In this document: one piece after another, positions 1-58,087 of the stretch | Layout: each line of letters starts with the position of its first letter | How positions within the stretch are numbered: the first letter of the stretch is position 1 | Assembly: GCA_029261065.1 (NCBI GenBank) | Contig: JAJDCB010000008.1 | Coordinates: 1-58,087 of the forward strand | Length of the DNA: 58,087 nt | Origin: Candidatus Omnitrophota bacterium | Lineage (GTDB): Bacteria > Omnitrophota > Gorgyraeia > Zapsychrales > Zapsychraceae | Reading direction: 5' to 3' | The notes under the pieces: model-generated | Database searches by the model: none | The model's input: only the letters and a program-made list of their open reading frames with translations | What the model was told of the DNA's origin: nothing | Program-made: the position numbers and the translations under genes

Positions 1-53
1 AGCGCACTTGTATGGGGTACAAGAGGTCGCAGGTTCGAACCCTGCCGCTCCGA
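1..53 (+). tRNA. tRNA-Pro(GGG), 5'-truncated by the window edge; CCA not encoded
   Basis: Anticodon stem CTTGT/ACAAG (7-11/19-23) with loop ATGGGGT (anticodon GGG at 14-16); T-arm GCAGG-TTCGAAC-CCTGC; acceptor 3' strand CGCTCCG plus discriminator A53. Confidence 0.93.
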
Positions 54-74
54 CATTTTTGCTTCGCAAAAATG
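54..74 (+). terminator. Hairpin immediately after the tRNA
   Basis: CATTTTTGC-TTC-GCAAAAATG, a perfect 9-bp inverted repeat. Confidence 0.45.
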
Positions 75-159
75 GCGAGACTCGGCATAATAAATTTTTT
101 TGCCGGTCCGACTACAATGACTATTAAATATTTATTGACAAAAGAACAAAGGCTAGTTC

Positions 160-549
160 ATGTTTAAAAAGAAAAAAAAAGAAATTCCCATTGAAGAAAA
201 ACGAAAATATAAACGTGTAAAGAAAAGCTTTGTCTTACGTTATTACGTAAAAAATGATAAAAAATCAAAACATGAAATTACCCAATTAAAAAATATCAGT
301 CAAGGAGGAATGTGTTTTGTTACTACAGAAGCACACCCTCCAGACACAAAAATTAAGATTGAACTTAAAACACCATATCTATCTGACTTAACATTATTGG
401 ATGGCACTATTTTAGGATCTCATGAAAATGTCAAAAACCTTATCTATGAAACGCGTGTCGAATTTGAATTTTTAGATCAAGATTCGGCTTTTATTATGGA
501 TAAACTAAAGGAAATCTTTATAACTGGGGATAATAAATTCAATGAATAA
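160..549 (+). CDS. PilZ-domain (c-di-GMP-binding) protein
   Basis: RxxxR (EKRKYKR) and (D/N)xSxxG (NISQGG) motifs; 129 aa; overlaps the hom start by 8 bp. Confidence 0.85.
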   Translation: MFKKKKKEIPIEEKRKYKRVKKSFVLRYYVKNDKKSKHEITQLKNISQGGMCFVTTEAHPPDTKIKIELKTPYLSDLTLLDGTILGSHENVKNLIYETRVEFEFLDQDSAFIMDKLKEIFITGDNKFNE

Positions 550-1834
550 AATAAATATCGGACTCATTGGCTATGGCGTTGTAGGATCAGGTGTAGCCAA
601 AATGCTTCTTAAACGTAAAAGCTTTATAAAAAATAAATACCATACGGAATTTTCTATCAAGACCCTTTGTGATCGTAGTCTTGGTAAAAAAGATACAAAA
701 AACCTTACACACACAAAATTTACAAAAAATTATCTTGATATCATCAATGACCCAGAAATAGATGTTGTTGTCGAACTTATTGGTGGGATGAATCCAGCTA
801 AAAAAATTGCCCAACAAACATTACAAAATGGCAAACATCTTATTACAGCCAACAAAGAGCTAATGGCGAATGCCGGTCAAGAATTGTTTGCCTTAGCTCA
901 AAAAAAGAGTGTCAGCATTTATTATGAATCTGCAGTAGGAGCGGGTATTCCTATCATTCAAACATTATCTGAAGGAGTGGTTGGTAATCAATTTACAGGG
1001 CTTTTTGGCATTATCAATGGAACGTGTAACTACATCTTAACGGAGATGACAAAAAGCAATCTTAGCTTTGATCAAGCCCTTAAATCTGCTCAAGAAAAAG
1101 GTTATGCTGAGAGTGATCCTACGTTAGATATTAATGGGATGGATAGTGCTCATAAACTGGCCATATTAGTCTCCCTAGCCTTTGGCAAATTTATCAAAAT
1201 AAAGGACATATATACAGAAGGCATCACACACATATCTCACGATGATATAGAGCAAGCGGAAAAACTAGATTTATCCATCAAACTTTTGGCTATCGCTAAA
1301 ATGACAGATGATAAAATTGAAGCACGCGTGCATCCAACATTAATCTCCAAAGAACATCCATTGGCTGCTATCAACAGCATTTACAATGCCCTATATCTAA
1401 ACGCCGATCCTTTAGGTGACGTTTTGTTATCAGGAGAGGGGGCCGGACAAATGGCGGCGGCATCTGGGGTTGTTAGTGACTTGATTAATTTAGCAGGAAA
1501 GGGGCAAAACGCTCATTTGTGGAGTAACTTGTCCGATGAAAATAAAAAATTAAAGACTAGAAAGATTGATGATATTGAATCTAAATTTTATTTGCGTTTC
1601 ATGGCCAGTGATAAACCAGGAGTCCTTGCCAAAATTACAGGCGTCCTAGGACGAGCCGGAATAGGCATTAATTCGGTCACACAAAAACAACACCATCAAA
1701 CATCAACCGTACCTGTCATTATGTTAACGGATTATTCGACTGAGAAAAAATTAAGGTCCGCTCTTAACACCATTCATAAAATGCCTGTTGTTAAAGCAAA
1801 ACCTGTAGCCATAAGGATGGAAAAATTATGGTAA
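542..1834 (+). CDS. hom: Homoserine dehydrogenase with C-terminal ACT domain
   Basis: GxGxxG (GYGVVGSG), [45 protein letters not shown]. Confidence 0.96.
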
Positions 1835-2889
1835 ATTGGAAAGGCCTTATTCATCACTACAGAGAGTATTTACCCGTCACAGATCAAACGCCTGTTGTCA
1901 CGTTATCGGAAGGAAATACACCTCTTATTTTTTCTGAACATTTATCTGAAACTTTAGGGTTAAACGTCTATCTTAAATACGAAGGATTAAATCCTACGGG
2001 ATCTTTCAAAGATCGTGGCATGACAATGGCGATTTCTAAAGCGAAAGAGCAGGGAGCCAAACTTGTCATGTGTGCGTCCACTGGAAACACATCGGCTTCA
2101 GCTGCAGCTTACGCAGCAAAAAGTGGCTCTCTTAAATGTGTAGTGTTAATCCCCGAAGGTAATATCGCTCTCGGTAAATTAGCGCAAGCCTTGATTCATC
2201 AAGCTCAAGTGATCGCCATTAAAGGAAACTTTGATGAGGCTCTCAACATTGTCAAAGACATCACGGATAATTATCCAGTAGAATTAGTTAACTCGATTAA
2301 TCCGTTTCGCATTGAAGGACAAAAAACAGCGGCCTTTGAAATTTGCGATTTTTTATCCGATGCGCCTGAATTTCACGCGATCCCCGTAGGCAATGCCGGT
2401 AATATCACCGCTTACTGGAAAGGATATAAAGAATATAAACAACACAACAAATCACAGCAGTTACCAACAATGTTAGGATTTCAAGCGGCTGGAGCAGCTC
2501 CTATTGTTCTTGGAAAAATTGTCGAAAATCCTGAAACGATTGCCACAGCTATTCGTATTGGCAACCCGGCAAGCTGGAAAGCGGCTGAGGCCGCGCGCGA
2601 TGAATCGAATGGTATCATCGATAGCGTTACTGATGACGAAATTCTTGAAGCCTATAAAATATTAGCCGCACACACCGGCGTCTTTGTAGAACCAGCATCT
2701 GCTGCATCTGTTGCCGGTGTTCTTAAATTACACAGCCAAGGTTATTTTGATGATCATAAAAATGCGCGTCTTGTTTGCACTGTGACAGGGCATGGGTTGA
2801 AGGATCCGAATACGGCGATAAAGAATGTGCAGGAGCCGGTGACGATGGAGGCGAATGTTAAGGCTGTGTTAGAGGAGATAGGGTTATAG
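1828..2889 (+). CDS. thrC: Threonine synthase
   Basis: PLP lysine motif [40 protein letters not shown]. Confidence 0.96.
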
Positions 2890-2915
2890 TATTCTTTCGT
2901 TTTTTACTATAACGA

Positions 2916-3006
2916 GGTTCCCGCTTTCGCGGGAATGACAATATTAAACTTGTTCTGTCATCGTCATTAACAATCAATTTTGTCATCCCCGCGGAAGCGG
3001 AGATCT
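2916..3006. repeat. REP/dRS3-like inverted doublet (REPIN-like), copy 1
   Basis: GGTTCCCGCTTTCGCGGGAATGACA (2916-2940) and TGTCATCCCCGCGGAAGCGGAGATCT (2981-3006) are imperfect reverse complements; each arm is itself a palindrome. Confidence 0.85.
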
Positions 3007-3011
3007 ATACC

Positions 3012-3656
3012 ATGCAAAACTTAAAAAATAAAAAAGTCCTCATCACTTGCGGCCCCACTTGGATCCCCATTGATGATACACGTATCATTAGCAACAAATC
3101 ATCTGGGCAACTGGGACAAATTATTGCGGATGATTTGGCTAAAATTCATTGCAAAGTCACCTTGCTAGAAGGTCCTGTTTTAAATGGTATTCAGCACAAA
3201 AAACTTAAAGTCCTTAAATTTCACTATTACGATGATTTTTTAAAAACTCTTAAACAACAATTAAAAAAACGTTACGATATTATCATTCATGCAGCGGCAA
3301 TTTCAGATTATAGATTAAGAAGACCTTTTACATCAAAAATTAGCTCGAAACTTAAAAAATTTAAACTCGAACTTGTACCAACGAAAAAAATAATTAATGA
3401 TATTAAACATTTAAGTCCTAAAAGTTTGTTAGTGGGATTTAAATTAAAATCAACCATGACTAAACCACTCGCCATAGCTAAAAGTAAAGTTTTATTTGAA
3501 AAAGCCAAATGTGATCTTGTGATCGCCAACTCTGTCTCAAACGATCATTACAAAGGTTACATTTTAAATAACGAAAATAAATTTCTGGCGTCAGCTCATT
3601 CTCGCAAAGAGATGTCTCGCGCCTTAGTTAAAACACTAAATAAATCTCTATCATGA
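3012..3656 (+). CDS. coaB: Stand-alone phosphopantothenate-cysteine ligase-like protein (CoaB half of CoaBC/Dfp)
   Basis: VLITCGPTWIPIDDTRIISNKSSGQLG, IHAAAISDY, LVGFKL, DLVIAN; no CoaC flavoprotein domain. Confidence 0.75.
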   Translation: MQNLKNKKVLITCGPTWIPIDDTRIISNKSSGQLGQIIADDLAKIHCKVTLLEGPVLNGIQHKKLKVLKFHYYDDFLKTLKQQLKKRYDIIIHAAAISDYRLRRPFTSKISSKLKKFKLELVPTKKIINDIKHLSPKSLLVGFKLKSTMTKPLAIAKSKVLFEKAKCDLVIANSVSNDHYKGYILNNENKFLASAHSRKEMSRALVKTLNKSLS

Positions 3657-4855
3657 AATACATAATCGTAGTCCCAGATGGCATGGCTGATGAGCCGGTA
3701 GAAGAATTAATGGGTAAAACACCATTAGAGGTTGCTGTTACGACCAACATGGATTTTATGGCTCAAAATGGTCAGACCGGACTGGTCCGCACAATTCCTA
3801 AGGGCATGCATCCTGGATCTGATGTAGGAAACATGTCTCTGCTAGGATTTGATCCTAAAAAATATCATACAGGTCGCGCTCCTTTAGAAGCGGCCAATTT
3901 AAATATTGATGTCGGCCAGGATGAAATCATTTTTCGCTGCAATTTAGTGACCATTGAAGATGAATGCATGTCAGATTATAGTGCCAGCCACATAAAAACA
4001 GAAGAGGCAAGCATCCTAATTGAGGCCTTAAACAAAGAATTAAAAAATGAAAGTATCCGTTTCATTCCTGGTAAGAGCTATCGACACCTCATGCTCATTA
4101 AAACGAATGAAATGAAAAAGATGTGTGAGCTTCAAACAAATGCCCCACATGACATCTTAAATAAACCGATTAAAAACTTTTTACCAAAGGGCGAGGGAGC
4201 GGATCAACTTTTAGAGCTTATCGAAAAATCCCGTTCGATTTTAACTAATCACGATGTTAATAAAGTCCGTGTAGATTTAGGCGAAAATCCAGCCAATATG
4301 ATCTGGCTTTGGGGACAAGGAACTAAACCTCAATTACCACGCTTTGAAGATAAATATGGCCTTAAGGGAGGAATCATTTCCGCCGTTGATTTGGTCAACG
4401 GCATTGGGCGCTTAGTCGATCTTGAGGTTATTGATGTCCCTGGAATCACTGGTTACTATGATACCAATTATTTAGGCAAAGCGGAGTATGCCTTAAAGGC
4501 TTTAAAAAATAAAGACTTTGTCTATATTCATATCGAAGCCCCTGATGAAGCAGGACACAATGGTGACGCTAAAGCCAAAGTCTCGGCCATCGAACGCATT
4601 GATAAAGACATACTCGGCACCATTCTTAATCATTACAACGAACATGATGATGTTCGTATTTTAGTCTTACCGGATCATCCCACACCCATACGTCTTCGGA
4701 CACACACGGATGATCCTGTAGGATATATTATGTACGGCAAAGGTATTTCTCCTGATGGGTCCAAACAGTTTACTGAAAAGTCAGCGGCTGAGAAGGGACT
4801 CAAATTTGAAGGAGGAGAACCGTTAATAGAACACTTCATTAAAAAATACTTATAA
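3653..4855 (+). CDS. apgM: Cofactor-independent phosphoglycerate mutase-like (ApgM/alkaline phosphatase superfamily); possible homoserine kinase substitute
   Basis: VPDGMAD, PGSDVGNMS (catalytic Ser), HIEAPDEAGH, LPDHPTP; located between thrC and lysC. Confidence 0.8.
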   Translation: MKYIIVVPDGMADEPVEELMGKTPLEVAVTTNMDFMAQNGQTGLVRTIPKGMHPGSDVGNMSLLGFDPKKYHTGRAPLEAANLNIDVGQDEIIFRCNLVTIEDECMSDYSASHIKTEEASILIEALNKELKNESIRFIPGKSYRHLMLIKTNEMKKMCELQTNAPHDILNKPIKNFLPKGEGADQLLELIEKSRSILTNHDVNKVRVDLGENPANMIWLWGQGTKPQLPRFEDKYGLKGGIISAVDLVNGIGRLVDLEVIDVPGITGYYDTNYLGKAEYALKALKNKDFVYIHIEAPDEAGHNGDAKAKVSAIERIDKDILGTILNHYNEHDDVRILVLPDHPTPIRLRTHTDDPVGYIMYGKGISPDGSKQFTEKSAAEKGLKFEGGEPLIEHFIKKYL

Positions 4856-4864
4856 CACCTTATT

Positions 4865-6079
4865 ATGAAAAATATCATTGTACAAAAATTTGGGGGTTCA
4901 TCAGTTGCTAATATTGATCGAATCAAAATTGTCGCCAGACGTATTATCGCGTCTAAGAAAAAAGATAATCATCTTGTCGTTGTTGTCTCGGCTTTAGGAG
5001 ATACTACTGATGAACTTGAAAACTTAGCTCATAAAATTACCAATACACCAGCCGAACGCGAAATGGATATGTTAATGTCTACAGGTGAGCAAATATCATC
5101 AGCGCTCCTGGCCATGGCCATCAAAACACTTGGATCTGATGCGATATCCTTTACTGGATCTCAAGTCGGTATCAAAACAAATAAATCTCATACCAAAGCT
5201 CGTATTGAAACGATTGATTGTCATTGTATTAAAAAAGCGTTGAAAGAAAACAAAATTGTTATCGTGGCAGGCTATCAAGGGATCACCGAAGATAATGATA
5301 TTACTACCCTTGGTCGAGGAGGTTCTGACCTTACAGCTGTTGCGCTGGCTTATTCTCTAAAGGCAAAGGTCTGCGAGATTTATACAGACGTTAAAGGAAT
5401 CTACACCACAGATCCAAGAAAGGTCAAACAAGCGAAAAAAATAAAACAAATCACATTTGAAGAGATGTTAGAGATGGCTTCTCTTGGAGCACAAGTTATG
5501 CAAGCGCGCTCCATTGAAGTTGCCAAAAGATTTAATATCCCCATACATGTCCGATCAAGCTTTTCGAAGGAGGAAGGAACTATGATTGTTAAACAAACAG
5601 ACAAATTAGAAGATATCGCTGTGCGCGGTATAACAAGCAATTCATCTGAGGCAAAAATTACCATTCGCGCTGTTCCTGATCAAGCTGGAATCGCGGCTAA
5701 AATATTTACAGAGATTTCAAAGGCTGGCTCCAATGTTGATTTGATTGTTCAAAATGTCAGCCAAACCAAACATACCGACATCTCTTTTACCGTTCCTAAA
5801 AAAGATCTCACCAAAGCCTTAAAAGCCTCGCGTGCGGTCGCTAAAAAAATTAAAGCCGGTGACGTTCTTCACGATGATAACATCGCTCGTGTCTCAATTG
5901 TTGGTTCTGGCATGAGATCACATCATGGCATCGCAGCATCCATGTTTGAGGTGTTAGCTAAAAATAAGATTAATATCGATATGATTTCAACATCTGAGAT
6001 TAGCATTTCTTGTATTATTGAAAAGAAGCATGAAGCGAAAGCCGTTGAGGTTTTGCATAAAACATTTAAATTAAACTAA
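4865..6079 (+). CDS. lysC: Aspartate kinase with two ACT domains
   Basis: VQKFGGSSV, VVSALGDTTD, TLGRGGSDLTA, YTDVKG, DMISTSEIS. Confidence 0.96.
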   Translation: MKNIIVQKFGGSSVANIDRIKIVARRIIASKKKDNHLVVVVSALGDTTDELENLAHKITNTPAEREMDMLMSTGEQISSALLAMAIKTLGSDAISFTGSQVGIKTNKSHTKARIETIDCHCIKKALKENKIVIVAGYQGITEDNDITTLGRGGSDLTAVALAYSLKAKVCEIYTDVKGIYTTDPRKVKQAKKIKQITFEEMLEMASLGAQVMQARSIEVAKRFNIPIHVRSSFSKEEGTMIVKQTDKLEDIAVRGITSNSSEAKITIRAVPDQAGIAAKIFTEISKAGSNVDLIVQNVSQTKHTDISFTVPKKDLTKALKASRAVAKKIKAGDVLHDDNIARVSIVGSGMRSHHGIAASMFEVLAKNKINIDMISTSEISISCIIEKKHEAKAVEVLHKTFKLN

Positions 6080-6096
6080 CCAAGAAGGTATCTATT

Positions 6097-7668
6097 ATGT
6101 CCCGAATAACAATATACGACACAACACTTAGAGACGGCTCGCAAACCGAAGGAATATCCTTTACGGTCAACGATAAAATAAAGATTACAGAGAAATTAGA
6201 TAAACTTGGTGTGCATTACATTGAGGGAGGGTGGCCTGGCTCAAATCCTAAAGATAAAGATTATTTTAAGAACTACAAAGGCAAAAAACTTAAAAACGCA
6301 ACGATTGCCGCCTTTGGTTCTACACGTCGTGCTAAAACGAAACCGGAGGAAGATGTTAATCTTAAAGAACTTGTCAGTTCAGGAGCAAGCACCGTTACCA
6401 TCTTTGGAAAATCCTGGGATATGCATGTCACAGATGTCATCAAAACCAGCTTAGAAGAAAATGTCAGAATGATTAGTGATTCTGTAGCCTTTTTAAAAAA
6501 GAAGAAAAGAGAAGTCTTCTATGATGCTGAACATTTTTTTGATGGCTACAAACGCAATCCTCAATACGCCTTAAGCACAGTCTTAGCTGCTCAAGAAGCG
6601 GGCGCAAGTTGCATCATTTTCTGTGACACCAATGGAGGAACACTCCCAACAGAAGTTAAAGAAATCATCCTAGAAATCAAGGATCGCTTTACCGTTGAAT
6701 TAGGTATCCATACGCATAATGATTTAGGATTAGCTGTGGCTAATAGCCTTGCCGCCGTAGAAGCGGGTTGTACTCACATCCAAGGAACATTTAACGGATT
6801 AGGGGAACGTTGCGGAAATGCGGACTTGTGCACCTTAATGGGAATCTTACAGACGAAATTAAATAAAAAATCAATTGGTGAAAAGAACATTCCCAAACTA
6901 ATGGAAGCTTCGTATTTCATCAGCGAGATCAGTAATTTTAAACTGCCTGACAATGCTCCTTTTGTCGGACATTCGGCCTTCGCGCATAAGGGAGGCGTTC
7001 ATATCGATGCGATGATCAAAAATCCTTTGGCGTATGAGCATATCGAACCCACTCTTGTTGGAAATCACCGACGTTTTGTAACATCAGAATTAGCGGGCAA
7101 GATGCCTATCATTCTTAAAGCTAAAAAGATGAATGTCGATCTAGATAAAAAATCTCCTGAGGCTAAAAAGATTTTAAAGAACCTTCAAATCAAAGAACAT
7201 GGCGGCTATCAATTTGAAGCGGCCGATGCCTCTTTCGAATTATTTTTAAAACGCCAACTTAAAAAATACAAACCCTTCTTTAAATTGGAAGGATTTCGAA
7301 CAGCCTCTGAAAAACGATTTGATGGCCGCGTCTTTGCTGAGGCCAGCATTCGTGTCAGCGTCAATGGGGAAAGTAAATTTAGTGCCAGTGAAGGCGATGG
7401 TCCCGTGGATGCGTTAGATAAAGCCTTAAGAGGGGCATTATCTAAATTTTATCCTACATTAGAACAGATGCACTTAAGAGATTATAAGGTTCGCGTCTTA
7501 AACTCCAAAGAAGGCGCAGCTGCCAAAGTCCGCGTGCTTATCGAATCTCAAGATAATACCGACTCTTGGACGACAGTGGGCGTTCATGAAAATATCATCG
7601 AAGCGAGTTGGGAGGCATTAACCGACAGCATCGAATATAAGCTGCTTAAAGATCAAAAGAAAAAATAA
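6097..7668 (+). CDS. cimA: Citramalate synthase
   Basis: YDTTLRDGSQ, IEGGWPGSNPKD, YDAEHFFDG, CDTNGG, GIHTHND, AHKGGVH; C-terminal regulatory domain GDGPVDAL...DYKVRV. Confidence 0.92.
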   Translation: MSRITIYDTTLRDGSQTEGISFTVNDKIKITEKLDKLGVHYIEGGWPGSNPKDKDYFKNYKGKKLKNATIAAFGSTRRAKTKPEEDVNLKELVSSGASTVTIFGKSWDMHVTDVIKTSLEENVRMISDSVAFLKKKKREVFYDAEHFFDGYKRNPQYALSTVLAAQEAGASCIIFCDTNGGTLPTEVKEIILEIKDRFTVELGIHTHNDLGLAVANSLAAVEAGCTHIQGTFNGLGERCGNADLCTLMGILQTKLNKKSIGEKNIPKLMEASYFISEISNFKLPDNAPFVGHSAFAHKGGVHIDAMIKNPLAYEHIEPTLVGNHRRFVTSELAGKMPIILKAKKMNVDLDKKSPEAKKILKNLQIKEHGGYQFEAADASFELFLKRQLKKYKPFFKLEGFRTASEKRFDGRVFAEASIRVSVNGESKFSASEGDGPVDALDKALRGALSKFYPTLEQMHLRDYKVRVLNSKEGAAAKVRVLIESQDNTDSWTTVGVHENIIEASWEALTDSIEYKLLKDQKKK

Positions 7669-7680
7669 TGACATCTGTTG

Positions 7681-7729
7681 TGCAGAATGTTTAAAGCGGA
7701 TAACCAAGAGAAGTTATCCGTTTTCTGCA
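7681..7729 (+). terminator. Nested stem-loop between cimA and valS
   Basis: Inner stem GCGGATAAC/GTTATCCGT (7696-7721) followed by a short T run; outer stem TGCAGAA/TTCTGCA. Confidence 0.4.
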
Positions 7730-7755
7730 ATAGGATACAATGAAAAAAGGCAACT

Positions 7756-10395
7756 ATGACAGAGTTATCCAAACGTTTTAATTTTAAAGAAGTTGATGAA
7801 AAATGGTCCAATCATTGGGTTGATAAAGGATTATTTCATACCAAACCGCATAAAGATAAAAAGCCGTATACCATCGTTATTCCGCCGCCCAACGTCACCG
7901 GCATTCTGCATATGGGGCATGCCTTAAATGATACCCTTCAAGATATTATTATTCGATATAAACGTATGAATGGTTATGAAGCCTTATGGATGCCAGGAAC
8001 GGATCATGCTGGGATTGCCACACAGAATGTGGTTGAAAAACAATTGGCCAAGGAGGGACAAAAGCGTCAAGATTTAGGACGTGACGCCTTTGTCGAACGC
8101 TTGTGGGATTGGAAGCAGCAGTATGGGGATACGATTATTCATCAGCTTAAAAAGCTAGGATCCTCATGTGATTGGTCGCGCACGCGCTTTACCATGGATG
8201 ACGATTATAGTCATGCCGTCAAAGATGTTTTTATCAAACTCTATGCTAAAGGCCTTATCTATCGCGGACAATATATCATCAATTGGTGCCCTAGATGTCA
8301 AACCGCGCTTTCGGATGAAGAAGTTGAACACGAAGATTTGCCAGGAAATCTTTATCATATTAAATATGCCTTAAAAGAAGATCCCAATAAATTTCTAGTT
8401 GTCGCTACAACGCGGCCTGAAACCATGTTAGGGGACACGGCCGTTGCGGTTAACCCAAAAGACGAACGTTATAAAGACTTTATTGGAAAAAACTTAATTC
8501 TACCTTTAGTCAATCGAGAAATCCCAATTATTGAAGATGACTTTGTTAATCCCGAATTTGGAACAGGGGCGGTTAAAGTAACACCAGCGCATGACCCAAA
8601 TGACTTTGATATAGGAAAACGTCACGACTTACCTTTTATCAATATCCTCAATCCTGATGCAACACTCAACAAAGAAGCCGGCGCCGATTATGAAGGGATG
8701 GATCGCTTTGAAGCGCGTGAAGTTATCATATCAACCCTAAAAGAGGCCAAACTATTAACTAAAGTGGAACAACACACCCATGCTGTTGGCCATTGTTATC
8801 GTTGTCATACGGTTATCGAACCTTATATCTCCAAACAATGGTTTGTTAAGATGAAACCTTTGGCAGGCCCGGCAAGAGATGCGGTAACAACAGGTGCCAT
8901 CAAATTTTATCCGGATAGATGGACCAAAGTGTATTTAAATTGGATGGATAACATCCGCGATTGGTGTATCTCACGCCAGATTTGGTGGGGACACCGCATA
9001 CCTGTTTGGTATGATGATCAAGAAAATATTTATGTGGCTTACAATGAAGAAGAAGCCTTGGCCCAAGCCCGCGACAAAAGGGGAGAGGCTGTTAAGTTGC
9101 GCCAAGATCCAGATGTTTTAGACACTTGGTTCTCTTCTTGGTTATGGCCGTTTGCAACCTTAGGCTGGCCCAATAAAAGTGAAGATTTGGATTACTTCTA
9201 TCCAACAGCATCCCTTTTTACGGCGTCTGAAATTATTTTCTTCTGGGTCGCGCGCATGGTTATGGCTGGGATTGAATTTATCGGAGAAATTCCTTTTAAA
9301 GATGTCTACATTCATGGAACCGTTCGCGACACTGAGGGGCGGAAAATGTCTAAGTCTTTAGGCAACGCCATTGATCCGCTTGAAATCATCAACGAATATG
9401 GCGCCGATGCCCTGCGTTTTAGTTTAATTATGAACTCAGGCCAAGATCTTTTTGTCTCCAAAGAAAAATTTGAGGTAGGACGCAACTTTGCCAATAAAAT
9501 TTGGAATGCCACACGCCTTATTTTAATGAACACCTCTGAGATAGATTCTAATTTTGATATCACCAAAAAAGAACATATCCAAACAATGGAACTTTCTCAT
9601 CAATGGATTATTTCTAAATTTTATACAACTCTCCAAAAAGTTAATCAATCCATTGAAAGTTATCGTTATTCAGAAGCTGAAACATTAATGTATGAATTTT
9701 TCTGGAGCAACTTTTGTGATTGGTATCTAGAAATCATCAAAAACAAATGGGATGACAAAGACACCCAAAATGTGACATATAAAATTTTAGAATTGTCCTT
9801 GCAGATGATGCACCCTTTTATGCCTTTTGTGACTGAAGAGATTTGGCAACATATTAAGCCGGAAGCCGGAGAAATCTGCACATCCCTCTGGCCTGAGATA
9901 CAGTCTCAACTTATTGATGAGAGCAAAGAAGAGCAAATGTCATATGTCATCGATATGATCACCGCTGTTCGTAATATGCGAGCCCAGTGGAATATTAGCC
10001 CTAAACTAAAAACGAAATGTTATTTTGACGCTTCGGGTAATACAACCTTCAACATACAAGAACACGAACAAAGCCTCCTTCGTTTAGCTCAACTCGAAAC
10101 ATTAGAAGAGGACATCAAAATCACGCAACGAAAGAATATCGCTATCACACTTGTTCATGGGATAAAAATAGCTATTGATTTAGGAGAGGTTGTCGATGTA
10201 GCTAAAGAAAAGGCACGCATGATTAAAGAGAGGGAGGGCTTGATCAAATTAAAAGATAATCTGGCCAAGCGTTTGGATAATAAAAGTTTTACGGATAAAG
10301 CGCCGAAGGAAGTAGTGAAGAAGGAAAAGGGTCGATTGGAGGCCCTGGAGCAAAAGACTGAGGAGTTGCAGAAAGTTATCGCCTCTTTACATTAA
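7756..10395 (+). CDS. valS: Valine--tRNA ligase
   Basis: PPPNVTGILHMGHA (HIGH motif), KMSKS, WCISRQIWWGH, DVLDTWFSS, C-terminal coiled coil. Confidence 0.98.
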   Translation: MTELSKRFNFKEVDEKWSNHWVDKGLFHTKPHKDKKPYTIVIPPPNVTGILHMGHALNDTLQDIIIRYKRMNGYEALWMPGTDHAGIATQNVVEKQLAKEGQKRQDLGRDAFVERLWDWKQQYGDTIIHQLKKLGSSCDWSRTRFTMDDDYSHAVKDVFIKLYAKGLIYRGQYIINWCPRCQTALSDEEVEHEDLPGNLYHIKYALKEDPNKFLVVATTRPETMLGDTAVAVNPKDERYKDFIGKNLILPLVNREIPIIEDDFVNPEFGTGAVKVTPAHDPNDFDIGKRHDLPFINILNPDATLNKEAGADYEGMDRFEAREVIISTLKEAKLLTKVEQHTHAVGHCYRCHTVIEPYISKQWFVKMKPLAGPARDAVTTGAIKFYPDRWTKVYLNWMDNIRDWCISRQIWWGHRIPVWYDDQENIYVAYNEEEALAQARDKRGEAVKLRQDPDVLDTWFSSWLWPFATLGWPNKSEDLDYFYPTASLFTASEIIFFWVARMVMAGIEFIGEIPFKDVYIHGTVRDTEGRKMSKSLGNAIDPLEIINEYGADALRFSLIMNSGQDLFVSKEKFEVGRNFANKIWNATRLILMNTSEIDSNFDITKKEHIQTMELSHQWIISKFYTTLQKVNQSIESYRYSEAETLMYEFFWSNFCDWYLEIIKNKWDDKDTQNVTYKILELSLQMMHPFMPFVTEEIWQHIKPEAGEICTSLWPEIQSQLIDESKEEQMSYVIDMITAVRNMRAQWNISPKLKTKCYFDASGNTTFNIQEHEQSLLRLAQLETLEEDIKITQRKNIAITLVHGIKIAIDLGEVVDVAKEKARMIKEREGLIKLKDNLAKRLDNKSFTDKAPKEVVKKEKGRLEALEQKTEELQKVIASLH

Positions 10396-10402
10396 TACTT
10401 TT

Positions 10403-10476
10403 GGGTCCCCGCTTTCGCGGGGATGACAATATTATTTTTAATCGTAAAGATGTCATTCCCGCGCAAGCGGGAATCC
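10403..10476. repeat. REP/dRS3-like inverted doublet (REPIN-like), copy 2
   Basis: GGGTCCCCGCTTTCGCGGGGATGACA (10403-10428) and TGTCATTCCCGCGCAAGCGGGAATCC (10451-10476); both copies continue ATGACAATATTA. Confidence 0.85.
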
Positions 10477-10498
10477 GTGCCCATTAATCACTATCACC

Positions 10499-11353
10499 AT
10501 GAACACAACACAATCAACCATCAATCGCATCATCCAGAACGCCCTAAATGAAGATCGCGTGAATCACGATGTTACATCCCAATCGTTGATTCCAGCGTCT
10601 TCAGTATCCACAGCGTATATTGTCCTAAAAGAAGACGCCACGCTGTGCGGCATAGATGTGGCCAAAAAGGTTTTTACTTTGCTTAGCCCACGCATCAACT
10701 TTCGTAAATTGGCAAACGATGGCGATCAGATTAAAAAAGGAACACAGGTAGCTGCAATAAAAGGAAACAGCCGTAAGATATTAGCAGGAGAGAGGGTTGC
10801 TCTTAACTTTTTGGGGCATTTATCTGGCATTGCCACACAAACCAAAAAATATGTTCAAGCGACTAAACCTTATAAAGCCAAGATTCTCGATACCCGAAAA
10901 ACCACCCCCGGATTAAGAATTTTAGAAAAATATGCGGTACGTTGTGGAGGTGGCGTTAACCATCGTATGAGCTTAGAAGATATGGTTCTTATCAAAGATA
11001 ATCATAGAGAAGCTCTTTCTTCAAATGATGCGTTAAAAGATGCTATAAAAAAAATTCGAAAGAAGAAACGTATTTCTATTGAGATCGAAGTGGATAATCT
11101 GATACAATTTAAAGAAGCACTTAAAACTCAGCCTGAATATATTTTATGCGATAATATGAATACAACACAACTAAAGAAAGCGCGCACACTTGTTAAAAAC
11201 TTAAAAAAAAGGCCACTTTTAGAAGCATCAGGGGGCGTCACATTACAAAGAGTAAAGAATCTCGCACGAACAGGAGTTGACAGAATATCAGTAGGGGCTT
11301 TAACCCACTCTGTGCAAGCCATAAACTTTTCAATGGAGTTTGTTACATCATGA
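10499..11353 (+). CDS. nadC: Quinolinate phosphoribosyltransferase
   Basis: DTRKTTPGLR, HRMSLEDMVLIKDNH, EIEVDN, EASGG, ISVGALTH. Confidence 0.96.
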   Translation: MNTTQSTINRIIQNALNEDRVNHDVTSQSLIPASSVSTAYIVLKEDATLCGIDVAKKVFTLLSPRINFRKLANDGDQIKKGTQVAAIKGNSRKILAGERVALNFLGHLSGIATQTKKYVQATKPYKAKILDTRKTTPGLRILEKYAVRCGGGVNHRMSLEDMVLIKDNHREALSSNDALKDAIKKIRKKKRISIEIEVDNLIQFKEALKTQPEYILCDNMNTTQLKKARTLVKNLKKRPLLEASGGVTLQRVKNLARTGVDRISVGALTHSVQAINFSMEFVTS

Positions 11354-12057
11354 AAAAAATAATACACATAACGGCATGTCTTTTGTTTTTAATGACATTT
11401 TTTAACATAGTATCCGGTGAAGAAAAAAGTGATCATAAAAACAACCATAAAAATGGTTCAGCCTTTATCCAAGAAGTCACTCAAACGGAAGATCGCGTTC
11501 TTCTTGAAGAATATATTGAAAAATATAAAAACCTCTCTAAAGAAACTATCCTAGCTCTTATCGATGCGGATGACTTTACATCCTTCAAACGTTCAGCTGC
11601 GATCCATATTTTCCGAGAAAATTTTAGTCGTGAGGTGGTTTCAAAAGAGAAAAAAACTATCGAAAAAATATTACTCAGACGCCTTAAAAAATCAGATTCA
11701 GCATTTGTTCAAGTAGAAATCATTCACACCCTATGTTTAATTGATCGTTATAAATATTTTAACTGGGCAATCCCTGAATTAATTCAAAAACTTGATCACT
11801 ATAACATTACTGTTAATGAACTAGCCTATAAAAGTCTCACTCATTTAATTGATGATAAAAACAATAGAGCAAGGGAAGCAAGGATCGTTTTTAACCGATT
11901 AAGAAAAGTATTATTCTTATCCCGCAAACGTTTTGCCACTATTAACACACCAGATAAAAAACTAGCACAAAAGTTATCTTTGGTTCGCTGGTCTGTTAAA
12001 GTATTAGGGACTCAAGAATTAAAAAGGCTTCCTAAAGAAATGCTTCATCTAATATAA
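11350..12057 (+). CDS. Exported hypothetical protein, probably helical/HEAT-like
   Basis: Signal-peptide-like N-terminus; 4-bp overlap with nadC; amphipathic helical pattern; no family motif recognised. Confidence 0.6.
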   Translation: MKKIIHITACLLFLMTFFNIVSGEEKSDHKNNHKNGSAFIQEVTQTEDRVLLEEYIEKYKNLSKETILALIDADDFTSFKRSAAIHIFRENFSREVVSKEKKTIEKILLRRLKKSDSAFVQVEIIHTLCLIDRYKYFNWAIPELIQKLDHYNITVNELAYKSLTHLIDDKNNRAREARIVFNRLRKVLFLSRKRFATINTPDKKLAQKLSLVRWSVKVLGTQELKRLPKEMLHLI

Positions 12058-12077
12058 AGCTTTTCAAACACCTCTTT

Positions 12078-13931
12078 ATGACAATTAAACGTAACCATTG
12101 GATAATTTTAACTTTATTAGCATTAATAAGTATTGGCATTTGGTCCCAATATAGTTACCCTCAACTAGCAACCCTCAATCTATCCATAAATAAAAAAGAA
12201 GCCCTTGAGATCTCAGCTCAACACCTAAGAGATTTAAAGGTAGACCCTTCAAAATATCAAGTTGCCATTGTCTTTCGTAAAGATGGCTCTGCTGATCAAT
12301 ATCTCCAAAAAACGTTAGGATTTAAAAAATATTTATCATTTATCAAAAAAGAAGATATTGATATTTTCTATTGGTTCGTTCGTTATTTTAATGAAAAACA
12401 GCCCGAAGAATATCGTGTTCTTGTCAGTTCAGCTGACGGCGATGTCATGACTTATCGTCATGTTATTGAACACAAGGAAGCACGCGAAGAAAAAACTAAA
12501 GAAGAATCTCGGAAAATCGTTATAAAAAAATTATCCGATCAATTTGGATTTAATCCAGCATTATATACCCTAAAGTCGGATAACAAAGTCAAAAGAGATC
12601 ATCGCACAGACTATTCATTCGTCTGGCAAAAAAAAGATATCAACATTCCTTGGTCTGAAAAAAAAGATACGGGGACTGCAAAATTATTAATAAACGCATC
12701 TGTTTCCGGAGATGAAATCTTAAATTTTGGAAAAAATATTCTTAGTATTCCTAAAGATTTTTCTAGAGATATAGCCAAAAGGAAGAACCCCGGTAAAAAT
12801 ATTTTAACCATTGTCAAAATTCTAAGCACCCTTCTTTTTATCTCATCTATTTTCTTTGTGATTTCTCGCCGCAACCATCTCGCTATGCACACAACAAAGA
12901 GATTTTATTTAGGCATCATAGGCCTTTCATTTCTTCTTTCATTATTAGCTAGCCTAAATTTGTACCAAGAATTGCTCATCAAAATTAGTACAAACTCCTC
13001 TTTTATGGAATATCTTATTAATCATAATATCAACTTATTTATTGGCTCAATTTTTGTGACGGTTGCTGTCATCATGCCAGCATTATCTGGGGAGCTATTA
13101 CACTTTGAGACATCCAAACAAAAAAGGGAAGGTTCCTTTTTATATTATGTGCGAACAACCTTTTTTACAAAAAACGTCTCTCAATCAATTATGTTAGGTT
13201 ATCTTACAGCTATCATCATGTTAGGCATTCAATCGCTTACTATCGCTTTTGGAAAAAAATATCTAGGTGTTTGGGAAGAGCATAGCTTCTTAACTCAAAT
13301 GACATCAACCTATATCCCAGTCTTGGCAGCCTTTACAATCGGCTTTAAGGCAAGCATTAATGAAGAATTGATGTATCGATTATTCGCTATTAATCTAGGA
13401 AAGAAAATATTTAAAAACACAATATTAGCTGTCCTTATATCCTCCTTGATCTGGGGATTTGCTCACAGCAATTATCCTGTTTTTCCTGTCTGGTTTCGAG
13501 GGCTCGAGGTTACATTATTAGGCCTTTTTCTTGCAAGCGTTTATCTAAAATTTGGTATTATTCCGGTGATTATCGCCCATTATCTTTTTGACGTCTTTTG
13601 GAGTGTTGCTGATTTTTTACTTGGATCCACCAGTCCTTACTATGTAAACAGCGCATTATTCGTTCTTCTTCTGCCAGCAGGATTTGCATTAATAACCTTC
13701 GTGATTAATAAAAAGGGAGAGGAAAAACCCTTACAGTGGAAACTCAATAAACATCAAATTTATAACAAGAAAATTTTAACCGAATACTTAGAAAACCACA
13801 AAGAACTTTGGACCGATCAGCCAATAAAAGTAATAGCCAAAGAAATTGCCTCTCATGGTTGGGATATTGCGGTTGTGGAGATGGCTTTAGAACATATGAA
13901 GGAAAAGGGGCAAAATCAAAACAACACTTAA
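12078..13931 (+). CDS. CPBP (CAAX/Abi) family intramembrane metalloprotease with large N-terminal extracytoplasmic domain
   Basis: EExxxR (INEELMYR), FxxxH (GFAHS), HxxxD (AHYLFD); multiple hydrophobic segments. Confidence 0.85.
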   Translation: MTIKRNHWIILTLLALISIGIWSQYSYPQLATLNLSINKKEALEISAQHLRDLKVDPSKYQVAIVFRKDGSADQYLQKTLGFKKYLSFIKKEDIDIFYWFVRYFNEKQPEEYRVLVSSADGDVMTYRHVIEHKEAREEKTKEESRKIVIKKLSDQFGFNPALYTLKSDNKVKRDHRTDYSFVWQKKDINIPWSEKKDTGTAKLLINASVSGDEILNFGKNILSIPKDFSRDIAKRKNPGKNILTIVKILSTLLFISSIFFVISRRNHLAMHTTKRFYLGIIGLSFLLSLLASLNLYQELLIKISTNSSFMEYLINHNINLFIGSIFVTVAVIMPALSGELLHFETSKQKREGSFLYYVRTTFFTKNVSQSIMLGYLTAIIMLGIQSLTIAFGKKYLGVWEEHSFLTQMTSTYIPVLAAFTIGFKASINEELMYRLFAINLGKKIFKNTILAVLISSLIWGFAHSNYPVFPVWFRGLEVTLLGLFLASVYLKFGIIPVIIAHYLFDVFWSVADFLLGSTSPYYVNSALFVLLLPAGFALITFVINKKGEEKPLQWKLNKHQIYNKKILTEYLENHKELWTDQPIKVIAKEIASHGWDIAVVEMALEHMKEKGQNQNNT

Positions 13932-13970
13932 CCTATTATGTTTAAACAATTTACGAATATATAATATTAC

Positions 13971-13998
13971 TTGATATCTTATAAAATTTTGTTATACT
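13971..13998 (+). promoter_or_regulatory. Sigma-70-type promoter for the molybdoenzyme operon
   Basis: TTGATA-N16-TATACT with extended -10 TGn, ending 40 bp upstream of the ATG at 14038. Confidence 0.55.
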
Positions 13999-14037
13999 TA
14001 GGTTCAATCAAATATAGTAAAATTTAACTAGTTTCAA

Positions 14038-14880
14038 ATGCTACTTAATCCACTTACATTTCATACTCCTAAAACGATCTCTGAGCTCAATAAACTGCTT
14101 TTAGAGCTAGAAAACGTCAAACTTCAGGCAGGGGGGACGTTTCTTCTTAACGCCCTTAAGTTGCTTAAAAAGAAGGGCGCTAGGACACCGGATCATATTG
14201 TGAGTCTTCAAAAAATTGAAGAGCTTAAAGGTATCTCCGACAAAGGAGACCATCTCATCATTAAGTCCATGACAACCATTGATGATATCTTTCATTCACC
14301 GCTCTTAAAAGATCAATTACAAATCCTTAAAACAGTATGTCAAAATATTTCAACGCAACCCATTCGTAATATGGCTACCGTTGGTGGTAATTTAACATGC
14401 CGATACACATGGACTGAGATGCCGGCTGTTATGATTGGTCTTCAAGCAAAAATGCATTTCATAGATCAAGACGGCCAAACACACATCGTACCCCCTGAAA
14501 CCTTTTTCAAAAATAACGCTAAGACAGAACACATCTTAACTCACATTTCTATTCCCAAAAATACTGATCGCCGATTAAGTTATCGTCGCGTTAAAAAAAC
14601 ACCCTACGTTGATATTCCTTTGTTATCCATTCTGATTAATACGAACCTTAAAGACAATCAATTCTCCGATACCATTGTTGCAATTAATAATTGTGTAAGT
14701 TTCGCCCAACGGGATACAACACTTGAAGACTTTCTAAATGAACAGACTATTTCAGAAAAGGTGGGGCAAGAAGCGCTTGACCACCTGGATAATTCTATTT
14801 ATGATAAACGCAGCAACGAATACAAAAAATACATCTTTCGAGTATCTCTTCAAGAAGCCATTGAAGAATTATCATCATAA
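14038..14880 (+). CDS. Xanthine dehydrogenase family FAD-binding subunit (divergent)
   Basis: QAGGT, IRNMATVGGNL; adjacent to the 2Fe-2S and Mo subunits. Confidence 0.85.
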   Translation: MLLNPLTFHTPKTISELNKLLLELENVKLQAGGTFLLNALKLLKKKGARTPDHIVSLQKIEELKGISDKGDHLIIKSMTTIDDIFHSPLLKDQLQILKTVCQNISTQPIRNMATVGGNLTCRYTWTEMPAVMIGLQAKMHFIDQDGQTHIVPPETFFKNNAKTEHILTHISIPKNTDRRLSYRRVKKTPYVDIPLLSILINTNLKDNQFSDTIVAINNCVSFAQRDTTLEDFLNEQTISEKVGQEALDHLDNSIYDKRSNEYKKYIFRVSLQEAIEELSS

Positions 14881-14891
14881 AAGTTAGCCAC

Positions 14892-15368
14892 ATGAATAAA
14901 ATCACCTTAAAAATTAATAACAAAAATTACGAAGTCGAACTTAAAGGACAGGAAACGTTGCTTGAAGTCCTCCGTGATCAGTTGGGGTTAACGGGAACCA
15001 AAACAGCCTGTGAAGAATCGGAATGTGGCACCTGCGTTGTAACCGTTGACGGTAAAGCCGTTCTTTCTTGTATCACTATGGCGCAAGCGATGGAGGGAAA
15101 CAACATCACAACTATTGAAGGTTTAGCTGATGGCGACAATCTTCACCCCATTCAACAAGCTTTTATCGATACAGGCGCTGTTCAATGCGGATTTTGCATA
15201 CCAGGAATGATCATGGCATCAAAATCACTGCTAGATCATAATCCAAAACCAACACGAAAAGAAATAGAATACGCCCTCGACGGAAATTTATGTCGGTGTG
15301 CGGGTTATCTTAAAATCTTTGAGGCTGTCGAGGAGGCAGGCGAGAAGATGACATCGAAGAAACAATAA
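14892..15368 (+). CDS. Xanthine dehydrogenase family (2Fe-2S)x2 subunit
   Basis: CEESECGTC..C, QCGFCIPG, GNLCRCAGY. Confidence 0.95.
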   Translation: MNKITLKINNKNYEVELKGQETLLEVLRDQLGLTGTKTACEESECGTCVVTVDGKAVLSCITMAQAMEGNNITTIEGLADGDNLHPIQQAFIDTGAVQCGFCIPGMIMASKSLLDHNPKPTRKEIEYALDGNLCRCAGYLKIFEAVEEAGEKMTSKKQ

Positions 15369-15375
15369 TATTATT

Positions 15376-17700
15376 ATGAGCGTAACTGTTAAAAAAGAAT
15401 ATGTCAATCCGGTTGGAAAAAGCGTTCCCCGCATAGAAGGAAAAGCGGCTGTAACAGGGCAGCTGAAATATGCCTTTGATGTCAGCTTTCCAAATATGTT
15501 AATTGGAAAGATGATTCGCTCACCTCATCCTCATGCAAAAATTATAAGTATTGATACCTCAAAAGCAGAAGCCTTGCCAGGTGTCCGAGCCGTTATTACA
15601 GCCAAAGACACCCATCAAATCAAATTTGGATCCAACGAATATTTCTTTCCACATACGACAGACCAAATGGCCCTTGAAGCGGATAAGGTGCGTTATGTCG
15701 GAGATGAACTCGGAGCCGTTGCCGCTGTTGATGAAGAAACAGCCCTTGAAGCAATCAAACTGATTGATATCAAATACGAAATTCTTCCACATGTGGTTGA
15801 TGTGGAAGAAGCCATGAAACCTGGGGCTCCACAGATTCACGATTCTCTTAATAATATTGCCGTTATATTACCAGTAAATTTTGGAAACCCTGATCGCATG
15901 CTCAAGGATGCTGATTACGTTCGTGAAGATAGATTTTATGCACCAGCCGCCCATCAAGCTGCTATTGAACCCCATGTTTGCGTAGGCCAATGGGAGACAT
16001 TCTCCAACAAAATAACTCTTTGGGCATCAAGCCAAGCCCCTTTTAAATGTCGAGAAGCATTAGCGAAAACTTTAAAAATGGATCTCAATGATGTACGCGT
16101 TATAAAGATGGCTGTTGGAGGTGGTTTTGGAGGCAAACTAGAAATGCTCCCTATGGATTTTGCTTCATGTATGCTTTCAAAAAAAGCCGGTGGGTTACCT
16201 GTAAAAATATGTTATAGCAGAGAAGAGGAATTCCTCGCATCTCGTCGGAAACACGGCATTATCTACAAATTAAAATCTGGAGTTAATAAAGATGGCACTC
16301 TTGTTGGCATTACAGGAGAAGTCATTGCTGATGGTGGCGCTTATTGTAGTTATGGACCAACCGTTTTAGCCGCTGCAATAATGCGTATCTTTATGGTTTA
16401 CAAAATCGAACATTTTCGTATAACAGGATACCGTGTTTATACCAACACGCCTATTAGTGGGGCAATGAGAGGATTTGGTGGTGTTCAGGCAGGCTTTGCT
16501 ATTGAATCTCATATGGATATGTTGGCAGAAGGCATCGGAATGGATCCAGTTGAATTTCGTCTTAAAAACATTACCACACCCAACATGACAACAATCAATC
16601 AAATGAAACTGACAACAAATGGGTTAAAAGATTGTATTGAGCAAGCCTGTAAAGCCGCAGACTGGGAAAAAAAGCAAGGGCAACAAAAAGAAATTTGTAG
16701 AGGTATTGGTATTGGTATCGCCGCTGATGTTATGGGATCAAAGATGTATAAATCGCATGAGTCCGCTGGATCTCTTGTAAAGGTGGAGGAGGATGGTTCT
16801 GTTTATTTATTTACAGGAGCTGCCGACACGGGTCAAGGATCAAATACAGCCTTGTCTCAAATTGCCTGCCAAGAATTAGGTGTCAGCTACAGCCGCATTA
16901 AATGTACATCTGGGGACACTGAAATCACACCTTTTGATACTGGTAGTTTTGCTAGCCGCGTCACATTTATCTCCGGTAACGCAACAATATTAGCTGCCCG
17001 AGATGCCAAAATCCAAATGCTTGAAATTATCGCTCTAGATCTCAAACGAAACGTCGAAGACTTAGACATTGTGGCGGAAGAGGTCATTAACAAAAATGAC
17101 AAAAGTGTTATCATGAGTTTTGATGAAGCCGTCACTTTAAGTTACTCGTTTAAATATGGACGTCAAATTATTGGACGAGGAAGCTATAACCCTAAAACAA
17201 CTCCCATTGATTTTAGAACAGGGGAGGGGAATGTCTCAGGAAGTTACGGATTTGAGGCTCAAATTGCGGAAGTGGAAGTTAATAAAAAAACAGGTGACGT
17301 AACAATCTTAAGATTGTATGATGCTCATGACATAGGAAAAGCCATTAACCCTCAATCTGTTGAAGGACAAATTGAAGGATCTTTGGCCATGGGACTTGGT
17401 TATACGTTTATGGAGAATTTAACGTTCGATAAAAAGGGACGTCCAGGCAACGGAAACTTTGCTCATTATCGCATACCTCGATCGCTTGGAACACCACCCA
17501 TGACAAGCATCCTTATCGAAACCGATGATCCCGAAGGACCCTTTGGCGCTAAGGGAATGGGAGAGGCATCATTACTTCCAACATCTGCTGCCATTGCCAA
17601 TGCTATTTATGATGCTATTGGCGTACGCATAAAAGAACTGCCGATAACACCTGATAAAATTATTAACGCATTAAAAGAAAAAGAGTCTAACGAAAAATGA
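15376..17700 (+). CDS. Xanthine dehydrogenase family molybdopterin-binding subunit, substrate unknown
   Basis: RSPHPHAKI, GGGFGGK, GAMRGFG, FASRVT, catalytic Glu in GAKGMGEA. Confidence 0.93.
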   Translation: MSVTVKKEYVNPVGKSVPRIEGKAAVTGQLKYAFDVSFPNMLIGKMIRSPHPHAKIISIDTSKAEALPGVRAVITAKDTHQIKFGSNEYFFPHTTDQMALEADKVRYVGDELGAVAAVDEETALEAIKLIDIKYEILPHVVDVEEAMKPGAPQIHDSLNNIAVILPVNFGNPDRMLKDADYVREDRFYAPAAHQAAIEPHVCVGQWETFSNKITLWASSQAPFKCREALAKTLKMDLNDVRVIKMAVGGGFGGKLEMLPMDFASCMLSKKAGGLPVKICYSREEEFLASRRKHGIIYKLKSGVNKDGTLVGITGEVIADGGAYCSYGPTVLAAAIMRIFMVYKIEHFRITGYRVYTNTPISGAMRGFGGVQAGFAIESHMDMLAEGIGMDPVEFRLKNITTPNMTTINQMKLTTNGLKDCIEQACKAADWEKKQGQQKEICRGIGIGIAADVMGSKMYKSHESAGSLVKVEEDGSVYLFTGAADTGQGSNTALSQIACQELGVSYSRIKCTSGDTEITPFDTGSFASRVTFISGNATILAARDAKIQMLEIIALDLKRNVEDLDIVAEEVINKNDKSVIMSFDEAVTLSYSFKYGRQIIGRGSYNPKTTPIDFRTGEGNVSGSYGFEAQIAEVEVNKKTGDVTILRLYDAHDIGKAINPQSVEGQIEGSLAMGLGYTFMENLTFDKKGRPGNGNFAHYRIPRSLGTPPMTSILIETDDPEGPFGAKGMGEASLLPTSAAIANAIYDAIGVRIKELPITPDKIINALKEKESNEK

Positions 17701-18089
17701 AAAAGCAAACTCAAAATCTTAAATCGTTTTTGACATCGATGAGCATTGTACTACTCCTTTCAGGTTGTAGCATCTATCACATCAACTCAGAGGATATTTC
17801 CACAGATTTTTTCCCTTCAAAAAACTCAGCTAATGACGTTGCGTATCTAGAAGAAATTGATAATCCCTTTGAAATTATTGGTTATGTAACTATTAACACT
17901 GAACGTAATCAAAGAATAAATGAAGTTGTAGAAAAGATGAAACACGAAGCAGCCATTTTGGGGGGAGATGCCATAACAAACATTCAAACAGACGCGACAG
18001 GATCTTGGAAAAGACTGCCAGTACAAAATTTTGTTGGCAACGGTTATGTTCGCGCCAACTTTAAAGCATCTGTCATTGTATTTAAATAA
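17697..18089 (+). CDS. Hypothetical lipoprotein
   Basis: Lipobox LLLSGC; AILGGDAI segment reminiscent of the YbjQ-like fold; 4-bp overlap with the Mo subunit gene. Confidence 0.7.
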   Translation: MKKQTQNLKSFLTSMSIVLLLSGCSIYHINSEDISTDFFPSKNSANDVAYLEEIDNPFEIIGYVTINTERNQRINEVVEKMKHEAAILGGDAITNIQTDATGSWKRLPVQNFVGNGYVRANFKASVIVFK

Positions 18090-18096
18090 CCAACTC

Positions 18097-18693
18097 CTAA
18101 TCCTTCAAAGCAGCTTTAAGCTGCTCAAACTCCCACTTATCATTAAAACTTTGAACAACACCATTATCTTCAACAGCTAAAGTTTTAAGCTCATCGCCCA
18201 ATGATTGAAAGATCGAATTAATTCCTAATTGATTATCTAATTGCAAAATACGCTCTAAAACGTTTGTAGAAAAGAGGGGGGGGTGACCTTTGCGATCATT
18301 AAACGTAGGGATAAGAATGAGAGGATTAGTTTTGCTAAATTCTGTTAACAGTTGATTAATTGTTGTCCTTAAAATGAGAGGGTAATCGACTGGCCATAAA
18401 AAACACCCTTTGGAATCTCCGCTCATCGCTTGAATGCCTGTTTTAAAAGATGAGGTTTGTCCAAAATTATGATCTTTATTATAGACAATCTTAACCTTTG
18501 TATGGTTTAATAGATGAGATTTGATTTCTTGATCATGAACACCTGTAACAACAATGATTTCAAATATTTCTGAACTTAATAGGGTGTTTTTTATTCGTTG
18601 AATCACAGTCTGAGACTCGGTTATTTGAGCCAACGCTTTGGGCGCTTCAAAACGAGTACTTCGACCAGCAGATAGAATAATGGCTGAAAACAT
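18097..18693 (-). CDS. mocA: MocA/YgfJ-like nucleotidyltransferase (molybdenum cofactor cytidylyltransferase-like)
   Basis: ILSAGRSTRF, WPVDYP, GHPPLF; start moved from 18870 to Met60 (18693) because the motif begins there and the extension overlaps the opposite gene. Confidence 0.75.
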   Translation of the reverse strand: MFSAIILSAGRSTRFEAPKALAQITESQTVIQRIKNTLLSSEIFEIIVVTGVHDQEIKSHLLNHTKVKIVYNKDHNFGQTSSFKTGIQAMSGDSKGCFLWPVDYPLILRTTINQLLTEFSKTNPLILIPTFNDRKGHPPLFSTNVLERILQLDNQLGINSIFQSLGDELKTLAVEDNGVVQSFNDKWEFEQLKAALKD

Positions 18694-18739
18694 AGCCACA
18701 TTATAAAAGAAGCCTAAAAATAATACTAGTATTAAAATT

Positions 18740-20830
18740 ATGCAAGAACACCTCAATCCATTTAATGTTTTTATATTTCTCATTGTCCTTGTAGCCTTAG
18801 GCATCTTATTTGTCATTTTTGTCATTATTAAGGATAATAAAAACGTTGGCGGATTCTCTGTTGTCCCCATAGAACCCGAGCAAATTCAGCAAGAAAATTT
18901 ATATACTAACGACACAGACACCGTTACCCCCATAATCCAGGATAACCCTCCACCACCAACGCCAACACCACCTTTCCCTGAGCCACAAAAGAAAAAAGGA
19001 AAAGGAGGCTTATTCGGTTCTCTAAAAAATAAAATTCCCTTTGGCAAAAAAAAGGATATGATTGAAGCTATTGATATTCCTGAAGCCACCCAATTTCCCT
19101 CCCTAAAAGACCATTTGGAAAGCGAAGAAAAAAAGAGAGCAGCCTTACAAGAAAGAGTAAGGCTATCACAAAATGAAGCAAACTTAGATAATTCAAACAA
19201 CCCAATAGACCTTAATAAAGAAAACTTATCACAGCAAGAGAAACAAAACATTGATCAAGAAATTGAAACATCTTTTCAATTGGATGAATTAAAAGACAAT
19301 CATGAAAAGACAAACAAACTTCTCAAAGAAAAAAATGATGAACTTCAAACAGTTAAAAACTCTTTAGAAAGTGAATTAAAAAATAGAAAAGAATTCAATA
19401 AAGTAAAAGATATTCTAGAAAAAGAATTAAGCGATACAAAGACACAAGCTAAAAAAGTTCAAGGAGATTTAAGCGCCACAACCATAGAGGCTGAAACTCA
19501 TAAAAAAAGAGTTAACCAACTTGAAGATAAAGTCACAAAACTTGAAAAAAGCATGCTTGAGAAGGAAGATGAATTAGAGAAACTTAACAAAAAGCTATCA
19601 GCAACACCGCCTCCAGCTGAAACAAAACTAGAAACAAAGAAAGAGCATAGTGAAGATATAAAGGAAGACGAAAAACCTATTGAAACACCACCTGTTCAAG
19701 AAGAAGAGACCTCACAGGCAGAAAAACCGATAGAAGAACCGAAAACAGAAGCTCCCCTTGATAATAAGACCACTGCATCTGAACAACCAAATGAAACACC
19801 GGAAGCTCCTCTACAAAAAAACCCAAATCCTCCATCAGAGCCTGAAAAAGCTAAGGCAGAAGAACCTAAAATAGATGAAAAATCTGAAGAAAAATCAACA
19901 GAAGAAACACCTAACGCAAACCCTGAGACTCCAGCAGAAGAACCAAAACAAAATTTAGAAACCGAACAAAAGGAACCTCAAGAAGAACCTCAAAAAGTCG
20001 ATACGCCAAAGCCAACCGAGCCTGCCAATGAAGAAAAACCTTCTGAGGAACCCGCCCAAATCCCTGTAGAAGATAAGAATCCGGTAAACGAAAAAAATGA
20101 CACACCCAATAATGCTGCACAGAATCCTGAAAAAAACGAAGATGAAGCATCTGACAAATCTTCTGATAAAATTTCTGAAAATAAAACAGATGAAATAAAA
20201 GAAAAAACATTAGAAGCTCAACCTGACACTCAAAATACTCAGGAACCAGATAACTCCAAACCAGAGGCTACACCTGAAAATCCTTTGCGTGAAGAAAAAA
20301 TAGATATCAAATTACCAGAATCTGCAGATCAAATCGATGTTGATGAACAAACGATAAACAAAAATGACGCGCCTAAAAGCGATACACCCACTTATAAACC
20401 GAATACGACAGACACCAAAACGTCTCTGCATTTATCTGAGCCTGTATCTGTATCACCTCCCAAAATAGTGCCAAATGACGACCCGTCCGGAAATGCCATT
20501 GATCTAAGTGATGTGCATTCTGAGGCTGAAAAAGTCATACATCAAAAGATTGAAGAAGAAAAAAAGCTCCAAAATTCTGAATTGACAAATACCGAAAATC
20601 CGGTAGAATCTCAACAGAAAGAACAAACCGACGAGGGTGCAGAAGAAAAAAAAGTGGAAATAAAAGAATCACCAGAAGAAAATCAAGAAAAACCGTTTTT
20701 GAAACTTAAACCAGACATTATGGTCTCAAAAGATTCAAAGGATGAAGAACCTAAATCTGATGAACCTATGGCCGATAAACCAAAGTCTGAAGAAGAAGGA
20801 TCTAAGGAAGAAGAACCAAATAAGGAGTAA
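18740..20830 (+). CDS. Membrane-anchored coiled-coil protein with long acidic low-complexity tail
   Basis: One N-terminal hydrophobic segment, Pro-rich stretch, heptad-like region around aa 170-290, about 400 aa rich in E/K/P/D/N. Confidence 0.8.
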
Positions 20831-20834
20831 ACAT

Positions 20835-21443
20835 ATGTTGAACTTTTTGTTATTAAACCTTTCAAAATTTCTCAAATCAGGATCAATCCTAACATTATTA
20901 TTAGGACTTTTACTCCTTCCCACATCTATTAACGCACAAGAGAAAGGCACAGAGATGGCAACTACCATTGTTTTTGAGACAAACCAAGGAAACATCGAAA
21001 TTCAACTAATGCCTGATATTGCTCCCAAAACCTGCGAGAACATGATCGGGCTTATCGAAAAGGGATATTATGATGGTATCATCTTTCATCGCGTCATTAA
21101 AGATTTTATGATCCAAGGCGGAGACCCTACTGGAACAGGACGAGGAGGAGAGAGTCTTTGGGGCGCTACATTTGAAGATGAAGTCACAGTAGATGTCAAA
21201 TTTGATAAAAAAGGATTATTAGCTATGGCCAACGCTGGGCCTGGTACCAATGGAAGCCAATTTTTTATTACTACGAAACAAGAAGAAAATGAAGAAATTC
21301 CATGGTTAAACATGAAACACACCATTTTTGGGGAAGTCACAACTGGATATGATGTGGTTGAAAAAATTGAAAACACCAAAGTCGGCGGGGGAGATAAACC
21401 CGTAGAAGAACAAAAAATCATTAAAGCTTATATCAAAAAATAA
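20835..21443 (+). CDS. Cyclophilin-type peptidyl-prolyl isomerase with hydrophobic N-terminal leader
   Basis: [43 protein letters not shown]; SD TAAGGAG at 20821 supports a start at 20835. Confidence 0.93.
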
Positions 21444-21461
21444 TTAAAAACACTCTTCACC

Positions 21462-21503
21462 TAAGGCAGAAGATTTAAGCTCAATTTTAAATCTTCTGCC
21501 TTA
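21462..21503. terminator. Perfect 17-bp inverted repeat between the cyclophilin gene and xdhC
   Basis: TAAGGCAGAAGATTTAA-N8-TTAAATCTTCTGCCTTA. Confidence 0.6.
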
Positions 21504-21518
21504 ACATATGTTGCCGCC

Positions 21519-22325
21519 ATGGATCAAGATCTTCTCACCAAAGCCTATAAAGCTCATAATAAAAATCAAGGTTACGCATTTGCAACTGTCATAGAAGCGA
21601 CACTTAAAGGCACACCGCGTAAATCTGGAGCAAAAATGATCGTCCTTGAAGATGGCCATTCGTACGGAACCATTGGTGGTGGTCGCAATGAAAAAGATGC
21701 AACTAAACGTTGTCTAGAGGCCATTAAAACCAATAAATCCTCAATCCTCACCTATGACTATTTTGGGCAAAAAGGACAATCTGTATGCGGTGGTCAGATC
21801 AAAGTTTTTATCGAACCATTTGCCAAAAAAAAAGATTTTGTCATATGTGGCGCTGGCCATATAGCATTACCACTATCTCAACTTGGAAAAATGTTAAATT
21901 ATAATGTCACAATCATTGATGACAGATCAGAGTTTACAAAAAATTCTCGTTTTCCTCATGTTGATAAAATCATTAAAGGCACTCACGCAAAAGCTTTATC
22001 AAAGCTCAAGATAGATTCCAAAAGTTATATTATGATTGTCACGCAGGGAAACGAATATGACTTTGAATGCCTTAGAGTGGCCTTAAAAACAAAAGCTGGT
22101 TATATTGGCGTTATTTCTAGCCAAGCCAAACGCATCAAATTTTTTAAACGTTTAAAGGCCTTAAAATTCTCAGAAAAAAATCTCAAAAGAATTATGATCC
22201 CAGCAGGCATAGACATTGGAGCGCAGACACCTGAAGAAATAGCAATATCCATTGCAAGTGAATTAATTACCCAAACTAATAAAGATTATATAGGAACAAC
22301 TAAGTTTAAGAAAAGGAGAGCGTGA
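21519..22325 (+). CDS. xdhC: XdhC/CoxI family molybdenum cofactor insertion chaperone
   Basis: GTPRKSGAKM, GTIGGG, CGGQIKVF, CGAGHIA, YIGVISS, GIDIGAQTPEEIAISI. Confidence 0.92.
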   Translation: MDQDLLTKAYKAHNKNQGYAFATVIEATLKGTPRKSGAKMIVLEDGHSYGTIGGGRNEKDATKRCLEAIKTNKSSILTYDYFGQKGQSVCGGQIKVFIEPFAKKKDFVICGAGHIALPLSQLGKMLNYNVTIIDDRSEFTKNSRFPHVDKIIKGTHAKALSKLKIDSKSYIMIVTQGNEYDFECLRVALKTKAGYIGVISSQAKRIKFFKRLKALKFSEKNLKRIMIPAGIDIGAQTPEEIAISIASELITQTNKDYIGTTKFKKRRA

Positions 22326-22738
22326 TGACCAAAGAGGAAGTGATTGATTTAATGAAAGATGCTGGATTTGGTTTTTTAGCAACCATTGAGGGAGGCAACC
22401 AACCCCGCGTGCGTCCTATGATGCCACTGTTATCTGATGATGGAAAAAAATTATTATTAGCGCTACTATCACGCTCTAGAACCATCTCTCAAGTTGAATC
22501 TAACCCCCAAGTTGAAATCTGTTTTGTAGATCGTAAAATGTGGTATTGTCGCGTGGCAGGAAAAGGGACTATAAGTGACAATTTAGAAAAGAAAGAAATC
22601 CTCTGGAATAATATCCCCATGCTTAAACAATATTTCGGAAGTCCAGATGACCCCAATTTTAAATTCATGGAAGTAGACATCCAAGAGTTAGAAGCCATGA
22701 CCCCGCATCAAAAAGAACCTGAAAAGATTAACCTCTAA
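22322..22738 (+). CDS. Pyridoxamine 5'-phosphate oxidase-like (split-barrel FMN-binding) protein
   Basis: FLAT...PRVRPM...QVESNPQVEIC pattern; 138 aa. Confidence 0.8.
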   Translation: MMTKEEVIDLMKDAGFGFLATIEGGNQPRVRPMMPLLSDDGKKLLLALLSRSRTISQVESNPQVEICFVDRKMWYCRVAGKGTISDNLEKKEILWNNIPMLKQYFGSPDDPNFKFMEVDIQELEAMTPHQKEPEKINL

Positions 22739-22929
22739 TCTAAATAAGGGAAGAACCCTTTAATTGCAAATCATAAGATATCTATTAATGTCTTTATTAC
22801 AAGAAAGAGGCATAACAATTAGATATTATTTAACTTGCTTATGATTGTTCTGAACACCAAACTCAAACAAAAAAGAGGCAGCTACAAAAAGAAGATCTAT
22901 AAATGATCTTCAGATTTTTGATCCTACCT

Positions 22930-22957
22930 ACTTAACATAACATATATTATAGGAAGT
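22930..22957 (-). other. XerC/XerD dif-like recombination site
   Basis: Minus strand ACTTCCTATAA-TATATG-TTATGTTAAGT (11+6+11 bp), close to the B. subtilis dif ACTTCCTAGAA-TATATA-TTATGTAAACT and with the conserved XerD arm TTATGT(T)AA; lies between convergent genes. Confidence 0.85.
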
Positions 22958-23043
22958 TATTAAAGGAGGAAATTCATGGTCTATGGAGCAACTCATATGC
23001 AATTGTAACGCTTTCTACAACGCATATCACTCACAATACATTA

Positions 23044-23457
23044 CTATTCTTTTAATTCTTTTAATTCTTTTAAGGAGTGTTTAAATATTTTGCGGCGTAA
23101 TAATTCTTCGGAGATTTGTGAAGGTTCCACCTTAAGTTTATGAGGAAGTTGATGACGTGTAACACCCACCTGAACGCCTCCGGTACGAATACGGATAATT
23201 TTTCCATTAACTAAAGCATTAGCCAATACTTTACGAGCTTCTCGCAAAATTCGCCCAAAACTTGGCCTTGATATACCCATAGCTTTTGCACCTTCAGCTT
23301 GATTGTACCCTTGGAAATCGGCTAACTTTATCGCTTCAAAAGCGTCTATACGCAATTCAACCTCATCAGGTCGCCCAGGCTTTCCACGCGGACTAAATTG
23401 CGCGATCGTCGGCATCGATTGAATATATCTTACTTTTTTACGTCTACCTTTCTTCAT
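23044..23457 (-). CDS. DUF134 (UPF0251) predicted DNA-binding protein
   Basis: FSPRG...EVEL..FEAIKLADFQGYNQAEGAKAMGISRPSFGRILREARKVLANALVNG. Confidence 0.88.
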   Translation of the reverse strand: MKKGRRKKVRYIQSMPTIAQFSPRGKPGRPDEVELRIDAFEAIKLADFQGYNQAEGAKAMGISRPSFGRILREARKVLANALVNGKIIRIRTGGVQVGVTRHQLPHKLKVEPSQISEELLRRKIFKHSLKELKELKE

Positions 23458-23490
23458 AAACCTCCCTCAAGATGCCCTTAAAATAACCTT

Positions 23491-23550
23491 TTAATTTGAG
23501 CATTTACTCAAATTAAACCTGCATTTAAAATGAGCATATGCTCAAATTAA
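23491..23550. promoter_or_regulatory. Two palindromic operator-like sites upstream of the DUF134 gene
   Basis: TTAATTTGAGCATTTACTCAAATTAA (23491-23516) and perfect palindrome TGAGCATATGCTCA (23531-23544). Confidence 0.7.
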
Positions 23551-23590
23551 TATCACAAAAAGAAATCGTTTTTTGCAATAAACGATTATA

Positions 23591-24265
23591 CTATTTTCGT
23601 CTCAACTTTTTTGAATCGTACGTTACGTGACCATGAATATTAAAACGTTTTTCACGATACACCCGTCCCTTTGAATAAAACTTTTCAGAAATCAAAACAC
23701 CGGTTTCCCTAAATTCTTGCGACAAACCATCTAACTTTCCTCTCTCATAAGTTGCAAGCCGCTTCACCTTCCCATTAGGATAAAATTCTTTAAAAACACC
23801 ATTTTTCCCTATTTTACCCTCAAAAGTTTGCTTAACTTTACCCTCTTCATCATAATGAAGATTCAACTTTCCTTTTTTATACACAGGACCCTTCTTTATA
23901 TCTTTATCTTTACTCTTATTGCCGAGCCTTTCTTTGATTGAGGGCTTCTTAAAACTAGCTTCGGTAGGATGCCCCACATCTTTGTGCCTATTACCGACTC
24001 TTTGCTTAACAGAGACCTTTTTAAGGCTAGCTTTGGAACGATATTTTCCACCATTTCCTCGCATTCTGTCATACTTAACCACAAAAATAGATCCATCTTT
24101 TAACTTAAGTTTTAATTCATTTTCACCTTTCTCAATAAGCTCTCCCTTAATCATTCGTCCATTTTTTAACCAAATTTGCTCAAGGGCATGCAAATTTTTT
24201 GGATACAAAGAAAAAACTACAAGACATGTAATACTAACAAATATTTTTCTTTTAATGAACCGCAT
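23591..24265 (-). CDS. Exported protein with C-terminal MORN-variant repeats
   Basis: Signal-like N-terminus; IWLKNGRMIKG domain; repeats KNGVFKEFYPNGKVK / KLDGLSQEFRETGVL. Confidence 0.7.
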   Translation of the reverse strand: MRFIKRKIFVSITCLVVFSLYPKNLHALEQIWLKNGRMIKGELIEKGENELKLKLKDGSIFVVKYDRMRGNGGKYRSKASLKKVSVKQRVGNRHKDVGHPTEASFKKPSIKERLGNKSKDKDIKKGPVYKKGKLNLHYDEEGKVKQTFEGKIGKNGVFKEFYPNGKVKRLATYERGKLDGLSQEFRETGVLISEKFYSKGRVYREKRFNIHGHVTYDSKKLRRK

Positions 24266-24294
24266 TAATAACCACCCTTTGATTTAATAAAAGT

Positions 24295-25611
24295 TTAATT
24301 ATCAGGAGCAAACGTATCATCTCTCCAATTAATTAAATTAACAATAAATGGGCTAAAAGGAATACTTCGATTGGCTGTTAATTGGGGATTATACGTATAG
24401 TCACGATCCACAAAAGCATTGAGATCACCCGCCGTTCTACCATCACCGCGAGCAGAAACAGCTCCTACGAAATCTAGAGTCCCTAAACTATTTTTCTCAC
24501 CTTCCGCCACAAAAACACCCTCTGAAGCCCCTTCACCATCCGCCATTATGAAAGCTTCAATATCTAAATCAGCCCCTGGATCAACTGTTCCACTTGGGAT
24601 AATAACATCGCGCTTGGCCAAAAGTCCAATTTGTGGCGTATCTCCAAGCGCTAATGAGTCTGGTTTAATAGCTCCTGTGATAAATATATTACCCCCCGCA
24701 TTCGTTGATTCATTAATACCGGCAACAACGATCATAGAAGAATCAAACTGCCCAGAAATTGATATATCCCCTTCGGCAAAAATTATCTTTGGCGCAACAC
24801 CCCCATTATCGGCTGTTACATCAGACAAATTAACAGACAAATCGCCATTAGAAAATATCGCTTCATGCGTTGGAAGCAAAGCAATTGCAATCTCTTTAAA
24901 TCGCACCAAATCTACACCAGTAAACAGAATCGTAGAAGACTCGACAACCGTATTTAAACTAACGGCTGGATGCTCACTTCCATCTGGACCTGTTTCAATC
25001 GAATTTTTAAAATAGGTTGTTCCATCAATGGATATATTCATGCCAGGCGTGCCAAGAGCCTCATTAACATCAAAGAAAACATCAGATGCAAAAATATCCG
25101 CATCGATGGAAGAACCACTTCCTACCCGAAGATTACCTAATGTCGAAAATAAAAAGCGCGCCGGATTTTCAACCAAAACGCGCGCTGTAATAATATTTGT
25201 AACACGTAGATTCTCACTTAAACCTACAGATCGAATTTCTTTTGTATTTAACCCATTAAACAAACCGCCATCCTTAACAGTCACCGAATAAAATCCTAAA
25301 CGAACATCCTCTTCTTCTGGCAAAGACTCATTAAGAACATAATTAATTTGCACATCATTAAGAGGCGCTTGACCATCCTCTCCTGGGCTCCAATTTGGAT
25401 TTTTTCTTAATTCAAAAATTGATCGATCCACACCTGATTCTGCAGCATAAAAAGCCTCAGTAACATCTACCTTTTGAACAGCCCCTTTAAACTGCGCATT
25501 TGATCGCATGACCGTAACAGACAATAATAACGTCAAAACCAAAACGATAAATAAGCTCGCTAGTAACACATAACCACTTGAATTTTTTAACATTCTCTTT
25601 TTCATAATCAT
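24295..25611 (-). CDS. PilX/GspK-like large minor pilin
   Basis: SSG|YVLLA class III signal lacking Glu5; AFYAAESGVDRSI PilX N-terminal motif. Confidence 0.78.
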   Translation of the reverse strand: MIMKKRMLKNSSGYVLLASLFIVLVLTLLLSVTVMRSNAQFKGAVQKVDVTEAFYAAESGVDRSIFELRKNPNWSPGEDGQAPLNDVQINYVLNESLPEEEDVRLGFYSVTVKDGGLFNGLNTKEIRSVGLSENLRVTNIITARVLVENPARFLFSTLGNLRVGSGSSIDADIFASDVFFDVNEALGTPGMNISIDGTTYFKNSIETGPDGSEHPAVSLNTVVESSTILFTGVDLVRFKEIAIALLPTHEAIFSNGDLSVNLSDVTADNGGVAPKIIFAEGDISISGQFDSSMIVVAGINESTNAGGNIFITGAIKPDSLALGDTPQIGLLAKRDVIIPSGTVDPGADLDIEAFIMADGEGASEGVFVAEGEKNSLGTLDFVGAVSARGDGRTAGDLNAFVDRDYTYNPQLTANRSIPFSPFIVNLINWRDDTFAPDN

Positions 25612-25621
25612 CTCTCAATCA

Positions 25622-26095
25622 TTAATTTCGAGGATAAACCTCTGAAGTTACAACAACATCAACAGGACCTGTAAAAATAGGTCTCCTTAAAAGCAATTCC
25701 ATACGAAGCGCACTTTGAGTGTCCACATCAATTAAGTCTGAATTATCAAAATTTAAAGAACTCGATAACACCTCAACAATACCATCCGTTGTTACACGAT
25801 CCATTTGACCAGCATCAGAAAGATTATACGTCACAAATGGAGCCCCCAACCCATCTAAAACAACCAAAGACTTTAACGTTTCCGATATATTAAGTTCAAA
25901 CCCATTTGAACCACGAACATCTTCTGAAATTCTACTAACAATACGGTTTCCTTCCTGCCAAAGATCGGCCTTAGCAATACGCTGATTAAAGGCAGAAAAA
26001 TTTGTTATAAATACTGTGTGTACCATCGCGGAGGCAACTCCCACAATAACAAGCACAACCAACACCTCCGTTAATGAGACTCCTTTATTTTTCAT
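25622..26095 (-). CDS. PilW/GspJ-like minor pilin
   Basis: KG|VSLTEVLVVLVIV prepilin motif; start moved to MKNKG (26095). Confidence 0.8.
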   Translation of the reverse strand: MKNKGVSLTEVLVVLVIVGVASAMVHTVFITNFSAFNQRIAKADLWQEGNRIVSRISEDVRGSNGFELNISETLKSLVVLDGLGAPFVTYNLSDAGQMDRVTTDGIVEVLSSSLNFDNSDLIDVDTQSALRMELLLRRPIFTGPVDVVVTSEVYPRN

Positions 26096-26096
26096 C

Positions 26097-28316
26097 TTAA
26101 AAATACCCCTGCGCATGAAGCTCTATATTAACTGTAACGGTTTGACCTCGATCAAGATTAGCAACAGAAGCCGCTGCAGCCTCATAAATTCCAGTTAAAT
26201 CCGTTACCTTAATCGTATGTATCTGCGGTGTCTTGTTATAGTAATTATCTCCACTAGAAACAACTATACTTGGAGGCCATGTTTCATCAACATCATTAAA
26301 ATTATAGTCTCCACTAGCATCTGTTTGAATAATCGGCAGGTGCCTTCCATCAGATAAGATCAACTCAACATTAGCCCCTGCTATGCCAATAGGAAAATCC
26401 GGATCTCCAGTAAATACTTTTCCCGTAATATTCCCCTTCCCTTTCGGCCATAACTTGACGTTATAGGGTGGAATTGTCGTTTGATCTACTTTAATACGGA
26501 TATGACCATTTGGATTAGGAGCATAATAGTTAGTACCTGAACTGTGATAAGGATAAAAATCGGATTGCTCTACTCTAAAAGCATATGTCGTTGCTGGTAT
26601 TCGAAAACCTGAATCTGGACAAAAGTATTTATAGTCACCCGTGCTATCTATATAGTCATCATCATCCCGCCCTCCCACTCGAACACGCGCTCCAGGAACA
26701 GCACCTGATTTGAATCCAGCCAAAGGATCCCCTGTAATGACACCCTCGGCATCACCACAGCCTAAATCAGCTGGAACATTAATAACAAAGGTACCAACAT
26801 CAAATTCAGGATCCCCCGCAGAAGGCGGACCAATGTACTTTGGAGCACTTTGCTTATCCACTTTGATTCTCTTATTACAACAACCACCAATCTCAATCGA
26901 ACCTTTAGCAAACACAAGTAATTTGGCATCATTTGATGATCCATTTGGAAACAGATCTTGAACGGCCGGTACACCAAACCCCGTAAATACGCCACCGTCA
27001 TCTGCCGTTGCTTTACGTGTTGCCCCATCCGTTCGCCACCACGCCCGAGCGGAATCATCATAATCGCGTGGCCAGCGTGCAAAAATAGTCGCACCAGATA
27101 CAGCGTTTCCATTACTATCAACGACATCACCTTTAATCTTAACCTCACGTACATCTGACAAAGAAATATCTTCCATGATATCATCCCCTGGATTAACACA
27201 AATTCTATCAGCCCCTGGCCCACCAAAGGCAGGGTTTTCACACGTTAAATTTCCATTTTCATCCACAACAGCTGATGACCACCCATCAGATCTATAATTA
27301 AAAGGACATGAAAGCCCTCCCGCTGCATTGACAGGATAACCATAACCTTCCTTAAAAGCATCCTTCGTGGCTATCGTAAAACATTTAGGATCTTCATCTT
27401 CGAAAGGAATAAAAAAATCATATGATGTCCTACCTCTTACTATCGCAGAAATGGAATTATTATTTGAGTTCACAACTGCTGCCAACGAGCCGTTCATTGT
27501 AATGTGTATTTCTCCATTATGAAAAAAAGAAATTGGCGTTCCTGACTCTAGAATCCTTCCCCTAATACGAGCACTTGCCGGATTGGGGATCATCGCAAAA
27601 TCAATATCTGTTGTTTCACCTGATTTAACGGATTTAAGGATAGAATGCGTATATGGTTTAAAGCCATTGCGTGTTGCTGTTAACTGCCAATCTCCAGGAG
27701 TCAGAATAAAACGATTTGAAATAGGATCTAAAAAATTGTAATTAACATCATCCTCAAGCCCACCAGAAATCGTGTCGGCTTCTTCTGAGGCTCCGCTGCG
27801 CTTTACCTTAATGTTGACATTAGGTAAATCATCATCGCTATCTGCGTCTGAAGTAACCTTACCACTTATATTTCCTGGCAATTCATCGGGTGGACGGGAC
27901 AACAGGACAATGGAGTGCAAAGTTTTAACCTTTCCCATTTCATTCCACTGAACACTAATAATCGCTTTTTTAAAACCCGCTTCTCCCGCTTCAAGTTGCA
28001 CCTCAAGCGTTCTTGATATAAACCCGGGATAAAATTTATCTAGATCAATATCTTCAAATCCACAAGTATTTGTCAGCGGAGGAAATAAACAGCCTGAAGT
28101 TCCTAGGAGATTAAAATTGGTTCGAGCCACACGTCTTAATTCTTCCTGGCTGTGCTGCAATAAATTATTGGCCATATTGCGATTACGCGCCATCTCACCG
28201 GCACGCATTGTCGTTGTAATAGAGAACCAACTCGCCGTACCAATAACAGACACAATCACAATTCCAGCTAGAACTTCAACAATACTCAACGCATTTTTTG
28301 ATGAAAGATTCATCAC
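26097..28316 (-). CDS. PilV-like minor pilin fused to several carboxypeptidase-regulatory-like beta-sandwich domains; candidate tip adhesin
   Basis: KNA|LSIVEVLAG non-canonical class III signal; repeated ISGKVT / IRGRIL / IKGDVV / ITGKVF starts with GANVEL / GATIFA and GDY motifs; 10 Cys. Confidence 0.72.
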   Translation of the reverse strand: MMNLSSKNALSIVEVLAGIVIVSVIGTASWFSITTTMRAGEMARNRNMANNLLQHSQEELRRVARTNFNLLGTSGCLFPPLTNTCGFEDIDLDKFYPGFISRTLEVQLEAGEAGFKKAIISVQWNEMGKVKTLHSIVLLSRPPDELPGNISGKVTSDADSDDDLPNVNIKVKRSGASEEADTISGGLEDDVNYNFLDPISNRFILTPGDWQLTATRNGFKPYTHSILKSVKSGETTDIDFAMIPNPASARIRGRILESGTPISFFHNGEIHITMNGSLAAVVNSNNNSISAIVRGRTSYDFFIPFEDEDPKCFTIATKDAFKEGYGYPVNAAGGLSCPFNYRSDGWSSAVVDENGNLTCENPAFGGPGADRICVNPGDDIMEDISLSDVREVKIKGDVVDSNGNAVSGATIFARWPRDYDDSARAWWRTDGATRKATADDGGVFTGFGVPAVQDLFPNGSSNDAKLLVFAKGSIEIGGCCNKRIKVDKQSAPKYIGPPSAGDPEFDVGTFVINVPADLGCGDAEGVITGDPLAGFKSGAVPGARVRVGGRDDDDYIDSTGDYKYFCPDSGFRIPATTYAFRVEQSDFYPYHSSGTNYYAPNPNGHIRIKVDQTTIPPYNVKLWPKGKGNITGKVFTGDPDFPIGIAGANVELILSDGRHLPIIQTDASGDYNFNDVDETWPPSIVVSSGDNYYNKTPQIHTIKVTDLTGIYEAAAASVANLDRGQTVTVNIELHAQGYF

Positions 28317-28346
28317 CTATCTCCTAAAATAATTTCAAAATTTTTC

Positions 28347-28382
28347 AAAAAGAAACCTCGCCCCCTTATAAAAGAGACGAGG
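28347..28382 (-). terminator. Intrinsic terminator after the secretin gene
   Basis: Minus strand CCTCGTCTCT-TTTATA-AGGGGGCGAGG followed by TTTCTTTTT (stem uses G-U pairs). Confidence 0.7.
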
Positions 28383-28404
28383 CCTAATTTAAAGACATTC
28401 TATA

Positions 28405-30561
28405 TTATAGTTTTGATGTGCCATGGACAATAGTTGGAATAATCGTAATTATAAGTTCGGTATCTAAAACAGAGTGTGTTTCATAACTAAACAAATTTCC
28501 TAATAAAGGAACATTACCCAACACAGGAACCTTAAACAGATTCTTTTTATCTTCTTGCGATAGAATTCCACCTAAAATAAAAGGCCTATTGTTTTGAACG
28601 CGAACGTTTGCTACAGCCTCTCTTGTTTTAACTTGCGGGAACTCATCGTTAGGACCACGGAAAGCAAATATAAAACTTACCTCTGGTTCAATTTTTATAA
28701 CTACAAAATCATCTTCTATAATAGATGGTGTGATTCCCAACCTGATACCTGGCTCAACCCAACGAACATCAGTTGTCACAACGCCACCGGTCACATTGGT
28801 CACCGTGTATGGAATCTCATCACCAACAAAAATTTCAGCACGCTTATCGTTAAGTGTTGTAATGCGAGGATTTGATAACACCTTCGCTTTGTTTTGACTT
28901 TCCAACATCTTAATAACGGTTTCAAACTGAAGCGGATTTCGATCGATGGAAAACAACTCAGTCAGTTTACCTTGAGAGTCTGTTATGTCGTCAAAGTCAG
29001 CATCACGCGCGCTTTCCTGGTAGGATAATCGAATCTCATCAGACCAATCGACACCAAGATCCTTTAAAGCATCTTTATTAAGCTCAATAATTTTAGCTTC
29101 GAGAATAACTTGTGGTTGAGGTTTATCAATTTGATCAACGATCTTTTGAATTTTAACAACTTCCTCAGGTGCGCCAACAACAATTAAAGAATTAATCTCA
29201 TCACTTGAGGTAACACTATGCGCTAAATCTTTGATCAATCCTTTAATTTCTTCAACACTTACATTCTTAAGTTTGATCACTTTAGAGACAAGATTTTGAT
29301 CACGTAAATTTTCTCTTTTCGTTATATAAAGAGAATCAACAATACGTTTAAAACCTAAATCGTAGGTATTGGCTACAAGAAGCAAAGCTTCTTTTATACT
29401 AACTTGATTTAAATGCAAGTCAAGCTTGTTGTTTTTCAATGCTGGATCAAGGACAATATTCACCTCACCCGTTGCTCCAATGGTTAATATAACATCAGAA
29501 AGGTTCGTATCATCAAAATCCAAATCCATTTTTATACCTGCTAATTCTGACTTAATAATATCCTCCAGGATATCATCATCTGTGATGACAGGAGTCTTTT
29601 CTTTTTCTTCTTTAACAAGTTTCTTATTATTTGATCTCTTTTTATAAAAATGTTGAATTTTCTTCTCAAGCTTCTTAGCTTCTTCGTAAGCCGCTGTGAT
29701 ATCTTGTTTATACTCAATTTCTTCAATAGTTTGCTCATCTACAGGAAGGTCCCAATAATCTACCTCTTGAGCCACAGCCTCCATATCTCTTTGGTAAGCT
29801 GTTAATTTCTTTTTCTTAATAGGAGCTGGCTTTTTTTCTGCAGCGAAAGTGGCTTGAACAGCTGCTTTAGGTTGCACTTTTCCTTCTTGAATGATCTCCT
29901 CAACTTTAGCCAAATCTTTTGAAGTTTCAAATTCATTGACATCACGAAGCATCTGAGCTTTTTGAGCTTTCCGAGCATTTTCAGCAGCAACTTCAGCAAT
30001 AATTTGATCAACATCAATGACTTGATCATCTTCGTCTGTCACCTTCTCTTCTAACTCAATGACAGGTTCATCCACCGCAACAACAGCCTCCTCAACCCAC
30101 TCTTTTTTCATCTCTTTAACAAAAAGCGGCTTTTCTTCAATTTTCTTAGGCTTCTCATCAACATCCACAGGCTCAATGATAGGGATGTTGAATTCTATCG
30201 TTTCTGTGGTATCTTCAAAGACTTTAATTTCTTCTTTAAGCTCAGTTTTAGGAGATTCTTCCTTTTTTATAACAGGCTTCTCCTGTGCATTATGATCAAA
30301 CACAGGCTTTCTATCAGAATCGATATCCCAATATTTTTTCTGAGAAACTTCTTTCTTTTTTGATTCTACAACCTTTTGTTCTACGGCTTTAGAATCACCT
30401 TCCTTTTCTTCATAGACAGGTTTGTATTCTGCAATAATGTCCCACAACCTATCTCCCTTCATCTCGACCTCTGCTTCTTCTTGAGCTAAAACAAGTCCTT
30501 GTGATAATCCAAGACTCAAAACAGACATCAATATAATTAAAGCAACATATTTTGATTTCAA
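28405..30561 (-). CDS. Secretin (PilQ/GspD family) with long charged N-terminal extension
   Basis: PQPQVILEAKIIE, LSNPRITTLNDKRAEIFVGDEIPY, KVPVLGNVPLLGNLF, ELIITIIP; one N0/STN and one N3 domain. Confidence 0.93.
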   Translation of the reverse strand: MKSKYVALIILMSVLSLGLSQGLVLAQEEAEVEMKGDRLWDIIAEYKPVYEEKEGDSKAVEQKVVESKKKEVSQKKYWDIDSDRKPVFDHNAQEKPVIKKEESPKTELKEEIKVFEDTTETIEFNIPIIEPVDVDEKPKKIEEKPLFVKEMKKEWVEEAVVAVDEPVIELEEKVTDEDDQVIDVDQIIAEVAAENARKAQKAQMLRDVNEFETSKDLAKVEEIIQEGKVQPKAAVQATFAAEKKPAPIKKKKLTAYQRDMEAVAQEVDYWDLPVDEQTIEEIEYKQDITAAYEEAKKLEKKIQHFYKKRSNNKKLVKEEKEKTPVITDDDILEDIIKSELAGIKMDLDFDDTNLSDVILTIGATGEVNIVLDPALKNNKLDLHLNQVSIKEALLLVANTYDLGFKRIVDSLYITKRENLRDQNLVSKVIKLKNVSVEEIKGLIKDLAHSVTSSDEINSLIVVGAPEEVVKIQKIVDQIDKPQPQVILEAKIIELNKDALKDLGVDWSDEIRLSYQESARDADFDDITDSQGKLTELFSIDRNPLQFETVIKMLESQNKAKVLSNPRITTLNDKRAEIFVGDEIPYTVTNVTGGVVTTDVRWVEPGIRLGITPSIIEDDFVVIKIEPEVSFIFAFRGPNDEFPQVKTREAVANVRVQNNRPFILGGILSQEDKKNLFKVPVLGNVPLLGNLFSYETHSVLDTELIITIIPTIVHGTSKL

Positions 30562-31040
30562 TTTACCACACCTCTCTTCAACGTTATTAGCTTTTTACCA
30601 TTGTTTAAAATAACCTTGTCAGTCTCGATGCTAACAATGGTAAAGTGCTTGATTTTATCTTTTATTTTATATATACCCTTTTTGTTATCCATCTTTAGTA
30701 GGGCCCTGTACTCATCATCTATCTTTGCTACACCTAAAAATTTTAATTTACTCACATCATAAATATCCAAATATTCCGTATTTAGAACGACAATCTCTTT
30801 AACCTCTGTATCTTTTTCAATAAGTGGTTTAAAAGGATCTCGCGAAACATCAATTTTGGTTGTCTCAGATTTAAGAATAATCTTGGCCAATTCGGGGCTC
30901 TTGATTTTTTCTATCTCAGGAGCTTTCTGCTCTTGATCTGCATTCATTCCCTTATAAGGCCAAGCAGCAATAATCTCATCACAACCACTCAAAGAAAATA
31001 CAGTCACACACATATATATTAATAAAGTTATCTTTCTCAT
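30558..31040 (-). CDS. pilP: PilP-like lipoprotein
   Basis: Lipobox LSGC; RDPFKP motif; LKFLGV..ALL; synteny between PilO and the secretin. Confidence 0.8.
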   Translation of the reverse strand: MRKITLLIYMCVTVFSLSGCDEIIAAWPYKGMNADQEQKAPEIEKIKSPELAKIILKSETTKIDVSRDPFKPLIEKDTEVKEIVVLNTEYLDIYDVSKLKFLGVAKIDDEYRALLKMDNKKGIYKIKDKIKHFTIVSIETDKVILNNGKKLITLKRGVVN

Positions 31041-31669
31041 CTTCGCTCCAAATCTTTCAATGTTTTAAAACTATAAATTTTTAACTTAAAATCACAACTC
31101 AATACAGGATATTTTTGATTCACGGCAATACGAACGTTACTAATCGTTAACAGCTGCTCAAAAGCTTCTAGATGAGCCAAAAAATCTATATAGGCAGCAT
31201 AAGCCCCTTCAACTTTGATCGAGATAGGCATAGCTGCTAGTGTTAAATTTCTTTCTATTTGCTCTTGTGATGTCAAAGTTTCATCTTCTGCTTTACGAGA
31301 TCCTCGCTGCACTTTTGATGATTGAGAGGAATGAGGAACAACAACCTCAGAGAATCCCTGCGTCTTCATATCCACAATACTAATGTCCGATCTTTTGGCA
31401 AAATCAGAGATCCCATCCAAAAAGGCAGGCACATCTTGTTCTGTAAATAAAATATTTTGAAAATCTTCTTTTTCTTTCTCATATAAAGCAATCGATCGTT
31501 TAATTTCAGAAATCTCATCTTTCAATTCACTTAAGTTTTCTTTCTTCTCTTTCCAATTTTTTCTCTCATTCACAAGGCCACGATAACTTTGCGTTATACT
31601 CAACACACCTGCAACCAAGACAAGAAAACACAACACCAAACACCATTTTTTAATTTTTAATTTACTCAT
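31037..31669 (-). CDS. pilO: PilO-like alignment protein
   Basis: N-terminal TM, coiled coil, MPISIKVEGAYAAYIDFLAHLE..LLTISNV; start moved to MSKLK. Confidence 0.82.
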   Translation of the reverse strand: MSKLKIKKWCLVLCFLVLVAGVLSITQSYRGLVNERKNWKEKKENLSELKDEISEIKRSIALYEKEKEDFQNILFTEQDVPAFLDGISDFAKRSDISIVDMKTQGFSEVVVPHSSQSSKVQRGSRKAEDETLTSQEQIERNLTLAAMPISIKVEGAYAAYIDFLAHLEAFEQLLTISNVRIAVNQKYPVLSCDFKLKIYSFKTLKDLERR

Positions 31670-33173
31670 CTTCCCCCACCTCACTTAACACATCCCCTTC
31701 TTCTTCCGCTCGTAAATTTGCTAAAATTCCAAAATTGTATAGTTTCAATTCCTTAACATGTTTTTCTTTTAAAAAATTAAATTTTCCTTTTTCCAAAATA
31801 GCAGATTCCTCAATCTTTCGAATAAGCTCTGAAATAGATTCCATCGCAAAAGCCTCACCCTTAATCACAGCCTTGCCCCCTTCACTAAACTGAAAAGATG
31901 TTAAGGCTAAGTCTTGTGGCAATTCGTTGGCTACTATTGAGAACACCTCAGACCAAGAGACTCGATTAAGCTCTTGGACATAAGTCGCTTGATCCAAAAG
32001 ACGCTGACGCACCTCCATATACTCTTCTTGCTTCTTAAATAAATCTTGAGTTTCCTTGTTTAACGTTACAATCTCATCAGACATAATAATCGTTTCTTCT
32101 TTTAGTGTTTTCGTTTCTTGCTTATATTGCGTGTAATAATGTTGAAACAAGCCACCTGTCACACCTAAAAATATCGCTGTTACCAATGCCATTTTAACAA
32201 GATACTTCTTTATCTGATAACCCCTGAAAAAATGATTAAGCTGAAAATCTCCCTTAATATTATTAATGGCCATTAAAACGGGCGTTAAAGCAATGTTATA
32301 AATTGGATTTAGATATTCGTCTTCTTTTGCTGTAATATTTTTGATCTTATTTAAAAATAACGATTCGACTTGAAGACCTAGGTCATCTGACAATCGCTGA
32401 TCCAGATGATTAATAGACGCTTTATCCCAAATAAGAAGCAAACGGCTAAGTTGAAAACCTGTATTATCTAGGAGAAATGATTTTAAAACGCGTCTAAACT
32501 CGGCAATCCAACCAGAGAGAACCTGATCTTTTGCCATTTGGGTAGGTGCGGCCATATAACTTTCAAGGCCGGAAGAAATTTTGTAGAATAATTTGTATTT
32601 TTTATTCTCAACAATAGCCAAATAACTTTGTTGATCATGAACAACTAAAACTGCTTGAGCCTCTTTAGTTGAATTCTGCGTTAAAGAAGCGACTTCCTTA
32701 ATATTAAGCGGAGCTAAATCAAAATGCTTAAATTCCAATTTAGTCTGCTTAATATCATGAAACAAATAATCAAGAACTTTGCGCCCAATAGCAGCAAAGA
32801 TGACTTTATTTTTTAATTTTGAAATAGGATAACATTCATAGATAAAATCAAAGTTGCGTTGAAAGAAGATCGGAATCTTTTCAATTTCACCTGAGACAGC
32901 CTCCTCCACTTCAATGGCTGACATCTTAGGGATATTAACCTGATGAATAACAACATCCCTTTTGGTGATCGCAACAAAGATTTTCTTAGGGAAAATTTCT
33001 TCCCGCTCAATCAAATCTTTGATTGTCTTTGTTAGGATGCCACCAGCAGGCAAGCTGTTTTCAATATCCAGCTTACCTGCTTTCATGACACAGTAATTAC
33101 CTTTATACCTAACAAGGTAGACGAAGCGTATCGCCTTACCCCCTATATCTAGTCCTAGTAATCCTTTACTCAT
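31662..33173 (-). CDS. pilMN: Fused PilM-PilN protein
   Basis: N-terminal GLDIG actin-like start; central TM; C-terminal SWSEVFSIVANELPQDLALTSF..IKGEA PilN domain; start moved to MSKGLLG (SD GAGG). Confidence 0.8.
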   Translation of the reverse strand: MSKGLLGLDIGGKAIRFVYLVRYKGNYCVMKAGKLDIENSLPAGGILTKTIKDLIEREEIFPKKIFVAITKRDVVIHQVNIPKMSAIEVEEAVSGEIEKIPIFFQRNFDFIYECYPISKLKNKVIFAAIGRKVLDYLFHDIKQTKLEFKHFDLAPLNIKEVASLTQNSTKEAQAVLVVHDQQSYLAIVENKKYKLFYKISSGLESYMAAPTQMAKDQVLSGWIAEFRRVLKSFLLDNTGFQLSRLLLIWDKASINHLDQRLSDDLGLQVESLFLNKIKNITAKEDEYLNPIYNIALTPVLMAINNIKGDFQLNHFFRGYQIKKYLVKMALVTAIFLGVTGGLFQHYYTQYKQETKTLKEETIIMSDEIVTLNKETQDLFKKQEEYMEVRQRLLDQATYVQELNRVSWSEVFSIVANELPQDLALTSFQFSEGGKAVIKGEAFAMESISELIRKIEESAILEKGKFNFLKEKHVKELKLYNFGILANLRAEEEGDVLSEVGEDE

Positions 33174-33201
33174 TAAATATCCTCGATAAACTCTTTTTAA
33201 T

Positions 33202-33591
33202 TTAGTCCACTGCTTGTGCAGGTGGAAATGCAAGTAAAGCACCATCCGTTGTAGGCACTGATGTTCCTCCTGAATGAGTTACTGTGATAATACCAGTTGT
33301 CTCATTTACATCCATATCATAAGTTCCTAGAAAGGGTGATGCTGGCGTCGTTTCTAAGTAACGTTCAGCTGCAGCCTCTAACTTAGTCACTTCATTACAA
33401 TCTCCCCAAATTCTTCGATCTGTAAAACAAACTAAAGCTGCCTCTTGGATAGTCCTAAAATGACTGTTATGTGCATCAATTCTTGCACTTTGAATAGCCC
33501 TAAAAGCGTTAGGCAAAATAATGGCAAGTAATACCCCGATAATAATGATAACGATAAGTAACTCTGTAAGTGTAAATCCTTTTTTCTTCAT
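33202..33591 (-). CDS. Major type IV pilin / pseudopilin
   Basis: KKKG|FTLTELLIVIIIIGVLLAIILP canonical class III signal with Glu5. Confidence 0.92.
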   Translation of the reverse strand: MKKKGFTLTELLIVIIIIGVLLAIILPNAFRAIQSARIDAHNSHFRTIQEAALVCFTDRRIWGDCNEVTKLEAAAERYLETTPASPFLGTYDMDVNETTGIITVTHSGGTSVPTTDGALLAFPPAQAVD

Positions 33592-33945
33592 GTTTGTCTC
33601 TCCCTTAACTTTTTATTATTTATTTTTGTCTTTCTATGATATAACTTCTAACCCAAATCCATAACTATTTGAAATTAAACAGCTTATAAATTCTTCCTTA
33701 AAAAGTCATAACTTATTCAAATATATGTATTTGGAGTTTAGAAGGGTTGCTGTATTGAGAAAATTCAACATTTTGATGTGTTTGATAAACACGCCCCCAC
33801 TCATTTTTCTCAATGACGACTAAGAACAACATGTTTAAAGGCTTTTTTAAGCCCTTATTTGCTTAAAACCACACGTAAAGCCCATATTATTCTCAAGATC
33901 TATTAAAAAGAACACCTTTTCTAACGTTTCCTTACCCATACTAGT

Positions 33946-33991
33946 AGCCAAAACTATGCCAAACTATGACATATATGAGCATATTCTCAAA
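33946..33991 (-). promoter_or_regulatory. Sigma-54-like -24/-12 element next to a copy of the DUF134-type palindrome
   Basis: Minus strand TTGGCATAGTTTTGGCT (33946-33962; GG-N10-GC, one mismatch in -12) and TGAGCATATTCTCA (33976-33989). Confidence 0.35.
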
Positions 33992-34007
33992 AAGATTGCC
34001 TCTATTG

Positions 34008-35210
34008 TTAGAACGCCAAAGCATCCCAAATTGAGATAATAGGCAAATAGATGGCAATAAGCGTTAAAAGAACAATGATTCCTACAACGGCGATAAGGGC
34101 AGGTTCGATAACGGTAAAAAACTTATTTTGTCGATATTCGACCTCTTCATCAAAATGTGCGGCCAAGTGATCAAGAATTTTAACAATTTGACCACTAGAC
34201 TCTCCTACTCCAATCATCTCAATAAGCATAACGGGAAACATAGAAATATTTTGAAAAGAATCATAAAGAGAAGCCCCTTGCTCAACCTTTTTTTGCACTT
34301 GATCAATACTTGTCACAATGCGTTGATTTCCTGTGGTTGATTTTGAGACTTCAAAACTTTCTACAATCGGAAGGCCCGCTCCAATTAACAAATTTAAAGA
34401 ATGAACGAATCGACTTAAACATAAAAAATAAATAATCTTTCCCCAAACAGGAATCTTCATCTTCCACTCATCAACAGCATAAGAAACCTTCGGTCTATGG
34501 CGCAAAAGTTTGTAAATAAAAACTAAAAGGACAACAGTGATAAGAGATAATAAAATAAAGTATGGAGAAAATATTGTGTTGGATATCGATAAAATAAAAT
34601 TAGTGTACCAAGGAAGAGGCACATTCATCTGTAATAATACCTTCTCAAATGTCGGGACAACAAAAGCAAACAAAACAAAAACAACAACAACTGTAAAACC
34701 AATAACAATCATCGGATACAGGGTTGCTTTCTCCGTTCTTGTTTTAATATAACGCTGATACTCCAAATAAGACGTCAGCTTACGTAAAATAGCAACCAAC
34801 CCCCCAGCCTTCTCTGCCACACGGACCATAGCTCTATACATAATGGGAAACATCCTAGGGAAATCATCTAACGCCTCAGCAATTCCCTTTCCACCTTCTA
34901 AGCTCTGGCGAATATGACTAATAACCAACTGCATGGATCTATCTTCTGTCTGACGCCATAAGATATGCATGGCCGTTAAAATGGGGATGCCTGATTCGAT
35001 TAACGCGGTTAAGCGCCGTGTAAACATTAACAGCCCTTCAAGCGTCGTCTTTTGGCGGAAAATTTCATCCCTATTTGCCTTCTTGGCAGATGCAAAGAAA
35101 AACTTTGAATGCTTCAATTTCCCTTTTAAGTCTTGCTTATTTTTCGCATCAACAAAACCATAAAGAGACTTTCCCGATTCATCTTTTAATTTATAAACAT
35201 AGGTTTTCAT
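34008..35210 (-). CDS. pilC: PilC/GspF platform protein
   Basis: FTRRLTALIESGIP, AEKAGGL, LYPMIV, MIGVGESSG, IEPALI, IYLPI. Confidence 0.93.
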   Translation of the reverse strand: MKTYVYKLKDESGKSLYGFVDAKNKQDLKGKLKHSKFFFASAKKANRDEIFRQKTTLEGLLMFTRRLTALIESGIPILTAMHILWRQTEDRSMQLVISHIRQSLEGGKGIAEALDDFPRMFPIMYRAMVRVAEKAGGLVAILRKLTSYLEYQRYIKTRTEKATLYPMIVIGFTVVVVFVLFAFVVPTFEKVLLQMNVPLPWYTNFILSISNTIFSPYFILLSLITVVLLVFIYKLLRHRPKVSYAVDEWKMKIPVWGKIIYFLCLSRFVHSLNLLIGAGLPIVESFEVSKSTTGNQRIVTSIDQVQKKVEQGASLYDSFQNISMFPVMLIEMIGVGESSGQIVKILDHLAAHFDEEVEYRQNKFFTVIEPALIAVVGIIVLLTLIAIYLPIISIWDALAF

Positions 35211-35307
35211 AGTAATTCTAGTTCTTTTTTATAATATTATTTGGACTTTTCTGGGATGGAAACATTGACCACAAATACAATGCTTTAGAAGTTTTTTAAA
35301 AAATCTT

Positions 35308-36954
35308 CTATGTATCTATAGAGGTAATATGTAAGATCTCTTCTAACGAAGTCTTCTTCTCCACAACCTTGCTCATTCCAGCCATCTTAAGTGTCTTCAT
35401 ACCATTGCGGGTTGCCGCATCAAGTAACTCTTTTTCCGTTGCATTCTTTAGAATGAGCGCACGTATTTCATCGTTCACACTCACAATTTCATAAATGGCC
35501 TCTCGACCAGAAAAACCTGTATAAGAACAAGCCTCGCAGCCCGTCGCCTTACACAATTCTTTAAATTCAATTGTTCCCATTTCTTTTTTGATACTCTCCA
35601 TCATCGCTTCATCAGGAACAAAACTCTTCTTACAATGCAAACAAAGCTTTCGCGTTAATCGTTGCGCCATAACACCACACACAGCAGAACTCACCAAAAA
35701 CGGCTCTATATCCATCTCCAATAATCGCGTAATAGCACCAGAGGCTGTATTTGTATGCATAGTCGCTAAAACCAAATGACCTGTTAAAGCGGCACGAATA
35801 GCCGTTTCTGCTGTCTCCACATCTCTAATTTCTCCAATCATAATGATATCCGGATCATGCCGCAAAATATGTCTAATGGAGGTTGAGAATGTATAACCAA
35901 GCATGTTATTAACGGATGTTTGGTTGATCCCTTTAATTTCATATTCAATGGGTTCTTCAACAGAAATTATATTTTTAGATGTTTGATTAAGCTTATTAAG
36001 CATAGAATACAAACTCGTTGTCTTTCCAGCTCCTGTTGGCCCAGTTACAAGTATAAGTCCATAAGGCCTGTGCATTAAATTTTCTAAAACCTTAGAATCC
36101 CTCTCCTCCATTCCAAGAGTTGAGAAATCACGATTAACAAATGTTTTTGTCAAAATCCTTAAAACCATATTCTCACCAATCTGTGTGGGAAGCGTTGCTA
36201 TACGTAAATCATATTCTTCATAACCATTTGAAAAGGATGTTCGGCCATCTTGTGGACGTCTTGACTCAGCCACATCCATACCTGAGATAATTTTGATACG
36301 TGATAAGACATTGCGTTCTAACATTTTATCAATCGGTGAGCGCTCATATAACACACCATCAATGCGAAAACGTACGCGCATGTTATCTCTTTGAGGCTCC
36401 AAATGGATATCAGAGGCATTCTCTTTAATAGCTTTACGTATGATCGTATCAACCAAATTGGTTACAGCCGTCTCCGCTGATTGAACCACTTTAGTCTGAT
36501 TAACAGCGTTGACATCTAGTAGGGTATCAAAATGCTCTTTAATAGTACCGTTTATATCCCTTAAGCTAGCCATAACTGGATAAATCGTATAACCACATTT
36601 ATATTGAATATCTTGAAGAGCCCCTACATCTAAGGGGTTATTGGTGGCGAGCGTTAAATTATTGCCTTCTAATTTAACAGGTAAAACTTTGTACGTTTGC
36701 ATTAATTCTGGAGAGATAATATTTAAGACATTTTGATCAATATGTTGATCTTTAAGGCGCATAAAAGGTAATTGGTAAAGCCGTGCTAACATCTCCGTTA
36801 ATGTAAGGTCATCAATCACACCTTTATCCACGAGGACCTCTCCCAGGCGGCAATCATTGATCTTCTGAAGTTCTAACGCCTCATCTAGCTGTTCGTTGGC
36901 AATAAGACCTTCCTTAACCAAATATTCCCCAATTTTCATCTGTTTTTCATTCAT
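35308..36954 (-). CDS. pilB: PilB/GspE assembly ATPase
   Basis: ASDIHLEP, RRPQDGR, Walker A GPTGAGKTT, RHDPDIIMIGEIRD, TGHLV..TMHTN, two CxxC zinc motifs. Confidence 0.95.
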   Translation of the reverse strand: MNEKQMKIGEYLVKEGLIANEQLDEALELQKINDCRLGEVLVDKGVIDDLTLTEMLARLYQLPFMRLKDQHIDQNVLNIISPELMQTYKVLPVKLEGNNLTLATNNPLDVGALQDIQYKCGYTIYPVMASLRDINGTIKEHFDTLLDVNAVNQTKVVQSAETAVTNLVDTIIRKAIKENASDIHLEPQRDNMRVRFRIDGVLYERSPIDKMLERNVLSRIKIISGMDVAESRRPQDGRTSFSNGYEEYDLRIATLPTQIGENMVLRILTKTFVNRDFSTLGMEERDSKVLENLMHRPYGLILVTGPTGAGKTTSLYSMLNKLNQTSKNIISVEEPIEYEIKGINQTSVNNMLGYTFSTSIRHILRHDPDIIMIGEIRDVETAETAIRAALTGHLVLATMHTNTASGAITRLLEMDIEPFLVSSAVCGVMAQRLTRKLCLHCKKSFVPDEAMMESIKKEMGTIEFKELCKATGCEACSYTGFSGREAIYEIVSVNDEIRALILKNATEKELLDAATRNGMKTLKMAGMSKVVEKKTSLEEILHITSIDT

Positions 36955-37009
36955 TTGTTAAAAATAGCCTTAAAAGATGTATTTTTTGTAATTTAAAAAA
37001 CTCATACTA

Positions 37010-37039
37010 AGTATGCCCTATATCCCCTTTATTGTCAAC
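37010..37039 (-). promoter_or_regulatory. Sigma-70-type promoter upstream of pilB
   Basis: Minus strand TTGACA-N18-CATACT. Confidence 0.55.
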
Positions 37040-37060
37040 ATTATGTGAAATAGGCGCATT

Positions 37061-37903
37061 TTACACAAAAATGTTCATTTTTTGAGCGTTTTTTCTATAT
37101 TTAAAAAGTTTATCAAAAAATTGCTCATCAATATGATCACTAAAAAGACTCATAAAGTCTTTCATGTATTTAATTTTATTCTCAAGGATTCTATCTTTTA
37201 TCGCCCATTTATGCATAAGTTTATGTTGTGATTCAACCATCAGACAGGCAAATATTTCCGCCTTATCTTCTTTCATGGCTGTCATGGAATATGGGGAGAC
37301 AAAACCGGCTTCCTGAGAACTATATTTTAAATCTGTACGCGCATTTTTTCCAAATTCCTCTAGGTGTCCATATTTAAAACCCTCTGGATTAAATTTCATC
37401 CATTTAAGGTCTTGCCAGCCTCTCCTTCCTATCGCTTCATATTCAATAAAATGATATATTTCATGATGAATATTATGCTGTTGCGCAATCTTTCTGCCCT
37501 GGCTTCTTAAAAAGTCCATATAAATCATTTTAGTCTTATAATCATAAATCCCCTCGGCTGGATTTTCTTTATTAAACATTGTTTTAACTAAAACAATGCC
37601 CTTTAACCGTCCATCAACAAAAAACTTCTTAGGATATTTTTGAATTTCTTCTTCAAACAATAATAAATATCGCAAAAGAATTTTATATTCTTTAGGCTCA
37701 GCAAATTGAAAACGGGGTTTACGCATGTTTGGATTTAAAGCATCTTGATAGATTACACGAAAATGATAATTGTTAAAAATTCTCTCAATAACAAAATCTA
37801 TGCTTTTAAGATACTTTTCTTTAGACACAGCAGCATTGGCCATTGAAGATGCCGCAATTAATAGACCAATGAATACAACAATTGATAAAAAAAGCTTTTT
37901 CAT
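37061..37903 (-). CDS. Exported putative zinc metallopeptidase
   Basis: Signal peptide; HExxH (HHEIYH) and downstream PYSM...EDKAEIF. Confidence 0.7.
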   Translation of the reverse strand: MKKLFLSIVVFIGLLIAASSMANAAVSKEKYLKSIDFVIERIFNNYHFRVIYQDALNPNMRKPRFQFAEPKEYKILLRYLLLFEEEIQKYPKKFFVDGRLKGIVLVKTMFNKENPAEGIYDYKTKMIYMDFLRSQGRKIAQQHNIHHEIYHFIEYEAIGRRGWQDLKWMKFNPEGFKYGHLEEFGKNARTDLKYSSQEAGFVSPYSMTAMKEDKAEIFACLMVESQHKLMHKWAIKDRILENKIKYMKDFMSLFSDHIDEQFFDKLFKYRKNAQKMNIFV

Positions 37904-37917
37904 AGATACAAATAGGT

Positions 37918-38925
37918 TTATAAGGCTGATGAGAGTAACTTGGAGAGATATTTGAGGTTTTCTAAATTTTCATCAATCTTATCGTTATTTTCTTTCGTAT
38001 GCAAATTTAAAATTCCAAAAACATGATCCTTCGAAACTAACGGCATCACAAGAGAATGTTTGATTTCTGAACGCTTTAAAAATGGCTTTATACGATTATC
38101 CGCCTGATCTCCTCGAATTAAAAAAGGCGTGTTTTCTAAAGCAGCTAATCCCGCAATACCTTCACCCAACTTCAAATGAACGTTATCAATATTTCCAGAA
38201 TTTAGCCCACGTGACGCCTTAACACTTAAATGATCTCCGTCCGCGTCAAGAACCATAATAGAGCCACATTCTGTTTGAGTTATTTTTAATGCAATATCAA
38301 GAAGCGTGATTAACATCTCATCAAGTTGCACTTCAGAGTACAAATCATGCGCAAAATCTTTAAATTCTTGAGTGATTTCATTCTGACCAACCTTTAATTG
38401 ATCCAACTCCTTATCCTTTAACGTTAAGTCAACACTATCACGTACTATGACGGATAATAAATCTAGGATAGAGTTCATCATCACATTTGAAACAATTCTA
38501 ATTTCATTGATACCATCAATTAATTGGGTGCTATCAACATTGTACTTTTCTGCCAATATTTTATACTGCTCGACATCACTTTTTCGATTTAAAATAACTG
38601 GCCCAACAATAACGTAGGCGACGGTATGTTTATCATTAAGCTCAATAGGAATAGCGTAAGAAAACAGATCAAATCTATTTCGAGCCTCTAGATACTTTCC
38701 CTGAGGAAAAAATTTTTCGATAGACAACGATAGGTTGGGAATTAGGTCAAACCCTAATTCTTCTTTGGCAAGAAATCGGCCTCCATATTTGCTCTCCTCT
38801 GGAGGAAGAATGATTTGCGATTTTTCATCAACAATATAAAGATTGATACGTAACACGTCGATAAAGCGTGATAGCATATCCCACCATTTATCTTTATTTT
38901 CAAATACGCGCTTAGTATGTTCCAT
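37918..38925 (-). CDS. PocR sensory domain plus GAF domain protein, no output domain
   Basis: SYAIPI..VIVGPVIL PocR-like segment; GSIMVL..LGEGIAG..SLVMPL..VFGILNL GAF domain; stop codon directly after GAF. Confidence 0.75.
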   Translation of the reverse strand: MEHTKRVFENKDKWWDMLSRFIDVLRINLYIVDEKSQIILPPEESKYGGRFLAKEELGFDLIPNLSLSIEKFFPQGKYLEARNRFDLFSYAIPIELNDKHTVAYVIVGPVILNRKSDVEQYKILAEKYNVDSTQLIDGINEIRIVSNVMMNSILDLLSVIVRDSVDLTLKDKELDQLKVGQNEITQEFKDFAHDLYSEVQLDEMLITLLDIALKITQTECGSIMVLDADGDHLSVKASRGLNSGNIDNVHLKLGEGIAGLAALENTPFLIRGDQADNRIKPFLKRSEIKHSLVMPLVSKDHVFGILNLHTKENNDKIDENLENLKYLSKLLSSAL

Positions 38926-38952
38926 TAAAATACTTTCCTGTTTTACAAAGGG

Positions 38953-40338
38953 TCACTTATCAAGAATGTCGTATTTCTTCATCTTATTATACAAAGTTGT
39001 TCTATTGATACCCAATGTAGCAGCGGCTTTATTTCGATTCCAATTACAATCATTGAGAATAGAAATAATATGTTCTTTCTCTGGTTGCTCAACAACCTTT
39101 TTTAAAGACTTTTCATCACGAGTTGAACTAACTGGTGATTTTTCAAATTTAGCTAAACTGGGAACATCCCACTTATTAGCGATTTCGGTCTTAGCCATGA
39201 TAACAGCACCTTCAACAGCATTCTCTAACTCTCTGATATTTCCAGGCCATGTATAATCAAGAAACAATTTCTTTACCTCATTAGAAATAGAAGTTACTTT
39301 CTTCTTATTATCATGACTATATTTTTCTAAATAAAAATTAACAATTGACTCAATGTCTTCTCGTCTCTCACGAAGAGGAGGCATTTGAATGCTAATGACA
39401 TTAATACGATAATAAAGGTCTTCTCTAAAGTCACCCTTCTCAACTAATTGGGCTAAATCTTGATTGGTAGCCACAATAATCCGCGCATCTGCTTTTCGGG
39501 TAACGTTATCACCAACGCGTTCGAAAACGCCATCTTGTAGAACACGTAACAACTTAACTTGTAAACCTAATGAAAAAGCATCAATTTCATCAAGAAATAT
39601 AGTTCCTCCGTCGGCAAATTCAAAACGCCCTTCTTTATCTTTAATGGCTCCAGTAAAAGCACCTTTCACATGACCAAAAAGTTCGCTTTCCAATAATGTC
39701 TCAGAGATAGCTCCACAGCTAATTTCTACAAACGGCTTATTTCTACGATGAACATCTGTTTGATGAATGGCACGTGCAACCAATCCCTTTCCAGTACCAC
39801 TCTCTCCTGTAATATGTATCGTTGCGTTTGTACTAGCAACAGAATCAATAATGTTATAGACACTTTGAATTTTATGAGAAGATCCAATCATGTCACAAAA
39901 TGATGGTCTTTGATTCTTAGCAATTAGCTCCTTAAGGGCTTTATTTTCTTCCAAGATTTTTTTCTTATCGGCAATTTTTTGAATAACAATCTTAATTTCA
40001 TTATCATTGATAGGTTTTGTAATGTAATCAAAAGCCCCTTTTTTCATAGCTTCAACAGCAGATTCGATAGAACCGTAGCCTGTAATTAATATGACTTCTA
40101 TTTCGTCATAAGTATTTTTAATTTCTTCTAATAACTGCAAACCCGTCATTTTAGGCAGCTTAAAATCTGTTACAACAATATCAACAGGATTCTTTTTTAA
40201 TTGCTCTAAGGCATCTTCAGCGCTTGGGGCCATTTGAACACGATAACCTTCTATACGTAGAATTTCATATAAAGATTCTCGGATTAAAGGTTCATCATCG
40301 ACAATTAAAATTTGAAATTGACTATTCTGCTCATTCAT
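38953..40338 (-). CDS. Sigma-54-dependent response regulator (NtrC family, PrsR-like role inferred)
   Basis: Receiver ILIVDDE..VTDFK; GESGTGK; GAFTGA; FLDEI; WPGNIRELEN; Fis-type HTH. Start placed at MNEQ. Confidence 0.95.
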   Translation of the reverse strand: MNEQNSQFQILIVDDEPLIRESLYEILRIEGYRVQMAPSAEDALEQLKKNPVDIVVTDFKLPKMTGLQLLEEIKNTYDEIEVILITGYGSIESAVEAMKKGAFDYITKPINDNEIKIVIQKIADKKKILEENKALKELIAKNQRPSFCDMIGSSHKIQSVYNIIDSVASTNATIHITGESGTGKGLVARAIHQTDVHRRNKPFVEISCGAISETLLESELFGHVKGAFTGAIKDKEGRFEFADGGTIFLDEIDAFSLGLQVKLLRVLQDGVFERVGDNVTRKADARIIVATNQDLAQLVEKGDFREDLYYRINVISIQMPPLRERREDIESIVNFYLEKYSHDNKKKVTSISNEVKKLFLDYTWPGNIRELENAVEGAVIMAKTEIANKWDVPSLAKFEKSPVSSTRDEKSLKKVVEQPEKEHIISILNDCNWNRNKAAATLGINRTTLYNKMKKYDILDK

Positions 40339-41635
40339 CTGGGTCACCATATATAGGTAAACTTATAATAAAGGCTGTTCCTTTATTCTCTGCACTTTCA
40401 ATATTAATTGTACCGTTATAGCTTTTAACGATTTCTCCCACAATGGTTAAGCCCAGACCGCAGCCTTTATCCATATCTTTTGTGGTGAAAAAAGGTTCAA
40501 AAATCTTATTAATATTTTCTTTAGAAATTCCAACACCATTATCTGAAATTCTCATTTCCAAATCATCTTTCTTATTTGTAATCTCAATGGAAATCTCTCC
40601 ATCCTCACCAACAGCATCAATCGCATTGTGAATGATATTTGTAAGAATACGTTCCACACCTAAGTCTAATATTAAAGGAATATCGTTAGATAAATTTTTA
40701 TTAATTGTAATATTTTTGTGCGCCACATCCATATTCCTACTATTTAAAGCATGATCAAGAGCGTGCGCTACATTTACTTTTTGTTGAGGTGGCGTGTCAT
40801 TGCGGGAACACGCTAGTAAGTTTTTAACAATATTAGCCATTCTATTTAAACCATGTTTGATTTCCATTAAATACCCTTGAACAACGTCATCTTCTTTTGT
40901 ATGTTCAAGGCAAAGATTGGTATAACGCAAAACACCATCTAGCGGATTGTTAAATTCATGAGCGATCCCTCCTGCCAATTTACCAATAGACGCCAATTTC
41001 TCATGGATAACTATTTGATTCTTTAAAATATTTTTCTCTTGGTTCGTTTGGCCTAACTTATCTTTTAAATCTTTCGATTCCTTTACAATCAGCCTAAACT
41101 TTTGATAGAGCTGAATACGTCTAAAATTTAAAGCTATCTGACTTGTCAGAAAATCTAGTAGCTGCATATCATCTTTTGTAAATCGCTTTCCAGATTCTTT
41201 ATCAGTAATGTTTATGACACCTATTAGATTATCCTTAACCATCAAAGGCGCACAAATAAAAGAAGATGTGACATAACTTTTTCTCGGTTTAAAATTTAAA
41301 AACCTGTCATCCTTTGCTATGTCATCAACGAAAACAGGTTGTTTCGACTCAGCCACACGACCAACAATTCCCTCCCCCATACGTTTAACCATACTTTTAG
41401 TTTCAGCTTGAGCCATCCCTTGAGACGTTTTAAGTTCTAAATCATGACCGTTTGATCTTAAAATAAAAATGGAGCCCCTTGAGGCTCCATATAAATCCAT
41501 AATACCTTTAAGCGATATTTCTAATAGCTCATTGGCATTAAAAACGGTATTAACTGTTTCGCAAATCTCACTAATTCTTTCAAACAACTCAACTTTAGTA
41601 AGATCTTCTATTGTTGAATTAAACTTTGAGACCAT
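40331..41635 (-). CDS. Cytoplasmic GAF-domain sensor histidine kinase (PrsK-like role inferred)
   Basis: GAF domain; H-box IAHEFNNPL; N-box NIIHNAIDA; DNGVG; FEPFFTTK; GCGLGL. Confidence 0.93.
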   Translation of the reverse strand: MVSKFNSTIEDLTKVELFERISEICETVNTVFNANELLEISLKGIMDLYGASRGSIFILRSNGHDLELKTSQGMAQAETKSMVKRMGEGIVGRVAESKQPVFVDDIAKDDRFLNFKPRKSYVTSSFICAPLMVKDNLIGVINITDKESGKRFTKDDMQLLDFLTSQIALNFRRIQLYQKFRLIVKESKDLKDKLGQTNQEKNILKNQIVIHEKLASIGKLAGGIAHEFNNPLDGVLRYTNLCLEHTKEDDVVQGYLMEIKHGLNRMANIVKNLLACSRNDTPPQQKVNVAHALDHALNSRNMDVAHKNITINKNLSNDIPLILDLGVERILTNIIHNAIDAVGEDGEISIEITNKKDDLEMRISDNGVGISKENINKIFEPFFTTKDMDKGCGLGLTIVGEIVKSYNGTINIESAENKGTAFIISLPIYGDPDE

Positions 41636-41641
41636 TTTTTA

Positions 41642-42532
41642 TTAATTCTCTATAACGATATTTTCATCTCTTAAAAGCTTAAAACTTTGCACCATTCGCT
41701 CTAAGATTTTTTGGAAGGGATGATTGGGGTTTTGACTTAAAAAATCCTGATAGATTCGAATTGGGATATCATAGTTACCTAATTTTGTTGAAGCTATAGT
41801 ATTAATCGTTTTAATTGTTGTCTCTGCACGATCTACCGTCCAATACTTTGGATCTGGAAATTTAAGAAACAAGTCACCCAAGTCCTGTAGGGCATTTGTC
41901 CATTTCTTCTGAGAAATATAACAAATAGACTTAGAGCGAATAGACTGGAACTCAATAAGAGTATCAGGATGTGCGGCAATCAATTGATCATAATGAAGGA
42001 TAGCATCATTAAAGGCTTTTCTCATTTTCACTGGCTCATTTTTAGATTCGTAAACTTGCGCAATCAAAATGGGTGTTCTAATTCCTAAATCAGTTAAGGG
42101 ATAATTTTTCATTATCCTTTCATAAACTATCAATACATTGTCAAAATCCTTCTCCATTGCAAAGGTACGCCCAATTTCAGATAAAGCACTAACACCGACA
42201 TCATCACTGTCATAACTAGTAATAACTTCTTCAAAGACACCTCTCGCCTGTTCAAAATCTTTCTGTATCATAAAAATTCGTCCAGATTGAATATGAGCTA
42301 AAGGCGTTAAAGGGGAATCAGGATAACGCACCGTAAACCTTCGATAGCGATTAAATATTTGTTTAAAATTAATATCCGGAATAATTTTTGGATCTTTAGA
42401 ATATTCAACAAACTTATTATTAATTCGCGTTAATTCGACTTCAGCTGAATAACCACTTCCCTTATCTAAAAAAGATAGTATTAGGAATAATCCAATCAGA
42501 ATCCCAATAAATATTACTAAAGCTTTTTTCAT
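41642..42532 (-). CDS. Membrane-anchored tetratricopeptide repeat protein
   Basis: N-terminal TM; repeated YP.S/TPL/DL..A and A...F/Y..I...YP TPR signatures. Confidence 0.8.
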   Translation of the reverse strand: MKKALVIFIGILIGLFLILSFLDKGSGYSAEVELTRINNKFVEYSKDPKIIPDINFKQIFNRYRRFTVRYPDSPLTPLAHIQSGRIFMIQKDFEQARGVFEEVITSYDSDDVGVSALSEIGRTFAMEKDFDNVLIVYERIMKNYPLTDLGIRTPILIAQVYESKNEPVKMRKAFNDAILHYDQLIAAHPDTLIEFQSIRSKSICYISQKKWTNALQDLGDLFLKFPDPKYWTVDRAETTIKTINTIASTKLGNYDIPIRIYQDFLSQNPNHPFQKILERMVQSFKLLRDENIVIEN

Positions 42533-43401
42533 TCACTTTCCCTTAATAGTAAACATCGCATAACAATGGCTGTATAGACGATACCATCAATAATAAACAT
42601 TATAAAAATACTGAAAACCAAATATACAATCTTTAGCTCTGGAAATTGTTCATCAAGACTAAATGATTTATTGAGTATGATCAAAATAAGAAAGATAAGC
42701 GAAGGTAAGGCAACGACAAAAAAAGTATAAAAAAAAGATTTCGATAACACTTTTAAATTAACCCATAGCGCTGAAAATACTTTTCTTTTTTCTATAACGA
42801 TTATTGGAATAACATAAATAAATAATACCGAGACAAATATATTGATCAATAAATTAAATAAAGGCGCTCCATCAATCACGAGACGTTTGAGCAAATAAAA
42901 AGGACCTGTTGTTGAACGGATAATGATGGCTCTATGGATCGCAATATTGTAAAGTTCAGAAAATAAGATAACAAATCCAAAAGATATAAGCCCTATAACA
43001 ACATAGTGTACGTAATTGGGCATATTCTCTTTTAATACCTCGTTCATTCGCACTTTATCTCCATTATTAATTTTCACAATAATAGAAACCATCAGAGCAA
43101 TACAAAAACATGTCAAAAAGACATAAATAAACGCTTGAACATACATATTTTGGAATATAGTTGGCACTAGGAAAAGATTTAGAGGGTAATGCAGATATTC
43201 TTCAGCCCAAAAAGTCTTAATTATGGGTGTAAAAAATACTTTTAGTGGAAACCGCGGGTAAAAATAAAGAATCTCCAGATATAACAATTTTACAAATGCA
43301 ACAATGCACAGTGGAAACAATATTTCTTTATTACTTAATAATGTCGTAACAGCAGACTTTAATAACGAAAAAACATTGCTTTTGGCTTTATTTTTATTCA
43401 T
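42529..43401 (-). CDS. Polytopic membrane protein, unknown function
   Basis: About 6 hydrophobic segments; 4-bp overlap with the TPR gene. Confidence 0.7.
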   Translation of the reverse strand: MNKNKAKSNVFSLLKSAVTTLLSNKEILFPLCIVAFVKLLYLEILYFYPRFPLKVFFTPIIKTFWAEEYLHYPLNLFLVPTIFQNMYVQAFIYVFLTCFCIALMVSIIVKINNGDKVRMNEVLKENMPNYVHYVVIGLISFGFVILFSELYNIAIHRAIIIRSTTGPFYLLKRLVIDGAPLFNLLINIFVSVLFIYVIPIIVIEKRKVFSALWVNLKVLSKSFFYTFFVVALPSLIFLILIILNKSFSLDEQFPELKIVYLVFSIFIMFIIDGIVYTAIVMRCLLLRESE

Positions 43402-43489
43402 GTCATTGTCAATTTTTGCAAACTTCTTCTACCAATATGGTAAAAATAATTTCTAGTAACTTATTGTATTATAACATTTTACGTAATAA

Positions 43490-43518
43490 ATCGTAACATA
43501 GGGCTATTTGGAAGTCAA
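43490..43518 (-). promoter_or_regulatory. Sigma-70-type promoter for the signalling operon
   Basis: Minus strand TTGACT-N17-TACGAT. Confidence 0.55.
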
Positions 43519-43602
43519 TGCCATTCATAAAATCTTTTATGAACAATTTTAACCGTAACATGATATACCGCAGCATTTTAAGGCAAGATCTTCAAATCAG
43601 AC

Positions 43603-43644
43603 AAAAAAATAAGGTAGATTATGTGTATAACCTACCTTATTTTT
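43603..43644 (-). terminator. Intrinsic terminator closing the PEP-CTERM unit
   Basis: 13-bp inverted repeat AAAAATAAGGTAG/CTACCTTATTTTT (43605-43617/43632-43644), giving a T7 run on the minus strand. Confidence 0.7.
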
Positions 43645-43690
43645 ATAATGTATAATAATAAGCATTCGTATGATTACTGAATGATATATC

Positions 43691-43963
43691 TTATTTTTTC
43701 TTATTTTTGAAATAAGCCATTGCTACTAAACCAGTTCCAAGAAGCAACATAGTTGCTGGCTCTGGATTAACTACTGTAGCTACAGTACCGCCACCACCAG
43801 CACCTGCAGCAGCTCCACCGCCGCCACCAGCTCCACCAGTACCAGTAAAAAGGCTACCAAGAGCAGCACTTCCACCACCACCGCCGCCTTGACATCCTGC
43901 AACTAAAGGAAGGAGCACTAACATGCTTACCGAGTGTACTATTTTTTTAATTTTTGATAACAT
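43691..43963 (-). CDS. 90-aa Gly-rich lipoprotein with PEP-CTERM sorting signal
   Basis: Lipobox LVAG|C24; Gly/Ala linker; NPEPATMLLLGTGLVAMAYFKNKKK. Confidence 0.85.
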   Translation of the reverse strand: MLSKIKKIVHSVSMLVLLPLVAGCQGGGGGGSAALGSLFTGTGGAGGGGGAAAGAGGGGTVATVVNPEPATMLLLGTGLVAMAYFKNKKK

Positions 43964-44017
43964 TTTTTTAACTTCTCCTCAACTTAATTGATAAATCCTC
44001 GTTGATTAAAAACGCAA

Positions 44018-44890
44018 TTAGCTTCTTTTTTTTCTACGAGTCATAGCAAAACCAACTAAACCAGAACCGAATAATGCCATTGTCATTGGTTCGGGAATTG
44101 GTTGAACTCGGTCTACTAAATAAATTAAATCATCATAATCTTCATCACCTAATTTTCCTGTTTGAAGATTTACAGGCTTATCTTCCCAAGCAATTAAATA
44201 TGGATCTTTAAATTCATATAGAAAAGCAGGAGCAGCACCAATTTGAACCCAAACTTCTTGCCCAGCTAAAGCTGACAATCTATAAGTTAACATATGGTCA
44301 AGACCATCTGGATTTAAAGCTGGATTAGAATCCCAAACATCAATAGGTCCAGCCGTTGGTACACTTTCTATAGACCAACCAAAGTTAGTTCCAGGAGCTA
44401 ATGGACTTAAACCTGCTGTAAAAGGTGTCGCTGCAGAAGTTCCATCACCAGTAAATCCAAAACCACTTTGCCCAGTAAGACCAACAACAGGAATTTTTAC
44501 ACCAGGAGCAGCTGTTGAATAAACTCTTAATGAATTACTATTAGCAGCTGTTAAAGAGATAAGAATAAATGTTCCATCATTATTCTGATCGCTTAAATCT
44601 TGCCATGTAGAATCCGGCCCTGTAAATTGCAAATTATCAACATCTGAATTATGCGTATGTGCTGTGCCTAACAATAAATTAATAGCATCATTAATATCAG
44701 CAGGATTTGGAACACCGGCAAGATTATCATTATCATCGTTTGGCGTACTAACACCAGGCAAATTACCGCCTCCCTGTAGAATCCCATAAACATCGTTTGC
44801 AATATCCGGTGTAAATGGTTGTGCGAAAACGTTTGAAGCTACAAACATAAACATTATCGCTAACATTACATTCAATTTAACTTTTTTCAT
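44018..44890 (-). CDS. PEP-CTERM sorting domain protein with DUF4114-like acidic motif
   Basis: Signal peptide VFA|QP; IAWED...GDEDYDDLIY; IPEPMTMALFGSGLVGFAMTRRKKRS. Confidence 0.9.
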   Translation of the reverse strand: MKKVKLNVMLAIMFMFVASNVFAQPFTPDIANDVYGILQGGGNLPGVSTPNDDNDNLAGVPNPADINDAINLLLGTAHTHNSDVDNLQFTGPDSTWQDLSDQNNDGTFILISLTAANSNSLRVYSTAAPGVKIPVVGLTGQSGFGFTGDGTSAATPFTAGLSPLAPGTNFGWSIESVPTAGPIDVWDSNPALNPDGLDHMLTYRLSALAGQEVWVQIGAAPAFLYEFKDPYLIAWEDKPVNLQTGKLGDEDYDDLIYLVDRVQPIPEPMTMALFGSGLVGFAMTRRKKRS

Positions 44891-44997
44891 TTCTGATTAC
44901 CCCTTTTTGATTATTATTTATATATCAACTCTTTTTATTTTATTTATTAAAAAACATCTTCACTGATGTTATAGCATTATGTGACCCAAAAGCGTCC

Positions 44998-45855
44998 TTA
45001 ACGAGCCCCCTCGCCCGTTACAACCACACGAAATGTTCTCAGGATAATATTGATATCCGCCCAAAAACACATTTTCTTTATATAGAGAAGATCATATCGC
45101 AATTTTTTCCTAACATCTGCAATAGTCTCATCATAGCGATGCCAAACTTGAGCTAAACCTGTAATTCCTGGTTTCACCATTAATCTCTGCTCATAATTAG
45201 GCATCGTTTCCTTAAATTTATCTACAAATACTGGTCTCTCTGGTCTTGGACCAATAACACTCATCTCGCCACGTAGTACATTAAATAACTGAGGCAACTC
45301 ATCTAAATGAGCCTTTCTTAAAAAACCTCCAACAGGTGTAAGCCTATTATCATTTTCCGCAGCCCAAACAGGCCCTGTTTCTTTTTCAGCATCTATTTTC
45401 ATCGTACGAAATTTATAAATCTGGAAAGATTCTCCATCTTTACCAACACGCACTTGAGAATAAATAATGGGCCCCTTAGATGTCAATTTTACTAATATAG
45501 CCGTTAAAAGCAGCATTGGTGACAATACAATAAAACCAGCCGTTGAGGCCACAAGATCAAAACTTCTTTTAGCAAAAGCGTATGTTCTACGAACAAAACT
45601 TACTATCATCCCTAAAAAGCCCCCCCCAAAAAGAGCTAACGTAGATGGCTCAGGAACCATAGTCCTGTTATTTTTAGCTTCAGTGCTCAAATTTTCTAAA
45701 CCTTGAACATCGCTGGCCAATTGACCATTTTGAAGATTTTCTTGTGTATTAACAAATGACACTGTTGCCCATGCAGAAGCACACATGAAGCTTATGATAA
45801 GCGTCATTAATGTTAGCTTGAATCTTTTAATTTGTTTTTGTCTTTTTCTACTCAT
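44998..45855 (-). CDS. Priming phosphoglycosyltransferase (Bac_transf/monoPGT) with N-terminal signal peptide and internal PEP-CTERM motif
   Basis: ASAWA| signal; VPEPSTLALFGGGFLGMIVSFVRR (aa 67-90); then KRSFD, IYKFRTM, LDELPQLFNVLRGEMSVIGPRPE, KPGITGLAQV. Confidence 0.92.
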   Translation of the reverse strand: MSRKRQKQIKRFKLTLMTLIISFMCASAWATVSFVNTQENLQNGQLASDVQGLENLSTEAKNNRTMVPEPSTLALFGGGFLGMIVSFVRRTYAFAKRSFDLVASTAGFIVLSPMLLLTAILVKLTSKGPIIYSQVRVGKDGESFQIYKFRTMKIDAEKETGPVWAAENDNRLTPVGGFLRKAHLDELPQLFNVLRGEMSVIGPRPERPVFVDKFKETMPNYEQRLMVKPGITGLAQVWHRYDETIADVRKKLRYDLLYIKKMCFWADINIILRTFRVVVTGEGAR

Positions 45856-45908
45856 TTTTATCCTTAAGAAAGCGCTATTATTTTTACATCGCGCATAACC
45901 TTAAAGGA

Positions 45909-45925
45909 AGCAAATTGCGTGCCAA
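45909..45925 (-). promoter_or_regulatory. Sigma-54 (-24/-12) promoter
   Basis: Minus strand TTGGCACGCAATTTGCT, a consensus match to YTGGCACG-N4-TTGCW, 54 bp upstream of the ATG at 45855. Confidence 0.9.
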
Positions 45926-46064
45926 CTAAGAATATTTGAAAATAAATTTATCATTTCCTTACTAAACCTTTTATTACCATACAGTTAAGAAATCAACGAT
46001 TAATAAATACAATAGGACATACTAGGACTGTCTATGACAGTTACAGTAAGTCACACCACTAATG

Positions 46065-46105
46065 ATGTCTACATTCCTCAACATAATGTAGTGGACACTC
46101 AACAT
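46065..46105. promoter_or_regulatory. Tandem palindromic enhancer-like sites (candidate activator binding sites)
   Basis: ATGTCTACATTCCTCAACAT (46065-46084) and ATGTAGTGGACACTCAACAT (46086-46105): both ATGT-N12-ACAT sharing CTCAACAT, 21-bp periodicity, 140-180 bp upstream of the -24 element. Confidence 0.65.
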
Positions 46106-46168
46106 ATAAATAACACTATAATATTATTTATATATAGTTATTAGAGTCAATTTGATCGATTTCTGATC

Positions 46169-46807
46169 TTACGGTAGGTATTCCCTAAGATACGGATAAA
46201 TATCTTGGATAAACTCCTTTAAATCAGCTTCAACTTCTGGTGTTCCTTTTTTAAAAGCAGCTGCAGAAATGCGTATGAGCGCACTACTTGAAGGCTTGCC
46301 TAAAAGTGTTTTTATCGTTATTAGTCCTTGTTGCTTCCAATAGCTGGCAGTATAAGAATTTCCCACTTTAAACCAATAATAAGCGAGATGCTCAAAGCGC
46401 CCTTGCTGAAGATTAAGCCTGTGAGCCTTTAAATCAATCTCGGCTGAGTCAAACTTCAGGGGAACCGTTTTATTGCTGGTAATAGAAAAACCACCTCCCG
46501 AAAAACATATCTCCGGAGGATGTGACACTTTTCTGTTATTCTCAGAATAAACGATGAAAAGATCGGCAACCTTGCCATCTTCTGTTTTGTACCTTCTTGA
46601 AAAAGCATTGTCTGTTTCCAGAATTTGATATTCATAATCACTAATGATTAACTCTTCTGAGCTCCAGCCTTTAACAGTTTTAGGAAAAAGATGGATATTA
46701 ACCGTGTCAGACTGTTTATAAACCTTGAAATACAAATACCAAGAAATTAAACAAGAAAACGCCATCACACACAAAATAACAATAAATTTTTTATCACTTT
46801 TTTTCAT
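46169..46807 (-). CDS. epsI: EpsI family exosortase-associated protein
   Basis: FPKTVKGW, RRY, HPPEICFSGGG, YYWF, ALIRIS; adjacent to the exosortase; start placed at MKKSDK. Confidence 0.88.
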   Translation of the reverse strand: MKKSDKKFIVILCVMAFSCLISWYLYFKVYKQSDTVNIHLFPKTVKGWSSEELIISDYEYQILETDNAFSRRYKTEDGKVADLFIVYSENNRKVSHPPEICFSGGGFSITSNKTVPLKFDSAEIDLKAHRLNLQQGRFEHLAYYWFKVGNSYTASYWKQQGLITIKTLLGKPSSSALIRISAAAFKKGTPEVEADLKEFIQDIYPYLREYLP

Positions 46808-46921
46808 AATTATGGCGAAATCAATTAGCAAAAACAATACTTATTGATTTCTTTCCTATGCAAAATATTAAATCTATAATTTTTAGCAATATTTGCCATT
46901 GCTAATTAATCTCTCCTATTC

Positions 46922-47746
46922 CTATTCCAACAATTTTTTAACAGCAAATAGCAGAATAAACGCTAAGACAAAAATCATATAACCCGTTAAATCATGCCAA
47001 AAACCCGTGGCATACTGTGCACCCCAAATTTCACTAACACAAGAAAGCATAACAACCCGACAAACATTTGTAACAATAGCAATCGGAATGGTTGAAAGAA
47101 ATAATATCACTCTCTTAACATGACTACCCTGCATCCAATAGGCAAAAATACTTCCTAACGCTGTCAGAGAAATTAACGACCTTAAACCACTACAAACGTC
47201 GTCGACGATGACCTGTGTATTACGCATAATGATAAGACTCCCCTTTTGTAAAGCAGGGATACCCATGTTGTTTAATAAAATGGCTGCAATTTCAGCAGCA
47301 AACATTTTTAATTTGAAACTAATATTTACAATGAGATGTTGCGGTAAAGGAATCATAAAGGCTAGAAAGAAAATGGGGAAAGCAATTTTCTTTAATGTCT
47401 TTGATCCAAAAAAGAATAAAATAAAACCTACTAAAACAATCAGTGTTGAGTACCCAGAACTAAAATAGATACGAATATTTGGCAAAGAACTCACTATGTG
47501 AATTCCCATCCCCAACAAAATAAGCCTCATCCCCCAAGGGGACTCCTTCCATTTGATTAACTTTAACTCATCTTTTAATTGCCAAATAAGATATATAGAA
47601 ACGATTGGAATCAAAAATCCATGACTATAATAAGAATCTTGCGCCCACCATCGATCCCACATCCAATTATATGTAGGAAAATAAGCCGCAAAAAATAAAC
47701 CTAAAGCAAAAATGTGTTTTTTGTATTTACTTAAAATCTCATTCAT
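46922..47746 (-). CDS. Exosortase (EpsH family)
   Basis: YYSHGFLIP, F.IPLP, triad Cys (DVCSGLRSL), Arg (NVCRV) and His (FWHDLTG); polytopic membrane protein. Confidence 0.93.
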   Translation of the reverse strand: MNEILSKYKKHIFALGLFFAAYFPTYNWMWDRWWAQDSYYSHGFLIPIVSIYLIWQLKDELKLIKWKESPWGMRLILLGMGIHIVSSLPNIRIYFSSGYSTLIVLVGFILFFFGSKTLKKIAFPIFFLAFMIPLPQHLIVNISFKLKMFAAEIAAILLNNMGIPALQKGSLIIMRNTQVIVDDVCSGLRSLISLTALGSIFAYWMQGSHVKRVILFLSTIPIAIVTNVCRVVMLSCVSEIWGAQYATGFWHDLTGYMIFVLAFILLFAVKKLLE

Positions 47747-47747
47747 A

Positions 47748-48896
47748 TTAACTCCTCGCCTTCTCCCACTTGACTTCTTGTTTTTGCAGCAAAAACCTTA
47801 AAAGACCAACTAACGCTGAAAAATTCAATAAACAAAAAACATAAGGCACATAACATAATTTGGCAATAAACTTTAGAATACCATATGTTTGATATCTTGC
47901 CAAGGCACCTACAAAAGCCATTAAATAAAAAAGAAACTGCAAAAATAGTATTATTTGATAAAACTCCTCATTAAGCAAGGCCAAATTCAACAAAAAAACA
48001 AAGATAAGACAATACGGCATAACGACCCTTAAAAACTTATGAGAAAACAATTGAACCGCAACCGGACTTAAGCCTGGCACAAACATCCCTTTAAAAAGGC
48101 CAAAAATTTGATAATTCCCATACAATGTTCGCGCTTTTCTTCGGTACTCTTCTTTGGGACTGTCAGCCACCTCGTCATAGGCACGCGCATTATCGTCAAA
48201 ATAAGCACGATATCCTTGTTGAATAATTTTTAAAGGAACATACATATCATCTAACACCACAGACTCTGGAATTGGCGTATAAAGTTCTTTACGTAATACA
48301 TAAATCGCGCCTGTCGCGCCTAACATCGAATGCCATTTAGCCTCATAGAGCCTAATAAATTTTTCATAACTCCAATAAAGATTTACTCCTCGTGCCGTCG
48401 CCCCTTCCTTTTTGGAGAACACTAACTCGCCACTAACACATCCCACCGATGGATCAGCCAAATTGCTTACTAATACTTTAAGAGCATTCTTATCAAAAAG
48501 TTGACGGGCATCCGTAAATAACAGAATATCGTACTTAGCCTTTGGTACTAATTGATTAAGGGTAACCATTTTGCCATGGCGTCTATCATCTTTTACTAAA
48601 TGAACCCTTGAATCATCAATAGCCTCAATAAGCTCATTGGTCTTATCTGTTGAACCATCTGAGCCGATGATGATTTCAATTTTTTCCTTCGGATAGTCTA
48701 GTGAAAGGAGATTTTCTATCTTGGGAACAATCACATCTTCTTCGTTATAAACAGATAAAACAATCGACACCGACGGTTCAATGGAACTTTTTTTAACCCT
48801 CTTCTCATTAATACTAGCTAACAAATAGATAGCCAAAGGATAACCAAAATAACAATAGACAATTAAAATAATAAAAAACCAAAATAAAACTTCCAT
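47748..48896 (-). CDS. Family 2 glycosyltransferase (IcaA/PgaC-like, membrane-bound)
   Basis: VYNEE, SDGSTD, FTDAR, GATGAIY, LDDM; flanking TM segments. Confidence 0.88.
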   Translation of the reverse strand: MEVLFWFFIILIVYCYFGYPLAIYLLASINEKRVKKSSIEPSVSIVLSVYNEEDVIVPKIENLLSLDYPKEKIEIIIGSDGSTDKTNELIEAIDDSRVHLVKDDRRHGKMVTLNQLVPKAKYDILLFTDARQLFDKNALKVLVSNLADPSVGCVSGELVFSKKEGATARGVNLYWSYEKFIRLYEAKWHSMLGATGAIYVLRKELYTPIPESVVLDDMYVPLKIIQQGYRAYFDDNARAYDEVADSPKEEYRRKARTLYGNYQIFGLFKGMFVPGLSPVAVQLFSHKFLRVVMPYCLIFVFLLNLALLNEEFYQIILFLQFLFYLMAFVGALARYQTYGILKFIAKLCYVPYVFCLLNFSALVGLLRFLLQKQEVKWEKARS

Positions 48897-48917
48897 ATTT
48901 TTTTCAAAACCTCACAT

Positions 48918-49691
48918 TTATTTAAAAATTTTCACCAATCCACTTCTTAACCAATTGTATCCAGATTCTCCAATTATTCTTTGTACAATTTGTTTAAGAA
49001 CATTTACTAACCACTCTCTTTTTGGCACCTCTAATAAGATGGCTTGTTCAAATCTTTTCATAGTCCATGTTCTTTTAACAGCCACACGTGTCAAGCAGCT
49101 CTCCGTTACACGCGATGGTTTATTAGAAATAAACACATTGTTATAACCAACTTCTCGCGCCATTTGAATAATTTTATTATTGCAAAATCCTCTAGGGATA
49201 GATATATCTTCGACGAGGATATCAAGATTTTTTTCGATAGTTCTTTTTGAAGCTGCAAGCTCCTGTTCAATCTGAGTATCCAAAAGATTTGTTAAAATTT
49301 CATGACTTAATCCATGCGATCCAATGATCATACCCGCCTCATGCAATTTGCGGATTTGATCCCAACTCATGTAGCCTTCTTTTCCTACTCTATTTACAAT
49401 AATAAAAAAATAAGCGCGCGCATTAAACTCTTTTAAAATTGACAAAGCCTGCTCATAATTACTTAATTCACCATCATCAAACGTTAAGATTACCTGAGCT
49501 TCATCATTCTCATCTCGATCAGTAATCGTCGTCATGCTATAATTTCGGCTTTTAAGCCAAGAAATTTGATTACGAAAATTTTCTATAGACACATCATAAA
49601 TATCGGCCCCCGTATCTCGTAATTTCGAAACGGTACCATTCTCAATGGTAATACCGTGGTACATTAAAATAAGCGGTAAATTACTTTTCAT
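48918..49691 (-). CDS. Polysaccharide deacetylase
   Basis: LMYHG, LTFDDG, IGSHGLSH. Confidence 0.9.
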   Translation of the reverse strand: MKSNLPLILMYHGITIENGTVSKLRDTGADIYDVSIENFRNQISWLKSRNYSMTTITDRDENDEAQVILTFDDGELSNYEQALSILKEFNARAYFFIIVNRVGKEGYMSWDQIRKLHEAGMIIGSHGLSHEILTNLLDTQIEQELAASKRTIEKNLDILVEDISIPRGFCNNKIIQMAREVGYNNVFISNKPSRVTESCLTRVAVKRTWTMKRFEQAILLEVPKREWLVNVLKQIVQRIIGESGYNWLRSGLVKIFK

Positions 49692-49696
49692 TCTTT

Positions 49697-50563
49697 TTAT
49701 TTATACTCCAACGTAATTGATTTAATTTTCATTGATCCTTGATAAAAATTTTCATGGGGATCTCCAATGACAAAATATTCTGAGAAATCATCTTCTGTAT
49801 GCCAAACATCTGAAATGGCAACTCGCCCTTCCTTTAATAACGTGCCATCCTCCTTGGATATGCGCATAATATATTCACTTTGCGTTTTTTCAATCTCACT
49901 AATGTACCAACTCTTACGATCATAACTGACAACCTTCTCCCATTGATCACTCCATCGATTTCTTGATCCATCATAAGAGTTCAGCTCATTATTTTGGTCA
50001 AAATAGACCATAAAAATGGGGTTGGGCATGCCAGCCCCATAAGTGTTGTTATCGACATCGATTACTAGTTTTCGATGCTTATGCCACCATTCATTAATAT
50101 AATGATCATAAGGTTCCTGATCCGTAATAGCTAATAAATAACAACCATTCTCGTTTAAAGGGCCTTGATGATATTGACTATCTGGCTGTAAACCAACAAT
50201 ACGATCTAAGGCATAGTCAATACCCCCAACAACGACACTCACCTTATATGTCTTAGGTAATGGATCCGTGGAGCGAATGATAGCAGAATCGCGATAGGAA
50301 TCAGAGCGTTGCCAGGCCAAACCTGATGTGCCATCAATTTCAAATTGGCCGCCTCTAAATAACTCAAATGTTAAAAAATTGGACTTCCCAATTGCCAATC
50401 CATCATGAATATCCATACGCTGATCAAACTCTTCTTTCAAAATAGCTGATGCCCCCTCAGTCGGGAGCATACCTACAAAAAGATATCGAACCACAAAAAC
50501 TGACGCACCTAATATTAAAACAATAACAGTAATTAAAATAGCAATAAGGACATTTTTATTCAT
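49697..50563 (-). CDS. Membrane-anchored hypothetical protein, beta-rich (lectin-like fold possible)
   Basis: N-terminal TM; aromatic-rich beta-strand pattern; in the EPS operon. Confidence 0.6.
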   Translation of the reverse strand: MNKNVLIAILITVIVLILGASVFVVRYLFVGMLPTEGASAILKEEFDQRMDIHDGLAIGKSNFLTFELFRGGQFEIDGTSGLAWQRSDSYRDSAIIRSTDPLPKTYKVSVVVGGIDYALDRIVGLQPDSQYHQGPLNENGCYLLAITDQEPYDHYINEWWHKHRKLVIDVDNNTYGAGMPNPIFMVYFDQNNELNSYDGSRNRWSDQWEKVVSYDRKSWYISEIEKTQSEYIMRISKEDGTLLKEGRVAISDVWHTEDDFSEYFVIGDPHENFYQGSMKIKSITLEYK

Positions 50564-50586
50564 ATTATTGACAGAAACCCACCTTA

Positions 50587-52977
50587 TTATTTTAACGACT
50601 CTTTATGTTCTTTTAAAATTTTTCCTACTTCAATAATATAGGCAGCCATCAAATCCCTATACTGTTTTAATTTCTGGCCATCTTTGGTAAAATTACGTTC
50701 CGATTTAACAATCGACTTATCAATAATCAGCGTTTTACTCGCTTTACTAAAGACACCTTTATGTTTTTCACTTAGATTTAAATTTCTCATTTCAATTAAT
50801 TGTTTCTGTAAAAGAACAAAGTATTCATAATCTTCCATCCCATCACGAAAAATTTCTGCGCGTAACGATGGCACCGGACCTTTTTTTCCTGGATAAAATA
50901 ACAAACCATTTCCATTTTGATCCCACTTGGTGTTCGCTGCACTCTTAAAAGGATCAACATAAACCCACCAATTTACACTCCAATATAAAAACCCGCGGAA
51001 CCCTAACTTCCAACTCATCCAAGGGATAATCCTATAATCTACAGAGTCAAAATCAATGGCTAAATTGGGCGTTCCATCGCCGCTGGGGCCTGAAACATAC
51101 ATCCACATTTCCATGCCATAATCTTTAAGTTTTTGCATCTTTTTGGCATCAAAATTACTTATTTGAAAACACCAAATGTCTATATCTTTACCCCAATCCG
51201 TATTATCATCGGGATCCCAAAACCCATGATAACAAACCATATTTTTTAGTTTCGGATGCGCCCGATGAATCATCGAGGTGACTTTAGGAACTTGTGGATT
51301 ACCAATCTCGCCTTCATCCCATGTGTATATATACGTAGAGTCTATAAATTTATTTAGCGTTAATAATTCACCGTAACGTTGATACAAAGGTTTTAATTTC
51401 TCTAACTCCGTCGCATTGGCAGGCCAATTATTATTAAATGTCCCACCCTTTCGTCCGATGGCAAACTGACTTAAACCTTTGGGTTTATAGCGATCAATAC
51501 GACCTAATTCATAGTCCGATGTTGGGTCAATATTTAAAATTGGATCCATACGATACTTCAACATCTCTAATATAAACTTTTCATTTAAACCCCCAATACG
51601 ACGCTGATACTGGTCATATGATTCTGTTGCTCTTTGAGGATAACGCGTATGCGTTTCATGGGCATAAAAATCAAAAGCTGTTTTAAGATGACTATGCGTT
51701 GGTAATTGAAACGGATAGACTCTTACAAAAAGAGGCAACTCCTTTGTATCTTCTCCTTGAACACTAACTTTAATGAGCCCTTTATAAAGCCCTGGTTTTG
51801 TATCTTTCTCTGCATAAACAGTAATCCAAAACGGTTGAGCTTCTCCTGGAGGGATGTTAAGAAGTTGTTTCTCTAATAGTGGATCTGGCCACTCCCCAAC
51901 ATACTTAACAGGATAATATGGTTTTTTGGTTGGCACATAACCAACAATACGCGTTGTAATATTCTCACGAGGTAATACCGTTTTTAGAGACTCGTGAATA
52001 AGATCCGTAATTTCAACACGAACATCTATCAATTGATTCATTCCGTTTTGAACAACAATTTGAAAGGGCTCGTATTCATTGGCCGCTAAAGAAATTTTGG
52101 CCTCTGGACTAAAATCAGGTTCAACCAAGGTTTGACCATCTTTAAAAACACGATCAAGGCTCGACGCTATTTTAACGTCATAACCTCTTTCTAACTTTCT
52201 AGATTCACGTTTTGCTAATTCATTGTTTTTACTTTCTAACCCTTTAGAGATACGATCTTCTCCATCCGCCTGACGCATTCCCATATTATCAAAATACAAA
52301 AATGTATTCGTCTTTAAATGTTTCGCAAAAATCTTAACATAAGACATCGCATGAAGATCGCACGATTGCGCGATGGCTGACATAGGAATTTCAATGGAGT
52401 TATTGGCCAATGGTTCTAGATGTACGGGATAAGAATAAGATTTTTTAGGATAATTTTTTCCACTTTTAAACTTTACTTCTAAACTTACAGAATTTTCCGT
52501 ATTGTTATAAACATCAAAATGAAAATTTTCAGCCCTTGACCAATCTTGAGCGTCTCCTCCAAACACCTCCCATGAAAACCCAGGAAATTGACCATCCGTT
52601 GGAATTTTAACTAACAAAGAATGGCTCCCATGTGTAGGATGACCATCAGACACTTCAATGGTAACCTCTTCTTCTGCATTTAATTGATTAAGTTCATCAC
52701 CCCTTTCAAAACTAAAATAGAAATCTTTGGATTTTTTAAAACCGGCAAAAAAACCTCCAGACTTCTTTTTATTATCTCCATAACGTTGAGGAGGACCTTC
52801 TCTTAATCCTGTCTTGACCAACGCCGCCTTAGCAAGAGCCTTAGCTCGTCCCAATCCAACCCCAGACGAAATATATCGATAGGCTAAAAAAGAACCGGCC
52901 CCCAATGCGATCATAAGCACGATTCCAATAATCATTCCTGTTAAAAAATTTATTGTTTTATCTTTGTTTTTTTTCAT
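50587..52977 (-). CDS. Membrane-anchored DUF4091/GH123-like glycoside hydrolase with N-terminal CBM-like domain
   Basis: ANEYEPFQIV, WPDPL, QPFWITV, TWDEG, GFLYW, GLLFYPG, SLRAEIFRDGMEDYEY; start moved to MKKNK. Confidence 0.78.
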   Translation of the reverse strand: MKKNKDKTINFLTGMIIGIVLMIALGAGSFLAYRYISSGVGLGRAKALAKAALVKTGLREGPPQRYGDNKKKSGGFFAGFKKSKDFYFSFERGDELNQLNAEEEVTIEVSDGHPTHGSHSLLVKIPTDGQFPGFSWEVFGGDAQDWSRAENFHFDVYNNTENSVSLEVKFKSGKNYPKKSYSYPVHLEPLANNSIEIPMSAIAQSCDLHAMSYVKIFAKHLKTNTFLYFDNMGMRQADGEDRISKGLESKNNELAKRESRKLERGYDVKIASSLDRVFKDGQTLVEPDFSPEAKISLAANEYEPFQIVVQNGMNQLIDVRVEITDLIHESLKTVLPRENITTRIVGYVPTKKPYYPVKYVGEWPDPLLEKQLLNIPPGEAQPFWITVYAEKDTKPGLYKGLIKVSVQGEDTKELPLFVRVYPFQLPTHSHLKTAFDFYAHETHTRYPQRATESYDQYQRRIGGLNEKFILEMLKYRMDPILNIDPTSDYELGRIDRYKPKGLSQFAIGRKGGTFNNNWPANATELEKLKPLYQRYGELLTLNKFIDSTYIYTWDEGEIGNPQVPKVTSMIHRAHPKLKNMVCYHGFWDPDDNTDWGKDIDIWCFQISNFDAKKMQKLKDYGMEMWMYVSGPSGDGTPNLAIDFDSVDYRIIPWMSWKLGFRGFLYWSVNWWVYVDPFKSAANTKWDQNGNGLLFYPGKKGPVPSLRAEIFRDGMEDYEYFVLLQKQLIEMRNLNLSEKHKGVFSKASKTLIIDKSIVKSERNFTKDGQKLKQYRDLMAAYIIEVGKILKEHKESLK

Positions 52978-52987
52978 ATCACTTATC

Positions 52988-55102
52988 CTATTGATCCTCA
53001 TACAAAATTTGCAACATATTGACCGAATGTGCTGGCAGATTATACAAAAAAGAGGGCCCAACATCTTCTACATGGAAGGCATCAATTTTGACTGTATGGG
53101 GTTGGCCATCATTTTGAGCCTCTAAGGCTGGCCCATTTAAAATCCAAACTTTACCCACTTCTTTAGGGGTAACTCCATCGACTAAAATCTTGACGGTGTA
53201 GTCTTGTGTGGCATGTTTATTAATAAGAGCGATCGCAATTTTACTTTGCCCCTCAAAAGTACTACTGTACGCCGAGACATACGGCACATATCCAGAATAA
53301 GAATCTGATCGCCAATCCTGTTCTTTATAAAAGGTTGGGACATCTTGCATCTCTTGTTCTATGAGCGAATCCCCAAAATATTCTGAAAATAATTTTAAGG
53401 CAAACGCCTTAGGACGAATTGTATCACCATCCCAACGATTTCCACCCCAACCAGCATCTCTATCCCATCCTCTTACAAATCCAAACATGACTTCTTGTAA
53501 ACTGTAATTGATGGCTAATGGTATTTGGTGTAAGGCAAACTGCCCTAACGTATCAGCGTAAAAAATGGCATTTGCCAAGGACCACATCATCCCTTGATAT
53601 TCATAATCTAAATCTGAAGGTGCGCCATCCCAAGACCCATCCCATTCAAGAAACGTTGTTTCAATCTTATCCTTACGATGCGGCGCATATTTTTCAATTA
53701 AATTTTCAACCCGTTCTTTCATGGATTCAACAGCCAAATAATTCCCCATAATCTCCTCTGCCAAAGGATGATCCCTTCCCTTATATTTATGACTGGCATT
53801 AATATGATTTGGATACCAATGATAAGAAACAAAATCAATATGATCAGCAGCCTCGCGTATAACAGCTTCATCAAAATCCTGATAACCAGGCCCCCCAAGA
53901 TTGGCACCAATCTTAATAGAAGGATCAACAGCCTTCATAGCCTGGGCATATTGCTTAATAATCGCGGCATATTCAGAGCCACTCATATAATTTCGTTCCC
54001 AATCCCCATAAACCTCATTACCCATCTCCCAATACGTAACGGGAAAATTTTCTGTCTCATTCATGAACTTAACCCAATCTGCAGCCTCTTGGGGTGTACC
54101 TGATTCAATATTCACTTGAAGAACTAAAGAGGAGCCCATAATTTTCGCAAATTTAATGACATTCTCCATTTTGGATAAAGGTGCGGCATCAAATCGTTCA
54201 TTAAAATCAAAAACCCCCTCTTTCCAATGATACCCTTCTGAGCTACTTCCTGGAAAACGCATAACGGAAACTCCTAGACTTTTGCCAAGCTTTGCCACAT
54301 CCATTTCAAATTCTGTTTTTGCTGTTAAGTTACTTCCATAAATTAACGGGCTAATAGGGTGTACCTTTTTTTGAGGGTAAACTCTCAGCTCTAATCTATT
54401 GTCTAGATTTACACTATCTTCTTTCTCTTCTTTAATTAACTTTGCTTCTTCATTATAAATAATTTCACTTTGACTTATACGTATGTTATCAAGAAAAAGA
54501 GTCTGTTTTTTATTTGGGGAACTTACAAAAAAATTAATGTATGATATTTTGTTAATATCGATCTCTTTTGCTATTTCCTTGATCTTTATACGAATAGTCC
54601 TTCCTTCGCTTTCATCCAGCGTAAATACTTTTTCAAAAGATTTCTTAGGATAATTTTTTCCACTTTTAATCTTTACATTCAACTTCAACTTACCCTTATT
54701 AGGATTATAGACATCAAGTAAAAAGAATTTTCCCAACTTCCAATTAAAGACATCTCGCCCAAAAACCTCTAACTGCAATCCAGGAAACGACCTACCTTTG
54801 GGAAACTCAACAAGCAAAGATTTTTGACCATTGGTGGCAAACTCCAAAGATTGCTTTGAAACAGCACCATCATTATTTTCAAATAGATTTATATCAACTC
54901 GACTTTCAAATGTAATAAAAAAATGTTTTTGTAATGAACTAATTTTAGAATGCATGGATTTCGTCGTAACATCCGATCTACTATCTTTAATCGATTTATA
55001 AACAACATAACTACCGACAAGCACTAAGAACGTCACTAACATTCCTACAAAAATGCCTACCTTTAATGACTTTTGATTATCGTTATTTTGTGATTTTTTC
55101 AT
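52988..55102 (-). CDS. Membrane-anchored clan GH-A (GH51/GH79-like) glycoside hydrolase with N-terminal CBM-like domain
   Basis: PISPLIYGSN, MRFPG..YHW, acid/base YWEMGNE, candidate nucleophile FLEWD, C-terminal LPAHSV. Confidence 0.78.
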   Translation of the reverse strand: MKKSQNNDNQKSLKVGIFVGMLVTFLVLVGSYVVYKSIKDSRSDVTTKSMHSKISSLQKHFFITFESRVDINLFENNDGAVSKQSLEFATNGQKSLLVEFPKGRSFPGLQLEVFGRDVFNWKLGKFFLLDVYNPNKGKLKLNVKIKSGKNYPKKSFEKVFTLDESEGRTIRIKIKEIAKEIDINKISYINFFVSSPNKKQTLFLDNIRISQSEIIYNEEAKLIKEEKEDSVNLDNRLELRVYPQKKVHPISPLIYGSNLTAKTEFEMDVAKLGKSLGVSVMRFPGSSSEGYHWKEGVFDFNERFDAAPLSKMENVIKFAKIMGSSLVLQVNIESGTPQEAADWVKFMNETENFPVTYWEMGNEVYGDWERNYMSGSEYAAIIKQYAQAMKAVDPSIKIGANLGGPGYQDFDEAVIREAADHIDFVSYHWYPNHINASHKYKGRDHPLAEEIMGNYLAVESMKERVENLIEKYAPHRKDKIETTFLEWDGSWDGAPSDLDYEYQGMMWSLANAIFYADTLGQFALHQIPLAINYSLQEVMFGFVRGWDRDAGWGGNRWDGDTIRPKAFALKLFSEYFGDSLIEQEMQDVPTFYKEQDWRSDSYSGYVPYVSAYSSTFEGQSKIAIALINKHATQDYTVKILVDGVTPKEVGKVWILNGPALEAQNDGQPHTVKIDAFHVEDVGPSFLYNLPAHSVNMLQILYEDQ

Positions 55103-56285
55103 AATGATTTTGTAAATGTTGTCCTACAACCTTCCAATCATAAGTTTGACAAACAAGCTCGCGAGCTGATTCTTTAATCAGACGTAATTGATCCTCTGGC
55201 CTTTCCATCACAGAAAAAATTGCATTGGCAAACTCTTCTGGTTCATCAGCAATAATGATGTCTTGATCCTTGGTATACTTAATTCCCTCCGCTCCAATGC
55301 TAGTTGAAACAACAATTTTACGCATTGCCATCGCTTCAAGAATTTTTAATCGCGTCCCACCTCCCACACGAATAGGAACAACAAATATGTTACTCTTCTC
55401 TACATATGGCCTCACATCATCTACACAGCCCGTAACAACAATCTTTTCACTTAATTTTTTAAGACCACGCACTTGTGCTGATGGATTTTTACCCACAATA
55501 TAAAACGTCACGTCCTTTTTCTTTTTTAAAATTAAAGGAAAAATCTTTTTACAAAAGTATATGACAGCATCTTCATTAGGCAACCAGTCCATAGATCCTG
55601 TAAAAACCAAAGACATAGGATTATCTTTTTGCTCAGAATTTTCTTCTGATTTAAAAAATGCCGTATCCACCCCATTAGGGATAACGTCGATCTGAACTTT
55701 TGAATGAGCTATTTCTTCTAAGATTTCTTTATCATTTTTTGATACCGCTAGACACCCATCAAATTCTTTGATTATTTGGGATTCATAGATCATCATCTTC
55801 TTTGCTTGAAATTCATAGAGTGTTTTTTTTATAGGATTAGTCTCAACACGAGCACAACGTTGCAAAATCTTAAATTCCACATTATGCTCATCAACCACAC
55901 ACGGCGTATCCTCAAATAAATAACGATAATGAGTTGTATGAAGATGATCAAAATGAATGATATCGTATTTCTTTTCTTTTAGTTTCTTTAAAGTTTCCTC
56001 CATACCTTTGTCATAGTACTTATATATAGAGAAAGGTAACTTGTTAAATAGGACATGAAAAATCTTTTTAGCTAAAGAAACATCTTCCATAGGCACACAT
56101 ATCACCTCTTTTGCATACTTCTTTAACTCCGAGATATGATTTTTATCGTCATCCTCAAAGGAAAATGACACAAGATCCATGGTGTGACCCAACTGAGCAA
56201 TTTGCTTGATGATATTTAATGTTCTTATTTTTGCCCCTGTATCCGCTGGAACAGGTAACCTAGGAGCTATAAATAAAATACGCAT
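55083..56285 (-). CDS. Family 4 glycosyltransferase
   Basis: DEHNVE, VIPNGVD, FTGSMDWLPN, GGGTRLKILEAMAM. Confidence 0.92.
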   Translation of the reverse strand: MRILFIAPRLPVPADTGAKIRTLNIIKQIAQLGHTMDLVSFSFEDDDKNHISELKKYAKEVICVPMEDVSLAKKIFHVLFNKLPFSIYKYYDKGMEETLKKLKEKKYDIIHFDHLHTTHYRYLFEDTPCVVDEHNVEFKILQRCARVETNPIKKTLYEFQAKKMMIYESQIIKEFDGCLAVSKNDKEILEEIAHSKVQIDVIPNGVDTAFFKSEENSEQKDNPMSLVFTGSMDWLPNEDAVIYFCKKIFPLILKKKKDVTFYIVGKNPSAQVRGLKKLSEKIVVTGCVDDVRPYVEKSNIFVVPIRVGGGTRLKILEAMAMRKIVVSTSIGAEGIKYTKDQDIIIADEPEEFANAIFSVMERPEDQLRLIKESARELVCQTYDWKVVGQHLQNHYEKITK

Positions 56286-56289
56286 AGTG

Positions 56290-57099
56290 TTAGACCTTTA
56301 ATGATATATTCTGCTTTTGACACTTATCTTTAGATAATCCCTTAACGTGTTTTTGCGTTAAAAAGAAATAATTAATACTTTTATCGCCTTTAGTTCTTTT
56401 CTTAAAAACCTTTCCATTAAACCAATAGGATTGATATCCTTCTCCTTCTAATAAACTAAATAGCGCTGCTGCCTGCGTTTTGGAATCATCTGGATTAGTT
56501 GAGACTTCAATAAACCACACAGGCTTCATCTCTTTACTTAGTTCCAACGCTCCATTTAACGTAGAGAGCTCGTTTCCTTCAACATCACATTTTATAAATT
56601 TGATAATACGTTTAAATTTTTCATAAATAGAATCAATTCGACGGCATTGCACATCAATGGTACGTAAAACGTTTTTATCATCCTTTTTAACAATGCGTGA
56701 TTCATAGTAATTTTCTCCTCCTTGATCGTATAAAGGAACCTCCATTTTGACAGTCGTATCTTCATCAGAAAGAGCACAATTAAATAGTTTTACATTTTTA
56801 AGTGAAAGGTTTTCAACATTGTGTTTTAAAATGTCATACGTTTGAGGTATTGGTTCAAAACTATAGACCTGCCCTGAATCTCCAACGATAGCTGACATAA
56901 ATTTTGTAAAAACACCTATATTAGCCCCAATATCTAACACGCAATCGCCTTCTTCAATAAACTGTTTGATCATAGGAAAATCAAGCTCTTGATCATCAGG
57001 CATATCTCGTAACATCTTAACGTAATGCTTTTTTTTAAGCATCCTCAAAAACTTTTCAGGTAATAACGTTAAAACAATCTTTTTTAATGTTTTTTTCAT
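56290..57099 (-). CDS. FkbM family methyltransferase
   Basis: LDIGANIG, SFEPIP, NCALSD, FIKCDVEGNE. Confidence 0.92.
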   Translation of the reverse strand: MKKTLKKIVLTLLPEKFLRMLKKKHYVKMLRDMPDDQELDFPMIKQFIEEGDCVLDIGANIGVFTKFMSAIVGDSGQVYSFEPIPQTYDILKHNVENLSLKNVKLFNCALSDEDTTVKMEVPLYDQGGENYYESRIVKKDDKNVLRTIDVQCRRIDSIYEKFKRIIKFIKCDVEGNELSTLNGALELSKEMKPVWFIEVSTNPDDSKTQAAALFSLLEGEGYQSYWFNGKVFKKRTKGDKSINYFFLTQKHVKGLSKDKCQKQNISLKV

Positions 57100-57109
57100 T
57101 CTACTTTTT

Positions 57110-58087
57110 TTAAAAACCTTTTTTCTTCAGTGTAAGTACAGTAATTTCTGGCCGACACAAAAATCGAATATTTAATGTTTTCATACCAATACCACGATTA
57201 ACGTACATAGGCATTCCTTTAATATCAAATAACCCGGCCATATATGGCGTTCGATTGGCATACGTTGAAAATTGCCTAATAAAGGAAATGCCAACTTGGC
57301 CGCCATGGGTGTCTCCAGCTAGAATGAGTTGCGGATCATAATCTGCGATCGTATCTATCAACGCATGCTCGGGATCATGAATCAGTAATACTTTAGCCTC
57401 GTTTCTAGGAACACCTTTAAACGCCCAGTCAATATACTTTCGATCATTATATTGGCCTAGAAGACCATACTTATCTGACAAGCCAACTAACCAAAAACTT
57501 CCCCCCCCTTCAAAATCTAAACGAAGATTGCTATGGCGCAAAAGAGTCACTCCAATTTTTTCTAGATCAACCTGAGCAACACCTTCATTAATAAAATAAT
57601 AATCTGTATTTCCAAGGATCGTATAGACACCGTATTTAGCTTTTAATTGACTTAACACCTCAATAGCCAAATCCCAACCCTCAACACCATTAACAAAGTC
57701 TCCATTTGTTACTATCACATCAGCTTTAAGATCGTTAACCTTTTTAATAAGTTGTTTCTCTCGCTTTCCAATTTTTTCAATGTGTAAATCGGCAATCTGA
57801 ACAATTTTTAAATCCTGTAAACCTGAAGAAAATCTTTCATCTTCAATCGTTACTTTTCTTATCTGAATCCAATTTGGCTCTAACACCGTTACATCGAACC
57901 ACAGCAATACCCCTAAAAGAGTTGTAGCAATAAAAAATCCCTGCATCCATCGCGCAAATAGATAGGACTTGTACTTTTTCGTTTCATGAAAATACTGTCC
58001 CAACAACCTTAACAACAGCACCCAAATGATAGAAAAAAACACATAGATGATAAAAGCGACTTTTAAGATAAACAACAAAGGAAACAT
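57110..58087 (-). CDS. Membrane-anchored calcineurin-like metallophosphoesterase (YkuE-like), divergent motifs; start may lie beyond the window
   Basis: ADLH, NGDF, LGNTD, IHDP, GDTHGGQ, YVNRGIG, RFLCRPEI; the ATG is at the last base of the window. Confidence 0.82.
   Translation of the reverse strand: MFPLLFILKVAFIIYVFFSIIWVLLLRLLGQYFHETKKYKSYLFARWMQGFFIATTLLGVLLWFDVTVLEPNWIQIRKVTIEDERFSSGLQDLKIVQIADLHIEKIGKREKQLIKKVNDLKADVIVTNGDFVNGVEGWDLAIEVLSQLKAKYGVYTILGNTDYYFINEGVAQVDLEKIGVTLLRHSNLRLDFEGGGSFWLVGLSDKYGLLGQYNDRKYIDWAFKGVPRNEAKVLLIHDPEHALIDTIADYDPQLILAGDTHGGQVGISFIRQFSTYANRTPYMAGLFDIKGMPMYVNRGIGMKTLNIRFLCRPEITVLTLKKKGF

Follow-up and report, generated by a model that had tools for sequence, protein, structure and literature searches.

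The window analysed here, i.e. the whole stretch of 58,087 nucleotides, is all of contig C34 of a 36-contig Omnitrophota MAG (2.71 Mb, 37% GC, 95% complete). Its long ORFs form two blocks that face each other, those on the left all lying on the plus strand with the exception of 18097-18870, and those on the right all lying on the minus strand. The plus block ends with an XdhC-like and a PNPOx-like gene, and the nearest gene of the opposing block encodes a small helix-turn-helix (HTH) protein with the DUF134 domain. The gap of 305 bp between the last plus ORF and this convergent gene holds a 28-bp sequence with the architecture of a dif site and, beside it, a terminator-like hairpin (Table 1). 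Further to the left, a 696-aa ORF at 18740-20830 (+) has no NCBIfam match; the stretch around it shows an extreme AT skew of 0.42, and the ORF has a GC skew of -0.75 at second codon positions.

Table 1. Features of the locus and of the element found at the equivalent site of a relative (positions are those of the window unless a locus is named).
Feature	Position	Strand	Basis or remark
dif, 28-bp XerC/XerD recombination site (very probable)	22930..22957	-	sequence, uniqueness, phylum conservation
XerC arm of dif, ACTTCCTATAA	22947-22957	-	arm assigned by likeness to E. coli/B. subtilis dif
central region of dif, TATATG	22941-22946	-	
XerD arm of dif, TTATGTTAAGT	22930-22940	-	arm assigned by likeness to E. 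coli/B. subtilis dif
DUF134 (PF02001) HTH gene, 137 aa	23044..23457	-	Pfam 81.9 bits, cut-off 27
two palindromes 34 bp apart upstream of the DUF134 gene	23497..23544	.	probable autoregulatory operators
XdhC-like gene	21519-22325	+	XerD-side neighbour, one of the last two genes of the plus block
PNPOx-like gene	22322-22738	+	XerD-side neighbour, last gene of the plus block
bidirectional terminator-like hairpin, GAAGATC-N7-GATCTTC, T runs on both strands	22891..22911	.	19 bp past the XerD arm
integrase-less PM2-like prophage, 10.95 kb	L183 (G164:C3:194393-207301), element 1029-11979		exactly within dif

Read on the minus strand, the site is ACTTCCTATAATATATGTTATGTTAAGT, which divides into ACTTCCTATAA-TATATG-TTATGTTAAGT, an 11-6-11 layout with the inner palindrome ATAA-N6-TTAT. 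The original prediction had described this XerC/XerD structure on the minus strand, with four differences from the B. subtilis dif and a position at the gene-orientation convergence with one dissenting ORF on the left. Both the sequence and the comparison of the arms agree with it, the recount gives four mismatches to the B. subtilis dif, ACTTCCTAGAATATATATTATGTAAACT (PMC3025954), and the ORFs are oriented as claimed. Furthermore, the XerD arm is one base apart from the E. coli XerD arm, TTATGTTAAAT (PMC2731167), and among 100 shuffles of the window none contained a match to dif at three or fewer mismatches.

The same prediction, according to which the window probably contains the chromosome-dimer-resolution site, had named among its checks uniqueness in the genome, the presence of xerC, xerD and ftsK, and occurrence of the same 28-mer in related genomes. 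In regard to uniqueness, the site is single-copy in the 36-contig, 95%-complete draft, where no second dif was found at six or fewer mismatches to either the site itself or the B. subtilis dif. A looser scan for ATAA-N6-TTATG-NN-AA returned 17 matches genome-wide, all of them with poor arms and rejected as dif candidates. Likewise, all three genes of the machinery were found. The genome encodes three tyrosine recombinases, on contigs C30, C35 and C2. The first is XerD, scoring 383 bits with the TIGR02225 equivalog cut-off at 329.6, and the second is XerC, scoring 346.5 bits with the TIGR02224 equivalog cut-off at 335.15, and the catalytic R..K..HxxR..H..Y motifs are readable in both sequences. 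The third recombinase (C2:7282-7707 (-), 327-333 aa) is divergent, its HxLRH motif reading CCLRD with the tyrosine retained. The single FtsK (C30:9297-11636) has 4TM, alpha, motor and gamma domains, the gamma domain (PF09397) being recognised with 97 bits; a linker of ~70 residues, nearly all Glu/Asp, lies between its membrane domain and its alpha domain. Among the ranked strand-skewed 7- and 8-mers no FtsK-orienting (KOPS-like) polar motif could be separated, because 92% of genes are on the leading strand and skew every coding-biased word.

On the model of their E. coli and B. subtilis homologues, XerC would bind the ACTTCCTATAA arm and XerD the TTATGTTAAGT arm. In a chromosome dimer trapped at the septum, FtsK would translocate toward dif, its gamma domain would activate XerD for the first strand exchange, and XerC would then resolve the Holliday junction across the 6-bp central region, giving rise to monomers.

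Another 12 species, all of them Candidatus Omnitrophota MAGs and some labelled 'Planctomycetales', carry the identical 28-mer, each in one copy. Base composition does not explain this identity, since the four holders whose GC content was measured have 40-48% GC, compared to 37% here. At three or fewer mismatches, a match is present in 132 of the 401 genomes of the phylum, 129 of them with exactly one copy, and the reversed pattern used as a control matched in 0 of 401. Within the window's own order 47 of 55 genomes hold a match at this threshold, and each of the seven relatives examined holds one copy. The logo built from 131 sites carries 1.1-2.0 bits at all positions but position 17, which varies among G, C and A; information content falls steeply at the edges of the site, to ~0-0.6 bits in the flanks. 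The consensus for the phylum is ACTTCCTATAA-TATATC-TTATGTTAACT, and the window holds the variant with G at positions 17 and 27. Two dif-like sites on separate contigs were observed in G186 (C41:4881, C21:1770), G194 (C24:28975, C32:6978) and G341 (C32:73, C26:764630); such pairs may stem from Xer-dependent elements, either integrated or extrachromosomal, or from duplication in the assembly.

Outside the phylum, the dif core is the only part of the region with matches, at 87-92% identity, to sites on plasmids of Bacillus, Staphylococcus, Listeria and Acinetobacter. As the organism is an Omnitrophota MAG and not a Firmicute, the likeness to the Bacillus dif is due to the general conservation of dif and not to kinship. 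Published surveys of dif, one of them with 16 phyla (PMC3025954), do not include Omnitrophota, and prediction failed in Planctomycetes. Our literature search found no paper on dif in Omnitrophota, and the site is very probably a dif newly found in a phylum where it was previously undescribed.

Related genomes also place the site at the point where gene orientation changes. In all four relatives with long contigs, the fraction of coding sequence on the plus strand drops from ~1 to ~0 at dif, so that the third of these checks is also borne out: the same or a near-identical 28-mer is found in relatives as a single copy at their gene-orientation convergence. The site is intergenic in 41 of 42 loci, and its immediate flanks are convergent in 26 of 39. 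In relatives, dif lies at 40-57% of the chromosome from dnaA, and roughly opposite to it in three long assemblies. The complete chromosome of G364 (OY759724.1; 3,360,633 bp) has dnaA at 1.322 Mb and dif at 3.226 Mb, a 56.6/43.4 split; the distance between the two is 947 kb in the ~1.8 Mb genome of G162 and 0.80 Mb in the ~2.0 Mb genome of G156. In the window's own genome, dnaA is located 43 kb into contig C19, at a point where skew and gene orientation switch together. Uniqueness, machinery and conservation in relatives all favour the original prediction, and we consider it highly probable that the 28-mer is the single, genuine dif site of this chromosome. It sits at the meeting point of the chromosome's two gene-orientation halves and, in this lineage, is encoded as a unit with the DUF134 HTH gene that reads in from its XerC side.

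The DUF134 gene lies on the XerC-arm side of dif and points at it, with 86 bp between its stop codon and the site. The core of its AlphaFold model (residues 32-91) is confidently predicted as an HTH resembling sigma-70 region 4. A sequence search of the PDB with the protein gave no match, its fold search returned only generic matches to sigma-region-4 and DeoR HTH domains, and in the literature searched no function of DUF134 has been published. Homologues are present in 227 of the 401 phylum genomes. When their coordinates were crossed with those of dif, 90 sites were found in genomes with a strong homologue, and 81 of them have the DUF134 gene on the XerC-arm side, no more than 600 bp away and pointing at dif, at a median distance of 117 bp, with four further sites showing the same geometry at 1.4-11 kb. 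The sole exception in polarity (G402:C8:47827-48410) has the DUF134 gene on the XerD-arm side, with dif inverted relative to the gene. The linkage also has predictive value, as a diverged dif was predicted after the DUF134 gene in 15 of 20 genomes lacking a match at three or fewer mismatches, and in an independent sample 72 of 80 species picked by the DUF134 protein alone have a forward dif a few hundred bases downstream. Gaps of 0.7-4 kb between gene and site occur in L072, L075, L148, L149, L153 and L122, and in G218:C5, G158:C2 and G312:C11. Several of these wide-gap sites have an unusual XerC arm (TGGG...), and the loci with such arms may be what is left of small elements that inserted at dif.

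Upstream of the DUF134 gene, the palindrome TGAGCATATGCTCA is perfect at 23531-23544, its single perfect occurrence in the genome, and a copy with two mismatches lies at 23497-23510. Within ~140 bp upstream of the DUF134 orthologue, GAGCATATGCTC is found at two or fewer mismatches in ~68 of 79 loci, often paired, with the copies exactly 34 bp apart. Judged from this arrangement, the two palindromes of the window are probably autoregulatory operators of the gene. A MatP-like distribution of the palindrome was ruled out, the genome having only three good copies, and a pilin gene at 33976 is preceded by a further near-copy.

The XerD side is conserved less deeply. The XdhC-like and PNPOx-like pair accompanies dif in 40 of 95 loci, all from close relatives, and in none of the 30 distant loci selected by dif. 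Since these neighbours are common to close relatives only, the DUF134-dif pair is the deepest conserved feature of the locus. The distance between dif and the PNPOx-like gene is 191 bp in the window, compared to 258-497 bp in close relatives. No terminator-like site was seen between the DUF134 stop codon and dif, and the hairpin past the XerD arm would end both the plus-strand operon and a DUF134 transcript that reads through dif.

Positions +1 to +80 on the XerD side of loci L033-L162 were scanned for further elements, and three were observed. The half-operator GAGCATAT, half of the DUF134 operator, begins at +2 past the XerD arm in 11 of 122 loci, as compared to 0-1 in control windows. An inverted repeat TAAC-N17-GTTA with an invariant core is found in relatives at about +24 to +50; only about half of the sequences can form its outer pairs, and its covariation is modest (0.183 compared to 0.117 in shuffles, with 5 of 500 shuffles as high), too modest for the repeat to be called a structured RNA, and Rfam gave no match for the dif region. 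Finally, TGTGGAWAA, which is exactly complementary to the consensus DnaA box, occurs at +66 to +70 past dif in 48 of 119 loci, in a single orientation and nowhere else within the 160-nt flank. The half-operator, the inverted repeat and the DnaA box are all absent from the flank in the window and therefore dispensable here.

These observations raise the possibility, which we hold to be tentative, that dif is only one part of a larger cassette in which DUF134, and perhaps DnaA, act in cis on recombination or on the organisation of the terminus. The order of parts would be operators, DUF134 gene and dif, followed in relatives by the half-operator, the TAAC/GTTA inverted repeat and the DnaA box, and DUF134 would have an accessory or regulatory role like that of PepA/ArgR at cer, of XafT in TLC-phi, or of rtp beside TerI. 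The fixed polarity of the linkage, the diverged sites predicted from the gene and the sites recovered from the protein alone are consistent with such an arrangement, as is the fact that the linkage to DUF134 outlasts all other neighbours. The half-operator abutting the XerD arm and the DnaA box at a set distance and in one orientation point in the same direction. However, the window is devoid of all three flank elements, and family f4 holds the exact 28-mer yet has lost a strong DUF134 orthologue. Moreover, the only clear DUF134 operators lie ~550 bp from dif, which fits plain autoregulation, the near-copy upstream of the pilin gene suggests an ordinary transcription factor, and a canonical FtsK gamma domain is present, so that an extra activator would not be needed. 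We consider it unlikely, on this balance, that Omnitrophota possess a terminus cassette in the full sense, where DUF134 and possibly DnaA, the latter through the box at +68, would gate or orient dimer resolution beside XerC/XerD or organise the terminus, the window holding a reduced version with operators, gene and dif only. Such a cassette would act in a lineage that has near-absolute gene-strand bias and whose forks would routinely run hundreds of kb past dif.

Further evidence on the nature of the site comes from the relative G164. There, the site after the DUF134 gene is a hybrid, ACTTCCTATAA-TGTATC-TT|GACTAGGAT, and a full site, ACTTCCTATAATGTATCTTATGTTAACT, lies 10.95 kb off in the same orientation. 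The two ends of the element between them share 20 identical bases, comprising the XerC arm, the central region and TT. No tyrosine recombinase was found in the element. The proteins it encodes include a double-jelly-roll coat protein of the PM2 P2 type (PF25513, PF18628), an FtsK/HerA-type packaging ATPase and a DnaD-like protein, as well as one that has an F5/8 type C (galactose-binding-like) domain and is also matched by phage tail-protein families. Such a structure bears the signature of integration by the host Xer recombinases, the degenerate XerD arm being presumably derived from the element, and, though indirect, it is the best available evidence of in vivo recombination at the 28-mer. 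The original prediction had seen in dif an entry point for Xer-exploiting elements, with none integrated in the window; the prophage of G164, which sits in the site, bears out the former. The site of the window is empty, and the half-site scan of the window found no XerC-arm copy that could belong to a degenerate second att site, XerD-arm-like 11-mers with one mismatch occurring there at chance rate.

The position of the site after the DUF134 gene also allows a different explanation, in which it would be a dif look-alike that does not recombine, serving as a binding site or a 3'-UTR element of that gene (an operator, a terminator or an RNA element). The 28-mer does follow the gene and would be transcribed in its 3' end, the sole terminator-like hairpin being located beyond it. 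We nevertheless regard this explanation as very improbable, as f4 genomes keep the exact 28-mer at gene convergence without a DUF134 orthologue, the same positions are conserved as in the dif of other phyla, the DUF134 operator is a different palindrome, there is no Rfam match, and an integrase-less prophage has recombined precisely inside the site in G164.

With the 28-mer taken as the genuine dif, its relation to nucleotide skew is unusual. In the window's genome, leading-strand genes have a coding GC3 skew of +0.28, with just 4.7% of them below zero, and lagging-strand genes have -0.26. The plus-strand genes left of dif, which point toward it, all show negative GC3 skew (18 of 18, mean -0.19; Mann-Whitney p = 1e-12 against leading-strand genes), and all 29 genes right of dif show positive GC3 skew. 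The silent sites of the plus strand are thus C-rich on both sides of dif, and the sign of the third-codon GC skew does not change there. Skew and orientation are discordant throughout C4 (181 kb) as well as in the left 22 kb of C34, the first ~80 kb of C17 and the first 20 kb of C21, in total ~300 kb or 11% of the genome. On C17 the sign of GC3 skew changes gradually at ~80-90 kb with gene orientation constant. On C21, also with constant orientation, GC3 skew jumps abruptly from -0.3 to +0.35 at ~20 kb, possibly because the sequence was rearranged at this point or a block was recently inverted.

The pattern is reproduced in relatives. In G364 gene orientation flips at dif, and GC3 skew switches ~165 kb earlier (C1:3060000-3225000), near the antipode of dnaA, and in G003 skew is negative on either side of dif. 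Whereas dif usually coincides with the skew shift, the site of the window does not, the offsets given for Proteobacteria in the part of the literature consulted being 0.2-78 kb (PMC2731167). Since third-codon skew is negative on both sides, the site in the window, while it marks dif, is probably not the meeting place of forks, and one fork appears to run ~300 kb past dif in this genome. The simplest reading would be unequal replichores without an efficient fork trap, with forks meeting near the antipode of the origin. One fork would then pass head-on through genes that still point at dif, where silent sites would have re-equilibrated and gene orientation not yet.

That the silent-site skew switches on C17 and not in the window, together with a loose ATAA-N6-TTATG match at C17:76694, might instead place the true terminus and its dif near the C17 switch and make the window site secondary or a relict, but this has hardly any probability, given that the C17 match, with 10 mismatches in its arms, is among 17 generic ones genome-wide, that nothing outside the window lies within six mismatches of dif, and that the conserved dif of G364 is also ~165 kb off the skew switch, yet exactly at the orientation flip.

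A dif consensus for a large uncultivated phylum provides an anchor for orienting and closing Omnitrophota assemblies. It also helps in spotting Xer-dependent mobile elements, one PM2-like prophage having been found in this way. The fixed linkage of DUF134 to dif is a testable lead to the function of a widespread domain, and if the cassette reading were true, it would give PF02001 its first function. Finally, the separation of dif and the orientation flip from the skew switch is reproducible, so the structural terminus and the meeting place of forks are probably uncoupled in this lineage, which bears on the long-standing question of whether replication ends at dif.

In comparison with known systems, the site resembles the dif of B. 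subtilis (CodV/RipX) and E. coli (XerC/XerD, activated by FtsK) in its 28-bp, 11-6-11 structure with inner ATAA-N6-TTAT, in being single-copy and intergenic between convergent genes, and in that the genes for two Xer paralogues and a gamma-domain FtsK lie at other places in the genome. In contrast to both, it lies hundreds of kb off the silent-site skew switch and is tightly linked to a DUF134 gene. A gene linked to the chromosomal dif with conserved adjacency is also known from xerS-difSL of streptococci and lactococci and xerH-difH of Helicobacter and Campylobacter. In those systems, however, an atypical site is linked to the gene for the only recombinase, whereas the site of the window has canonical form, with xerC and xerD unlinked on other contigs and a small HTH protein of the DUF134 family encoded by the linked gene. 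A single-recombinase system of the difSL/XerS or difH/XerH kind was accordingly rejected, two canonical Xer paralogues being present elsewhere and the adjacent gene being DUF134. The G164 element, for its part, is similar to IMEX without a proper XerD arm (TLC-phi type) in lacking an integrase and in being flanked by a full dif at one end and, at the other, by a site whose XerD arm is degenerate, but, unlike these, it is not a filamentous phage and carries a double-jelly-roll coat protein of PM2 type and a packaging ATPase.

Follow-up and report, generated by a model that had tools for sequence, protein, structure and literature searches.

What can a protein do that carries a sorting signal at either end and next to nothing in between? 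This question is raised by a small gene of a Candidatus Omnitrophota bacterium (assembly GCA_029261065.1, contig JAJDCB010000008.1). The window, that is, the whole stretch of 58,087 nucleotides that was analyzed, contains the open reading frame 43691..43963 (-), the translation of which is MLSKIKKIVHSVSMLVLLPLVAGCQGGGGGGSAALGSLFTGTGGAGGGGGAAAGAGGGGTVATVVNPEPATMLLLGTGLVAMAYFKNKKK. An earlier note on this DNA had described the product, hereafter the mini-protein, as a lipobox and a PEP-CTERM signal flanking a Gly-rich linker with no folded domain, and had put forward a number of possible functions. The features of the locus are collected in Table 1.

The Mini-protein Comprises Two Sorting Signals and a Linker

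Inspection of the N terminus revealed basic residues at K4, K6, and K7, an uncharged hydrophobic core, and the residues L-V-A-G immediately before Cys24. Together with L-V-A-G-C24, the three Lys residues match a lipobox rule of the PROSITE PS51257 type, which specifies K/R in the first 7 residues, an uncharged hydrophobic core, [LVI..]-[AST..]-[GAS]-Cys, and Cys at 15-35. The assignment of the mini-protein as a lipoprotein combines this pattern rule with conservation. At the C terminus, the sequence scored above the cut-offs of both Pfam PF07589 (24.5 bits; cut-off 20.7) and TIGR02595 (23.6 bits; cut-off 16). A GGAG-type ribosome-binding site is present 5' of the ATG.

The linker (aa 25-66) consists of 42 residues, of which 20 are Gly and none is charged; with Cys24 it forms the predicted mature part (C24-N66), which contains no Lys. 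The estimate that ~43 residues, 20 of them Gly, would be left after both cuts was therefore exact. A reach of 15 nm had also been suggested. This value stands as an upper bound on contour length (43 x ~0.36 nm), but a disordered 43-mer normally spans well under it.

An AF2 model obtained with the family alignment (mean pLDDT 64) showed no structure beyond a helix at each terminus and a weak one at residues 31-39, the last of which overlaps the LGSLF motif. Sequence, curated models, and AF2 thus agree on the architecture that had been described, and, as modeled, the mini-protein is two sorting signals and a linker, with no folded domain.

Table 1. Features of the mini-protein locus (positions in the window)
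Feature	Position	Strand	Basis or remark
Mini-protein gene, lipobox/Gly-rich/PEP-CTERM	43691..43963	(-)	90 aa; stop codon 43691-43693
Lipoprotein-type signal peptide, aa 1-23 (predicted)	43895..43963	(-)	sequence, homolog alignment, AF2 helix 2-23
Cys24 codon TGT, predicted lipidation site, +1 of mature protein	43892..43894	(-)	conservation
Disordered Gly/Ala/Ser/Thr linker, aa 25-66	43766..43891	(-)	composition; AF2 pLDDT <50 at residues 41-60
LGSLF motif, aa 35-39 (L35-F39), third conserved family element	43847..43861	(-)	motif vs shuffles; weak AF2 helix 31-39
PEP-CTERM sorting signal	43694..43765	(-)	PF07589 and TIGR02595 matches
PEP motif within N66-P67-E68-P69	43757-43765	(-)	sequence
TM helix, aa 70-85 (16 hydrophobic residues)	43709-43756	(-)	sequence
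KNKKK tail of mini-protein	43694-43708	(-)	sequence
Intrinsic terminator, 18-bp stem and U7, ends PEP-CTERM transcription unit	43598..43644	(-)	-25 kcal/mol, z -5.1 vs shuffles
290-aa PEP-CTERM protein, type I signal peptide, DUF4114-like domain	44018..44890	(-)	domain matches
Priming sugar phosphotransferase (Bac_transf), first gene of unit	44998..45855	(-)	domain matches, synteny
Sigma-54 -24/-12 promoter of three-gene unit, TGGCACGCAATTTGC	45910..45924	(-)	only perfect match in window
EpsI, exosortase-associated protein	46169..46837	(-)	domain matches
Exosortase	46922..47746	(-)	only one in genome; ~3 kb from mini-gene
Membrane GT2	47748-48896	(-)	weak PgaC/IcaA-like similarity, 82 bits (cut-off 422)
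CE4 polysaccharide deacetylase	48918-49691	(-)	without signal peptide
Downstream operon, 3' of terminator	38953..43401	(-)	four genes
Orphan 290-aa multi-pass membrane protein (MEM290)	42529-43401	(-)	first gene of downstream operon
TPR protein	41642-42532	(-)	downstream operon
Soluble GAF histidine kinase	40331-41635	(-)	downstream operon
Sigma-54 response regulator	38953-40350	(-)	downstream operon

The Mini-protein Belongs to a Large Family of Short Proteins

The earlier note had pointed to related genomes as a place to look for further lipobox-Gly-PEP-CTERM micro-proteins, and a large family was indeed found. A word-based search recovered eight homologs of 90-125 aa, all of which contain L-P-x-x-x-G-C, a Gly-rich spacer, and NPEPA[TS]MLLLG..AM.Y.K. 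Scanning of species-representative genomes yielded ~24 loci, nearly all labeled Candidatus Omnitrophota, with part of them bearing the loose label "uncultured Planctomycetales." In an alignment of 31 sequences, C24, P67, E68, P69, A70, L73, and L74 were invariant and G23 was near-invariant. When 1.84 billion cluster representatives were searched with a profile, the family grew to 258 clusters at E<=1e-10, the best homolog having an E value of 1e-26.

Among the best 150 profile hits, 147 are 76-149 aa in length and match end to end, and a folded domain was absent from all short family members examined. The proposal that homologs might possess a real domain, of which the present copy would be a deletion remnant, was rejected on the uniformly short length of these homologs. 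Two of the profile hits, P0010 (2500 aa) and P0087 (1375 aa), consist of 6-9 complete PEP-CTERM units head to tail without stop codons, each unit comprising a signal peptide, a domain, and PEP-CTERM. These may be arrays translated under the wrong genetic code, products of read-through, or genuine polyproteins.

Conservation is strongest near the ends of the protein. The family-specific extended motif [ILV]-A-T-[ILV]-H-N-PEPA[TS]MLL is well conserved, with P-E-P-A invariant, and an oligo-Gly run lies right behind the lipobox Cys (C-[QNG]-G3-6) in most members. Even remote members, which come from different families within the class of the source organism, retain all three of lipobox, Gly-rich linker, and PEP. 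Tandem copies of the mini-gene at L008:9634-10228 and L011:5188-5867 likewise have conserved ends and diverged linkers. Within the linker, 54-66% of members carry an LGSLF-type motif (in general form, hydrophobic-small-small-hydrophobic-hydrophobic) some 9 residues downstream of the Cys, a feature that the earlier note had passed over. The motif occurs in 10-21% of shuffled linkers, and the observed value was matched by 0 of 500 shuffles.

Across 150 small family proteins, the linkers are 29-92 aa long (median 48), and their composition is 29% G, 15% S, 10% A, and 0.7% K+R. Two functions that had been suggested are affected by these values. Because the linkers are variable and mostly short, a membrane-to-membrane staple becomes the least likely of the proposed functions. 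As for a glycan carrier, the presence of Ser/Thr gives the idea weak support, but the content of these residues is variable (median 19%) and their positions are not conserved.

The Lipobox Is Near-invariant and Specific to the Family

The lipobox rule is matched by 140 of the 150 small family proteins and by most locus-derived copies, and nine more of the 150 depart from it only through an odd residue (P, Y, H, W, D, or N) at -4 to -2. The simpler pattern x-[GAS]-C after a hydrophobic core is kept in 149 of the 150, so that the Cys on whose conservation the earlier reading depended is nearly universal. It is present in every complete locus-derived copy. Asp at +2 was found in none of the 150 proteins. 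The sole member without the lipobox Cys (1/150), P0145, has Phe at this position (FIYGF); the change may be natural, giving a variant that is not lipidated, or it may reflect decay of the copy or an error in sequencing.

When all fetched loci were considered, a lipobox was present in 24 of 26 small PEP-CTERM open reading frames as opposed to 1 of 43 larger ones (Fisher's exact p 3e-15), and the lone larger match (AWA-C) resembles a type I site. In the source genome, the five PEP-CTERM proteins encoded outside the operon of the mini-gene and the adjacent DUF4114 protein are 200-290 aa long, with type I signals and longer passenger regions. As judged by these patterns, the lipobox is specific to the mini-protein family among the PEP-CTERM proteins of the same loci. 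A PEP-CTERM mini-protein of a different kind was found in a Desulfatitalea metagenome-assembled genome (L026:838-1044). This 60-aa protein has a type I signal (ASA↓AF) and would be left with about a dozen mature residues, indicating that minimal exosortase substrates without a lipobox occur outside Omnitrophota.

The Mini-gene Is Part of a Sigma-54-controlled Exosortase Cassette

The genes surrounding the mini-gene are arranged in the order CE4 deacetylase, GT2, exosortase, EpsI, priming sugar transferase, mini-gene, membrane protein, TPR protein, kinase, and sigma-54 regulator. The same arrangement recurs in ~22 Omnitrophota loci, with GT2 and CE4 deacetylase forming the conserved upstream part of the cassette. 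The mini-gene is the last of a three-gene unit that also encodes the priming transferase and the DUF4114-like PEP-CTERM protein, and the sigma-54 promoter of the unit is kept in 20 of 22 loci. Upstream of this promoter are two ATGT-N12-ACAT palindromes (46065-46105 (-)), which are likely binding sites for an enhancer-binding regulator.

Homologs of the priming transferase are encoded in every syntenic locus (48-70% identity). The protein has a signal-peptide-like N terminus, a short ectodomain, and an internal PEP-CTERM-like segment at aa 67-90 (PF07589, 26.8 bits), followed by the catalytic domain. The exosortase is unclassified, the nearest types being XrtD, XrtW, and XrtA, all of which scored below cut-offs.

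On the 3' side of the terminator, translational coupling links the MEM290 gene with those for the TPR protein, kinase, and regulator. MEM290 gave no Pfam or NCBIfam match even at E 10, and its AF2 model (pLDDT 82) had no meaningful PDB neighbor (best Foldseek E 0.26, TM 0.44). It may be a new accessory or sensor of the exosortase system. The idea that MEM290 is a split PrsK N terminus was not supported.

The mini-gene lies directly upstream of the MEM290/TPR/kinase/regulator operon in 20 of 20 loci with a MEM290 homologue; none was found in the fetched sequence of four divergent loci (L016, L017, L019, and L021). The adjacency persists even in L002, L003, L006, and L010, where the mini-gene has been separated from the exosortase cluster, and in L002, L003, and L010 it forms a single-gene sigma-54 unit, with the promoter 52-82 nt upstream. 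This position fits a signaling role and a role as a tether equally well.

Distribution and Processing Machinery

A full-length family member was identified in 33 of 401 sampled Omnitrophota genomes, all of the same class as the source genome. Exosortase is encoded in 31 of these 33 family-positive genomes, compared with 119 of the 401 overall (p 6e-16). The two exosortase-less genomes are G388, in which the mini-gene is at a contig end, and G356, an 89%-complete assembly. Given that only about one-quarter of the exosortase-positive Omnitrophota genomes (31/119) carry the family, it is not required for the system. MEM290 was found in 103 of the 401 genomes and tracks exosortase, not the mini-protein, on which ground a dedicated partnership of mini-protein and MEM290 was dropped as a candidate.

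The source genome contains eight PEP-CTERM matches above cut-off. Its lgt and lspA genes are adjacent and both score above cut-offs, as do two full-length Lnt paralogs (G000 C19:219731-220882 and C19:102049-103113). BamA is also encoded, together with a full-length LolCE-like protein that scored 334 bits, just under the cut-off of 362. The combination of Lgt, LspA, two Lnt proteins, BamA, and the LolCE-like protein indicates that the organism is a diderm with a complete triacylation pathway. Two Lnt paralogs in one genome are unusual, and the pair may be relevant to the finishing of lipoprotein N termini.

Proposed Role of the Mini-protein and Alternatives

The reading that we favor, and to which we assign an even chance of being correct, is built by analogy: the mini-protein would be lipidated at its N terminus, processed by exosortase at its C terminus, and would tether exosortase-handled matrix (polysaccharide or conjugates) to the envelope. 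It is favored by the co-regulation of the mini-gene with a polysaccharide-initiating enzyme and by the near-restriction of the family to exosortase genomes. We infer lipidation, cleavage, acceptor, and tethering role alike. In this scheme, Sec would export the precursor, and the inner membrane would hold both ends, one through the signal peptide and the other through the C-terminal helix, with the Lys tail in the cytoplasm. Lgt would add diacylglycerol to Cys24, LspA would cut between G23 and C24, and Lnt would N-acylate the new N terminus. The adjacent exosortase and EpsI would recognize NPEPA and the helix and remove the C-terminal anchor, whereupon the new C terminus would be passed to an acceptor by analogy with sortase, archaeosortase (ArtA), and rhombosortase. 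The product would be a lipid-anchored, disordered peptide of ~43 residues, uncharged to acidic, for which Lol-type transfer to the outer membrane would be feasible only once the C-terminal helix is gone. It would serve as a flexible tether in the style of Braun's lipoprotein, although unrelated to Lpp.

A more exacting version, which we put forward tentatively and rate as unlikely, is that of a covalent connector with two ends, in which Cys+1 is triacylated at one end and, at the other, exosortase couples the C terminus to one of three partners: the polysaccharide of the locus, another lipid, or a lipid-linked precursor whose synthesis the co-transcribed priming transferase initiates. If this version is true, no bacterial protein before the mini-protein would have been shown to rely on two distinct sorting systems for its anchoring, and a substrate of ~43 residues without Lys/Arg would make the exosortase acceptor readable by top-down mass spectrometry. 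Free amines made by the CE4 deacetylase are kept only as a speculation regarding the exosortase nucleophile, given that this enzyme, which is without a signal peptide, probably acts in the cytoplasm.

Several other explanations have to be weighed. That the open reading frame is a chance one, or the decayed remnant of a larger PEP-CTERM protein, might be supposed from its shortness, its low complexity, and its GC-rich codons in an AT-rich genome. Hundreds of homologs of the same size, the conserved ribosome-binding sites, promoter, and synteny, and the presence of a terminator leave this notion scarcely credible, and the sequence comparisons indicate that the mini-gene is a genuine gene, neither a chance open reading frame nor a deletion remnant. 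A regulatory function deserves more attention, although we consider it improbable. The mini-protein could be a sentinel or feedback substrate, a cheap reporter of exosortase capacity, with the MEM290/TPR/GAF-kinase/regulator module sensing either unprocessed copies, fixed at both ends in the inner membrane, or the released product and tuning the sigma-54 PEP-CTERM operon accordingly. The invariable adjacency to the regulatory operon in loci with MEM290, which extends to the detached copies, would suit such a function, as would the single-gene sigma-54 units beside the presumed regulator and the lack of a passenger domain to deliver. Regulators often adjoin their targets, however, and the adjacency may be mere regulon layout; moreover, the distribution of MEM290 implies that the sensor module works without the mini-protein, and a lipid anchor would be unnecessary.

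The processed peptide might itself form the matrix or a surface brush, as an elastomeric, hydrogel-like, or anti-adhesive coat that is either anchored or released and connects to no polysaccharide. The Gly-, Ser-, and Ala-rich and almost uncharged composition is consistent with such a coat, as is the wide range of linker lengths, and the mini-gene is present in tandem in L008 and L011, which suggests that its dosage is important. We nevertheless judge it rather improbable: conservation sits at the termini and in the short LGSLF motif with no repeat pattern, a structural polymer would be expected to be much longer than these peptides, and co-transcription with the priming sugar transferase points toward a polysaccharide link. 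It is also conceivable that only one of the signals is used, the mini-protein being either a lipoprotein that keeps its C-terminal helix as a second anchor or a PEP-CTERM substrate cut by signal peptidase I whose Cys serves, for example, in a disulfide. Both processing steps are predicted from sequence only, and the V/I-x-G ahead of the Cys (V-x-G in the mini-protein) could in principle be cleaved by signal peptidase I. A conserved +1 Cys after [GAS] is, however, a hallmark of signal peptidase II sites and not of type I sites; together with the joint strong selection on both signals (the near-invariant +1 Cys and the invariant P-E-P-A) and the near-confinement of the family to exosortase-positive genomes, this makes the use of a single signal quite unlikely. 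Finally, the lipopeptide could be an acceptor, instead of or besides being a substrate, onto which exosortase transfers other PEP-CTERM proteins, on the model of the Gly5 of lipid II used by sortase A. The oligo-Gly run directly after the lipidated Cys and the two Lnt paralogs would agree with this, but the sole free amine after LspA is that of the Cys, which is normally acylated by Lnt, the linker is essentially without Lys, and the mini-protein has a complete PEP-CTERM signal of its own. We regard an acceptor role as highly unlikely, and the tether remains the preferred reading.

Comparison with Known Systems

The PEP-CTERM/exosortase system (TIGR02595, PF07589) was described by Haft et al. 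in 2006 (PMC1569441). With its substrates, such as the Zoogloea floc protein PepA, the mini-protein shares the C-terminal PEP, membrane helix, and basic tail and an N-terminal signal peptide. Also in common with these systems are a polysaccharide locus that encodes exosortase and EpsI, a low-complexity passenger, the sigma-54 promoter, and an NtrC-type regulator, kinase, and TPR protein nearby. Unlike typical PEP-CTERM substrates, it has a signal of the lipoprotein type with a near-invariant Cys, and the passenger of the family comprises ~30-90 disordered residues and no domain. The local response regulator scored 410 bits with PrsR (TIGR02915; cut-off 502.6), and the local kinase, which is soluble, scored 102.7 bits with PrsK (TIGR02916; cut-off 300) over the kinase core only. 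By these scores, the local sigma-54 regulators appear to be analogous to PrsK/PrsR (Haft 2006) and not equivalogs.

Neither Haft et al. 2006 (PMC1569441) nor the Haft 2023 preprint mentions a lipobox-bearing or miniature PEP-CTERM protein, and the architecture was not found described in literature on lipobox or lipoprotein together with PEP-CTERM or on Omnitrophota together with PEP-CTERM. Against the best specific NCBIfam hit, NF038129, the mini-protein scored 22.9 bits (cut-off 65) and matched with its C-terminal part only, and a family member is labeled by NCBI simply as "PEP-CTERM sorting domain-containing protein." The family is thus unnamed and without a matching curated model or a description in the literature searched, as the earlier note had surmised for a PEP-CTERM protein of this form.

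The existence of exosortases was predicted in 2006. These enzymes occur widely among environmental bacteria, and a typical substrate is a large protein, possibly glycosylated, that is difficult to analyze. In 2025, exosortase attachment was still worded as "possibly covalently linking" (PMC12188702). The family described here would be a substrate pared to two sorting signals and a short linker and kept across hundreds of sequence clusters, which would make the mini-protein a minimal, mass-spectrometry-friendly probe for exosortase chemistry. The family can easily be modeled as a new protein family, and it adds detail to the picture of a conserved exosortase cassette under sigma-54 control in Omnitrophota.

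Other systems offer partial parallels. In the ArtA/PGF-CTERM and rhombosortase/GlyGly-CTERM systems, a membrane-embedded enzyme cleaves a C-terminal signal and couples this to lipid attachment; if exosortase acted in the same way, the mini-protein would carry a lipid at both ends. The ArtA and rhombosortase substrates, unlike the mini-protein, are large and folded and are without an N-terminal lipobox, and the enzymes, motifs, and hosts differ. For MYXO-CTERM/myxosortase substrates, lipidation of a Cys within the sorting signal has been proposed, and the protein reaches the surface after an intramembrane protease has released it (PMC11980579). There, the Cys is located in the C-terminal tag, whereas that of the mini-protein is in a classical N-terminal lipobox and its C-terminal tag is PEP-CTERM.

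With Lpp of Escherichia coli, the mini-protein shares the nature of a very small lipoprotein, and in Lpp the C terminus is joined to an envelope polymer by a transpeptidase. Lpp is a helical trimeric coiled coil with a C-terminal Lys that L,D-transpeptidases link to peptidoglycan, whereas the mini-protein is Gly-rich and disordered, has no mature Lys, ends in a PEP-CTERM signal, and has no sequence relationship to Lpp. For the proposed tether, Lpp is nonetheless the closest functional analogy, and an analogy only. The mini-protein is in this sense a candidate for the missing link of envelope to exopolysaccharide and a possible equivalent of Braun's lipoprotein for the matrix.

What the first reader, a model, noticed from the sequence alone, without database searches (positions are those of the whole stretch)
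44998..45855. Priming glycosyltransferase fused behind an internal PEP-CTERM sorting signal: a possible exosortase-gated start of polysaccharide synthesis
The ORF reads: signal peptide (aa 1-30), 36-aa polar ectopeptide, VPEPST + TM helix + RR (aa 67-90, nt 45657-45586), then a complete monotopic phosphoglycosyltransferase with the DELPQ catalytic motif. PEP-CTERM motifs are by definition C-terminal; here the motif is internal and its TM helix would place the enzyme in the cytoplasm, the correct side. The exosortase (Cys/Arg/His intact) and EpsI are the next genes upstream. Inferred options: exosortase cleavage activates, releases or destabilises the enzyme that loads the first sugar on undecaprenyl-P; the motif docks the enzyme on the exosortase to couple glycan synthesis to protein sorting; or one gene yields both a sorted peptide and an enzyme. 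I am not aware of a description of this fusion.
Basis: partly seen in the sequence, partly recalled or inferred. Interest (0 to 1): 0.9.

Follow-up and report, generated by a model that had tools for sequence, protein, structure and literature searches.

The report
Exosortase sorting tag fused to sugar-priming enzyme
One intact, conserved gene joins a secretion signal, a short exported stretch and a genuine PEP-CTERM sorting tag to the enzyme that starts polysaccharide synthesis, always next to the exosortase gene, which points to a physical link between surface-protein sorting and sugar-chain initiation that I could not find described in print.

Summary
ORF 44998-45855(-) is one 285-aa protein. 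It has a signal peptide (aa 1-30), a polar linker (31-66), a PEP-CTERM module (67-90; PF07589 26.8 bits, cut-off 20.7) and a small PglC/WbaP-type phosphoglycosyl transferase (96-279; PF02397 229 bits).

It is not an assembly artefact. Dozens of homologues from independent assemblies keep the same frame, and PEP is invariant in them. The linker is hypervariable: column identity is 0.33, against 0.86 for the PEP-TM-RR module.

In 24 diverse members the PEP-to-catalytic-domain junction has no indel. The exported part ranges from 0 residues (proteins starting MPEP) to about 245 residues, in one case with a PKD domain.

Among 301 genomes of the phylum, 29 carry the fusion. All 29 have an exosortase within 7 kb, against 50 of 272 genomes without the fusion.

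The fusion's tag keeps the cargo core (PEP-x-[ST]-x-x-L-x-G-x-G-x-x-G). The residue before PEP is Ala in 28 of 31 fusions and in 2 of 81 neighbouring cargo tags.

Best reading: the tag is an exosortase-recognition helix that couples the priming enzyme to the exosortase. Whether it is cleaved is open. I class it as a new variant of a known kind. The scan has found it repeatedly, and I found no published description.

The parts
45766..45855 (-). Signal peptide, aa 1-30: a K/R-rich n-region, the hydrophobic stretch L14-A26, then A28-W29-A30 before T31
   Evidence: Read from the sequence. The motif 'A-x-A-W-A | T-V-S' is conserved and W29 is invariant in 17 homologues. All 31 fusions of this class have an N-terminal hydrophobic segment. 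No SignalP-type predictor was available, so cleavage is inferred.
45658..45765 (-). Polar exported linker ('ectopeptide'), aa 31-66
   Evidence: Mean column identity is 0.33 over aa 39-62, against 0.84-0.86 for the flanking modules. Its length is roughly 8-58 aa within the class by a crude cleavage-site heuristic and 0 to about 245 aa in more distant fusions.
45586..45657 (-). Internal PEP-CTERM module, aa 67-90: V-PEP-ST, a TM helix (LALFGGGFLGMIVSFV), then RR
   Evidence: PF07589 scores 26.8 bits against a 20.7 cut-off. TIGR02595 scores 20 bits against 16. P68, E69, P70, T72, L75, F76, G77 and G79 are invariant. The core PEP-x-[ST]-x-x-L-x-G-x-G-x-x-G is shared with 81 cargo signals.
45571..45585 (-). 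Junction, aa 91-95 (TYAFA), between the basic cluster and the KR that opens the transferase domain
   Evidence: There are no insertions or deletions between PEP and KRxxD in 24 diverse fusions from several clades.
44998..45570 (-). Small phosphoglycosyl transferase domain, aa 96-285 plus the stop. It contains the reentrant helix (aa 96-125, with S112-P113) and the D185-E186 dyad in DELPQ (nt 45289-45303).
   Evidence: PF02397 scores 229 bits over profile positions 1-178 of 179. TIGR03025 scores 309.3 bits against 295.55. WbaP (8t53) matches at 1.8e-35 and PglC (8e37) at 5.5e-32.
45910..45925 (-). Sigma-54-type promoter TGGCACGCAATTTGCT, 70 nt upstream of the ATG
Evidence: Pattern scan. The same TGGCAY-N5-TTGCT element lies upstream of the fusion gene in L001, L002, L003, L081, L082 and L085.
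46922..47746 (-). Exosortase, 274 aa; the only one in the genome
   Evidence: PF09721 scores 228 bits. TIGR02602 scores 179.4 bits against 105.55, and no Xrt subtype model reaches its cut-off. It is the single PF09721 hit in the genome. Motifs CSGLR-185, NVCR-227 and WHD-250 are present.
46169..46837 (-). EpsI (DUF3485), a separate gene
   Evidence: PF11984 scores 117 bits. TIGR02914 scores 91.8 bits against 42.8.
44018..44890 (-). Canonical PEP-CTERM cargo protein, 290 aa, DUF4114-like, directly downstream of the fusion gene
   Evidence: PF07589 scores 25.1 bits at aa 264-286 of 290. A PEP-CTERM gene occupies this position in L081, L082, L090 and L091.
43691..43963 (-). Second canonical PEP-CTERM protein, 90 aa, Gly-rich
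   Evidence: PF07589 scores 24.5 bits and TIGR02595 scores 23.6 bits.
47748..49691 (-). GT2 glycosyltransferase (47748-48896) and CE4 polysaccharide deacetylase (48918-49691), upstream of the exosortase
   Evidence: Pfam and NCBIfam hits. The same order is seen in L082, L084 and L091.
38953..43401 (-). Conserved downstream block: a 290-aa polytopic membrane protein with no family (42529-43401), a TPR protein (41642-42532), a GAF histidine kinase (40331-41635) and a sigma-54 response regulator (38953-40350)
   Evidence: ORFs are. The response regulator scores 410 bits on TIGR02915 (PrsR), below the 502.6 cut-off. The same block is present in L082, L085 and L091.

Best explanation
**What the protein is.** The gene encodes a small PglC/WbaP-type phosphoglycosyl transferase. 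Its extra N-terminal membrane helix is a genuine PEP-CTERM sorting module.

**Inferred biogenesis.**
1. The signal peptide takes the N-terminus across the inner membrane.
2. The PEP motif comes to lie at the periplasmic face.
3. The PEP-CTERM helix spans the membrane from outside to inside.
4. RR...KR holds the chain on the cytoplasmic side, where the reentrant helix and catalytic domain load a sugar-1-phosphate onto polyprenyl phosphate.

**Proposed function of the module (inferred).** The PEP-TM-basic module is the element that the neighbouring exosortase/EpsI pair recognises in its cargo. In this protein it makes the priming enzyme a client or partner of the exosortase. Initiation of the lipid-linked glycan would then happen at, or be coordinated with, the site where PEP-CTERM proteins are processed. 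I think a docking or pseudo-substrate role is somewhat more likely than a role that depends on releasing the exported part.

**Regulation.** The gene sits behind a sigma-54 promoter of the kind that drives PEP-CTERM genes. It is followed, and probably co-transcribed, by two ordinary PEP-CTERM cargo genes.

**Shown versus inferred.**
- Shown: the architecture, its conservation, the indel-free junction, the co-distribution with exosortase, and the distinct signature before PEP.
- Inferred: signal-peptide cleavage, topology, physical interaction with the exosortase, and any cleavage at PEP.
For: 1. **The tag is genuine.** Its HMM scores are above the curated cut-offs and equal to those of neighbouring cargo. 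It shares the cargo core PEP-x-[ST]-x-x-L-x-G-x-G-x-x-G: L at +5 in 30 of 31 fusions, G at +9 in 28 of 31, G at +12 in 25 of 31.
2. **There is selection on the tag, not on the cargo part.** Column identity is 0.86 for PEP-TM-RR and 0.33 for the linker. PEP is invariant in 17 close homologues and in 24 diverse ones.
3. **The junction is fixed.** There is no indel from PEP to KRxxD across clades whose exported part ranges from 0 to about 245 aa, and one carries a PKD domain.
4. **Variants with no signal peptide or ectopeptide keep PEP.** They start M-PEP or MLAM-PEP and lie near exosortase/EpsI: L005 in a Planctomycetota genome and P0061 in L087. PEP therefore does more than mark a site for removing an exported domain.
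5. **Co-distribution with exosortase.**
   - 29 of 29 fusion-bearing genomes have an exosortase, always on the same contig within 7 kb, against 50 of 272 other genomes of the phylum (Fisher p = 1.6e-19).
   - At locus level, 12 of 12 fusions have an exosortase within 8 kb, against 2 of 75 transferases without PEP.
6. **One informative counter-example fits.** A relative with a decayed motif (P0024, LQPAG) has no exosortase anywhere on its 10.7-kb contig.
7. **The fusion has its own signature.** Ala sits at -1 in 28 of 31 fusions against 2 of 81 cargo signals. A basic residue sits at -2 in 25 of 31 against 14 of 81. The exosortase may therefore handle the fusion differently from cargo.
8. **The promoter is conserved.** A sigma-54 promoter lies upstream of the fusion gene in seven loci.
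Against: - No experiment or structure shows an exosortase binding or cutting any PEP-CTERM signal, and certainly not this one.
- The fusions are orthologues, so the Ala(-1) signature and the co-occurrence counts are not independent events. The p-values overstate the support.
- Small transferases sit next to exosortase genes elsewhere in the phylum without any PEP helix. Gene adjacency therefore predates the fusion and would produce co-occurrence by itself.
- The window's own protein has Val, which is cargo-like, at position -1.
- Some relatives have lost PEP but kept the helix (P0021, P0024, P0025), so the helix can serve as a plain anchor.
- The AlphaFold2 model was too poor to use (mean pLDDT 54.7).
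- Reads could not be checked.
Confidence: 0.55

Rival explanations
1. The fusion is a true cleaved substrate. The exosortase cuts at or near PEP, so the 'leaving group' of the sorting reaction is the helix plus the priming enzyme. Cleavage would mature, license, relocate or destabilise the enzyme, and would release or transfer the exported part.
For: - The tag is complete and scores as well as cargo tags.
- Most members have a signal peptide, as cargo proteins do.
- Some relatives carry real exported domains in front of PEP: about 215-245 aa in P0026 and P0045, and a PKD domain in P0052. These look like whole PEP-CTERM proteins fused to the enzyme.
- The gene shares a sigma-54 promoter with cargo genes.
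Against: - The M-PEP and MLAM-PEP variants have nothing to release yet keep PEP and exosortase linkage.
- Linker sequence and length are unconstrained.
- The residues just before PEP differ systematically from those of cargo, which could mean altered or absent cleavage.
- After a cut the enzyme would still be membrane-anchored with the same cytoplasmic domain, so the gain from 'activation' is unclear.
Confidence: 0.27
2. The helix is only a membrane anchor. An ancestral read-through fused a small PEP-CTERM gene to the downstream transferase gene. The helix merely anchors and orients the enzyme, and the PEP motif is retained for insertion or folding reasons without any interaction with the exosortase.
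For: - Relatives with a decayed motif keep the helix and the RFARRRFxEFKR junction (P0021, P0024, P0025).
- Other classes of the phylum have an exosortase-adjacent transferase with no PEP helix.
- Large transferases of this family carry extra N-terminal helices: TIGR03025 matches only positions 250-445 of its profile here.
Against: - PEP and the L/G pattern of the sorting signal are as conserved as the catalytic domain (0.86 against 0.84) across clades that have randomised the linker.
- Every informative PEP-bearing member lies beside an exosortase.
- The one informative decayed member does not lie beside an exosortase.
- A generic anchor would not need an invariant Pro-Glu-Pro at the periplasmic face.
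Confidence: 0.12
3. The fusion is an artefact, or the locus makes two products. Either a sequencing or assembly error (for example at the 8-G run) joins two genes, or internal initiation (for example at Met83) makes a separate, ordinary small transferase.
For: An 8-G homopolymer lies inside the helix-coding region. Met83 is invariant in the close family.
Against: - Homologues encode the same residues with different codons and no G-run, and they stay in frame.
- More than 40 independent assemblies show the same single ORF.
- Met83 is not conserved in more distant fusions.
- No start codon lies between the basic cluster and KR.
- The read check was impossible.
Confidence: 0.03

Closest known systems
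PEP-CTERM / exosortase (EpsH, Xrt) protein-sorting system with PrsK/PrsR/PrsT-type sigma-54 regulation (Haft et al. 2006, PMC1569441; PF07589, TIGR02595, PF09721, TIGR02602)
   Same: - The tripartite signal is the same: PEP, a hydrophobic helix and a basic cluster.
- There is an N-terminal signal peptide.
- The gene lies beside the exosortase, EpsI and other PEP-CTERM genes in a polysaccharide locus.
- A sigma-54 promoter and a PrsR-like regulator are present.
   Different: - The signal is internal, with 195 residues following it. [quoted passage not shown]
- The part that stays in the membrane is an enzyme rather than a stub.
- The exported 'cargo' is short, variable or absent.
- The residue before PEP is Ala in most fusions, where cargo has V, I, T or N.
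- The exosortase reaches no Xrt subtype cut-off, and the kinase is a soluble GAF type rather than the PrsK type.
Small monotopic phosphoglycosyl transferases (PglC type; PF02397; PDB 8e37, 8g1n) and the catalytic domain of WbaP (PDB 8t53)
   Same: The Bac_transf domain is full length. It has the KRxxD start, a reentrant helix with Ser-Pro, and the Asp-Glu dyad in DELPQ.
   Different: PglC-type enzymes are monotopic and have no periplasmic segment. This protein adds a signal peptide, an exported linker and a true membrane-spanning helix in front, so it should be bitopic with a periplasmic N-terminal part.
TIGR03013 (EpsB_2) and TIGR03025 large sugar transferases of XrtA/PEP-CTERM polysaccharide loci
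   Same: They are priming transferases encoded in exosortase loci. TIGR03025 is passed at 309.3 bits against a 295.55 cut-off.
   Different: Those proteins are about 445 aa, with a poorly conserved multi-helix N-terminal domain and no PEP motif. Here only profile positions 250-445 match, and TIGR03013 is not reached (278.8 bits against 393.35).
Sortase with lipid II in Gram-positive bacteria (analogy only, from general knowledge)
   Same: It is a Cys transpeptidase sorting system whose acceptor is an undecaprenyl-pyrophosphate-linked glycan precursor. That would parallel an exosortase working beside the enzyme that primes such a lipid-linked glycan.
   Different: There is no homology. No fusion of a sortase signal to a lipid II-synthesis enzyme is known to me. 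The exosortase acceptor is unknown.

Membership tests
PEP-CTERM sorting domain (PF07589 / TIGR02595) | HMM score above the curated cut-off | tested here: met
   PF07589 scores 26.8 bits against 20.7. TIGR02595 scores 20 bits against 16.
PEP-CTERM sorting domain (PF07589 / TIGR02595) | Pro-Glu-Pro motif, then a hydrophobic helix, then a basic cluster | tested here: met
   The sequence reads VPEPST-LALFGGGFLGMIVSFV-RR. PEP is invariant in homologues. The L/G core is shared with 81 cargo signals.
PEP-CTERM sorting domain (PF07589 / TIGR02595) | Located at the extreme C-terminus of the protein | tested here: not met
   195 residues follow the motif, whereas the seven other signals in this genome end 0-4 residues from the C-terminus. 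The definition is from Haft 2006.
PEP-CTERM sorting domain (PF07589 / TIGR02595) | N-terminal signal peptide on the same protein | tested here: inconclusive
   A basic n-region, a hydrophobic core and A-W-A before T31 are visible and conserved. No signal-peptide predictor or experiment was available. Some relatives lack it altogether.
PEP-CTERM sorting domain (PF07589 / TIGR02595) | Occurs only in genomes with an exosortase | tested here: met
   29 of 29 fusion genomes have PF09721, against 50 of 272 others.
PEP-CTERM sorting domain (PF07589 / TIGR02595) | Processed by exosortase | not testable with these tools
   This needs biochemistry.
Bac_transf phosphoglycosyl transferases (PF02397), small PglC-like type | Full-length domain above the cut-off, with the Asp-Glu dyad and a reentrant helix carrying Ser-Pro | tested here: met
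   PF02397 scores 229 bits over profile positions 1-178 of 179. D185-E186 and S112-P113 are present. The domain matches WbaP and PglC, with residue-level alignment shown for WbaP.
Bac_transf phosphoglycosyl transferases (PF02397), small PglC-like type | Monotopic: a single reentrant helix and no membrane-spanning segment | tested here: not met
   Two further hydrophobic segments (the signal peptide and the PEP-CTERM helix) precede the domain. The topology itself is inferred.
Bac_transf phosphoglycosyl transferases (PF02397), small PglC-like type | Transfers a sugar-1-phosphate to polyprenyl phosphate | not testable with these tools
   This needs an enzyme assay, and the sugar is unknown.
TIGR03013 XrtA/PEP-CTERM system glycosyltransferase (EpsB_2) | Score above the curated cut-off | tested here: not met
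   278.8 bits against 393.35, with only the C-terminal half of the profile matched.
Exosortase A (XrtA) type-1 system | The neighbouring exosortase, regulator and kinase pass the XrtA, PrsR and PrsK models | tested here: not met
   XrtA scores 183.9 bits against 208. PrsR scores 410 against 502.6. PrsK scores 102.7 against 300. Only the generic exosortase model TIGR02602 is passed, at 179.4 against 105.55.

The most novel reading that the evidence does not exclude
The fusion would be a 'Rosetta stone' for the unknown acceptor of exosortase. The priming enzyme would sit in, or be delivered to, the exosortase substrate groove through its built-in PEP-CTERM helix. The [R/H]-A-PEP signature would make it a slow or non-cleaved pseudo-substrate. 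The polyprenyl-pyrophosphate-linked glycan that it starts, once flipped, would be the nucleophile onto which the exosortase transfers PEP-CTERM cargo, much as sortase uses lipid II.
Probability: 0.15. Interest if true: 0.9.

Novelty: new variant of a known kind. Interest (0 to 1): 0.6.

Why it matters
Twenty years after PEP-CTERM/exosortase was predicted, what the exosortase does chemically and what it attaches cargo to are still only predicted. [quoted passage not shown] That study also reports that losing epsH changes polysaccharide structure.

A conserved gene fusion that puts the sorting signal on the glycan-priming enzyme is independent genomic evidence that the two processes are coupled. 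It also gives a compact experimental handle of three genes: exosortase, EpsI and the fusion. The variants found here are ready-made tests of recognition against cleavage. They are the M-PEP start, the short and long exported parts, and Ala against Val before PEP.

For annotation, it shows that PF07589 hits far from a C-terminus are not always false positives.

Tried and rejected
- **Read mapping.** I used codon-level comparison with homologues instead.
- **Structure.** AlphaFold2 on the 17-sequence alignment gave mean pLDDT 54.7 and pTM 0.23. I did not use the model and ran no fold search.
- **Phylogeny.** In the tree of 145 transferase domains, every PEP fusion falls in the small-enzyme half. 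The backbone is an unresolved polytomy and my automatic labels missed three members (P0026, P0027, P0043). The tree therefore cannot say whether there was one origin or several. The indel-free junction is the better argument for a single origin.
- **Contexts of decayed-motif relatives.** The contigs carrying P0021 and P0025 are too short to tell. Only P0024 is informative.
- **Terminators.** The simple scan found no convincing terminator between the fusion gene and the two cargo genes. Co-transcription is plausible but not shown.
- **Literature.** No paper combines PEP-CTERM with 'phosphoglycosyl transferase'. Searches on sugar transferase, undecaprenyl, priming glycosyltransferase and acceptor returned nothing that describes the fusion. 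Absence from this library does not prove absence from all literature or from domain-architecture databases.
- **Rejected explanations.**
  - A chance motif is rejected because the HMM cut-offs are passed and PEP is invariant.
  - A frameshift artefact is rejected because homologues read through in frame.
  - Internal initiation at Met83 as a general feature is rejected because Met83 is not conserved outside the close family.
Full report
**1. What is in the window**

ORF 44998-45855 on the minus strand is open and encodes 285 aa.
- Pfam finds PF07589 (PEP-CTERM) at aa 67-90, at 26.8 bits against a 20.7 cut-off.
- Pfam finds PF02397 (Bac_transf) at aa 96-279, at 229 bits over profile positions 1-178 of 179.
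- NCBIfam agrees: TIGR02595 scores 20 bits against 16, and TIGR03025 scores 309.3 against 295.55 but matches only profile positions 250-445.
- The transferase part matches WbaP (8t53; 1.8e-35) and PglC (8e37; 5.5e-32), and DELPQ (aa 185-189) aligns with the catalytic region in the WbaP alignment shown.

The N-terminus reads as a signal peptide: eight K/R in the first 13 residues, the hydrophobic stretch L14-A26, and A-W-A before T31.

The genes immediately upstream are EpsI (46169-46837) and an exosortase (46922-47746). The exosortase carries CSGLR, NVCR and WHD motifs. Immediately downstream are two ordinary C-terminal PEP-CTERM proteins (44018-44890 and 43691-43963), scoring 25.1 and 24.5 bits.

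**2. The genome**

The assembly is 2.71 Mb in 36 contigs, with 37% G+C and 95% completeness. The best genome match is a Candidatus Omnitrophota MAG.

A pattern scan finds seven PEP-TM-basic signals ending 0-4 residues from a C-terminus. This one has 195 residues after it. The genome has exactly one exosortase and two Bac_transf genes: this one and a large-type one on another contig.

**3. It is not an artefact**

A word-based search with the N-terminal 110 residues returned 16 further proteins of 258-299 aa from NCBI, JGI, ENA and Logan assemblies. All have the same layout.

In their alignment W29, P68, E69, P70, T72, L75, F76, G77 and G79 are invariant. Mean column identity by region is:

| Region | Mean column identity |
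|---|---|
| Linker | 0.33 |
| PEP-TM-RR module | 0.86 |
| Catalytic domain | 0.84 |

The 8-G run inside the helix-coding region is the only obvious frameshift hazard. Homologues encode the same residues with other codons and remain in frame.

**4. The family is wider than the close homologues**

An exhaustive HMMER search of 1.84 billion cluster representatives, followed by inspection of the sequences, found PEP-bearing fusions in at least eleven further 50%-identity clusters.
- Some have a short exported part, for example P0020, P0022, P0027 and P0086.
- Some have about 215-245 exported residues (P0026, P0045).
- One has a PKD domain (P0052).
- Some have no signal peptide at all. L005 (Planctomycetota) starts MPEP with a stop two codons upstream. 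P0061 can start at most at MLAM-PEP. P0080 has 13 residues before PEP.

Others keep the helix and the basic junction but have lost PEP: P0021 has PEA, P0024 has LQPAG, and P0025 has no recognisable motif.

When 24 diverse PEP-bearing members are cut from PEP onward they align without a single indel: PEP, 17 helix residues, [RK][RK]-x-[FY]-x-x-x-KR-x-x-D. That argues for one ancestral fusion followed by free evolution of the exported part.

A tree of the transferase domains puts all fusions in the small-enzyme half but does not resolve the backbone.

**5. Link to exosortase**

Every locus with a PEP-bearing fusion and enough flank has an exosortase and EpsI within 8 kb: 12 of 12, counting the window. 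For transferases without PEP the figure is 2 of 75 (Fisher p = 5e-13).

The gene order is conserved across loci:

GT2, exosortase, EpsI, fusion, one or more PEP-CTERM genes, an unknown 290-aa membrane protein, a TPR protein, a GAF histidine kinase, a sigma-54 response regulator.

I also built an HMM of the PEP-to-reentrant-helix segment and searched 301 genomes sampled across the phylum. The result was bimodal. Thirty full-length hits at 78-108 bits fell in 29 genomes, all in the window's class. Everything else scored 60 bits or less and matched only the reentrant helix.

PF09721 searched over the same genomes gives this table:

| | Exosortase present | Exosortase absent |
|---|---|---|
| Fusion present | 29 | 0 |
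| Fusion absent | 50 | 222 |

Fisher p = 1.6e-19. In all 29 fusion genomes the exosortase is on the same contig within 7 kb.

Two caveats apply. The fusions are orthologues, so these are not independent events. And in other classes of the phylum a small transferase with a soluble N-extension (DYMLRRYQ...SKGE) occupies the same position beside the exosortase, so adjacency is older than the fusion.

The one informative relative with a decayed motif (P0024) has no exosortase on its 10.7-kb contig.

**6. Regulation**

A sigma-54 promoter, TGGCACGCAATTTGCT, lies 70 nt upstream of the ATG (45910-45925). The same element precedes the fusion gene in L001, L002, L003, L081, L082 and L085. The downstream regulator is PrsR-like, at 410 bits on TIGR02915 against a 502.6 cut-off. 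The fusion gene is therefore controlled like a PEP-CTERM gene and heads the cargo genes.

**7. Fusion tag against cargo tags**

From 31 loci I collected 31 distinct fusion tags and 81 distinct canonical C-terminal tags.

Both sets share PEP-x-[ST]-x-x-L-x-G-x-G-x-x-G. They differ just before PEP:

| Position | Fusion tags | Cargo tags | Fisher p |
|---|---|---|---|
| Ala at -1 | 28 of 31 | 2 of 81 (cargo has V, I, T or N) | 9e-21 |
| R, H or K at -2 | 25 of 31 | 14 of 81 | 6.5e-10 |

The window's own protein is one of the three exceptions, reading M-V-PEP. The fusion's tag is thus a separately constrained version of the signal, not a drifting copy of a cargo tag. This is what one would expect if the exosortase treats it differently from cargo.

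**8. Mechanism**

The topology works. The PEP-CTERM helix runs from outside to inside, and the basic residues and the transferase's own reentrant helix and catalytic domain end up in the cytoplasm, which is the correct side.

The constant element across all variants is PEP-helix-basic-transferase. The exported part is dispensable. PEP is retained even where there is nothing to cut off, and PEP retention tracks exosortase neighbourhood.

I therefore favour a recognition or docking role that couples the priming enzyme to the exosortase (confidence 0.55). True cleavage with the enzyme as leaving group is the main rival (0.27). A plain anchor comes third (0.12), and an artefact or two-product explanation last (0.03). 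None of the interaction steps is shown.

**9. What is known**

Haft et al. [quoted passage not shown] I found no paper describing the fusion.

A November 2026 paper still calls exosortase cleavage 'predicted'. It reports that an epsH knock-out changes polysaccharide structure.

Earlier notes of this scan report the same fusion in at least a dozen other genomes, with the same reading. I reached mine before reading them. They are repeats, not independent support.

- the indel-free junction;
- the 0-to-245-residue range of the exported part;
- the phylum-wide two-by-two table;
- the soluble-extension paralogue in sister classes;
- the Ala(-1)/basic(-2) signature.

**10. Verdict**

The feature is real, conserved and unpublished as far as I could search. 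It is a new variant of a known kind, and of solid interest to people working on exosortases and on phosphoglycosyl transferases. The mechanism is unproven.

Noticed in passing
window 42529-43401 (-): A 290-aa polytopic membrane protein has no Pfam or NCBIfam family. A family-less 287-291-aa protein sits in the same slot, between the PEP-CTERM cargo genes and the TPR protein, in L082, L085 and L091. It is a candidate unrecognised component of this exosortase system.
   Followed up: partly
window 43691-43963 (-): A 90-aa protein consists almost entirely of Gly/Ala between a lipoprotein-like N-terminus (LVAGC) and a canonical PEP-CTERM signal.
   Followed up: no
L100 (G123:C1:154500-163500): One genome has two nearby copies of the fusion gene, about 3.3 kb apart on the same strand. 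Over the 40 residues shown around PEP the PEP-helix-junction sequence is identical, but the signal peptides and linkers differ. This looks like a recent duplication in which only the exported part diverged.
   Followed up: no
L094-L098 (other classes of the same phylum): The small transferase next to the exosortase/EpsI pair carries a soluble N-terminal extension, conserved as 'DYMLRRYQ..SKGE.P.EE...TSWRRF', instead of a PEP helix. Its function is unknown.
   Followed up: partly
P0027, P0043, P0045, P0052, P0086 (proteins): A second clade of PEP-fused transferases has an Arg-rich insertion of roughly 20-40 residues inside the catalytic domain, after 'RVG.NRRR'. Several members carry large exported domains with an 'HWTM.CGND' motif or a PKD domain.
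   Followed up: partly
window 46922-47746 (-): The exosortase passes only the generic model (TIGR02602). It falls below every subtype cut-off: XrtD 195 bits against 400, XrtW 192 against 425, XrtA 184 against 208 and XrtV 169 against 313. It may represent an untyped exosortase class tied to this fusion.
   Followed up: no
window 45618-45625: An 8-G homopolymer lies inside the helix-coding region and encodes GGG. Homologues do not share it. It is a possible slippage site, but there is no evidence of phase variation.
   Followed up: partly
genome contig C27:20202-20768: A second Bac_transf gene of the large type (484-aa open frame) lies elsewhere in the genome. The fusion is therefore not the only priming enzyme.
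   Followed up: no
window 50587-55102 (-): Two large glycoside-hydrolase-like proteins (one GH123-like, one GH39/79-like) lie upstream of the deacetylase/GT2/exosortase block. No Wzx, Wzy or Wza genes were seen between 38.9 and 58 kb.
   Followed up: partly
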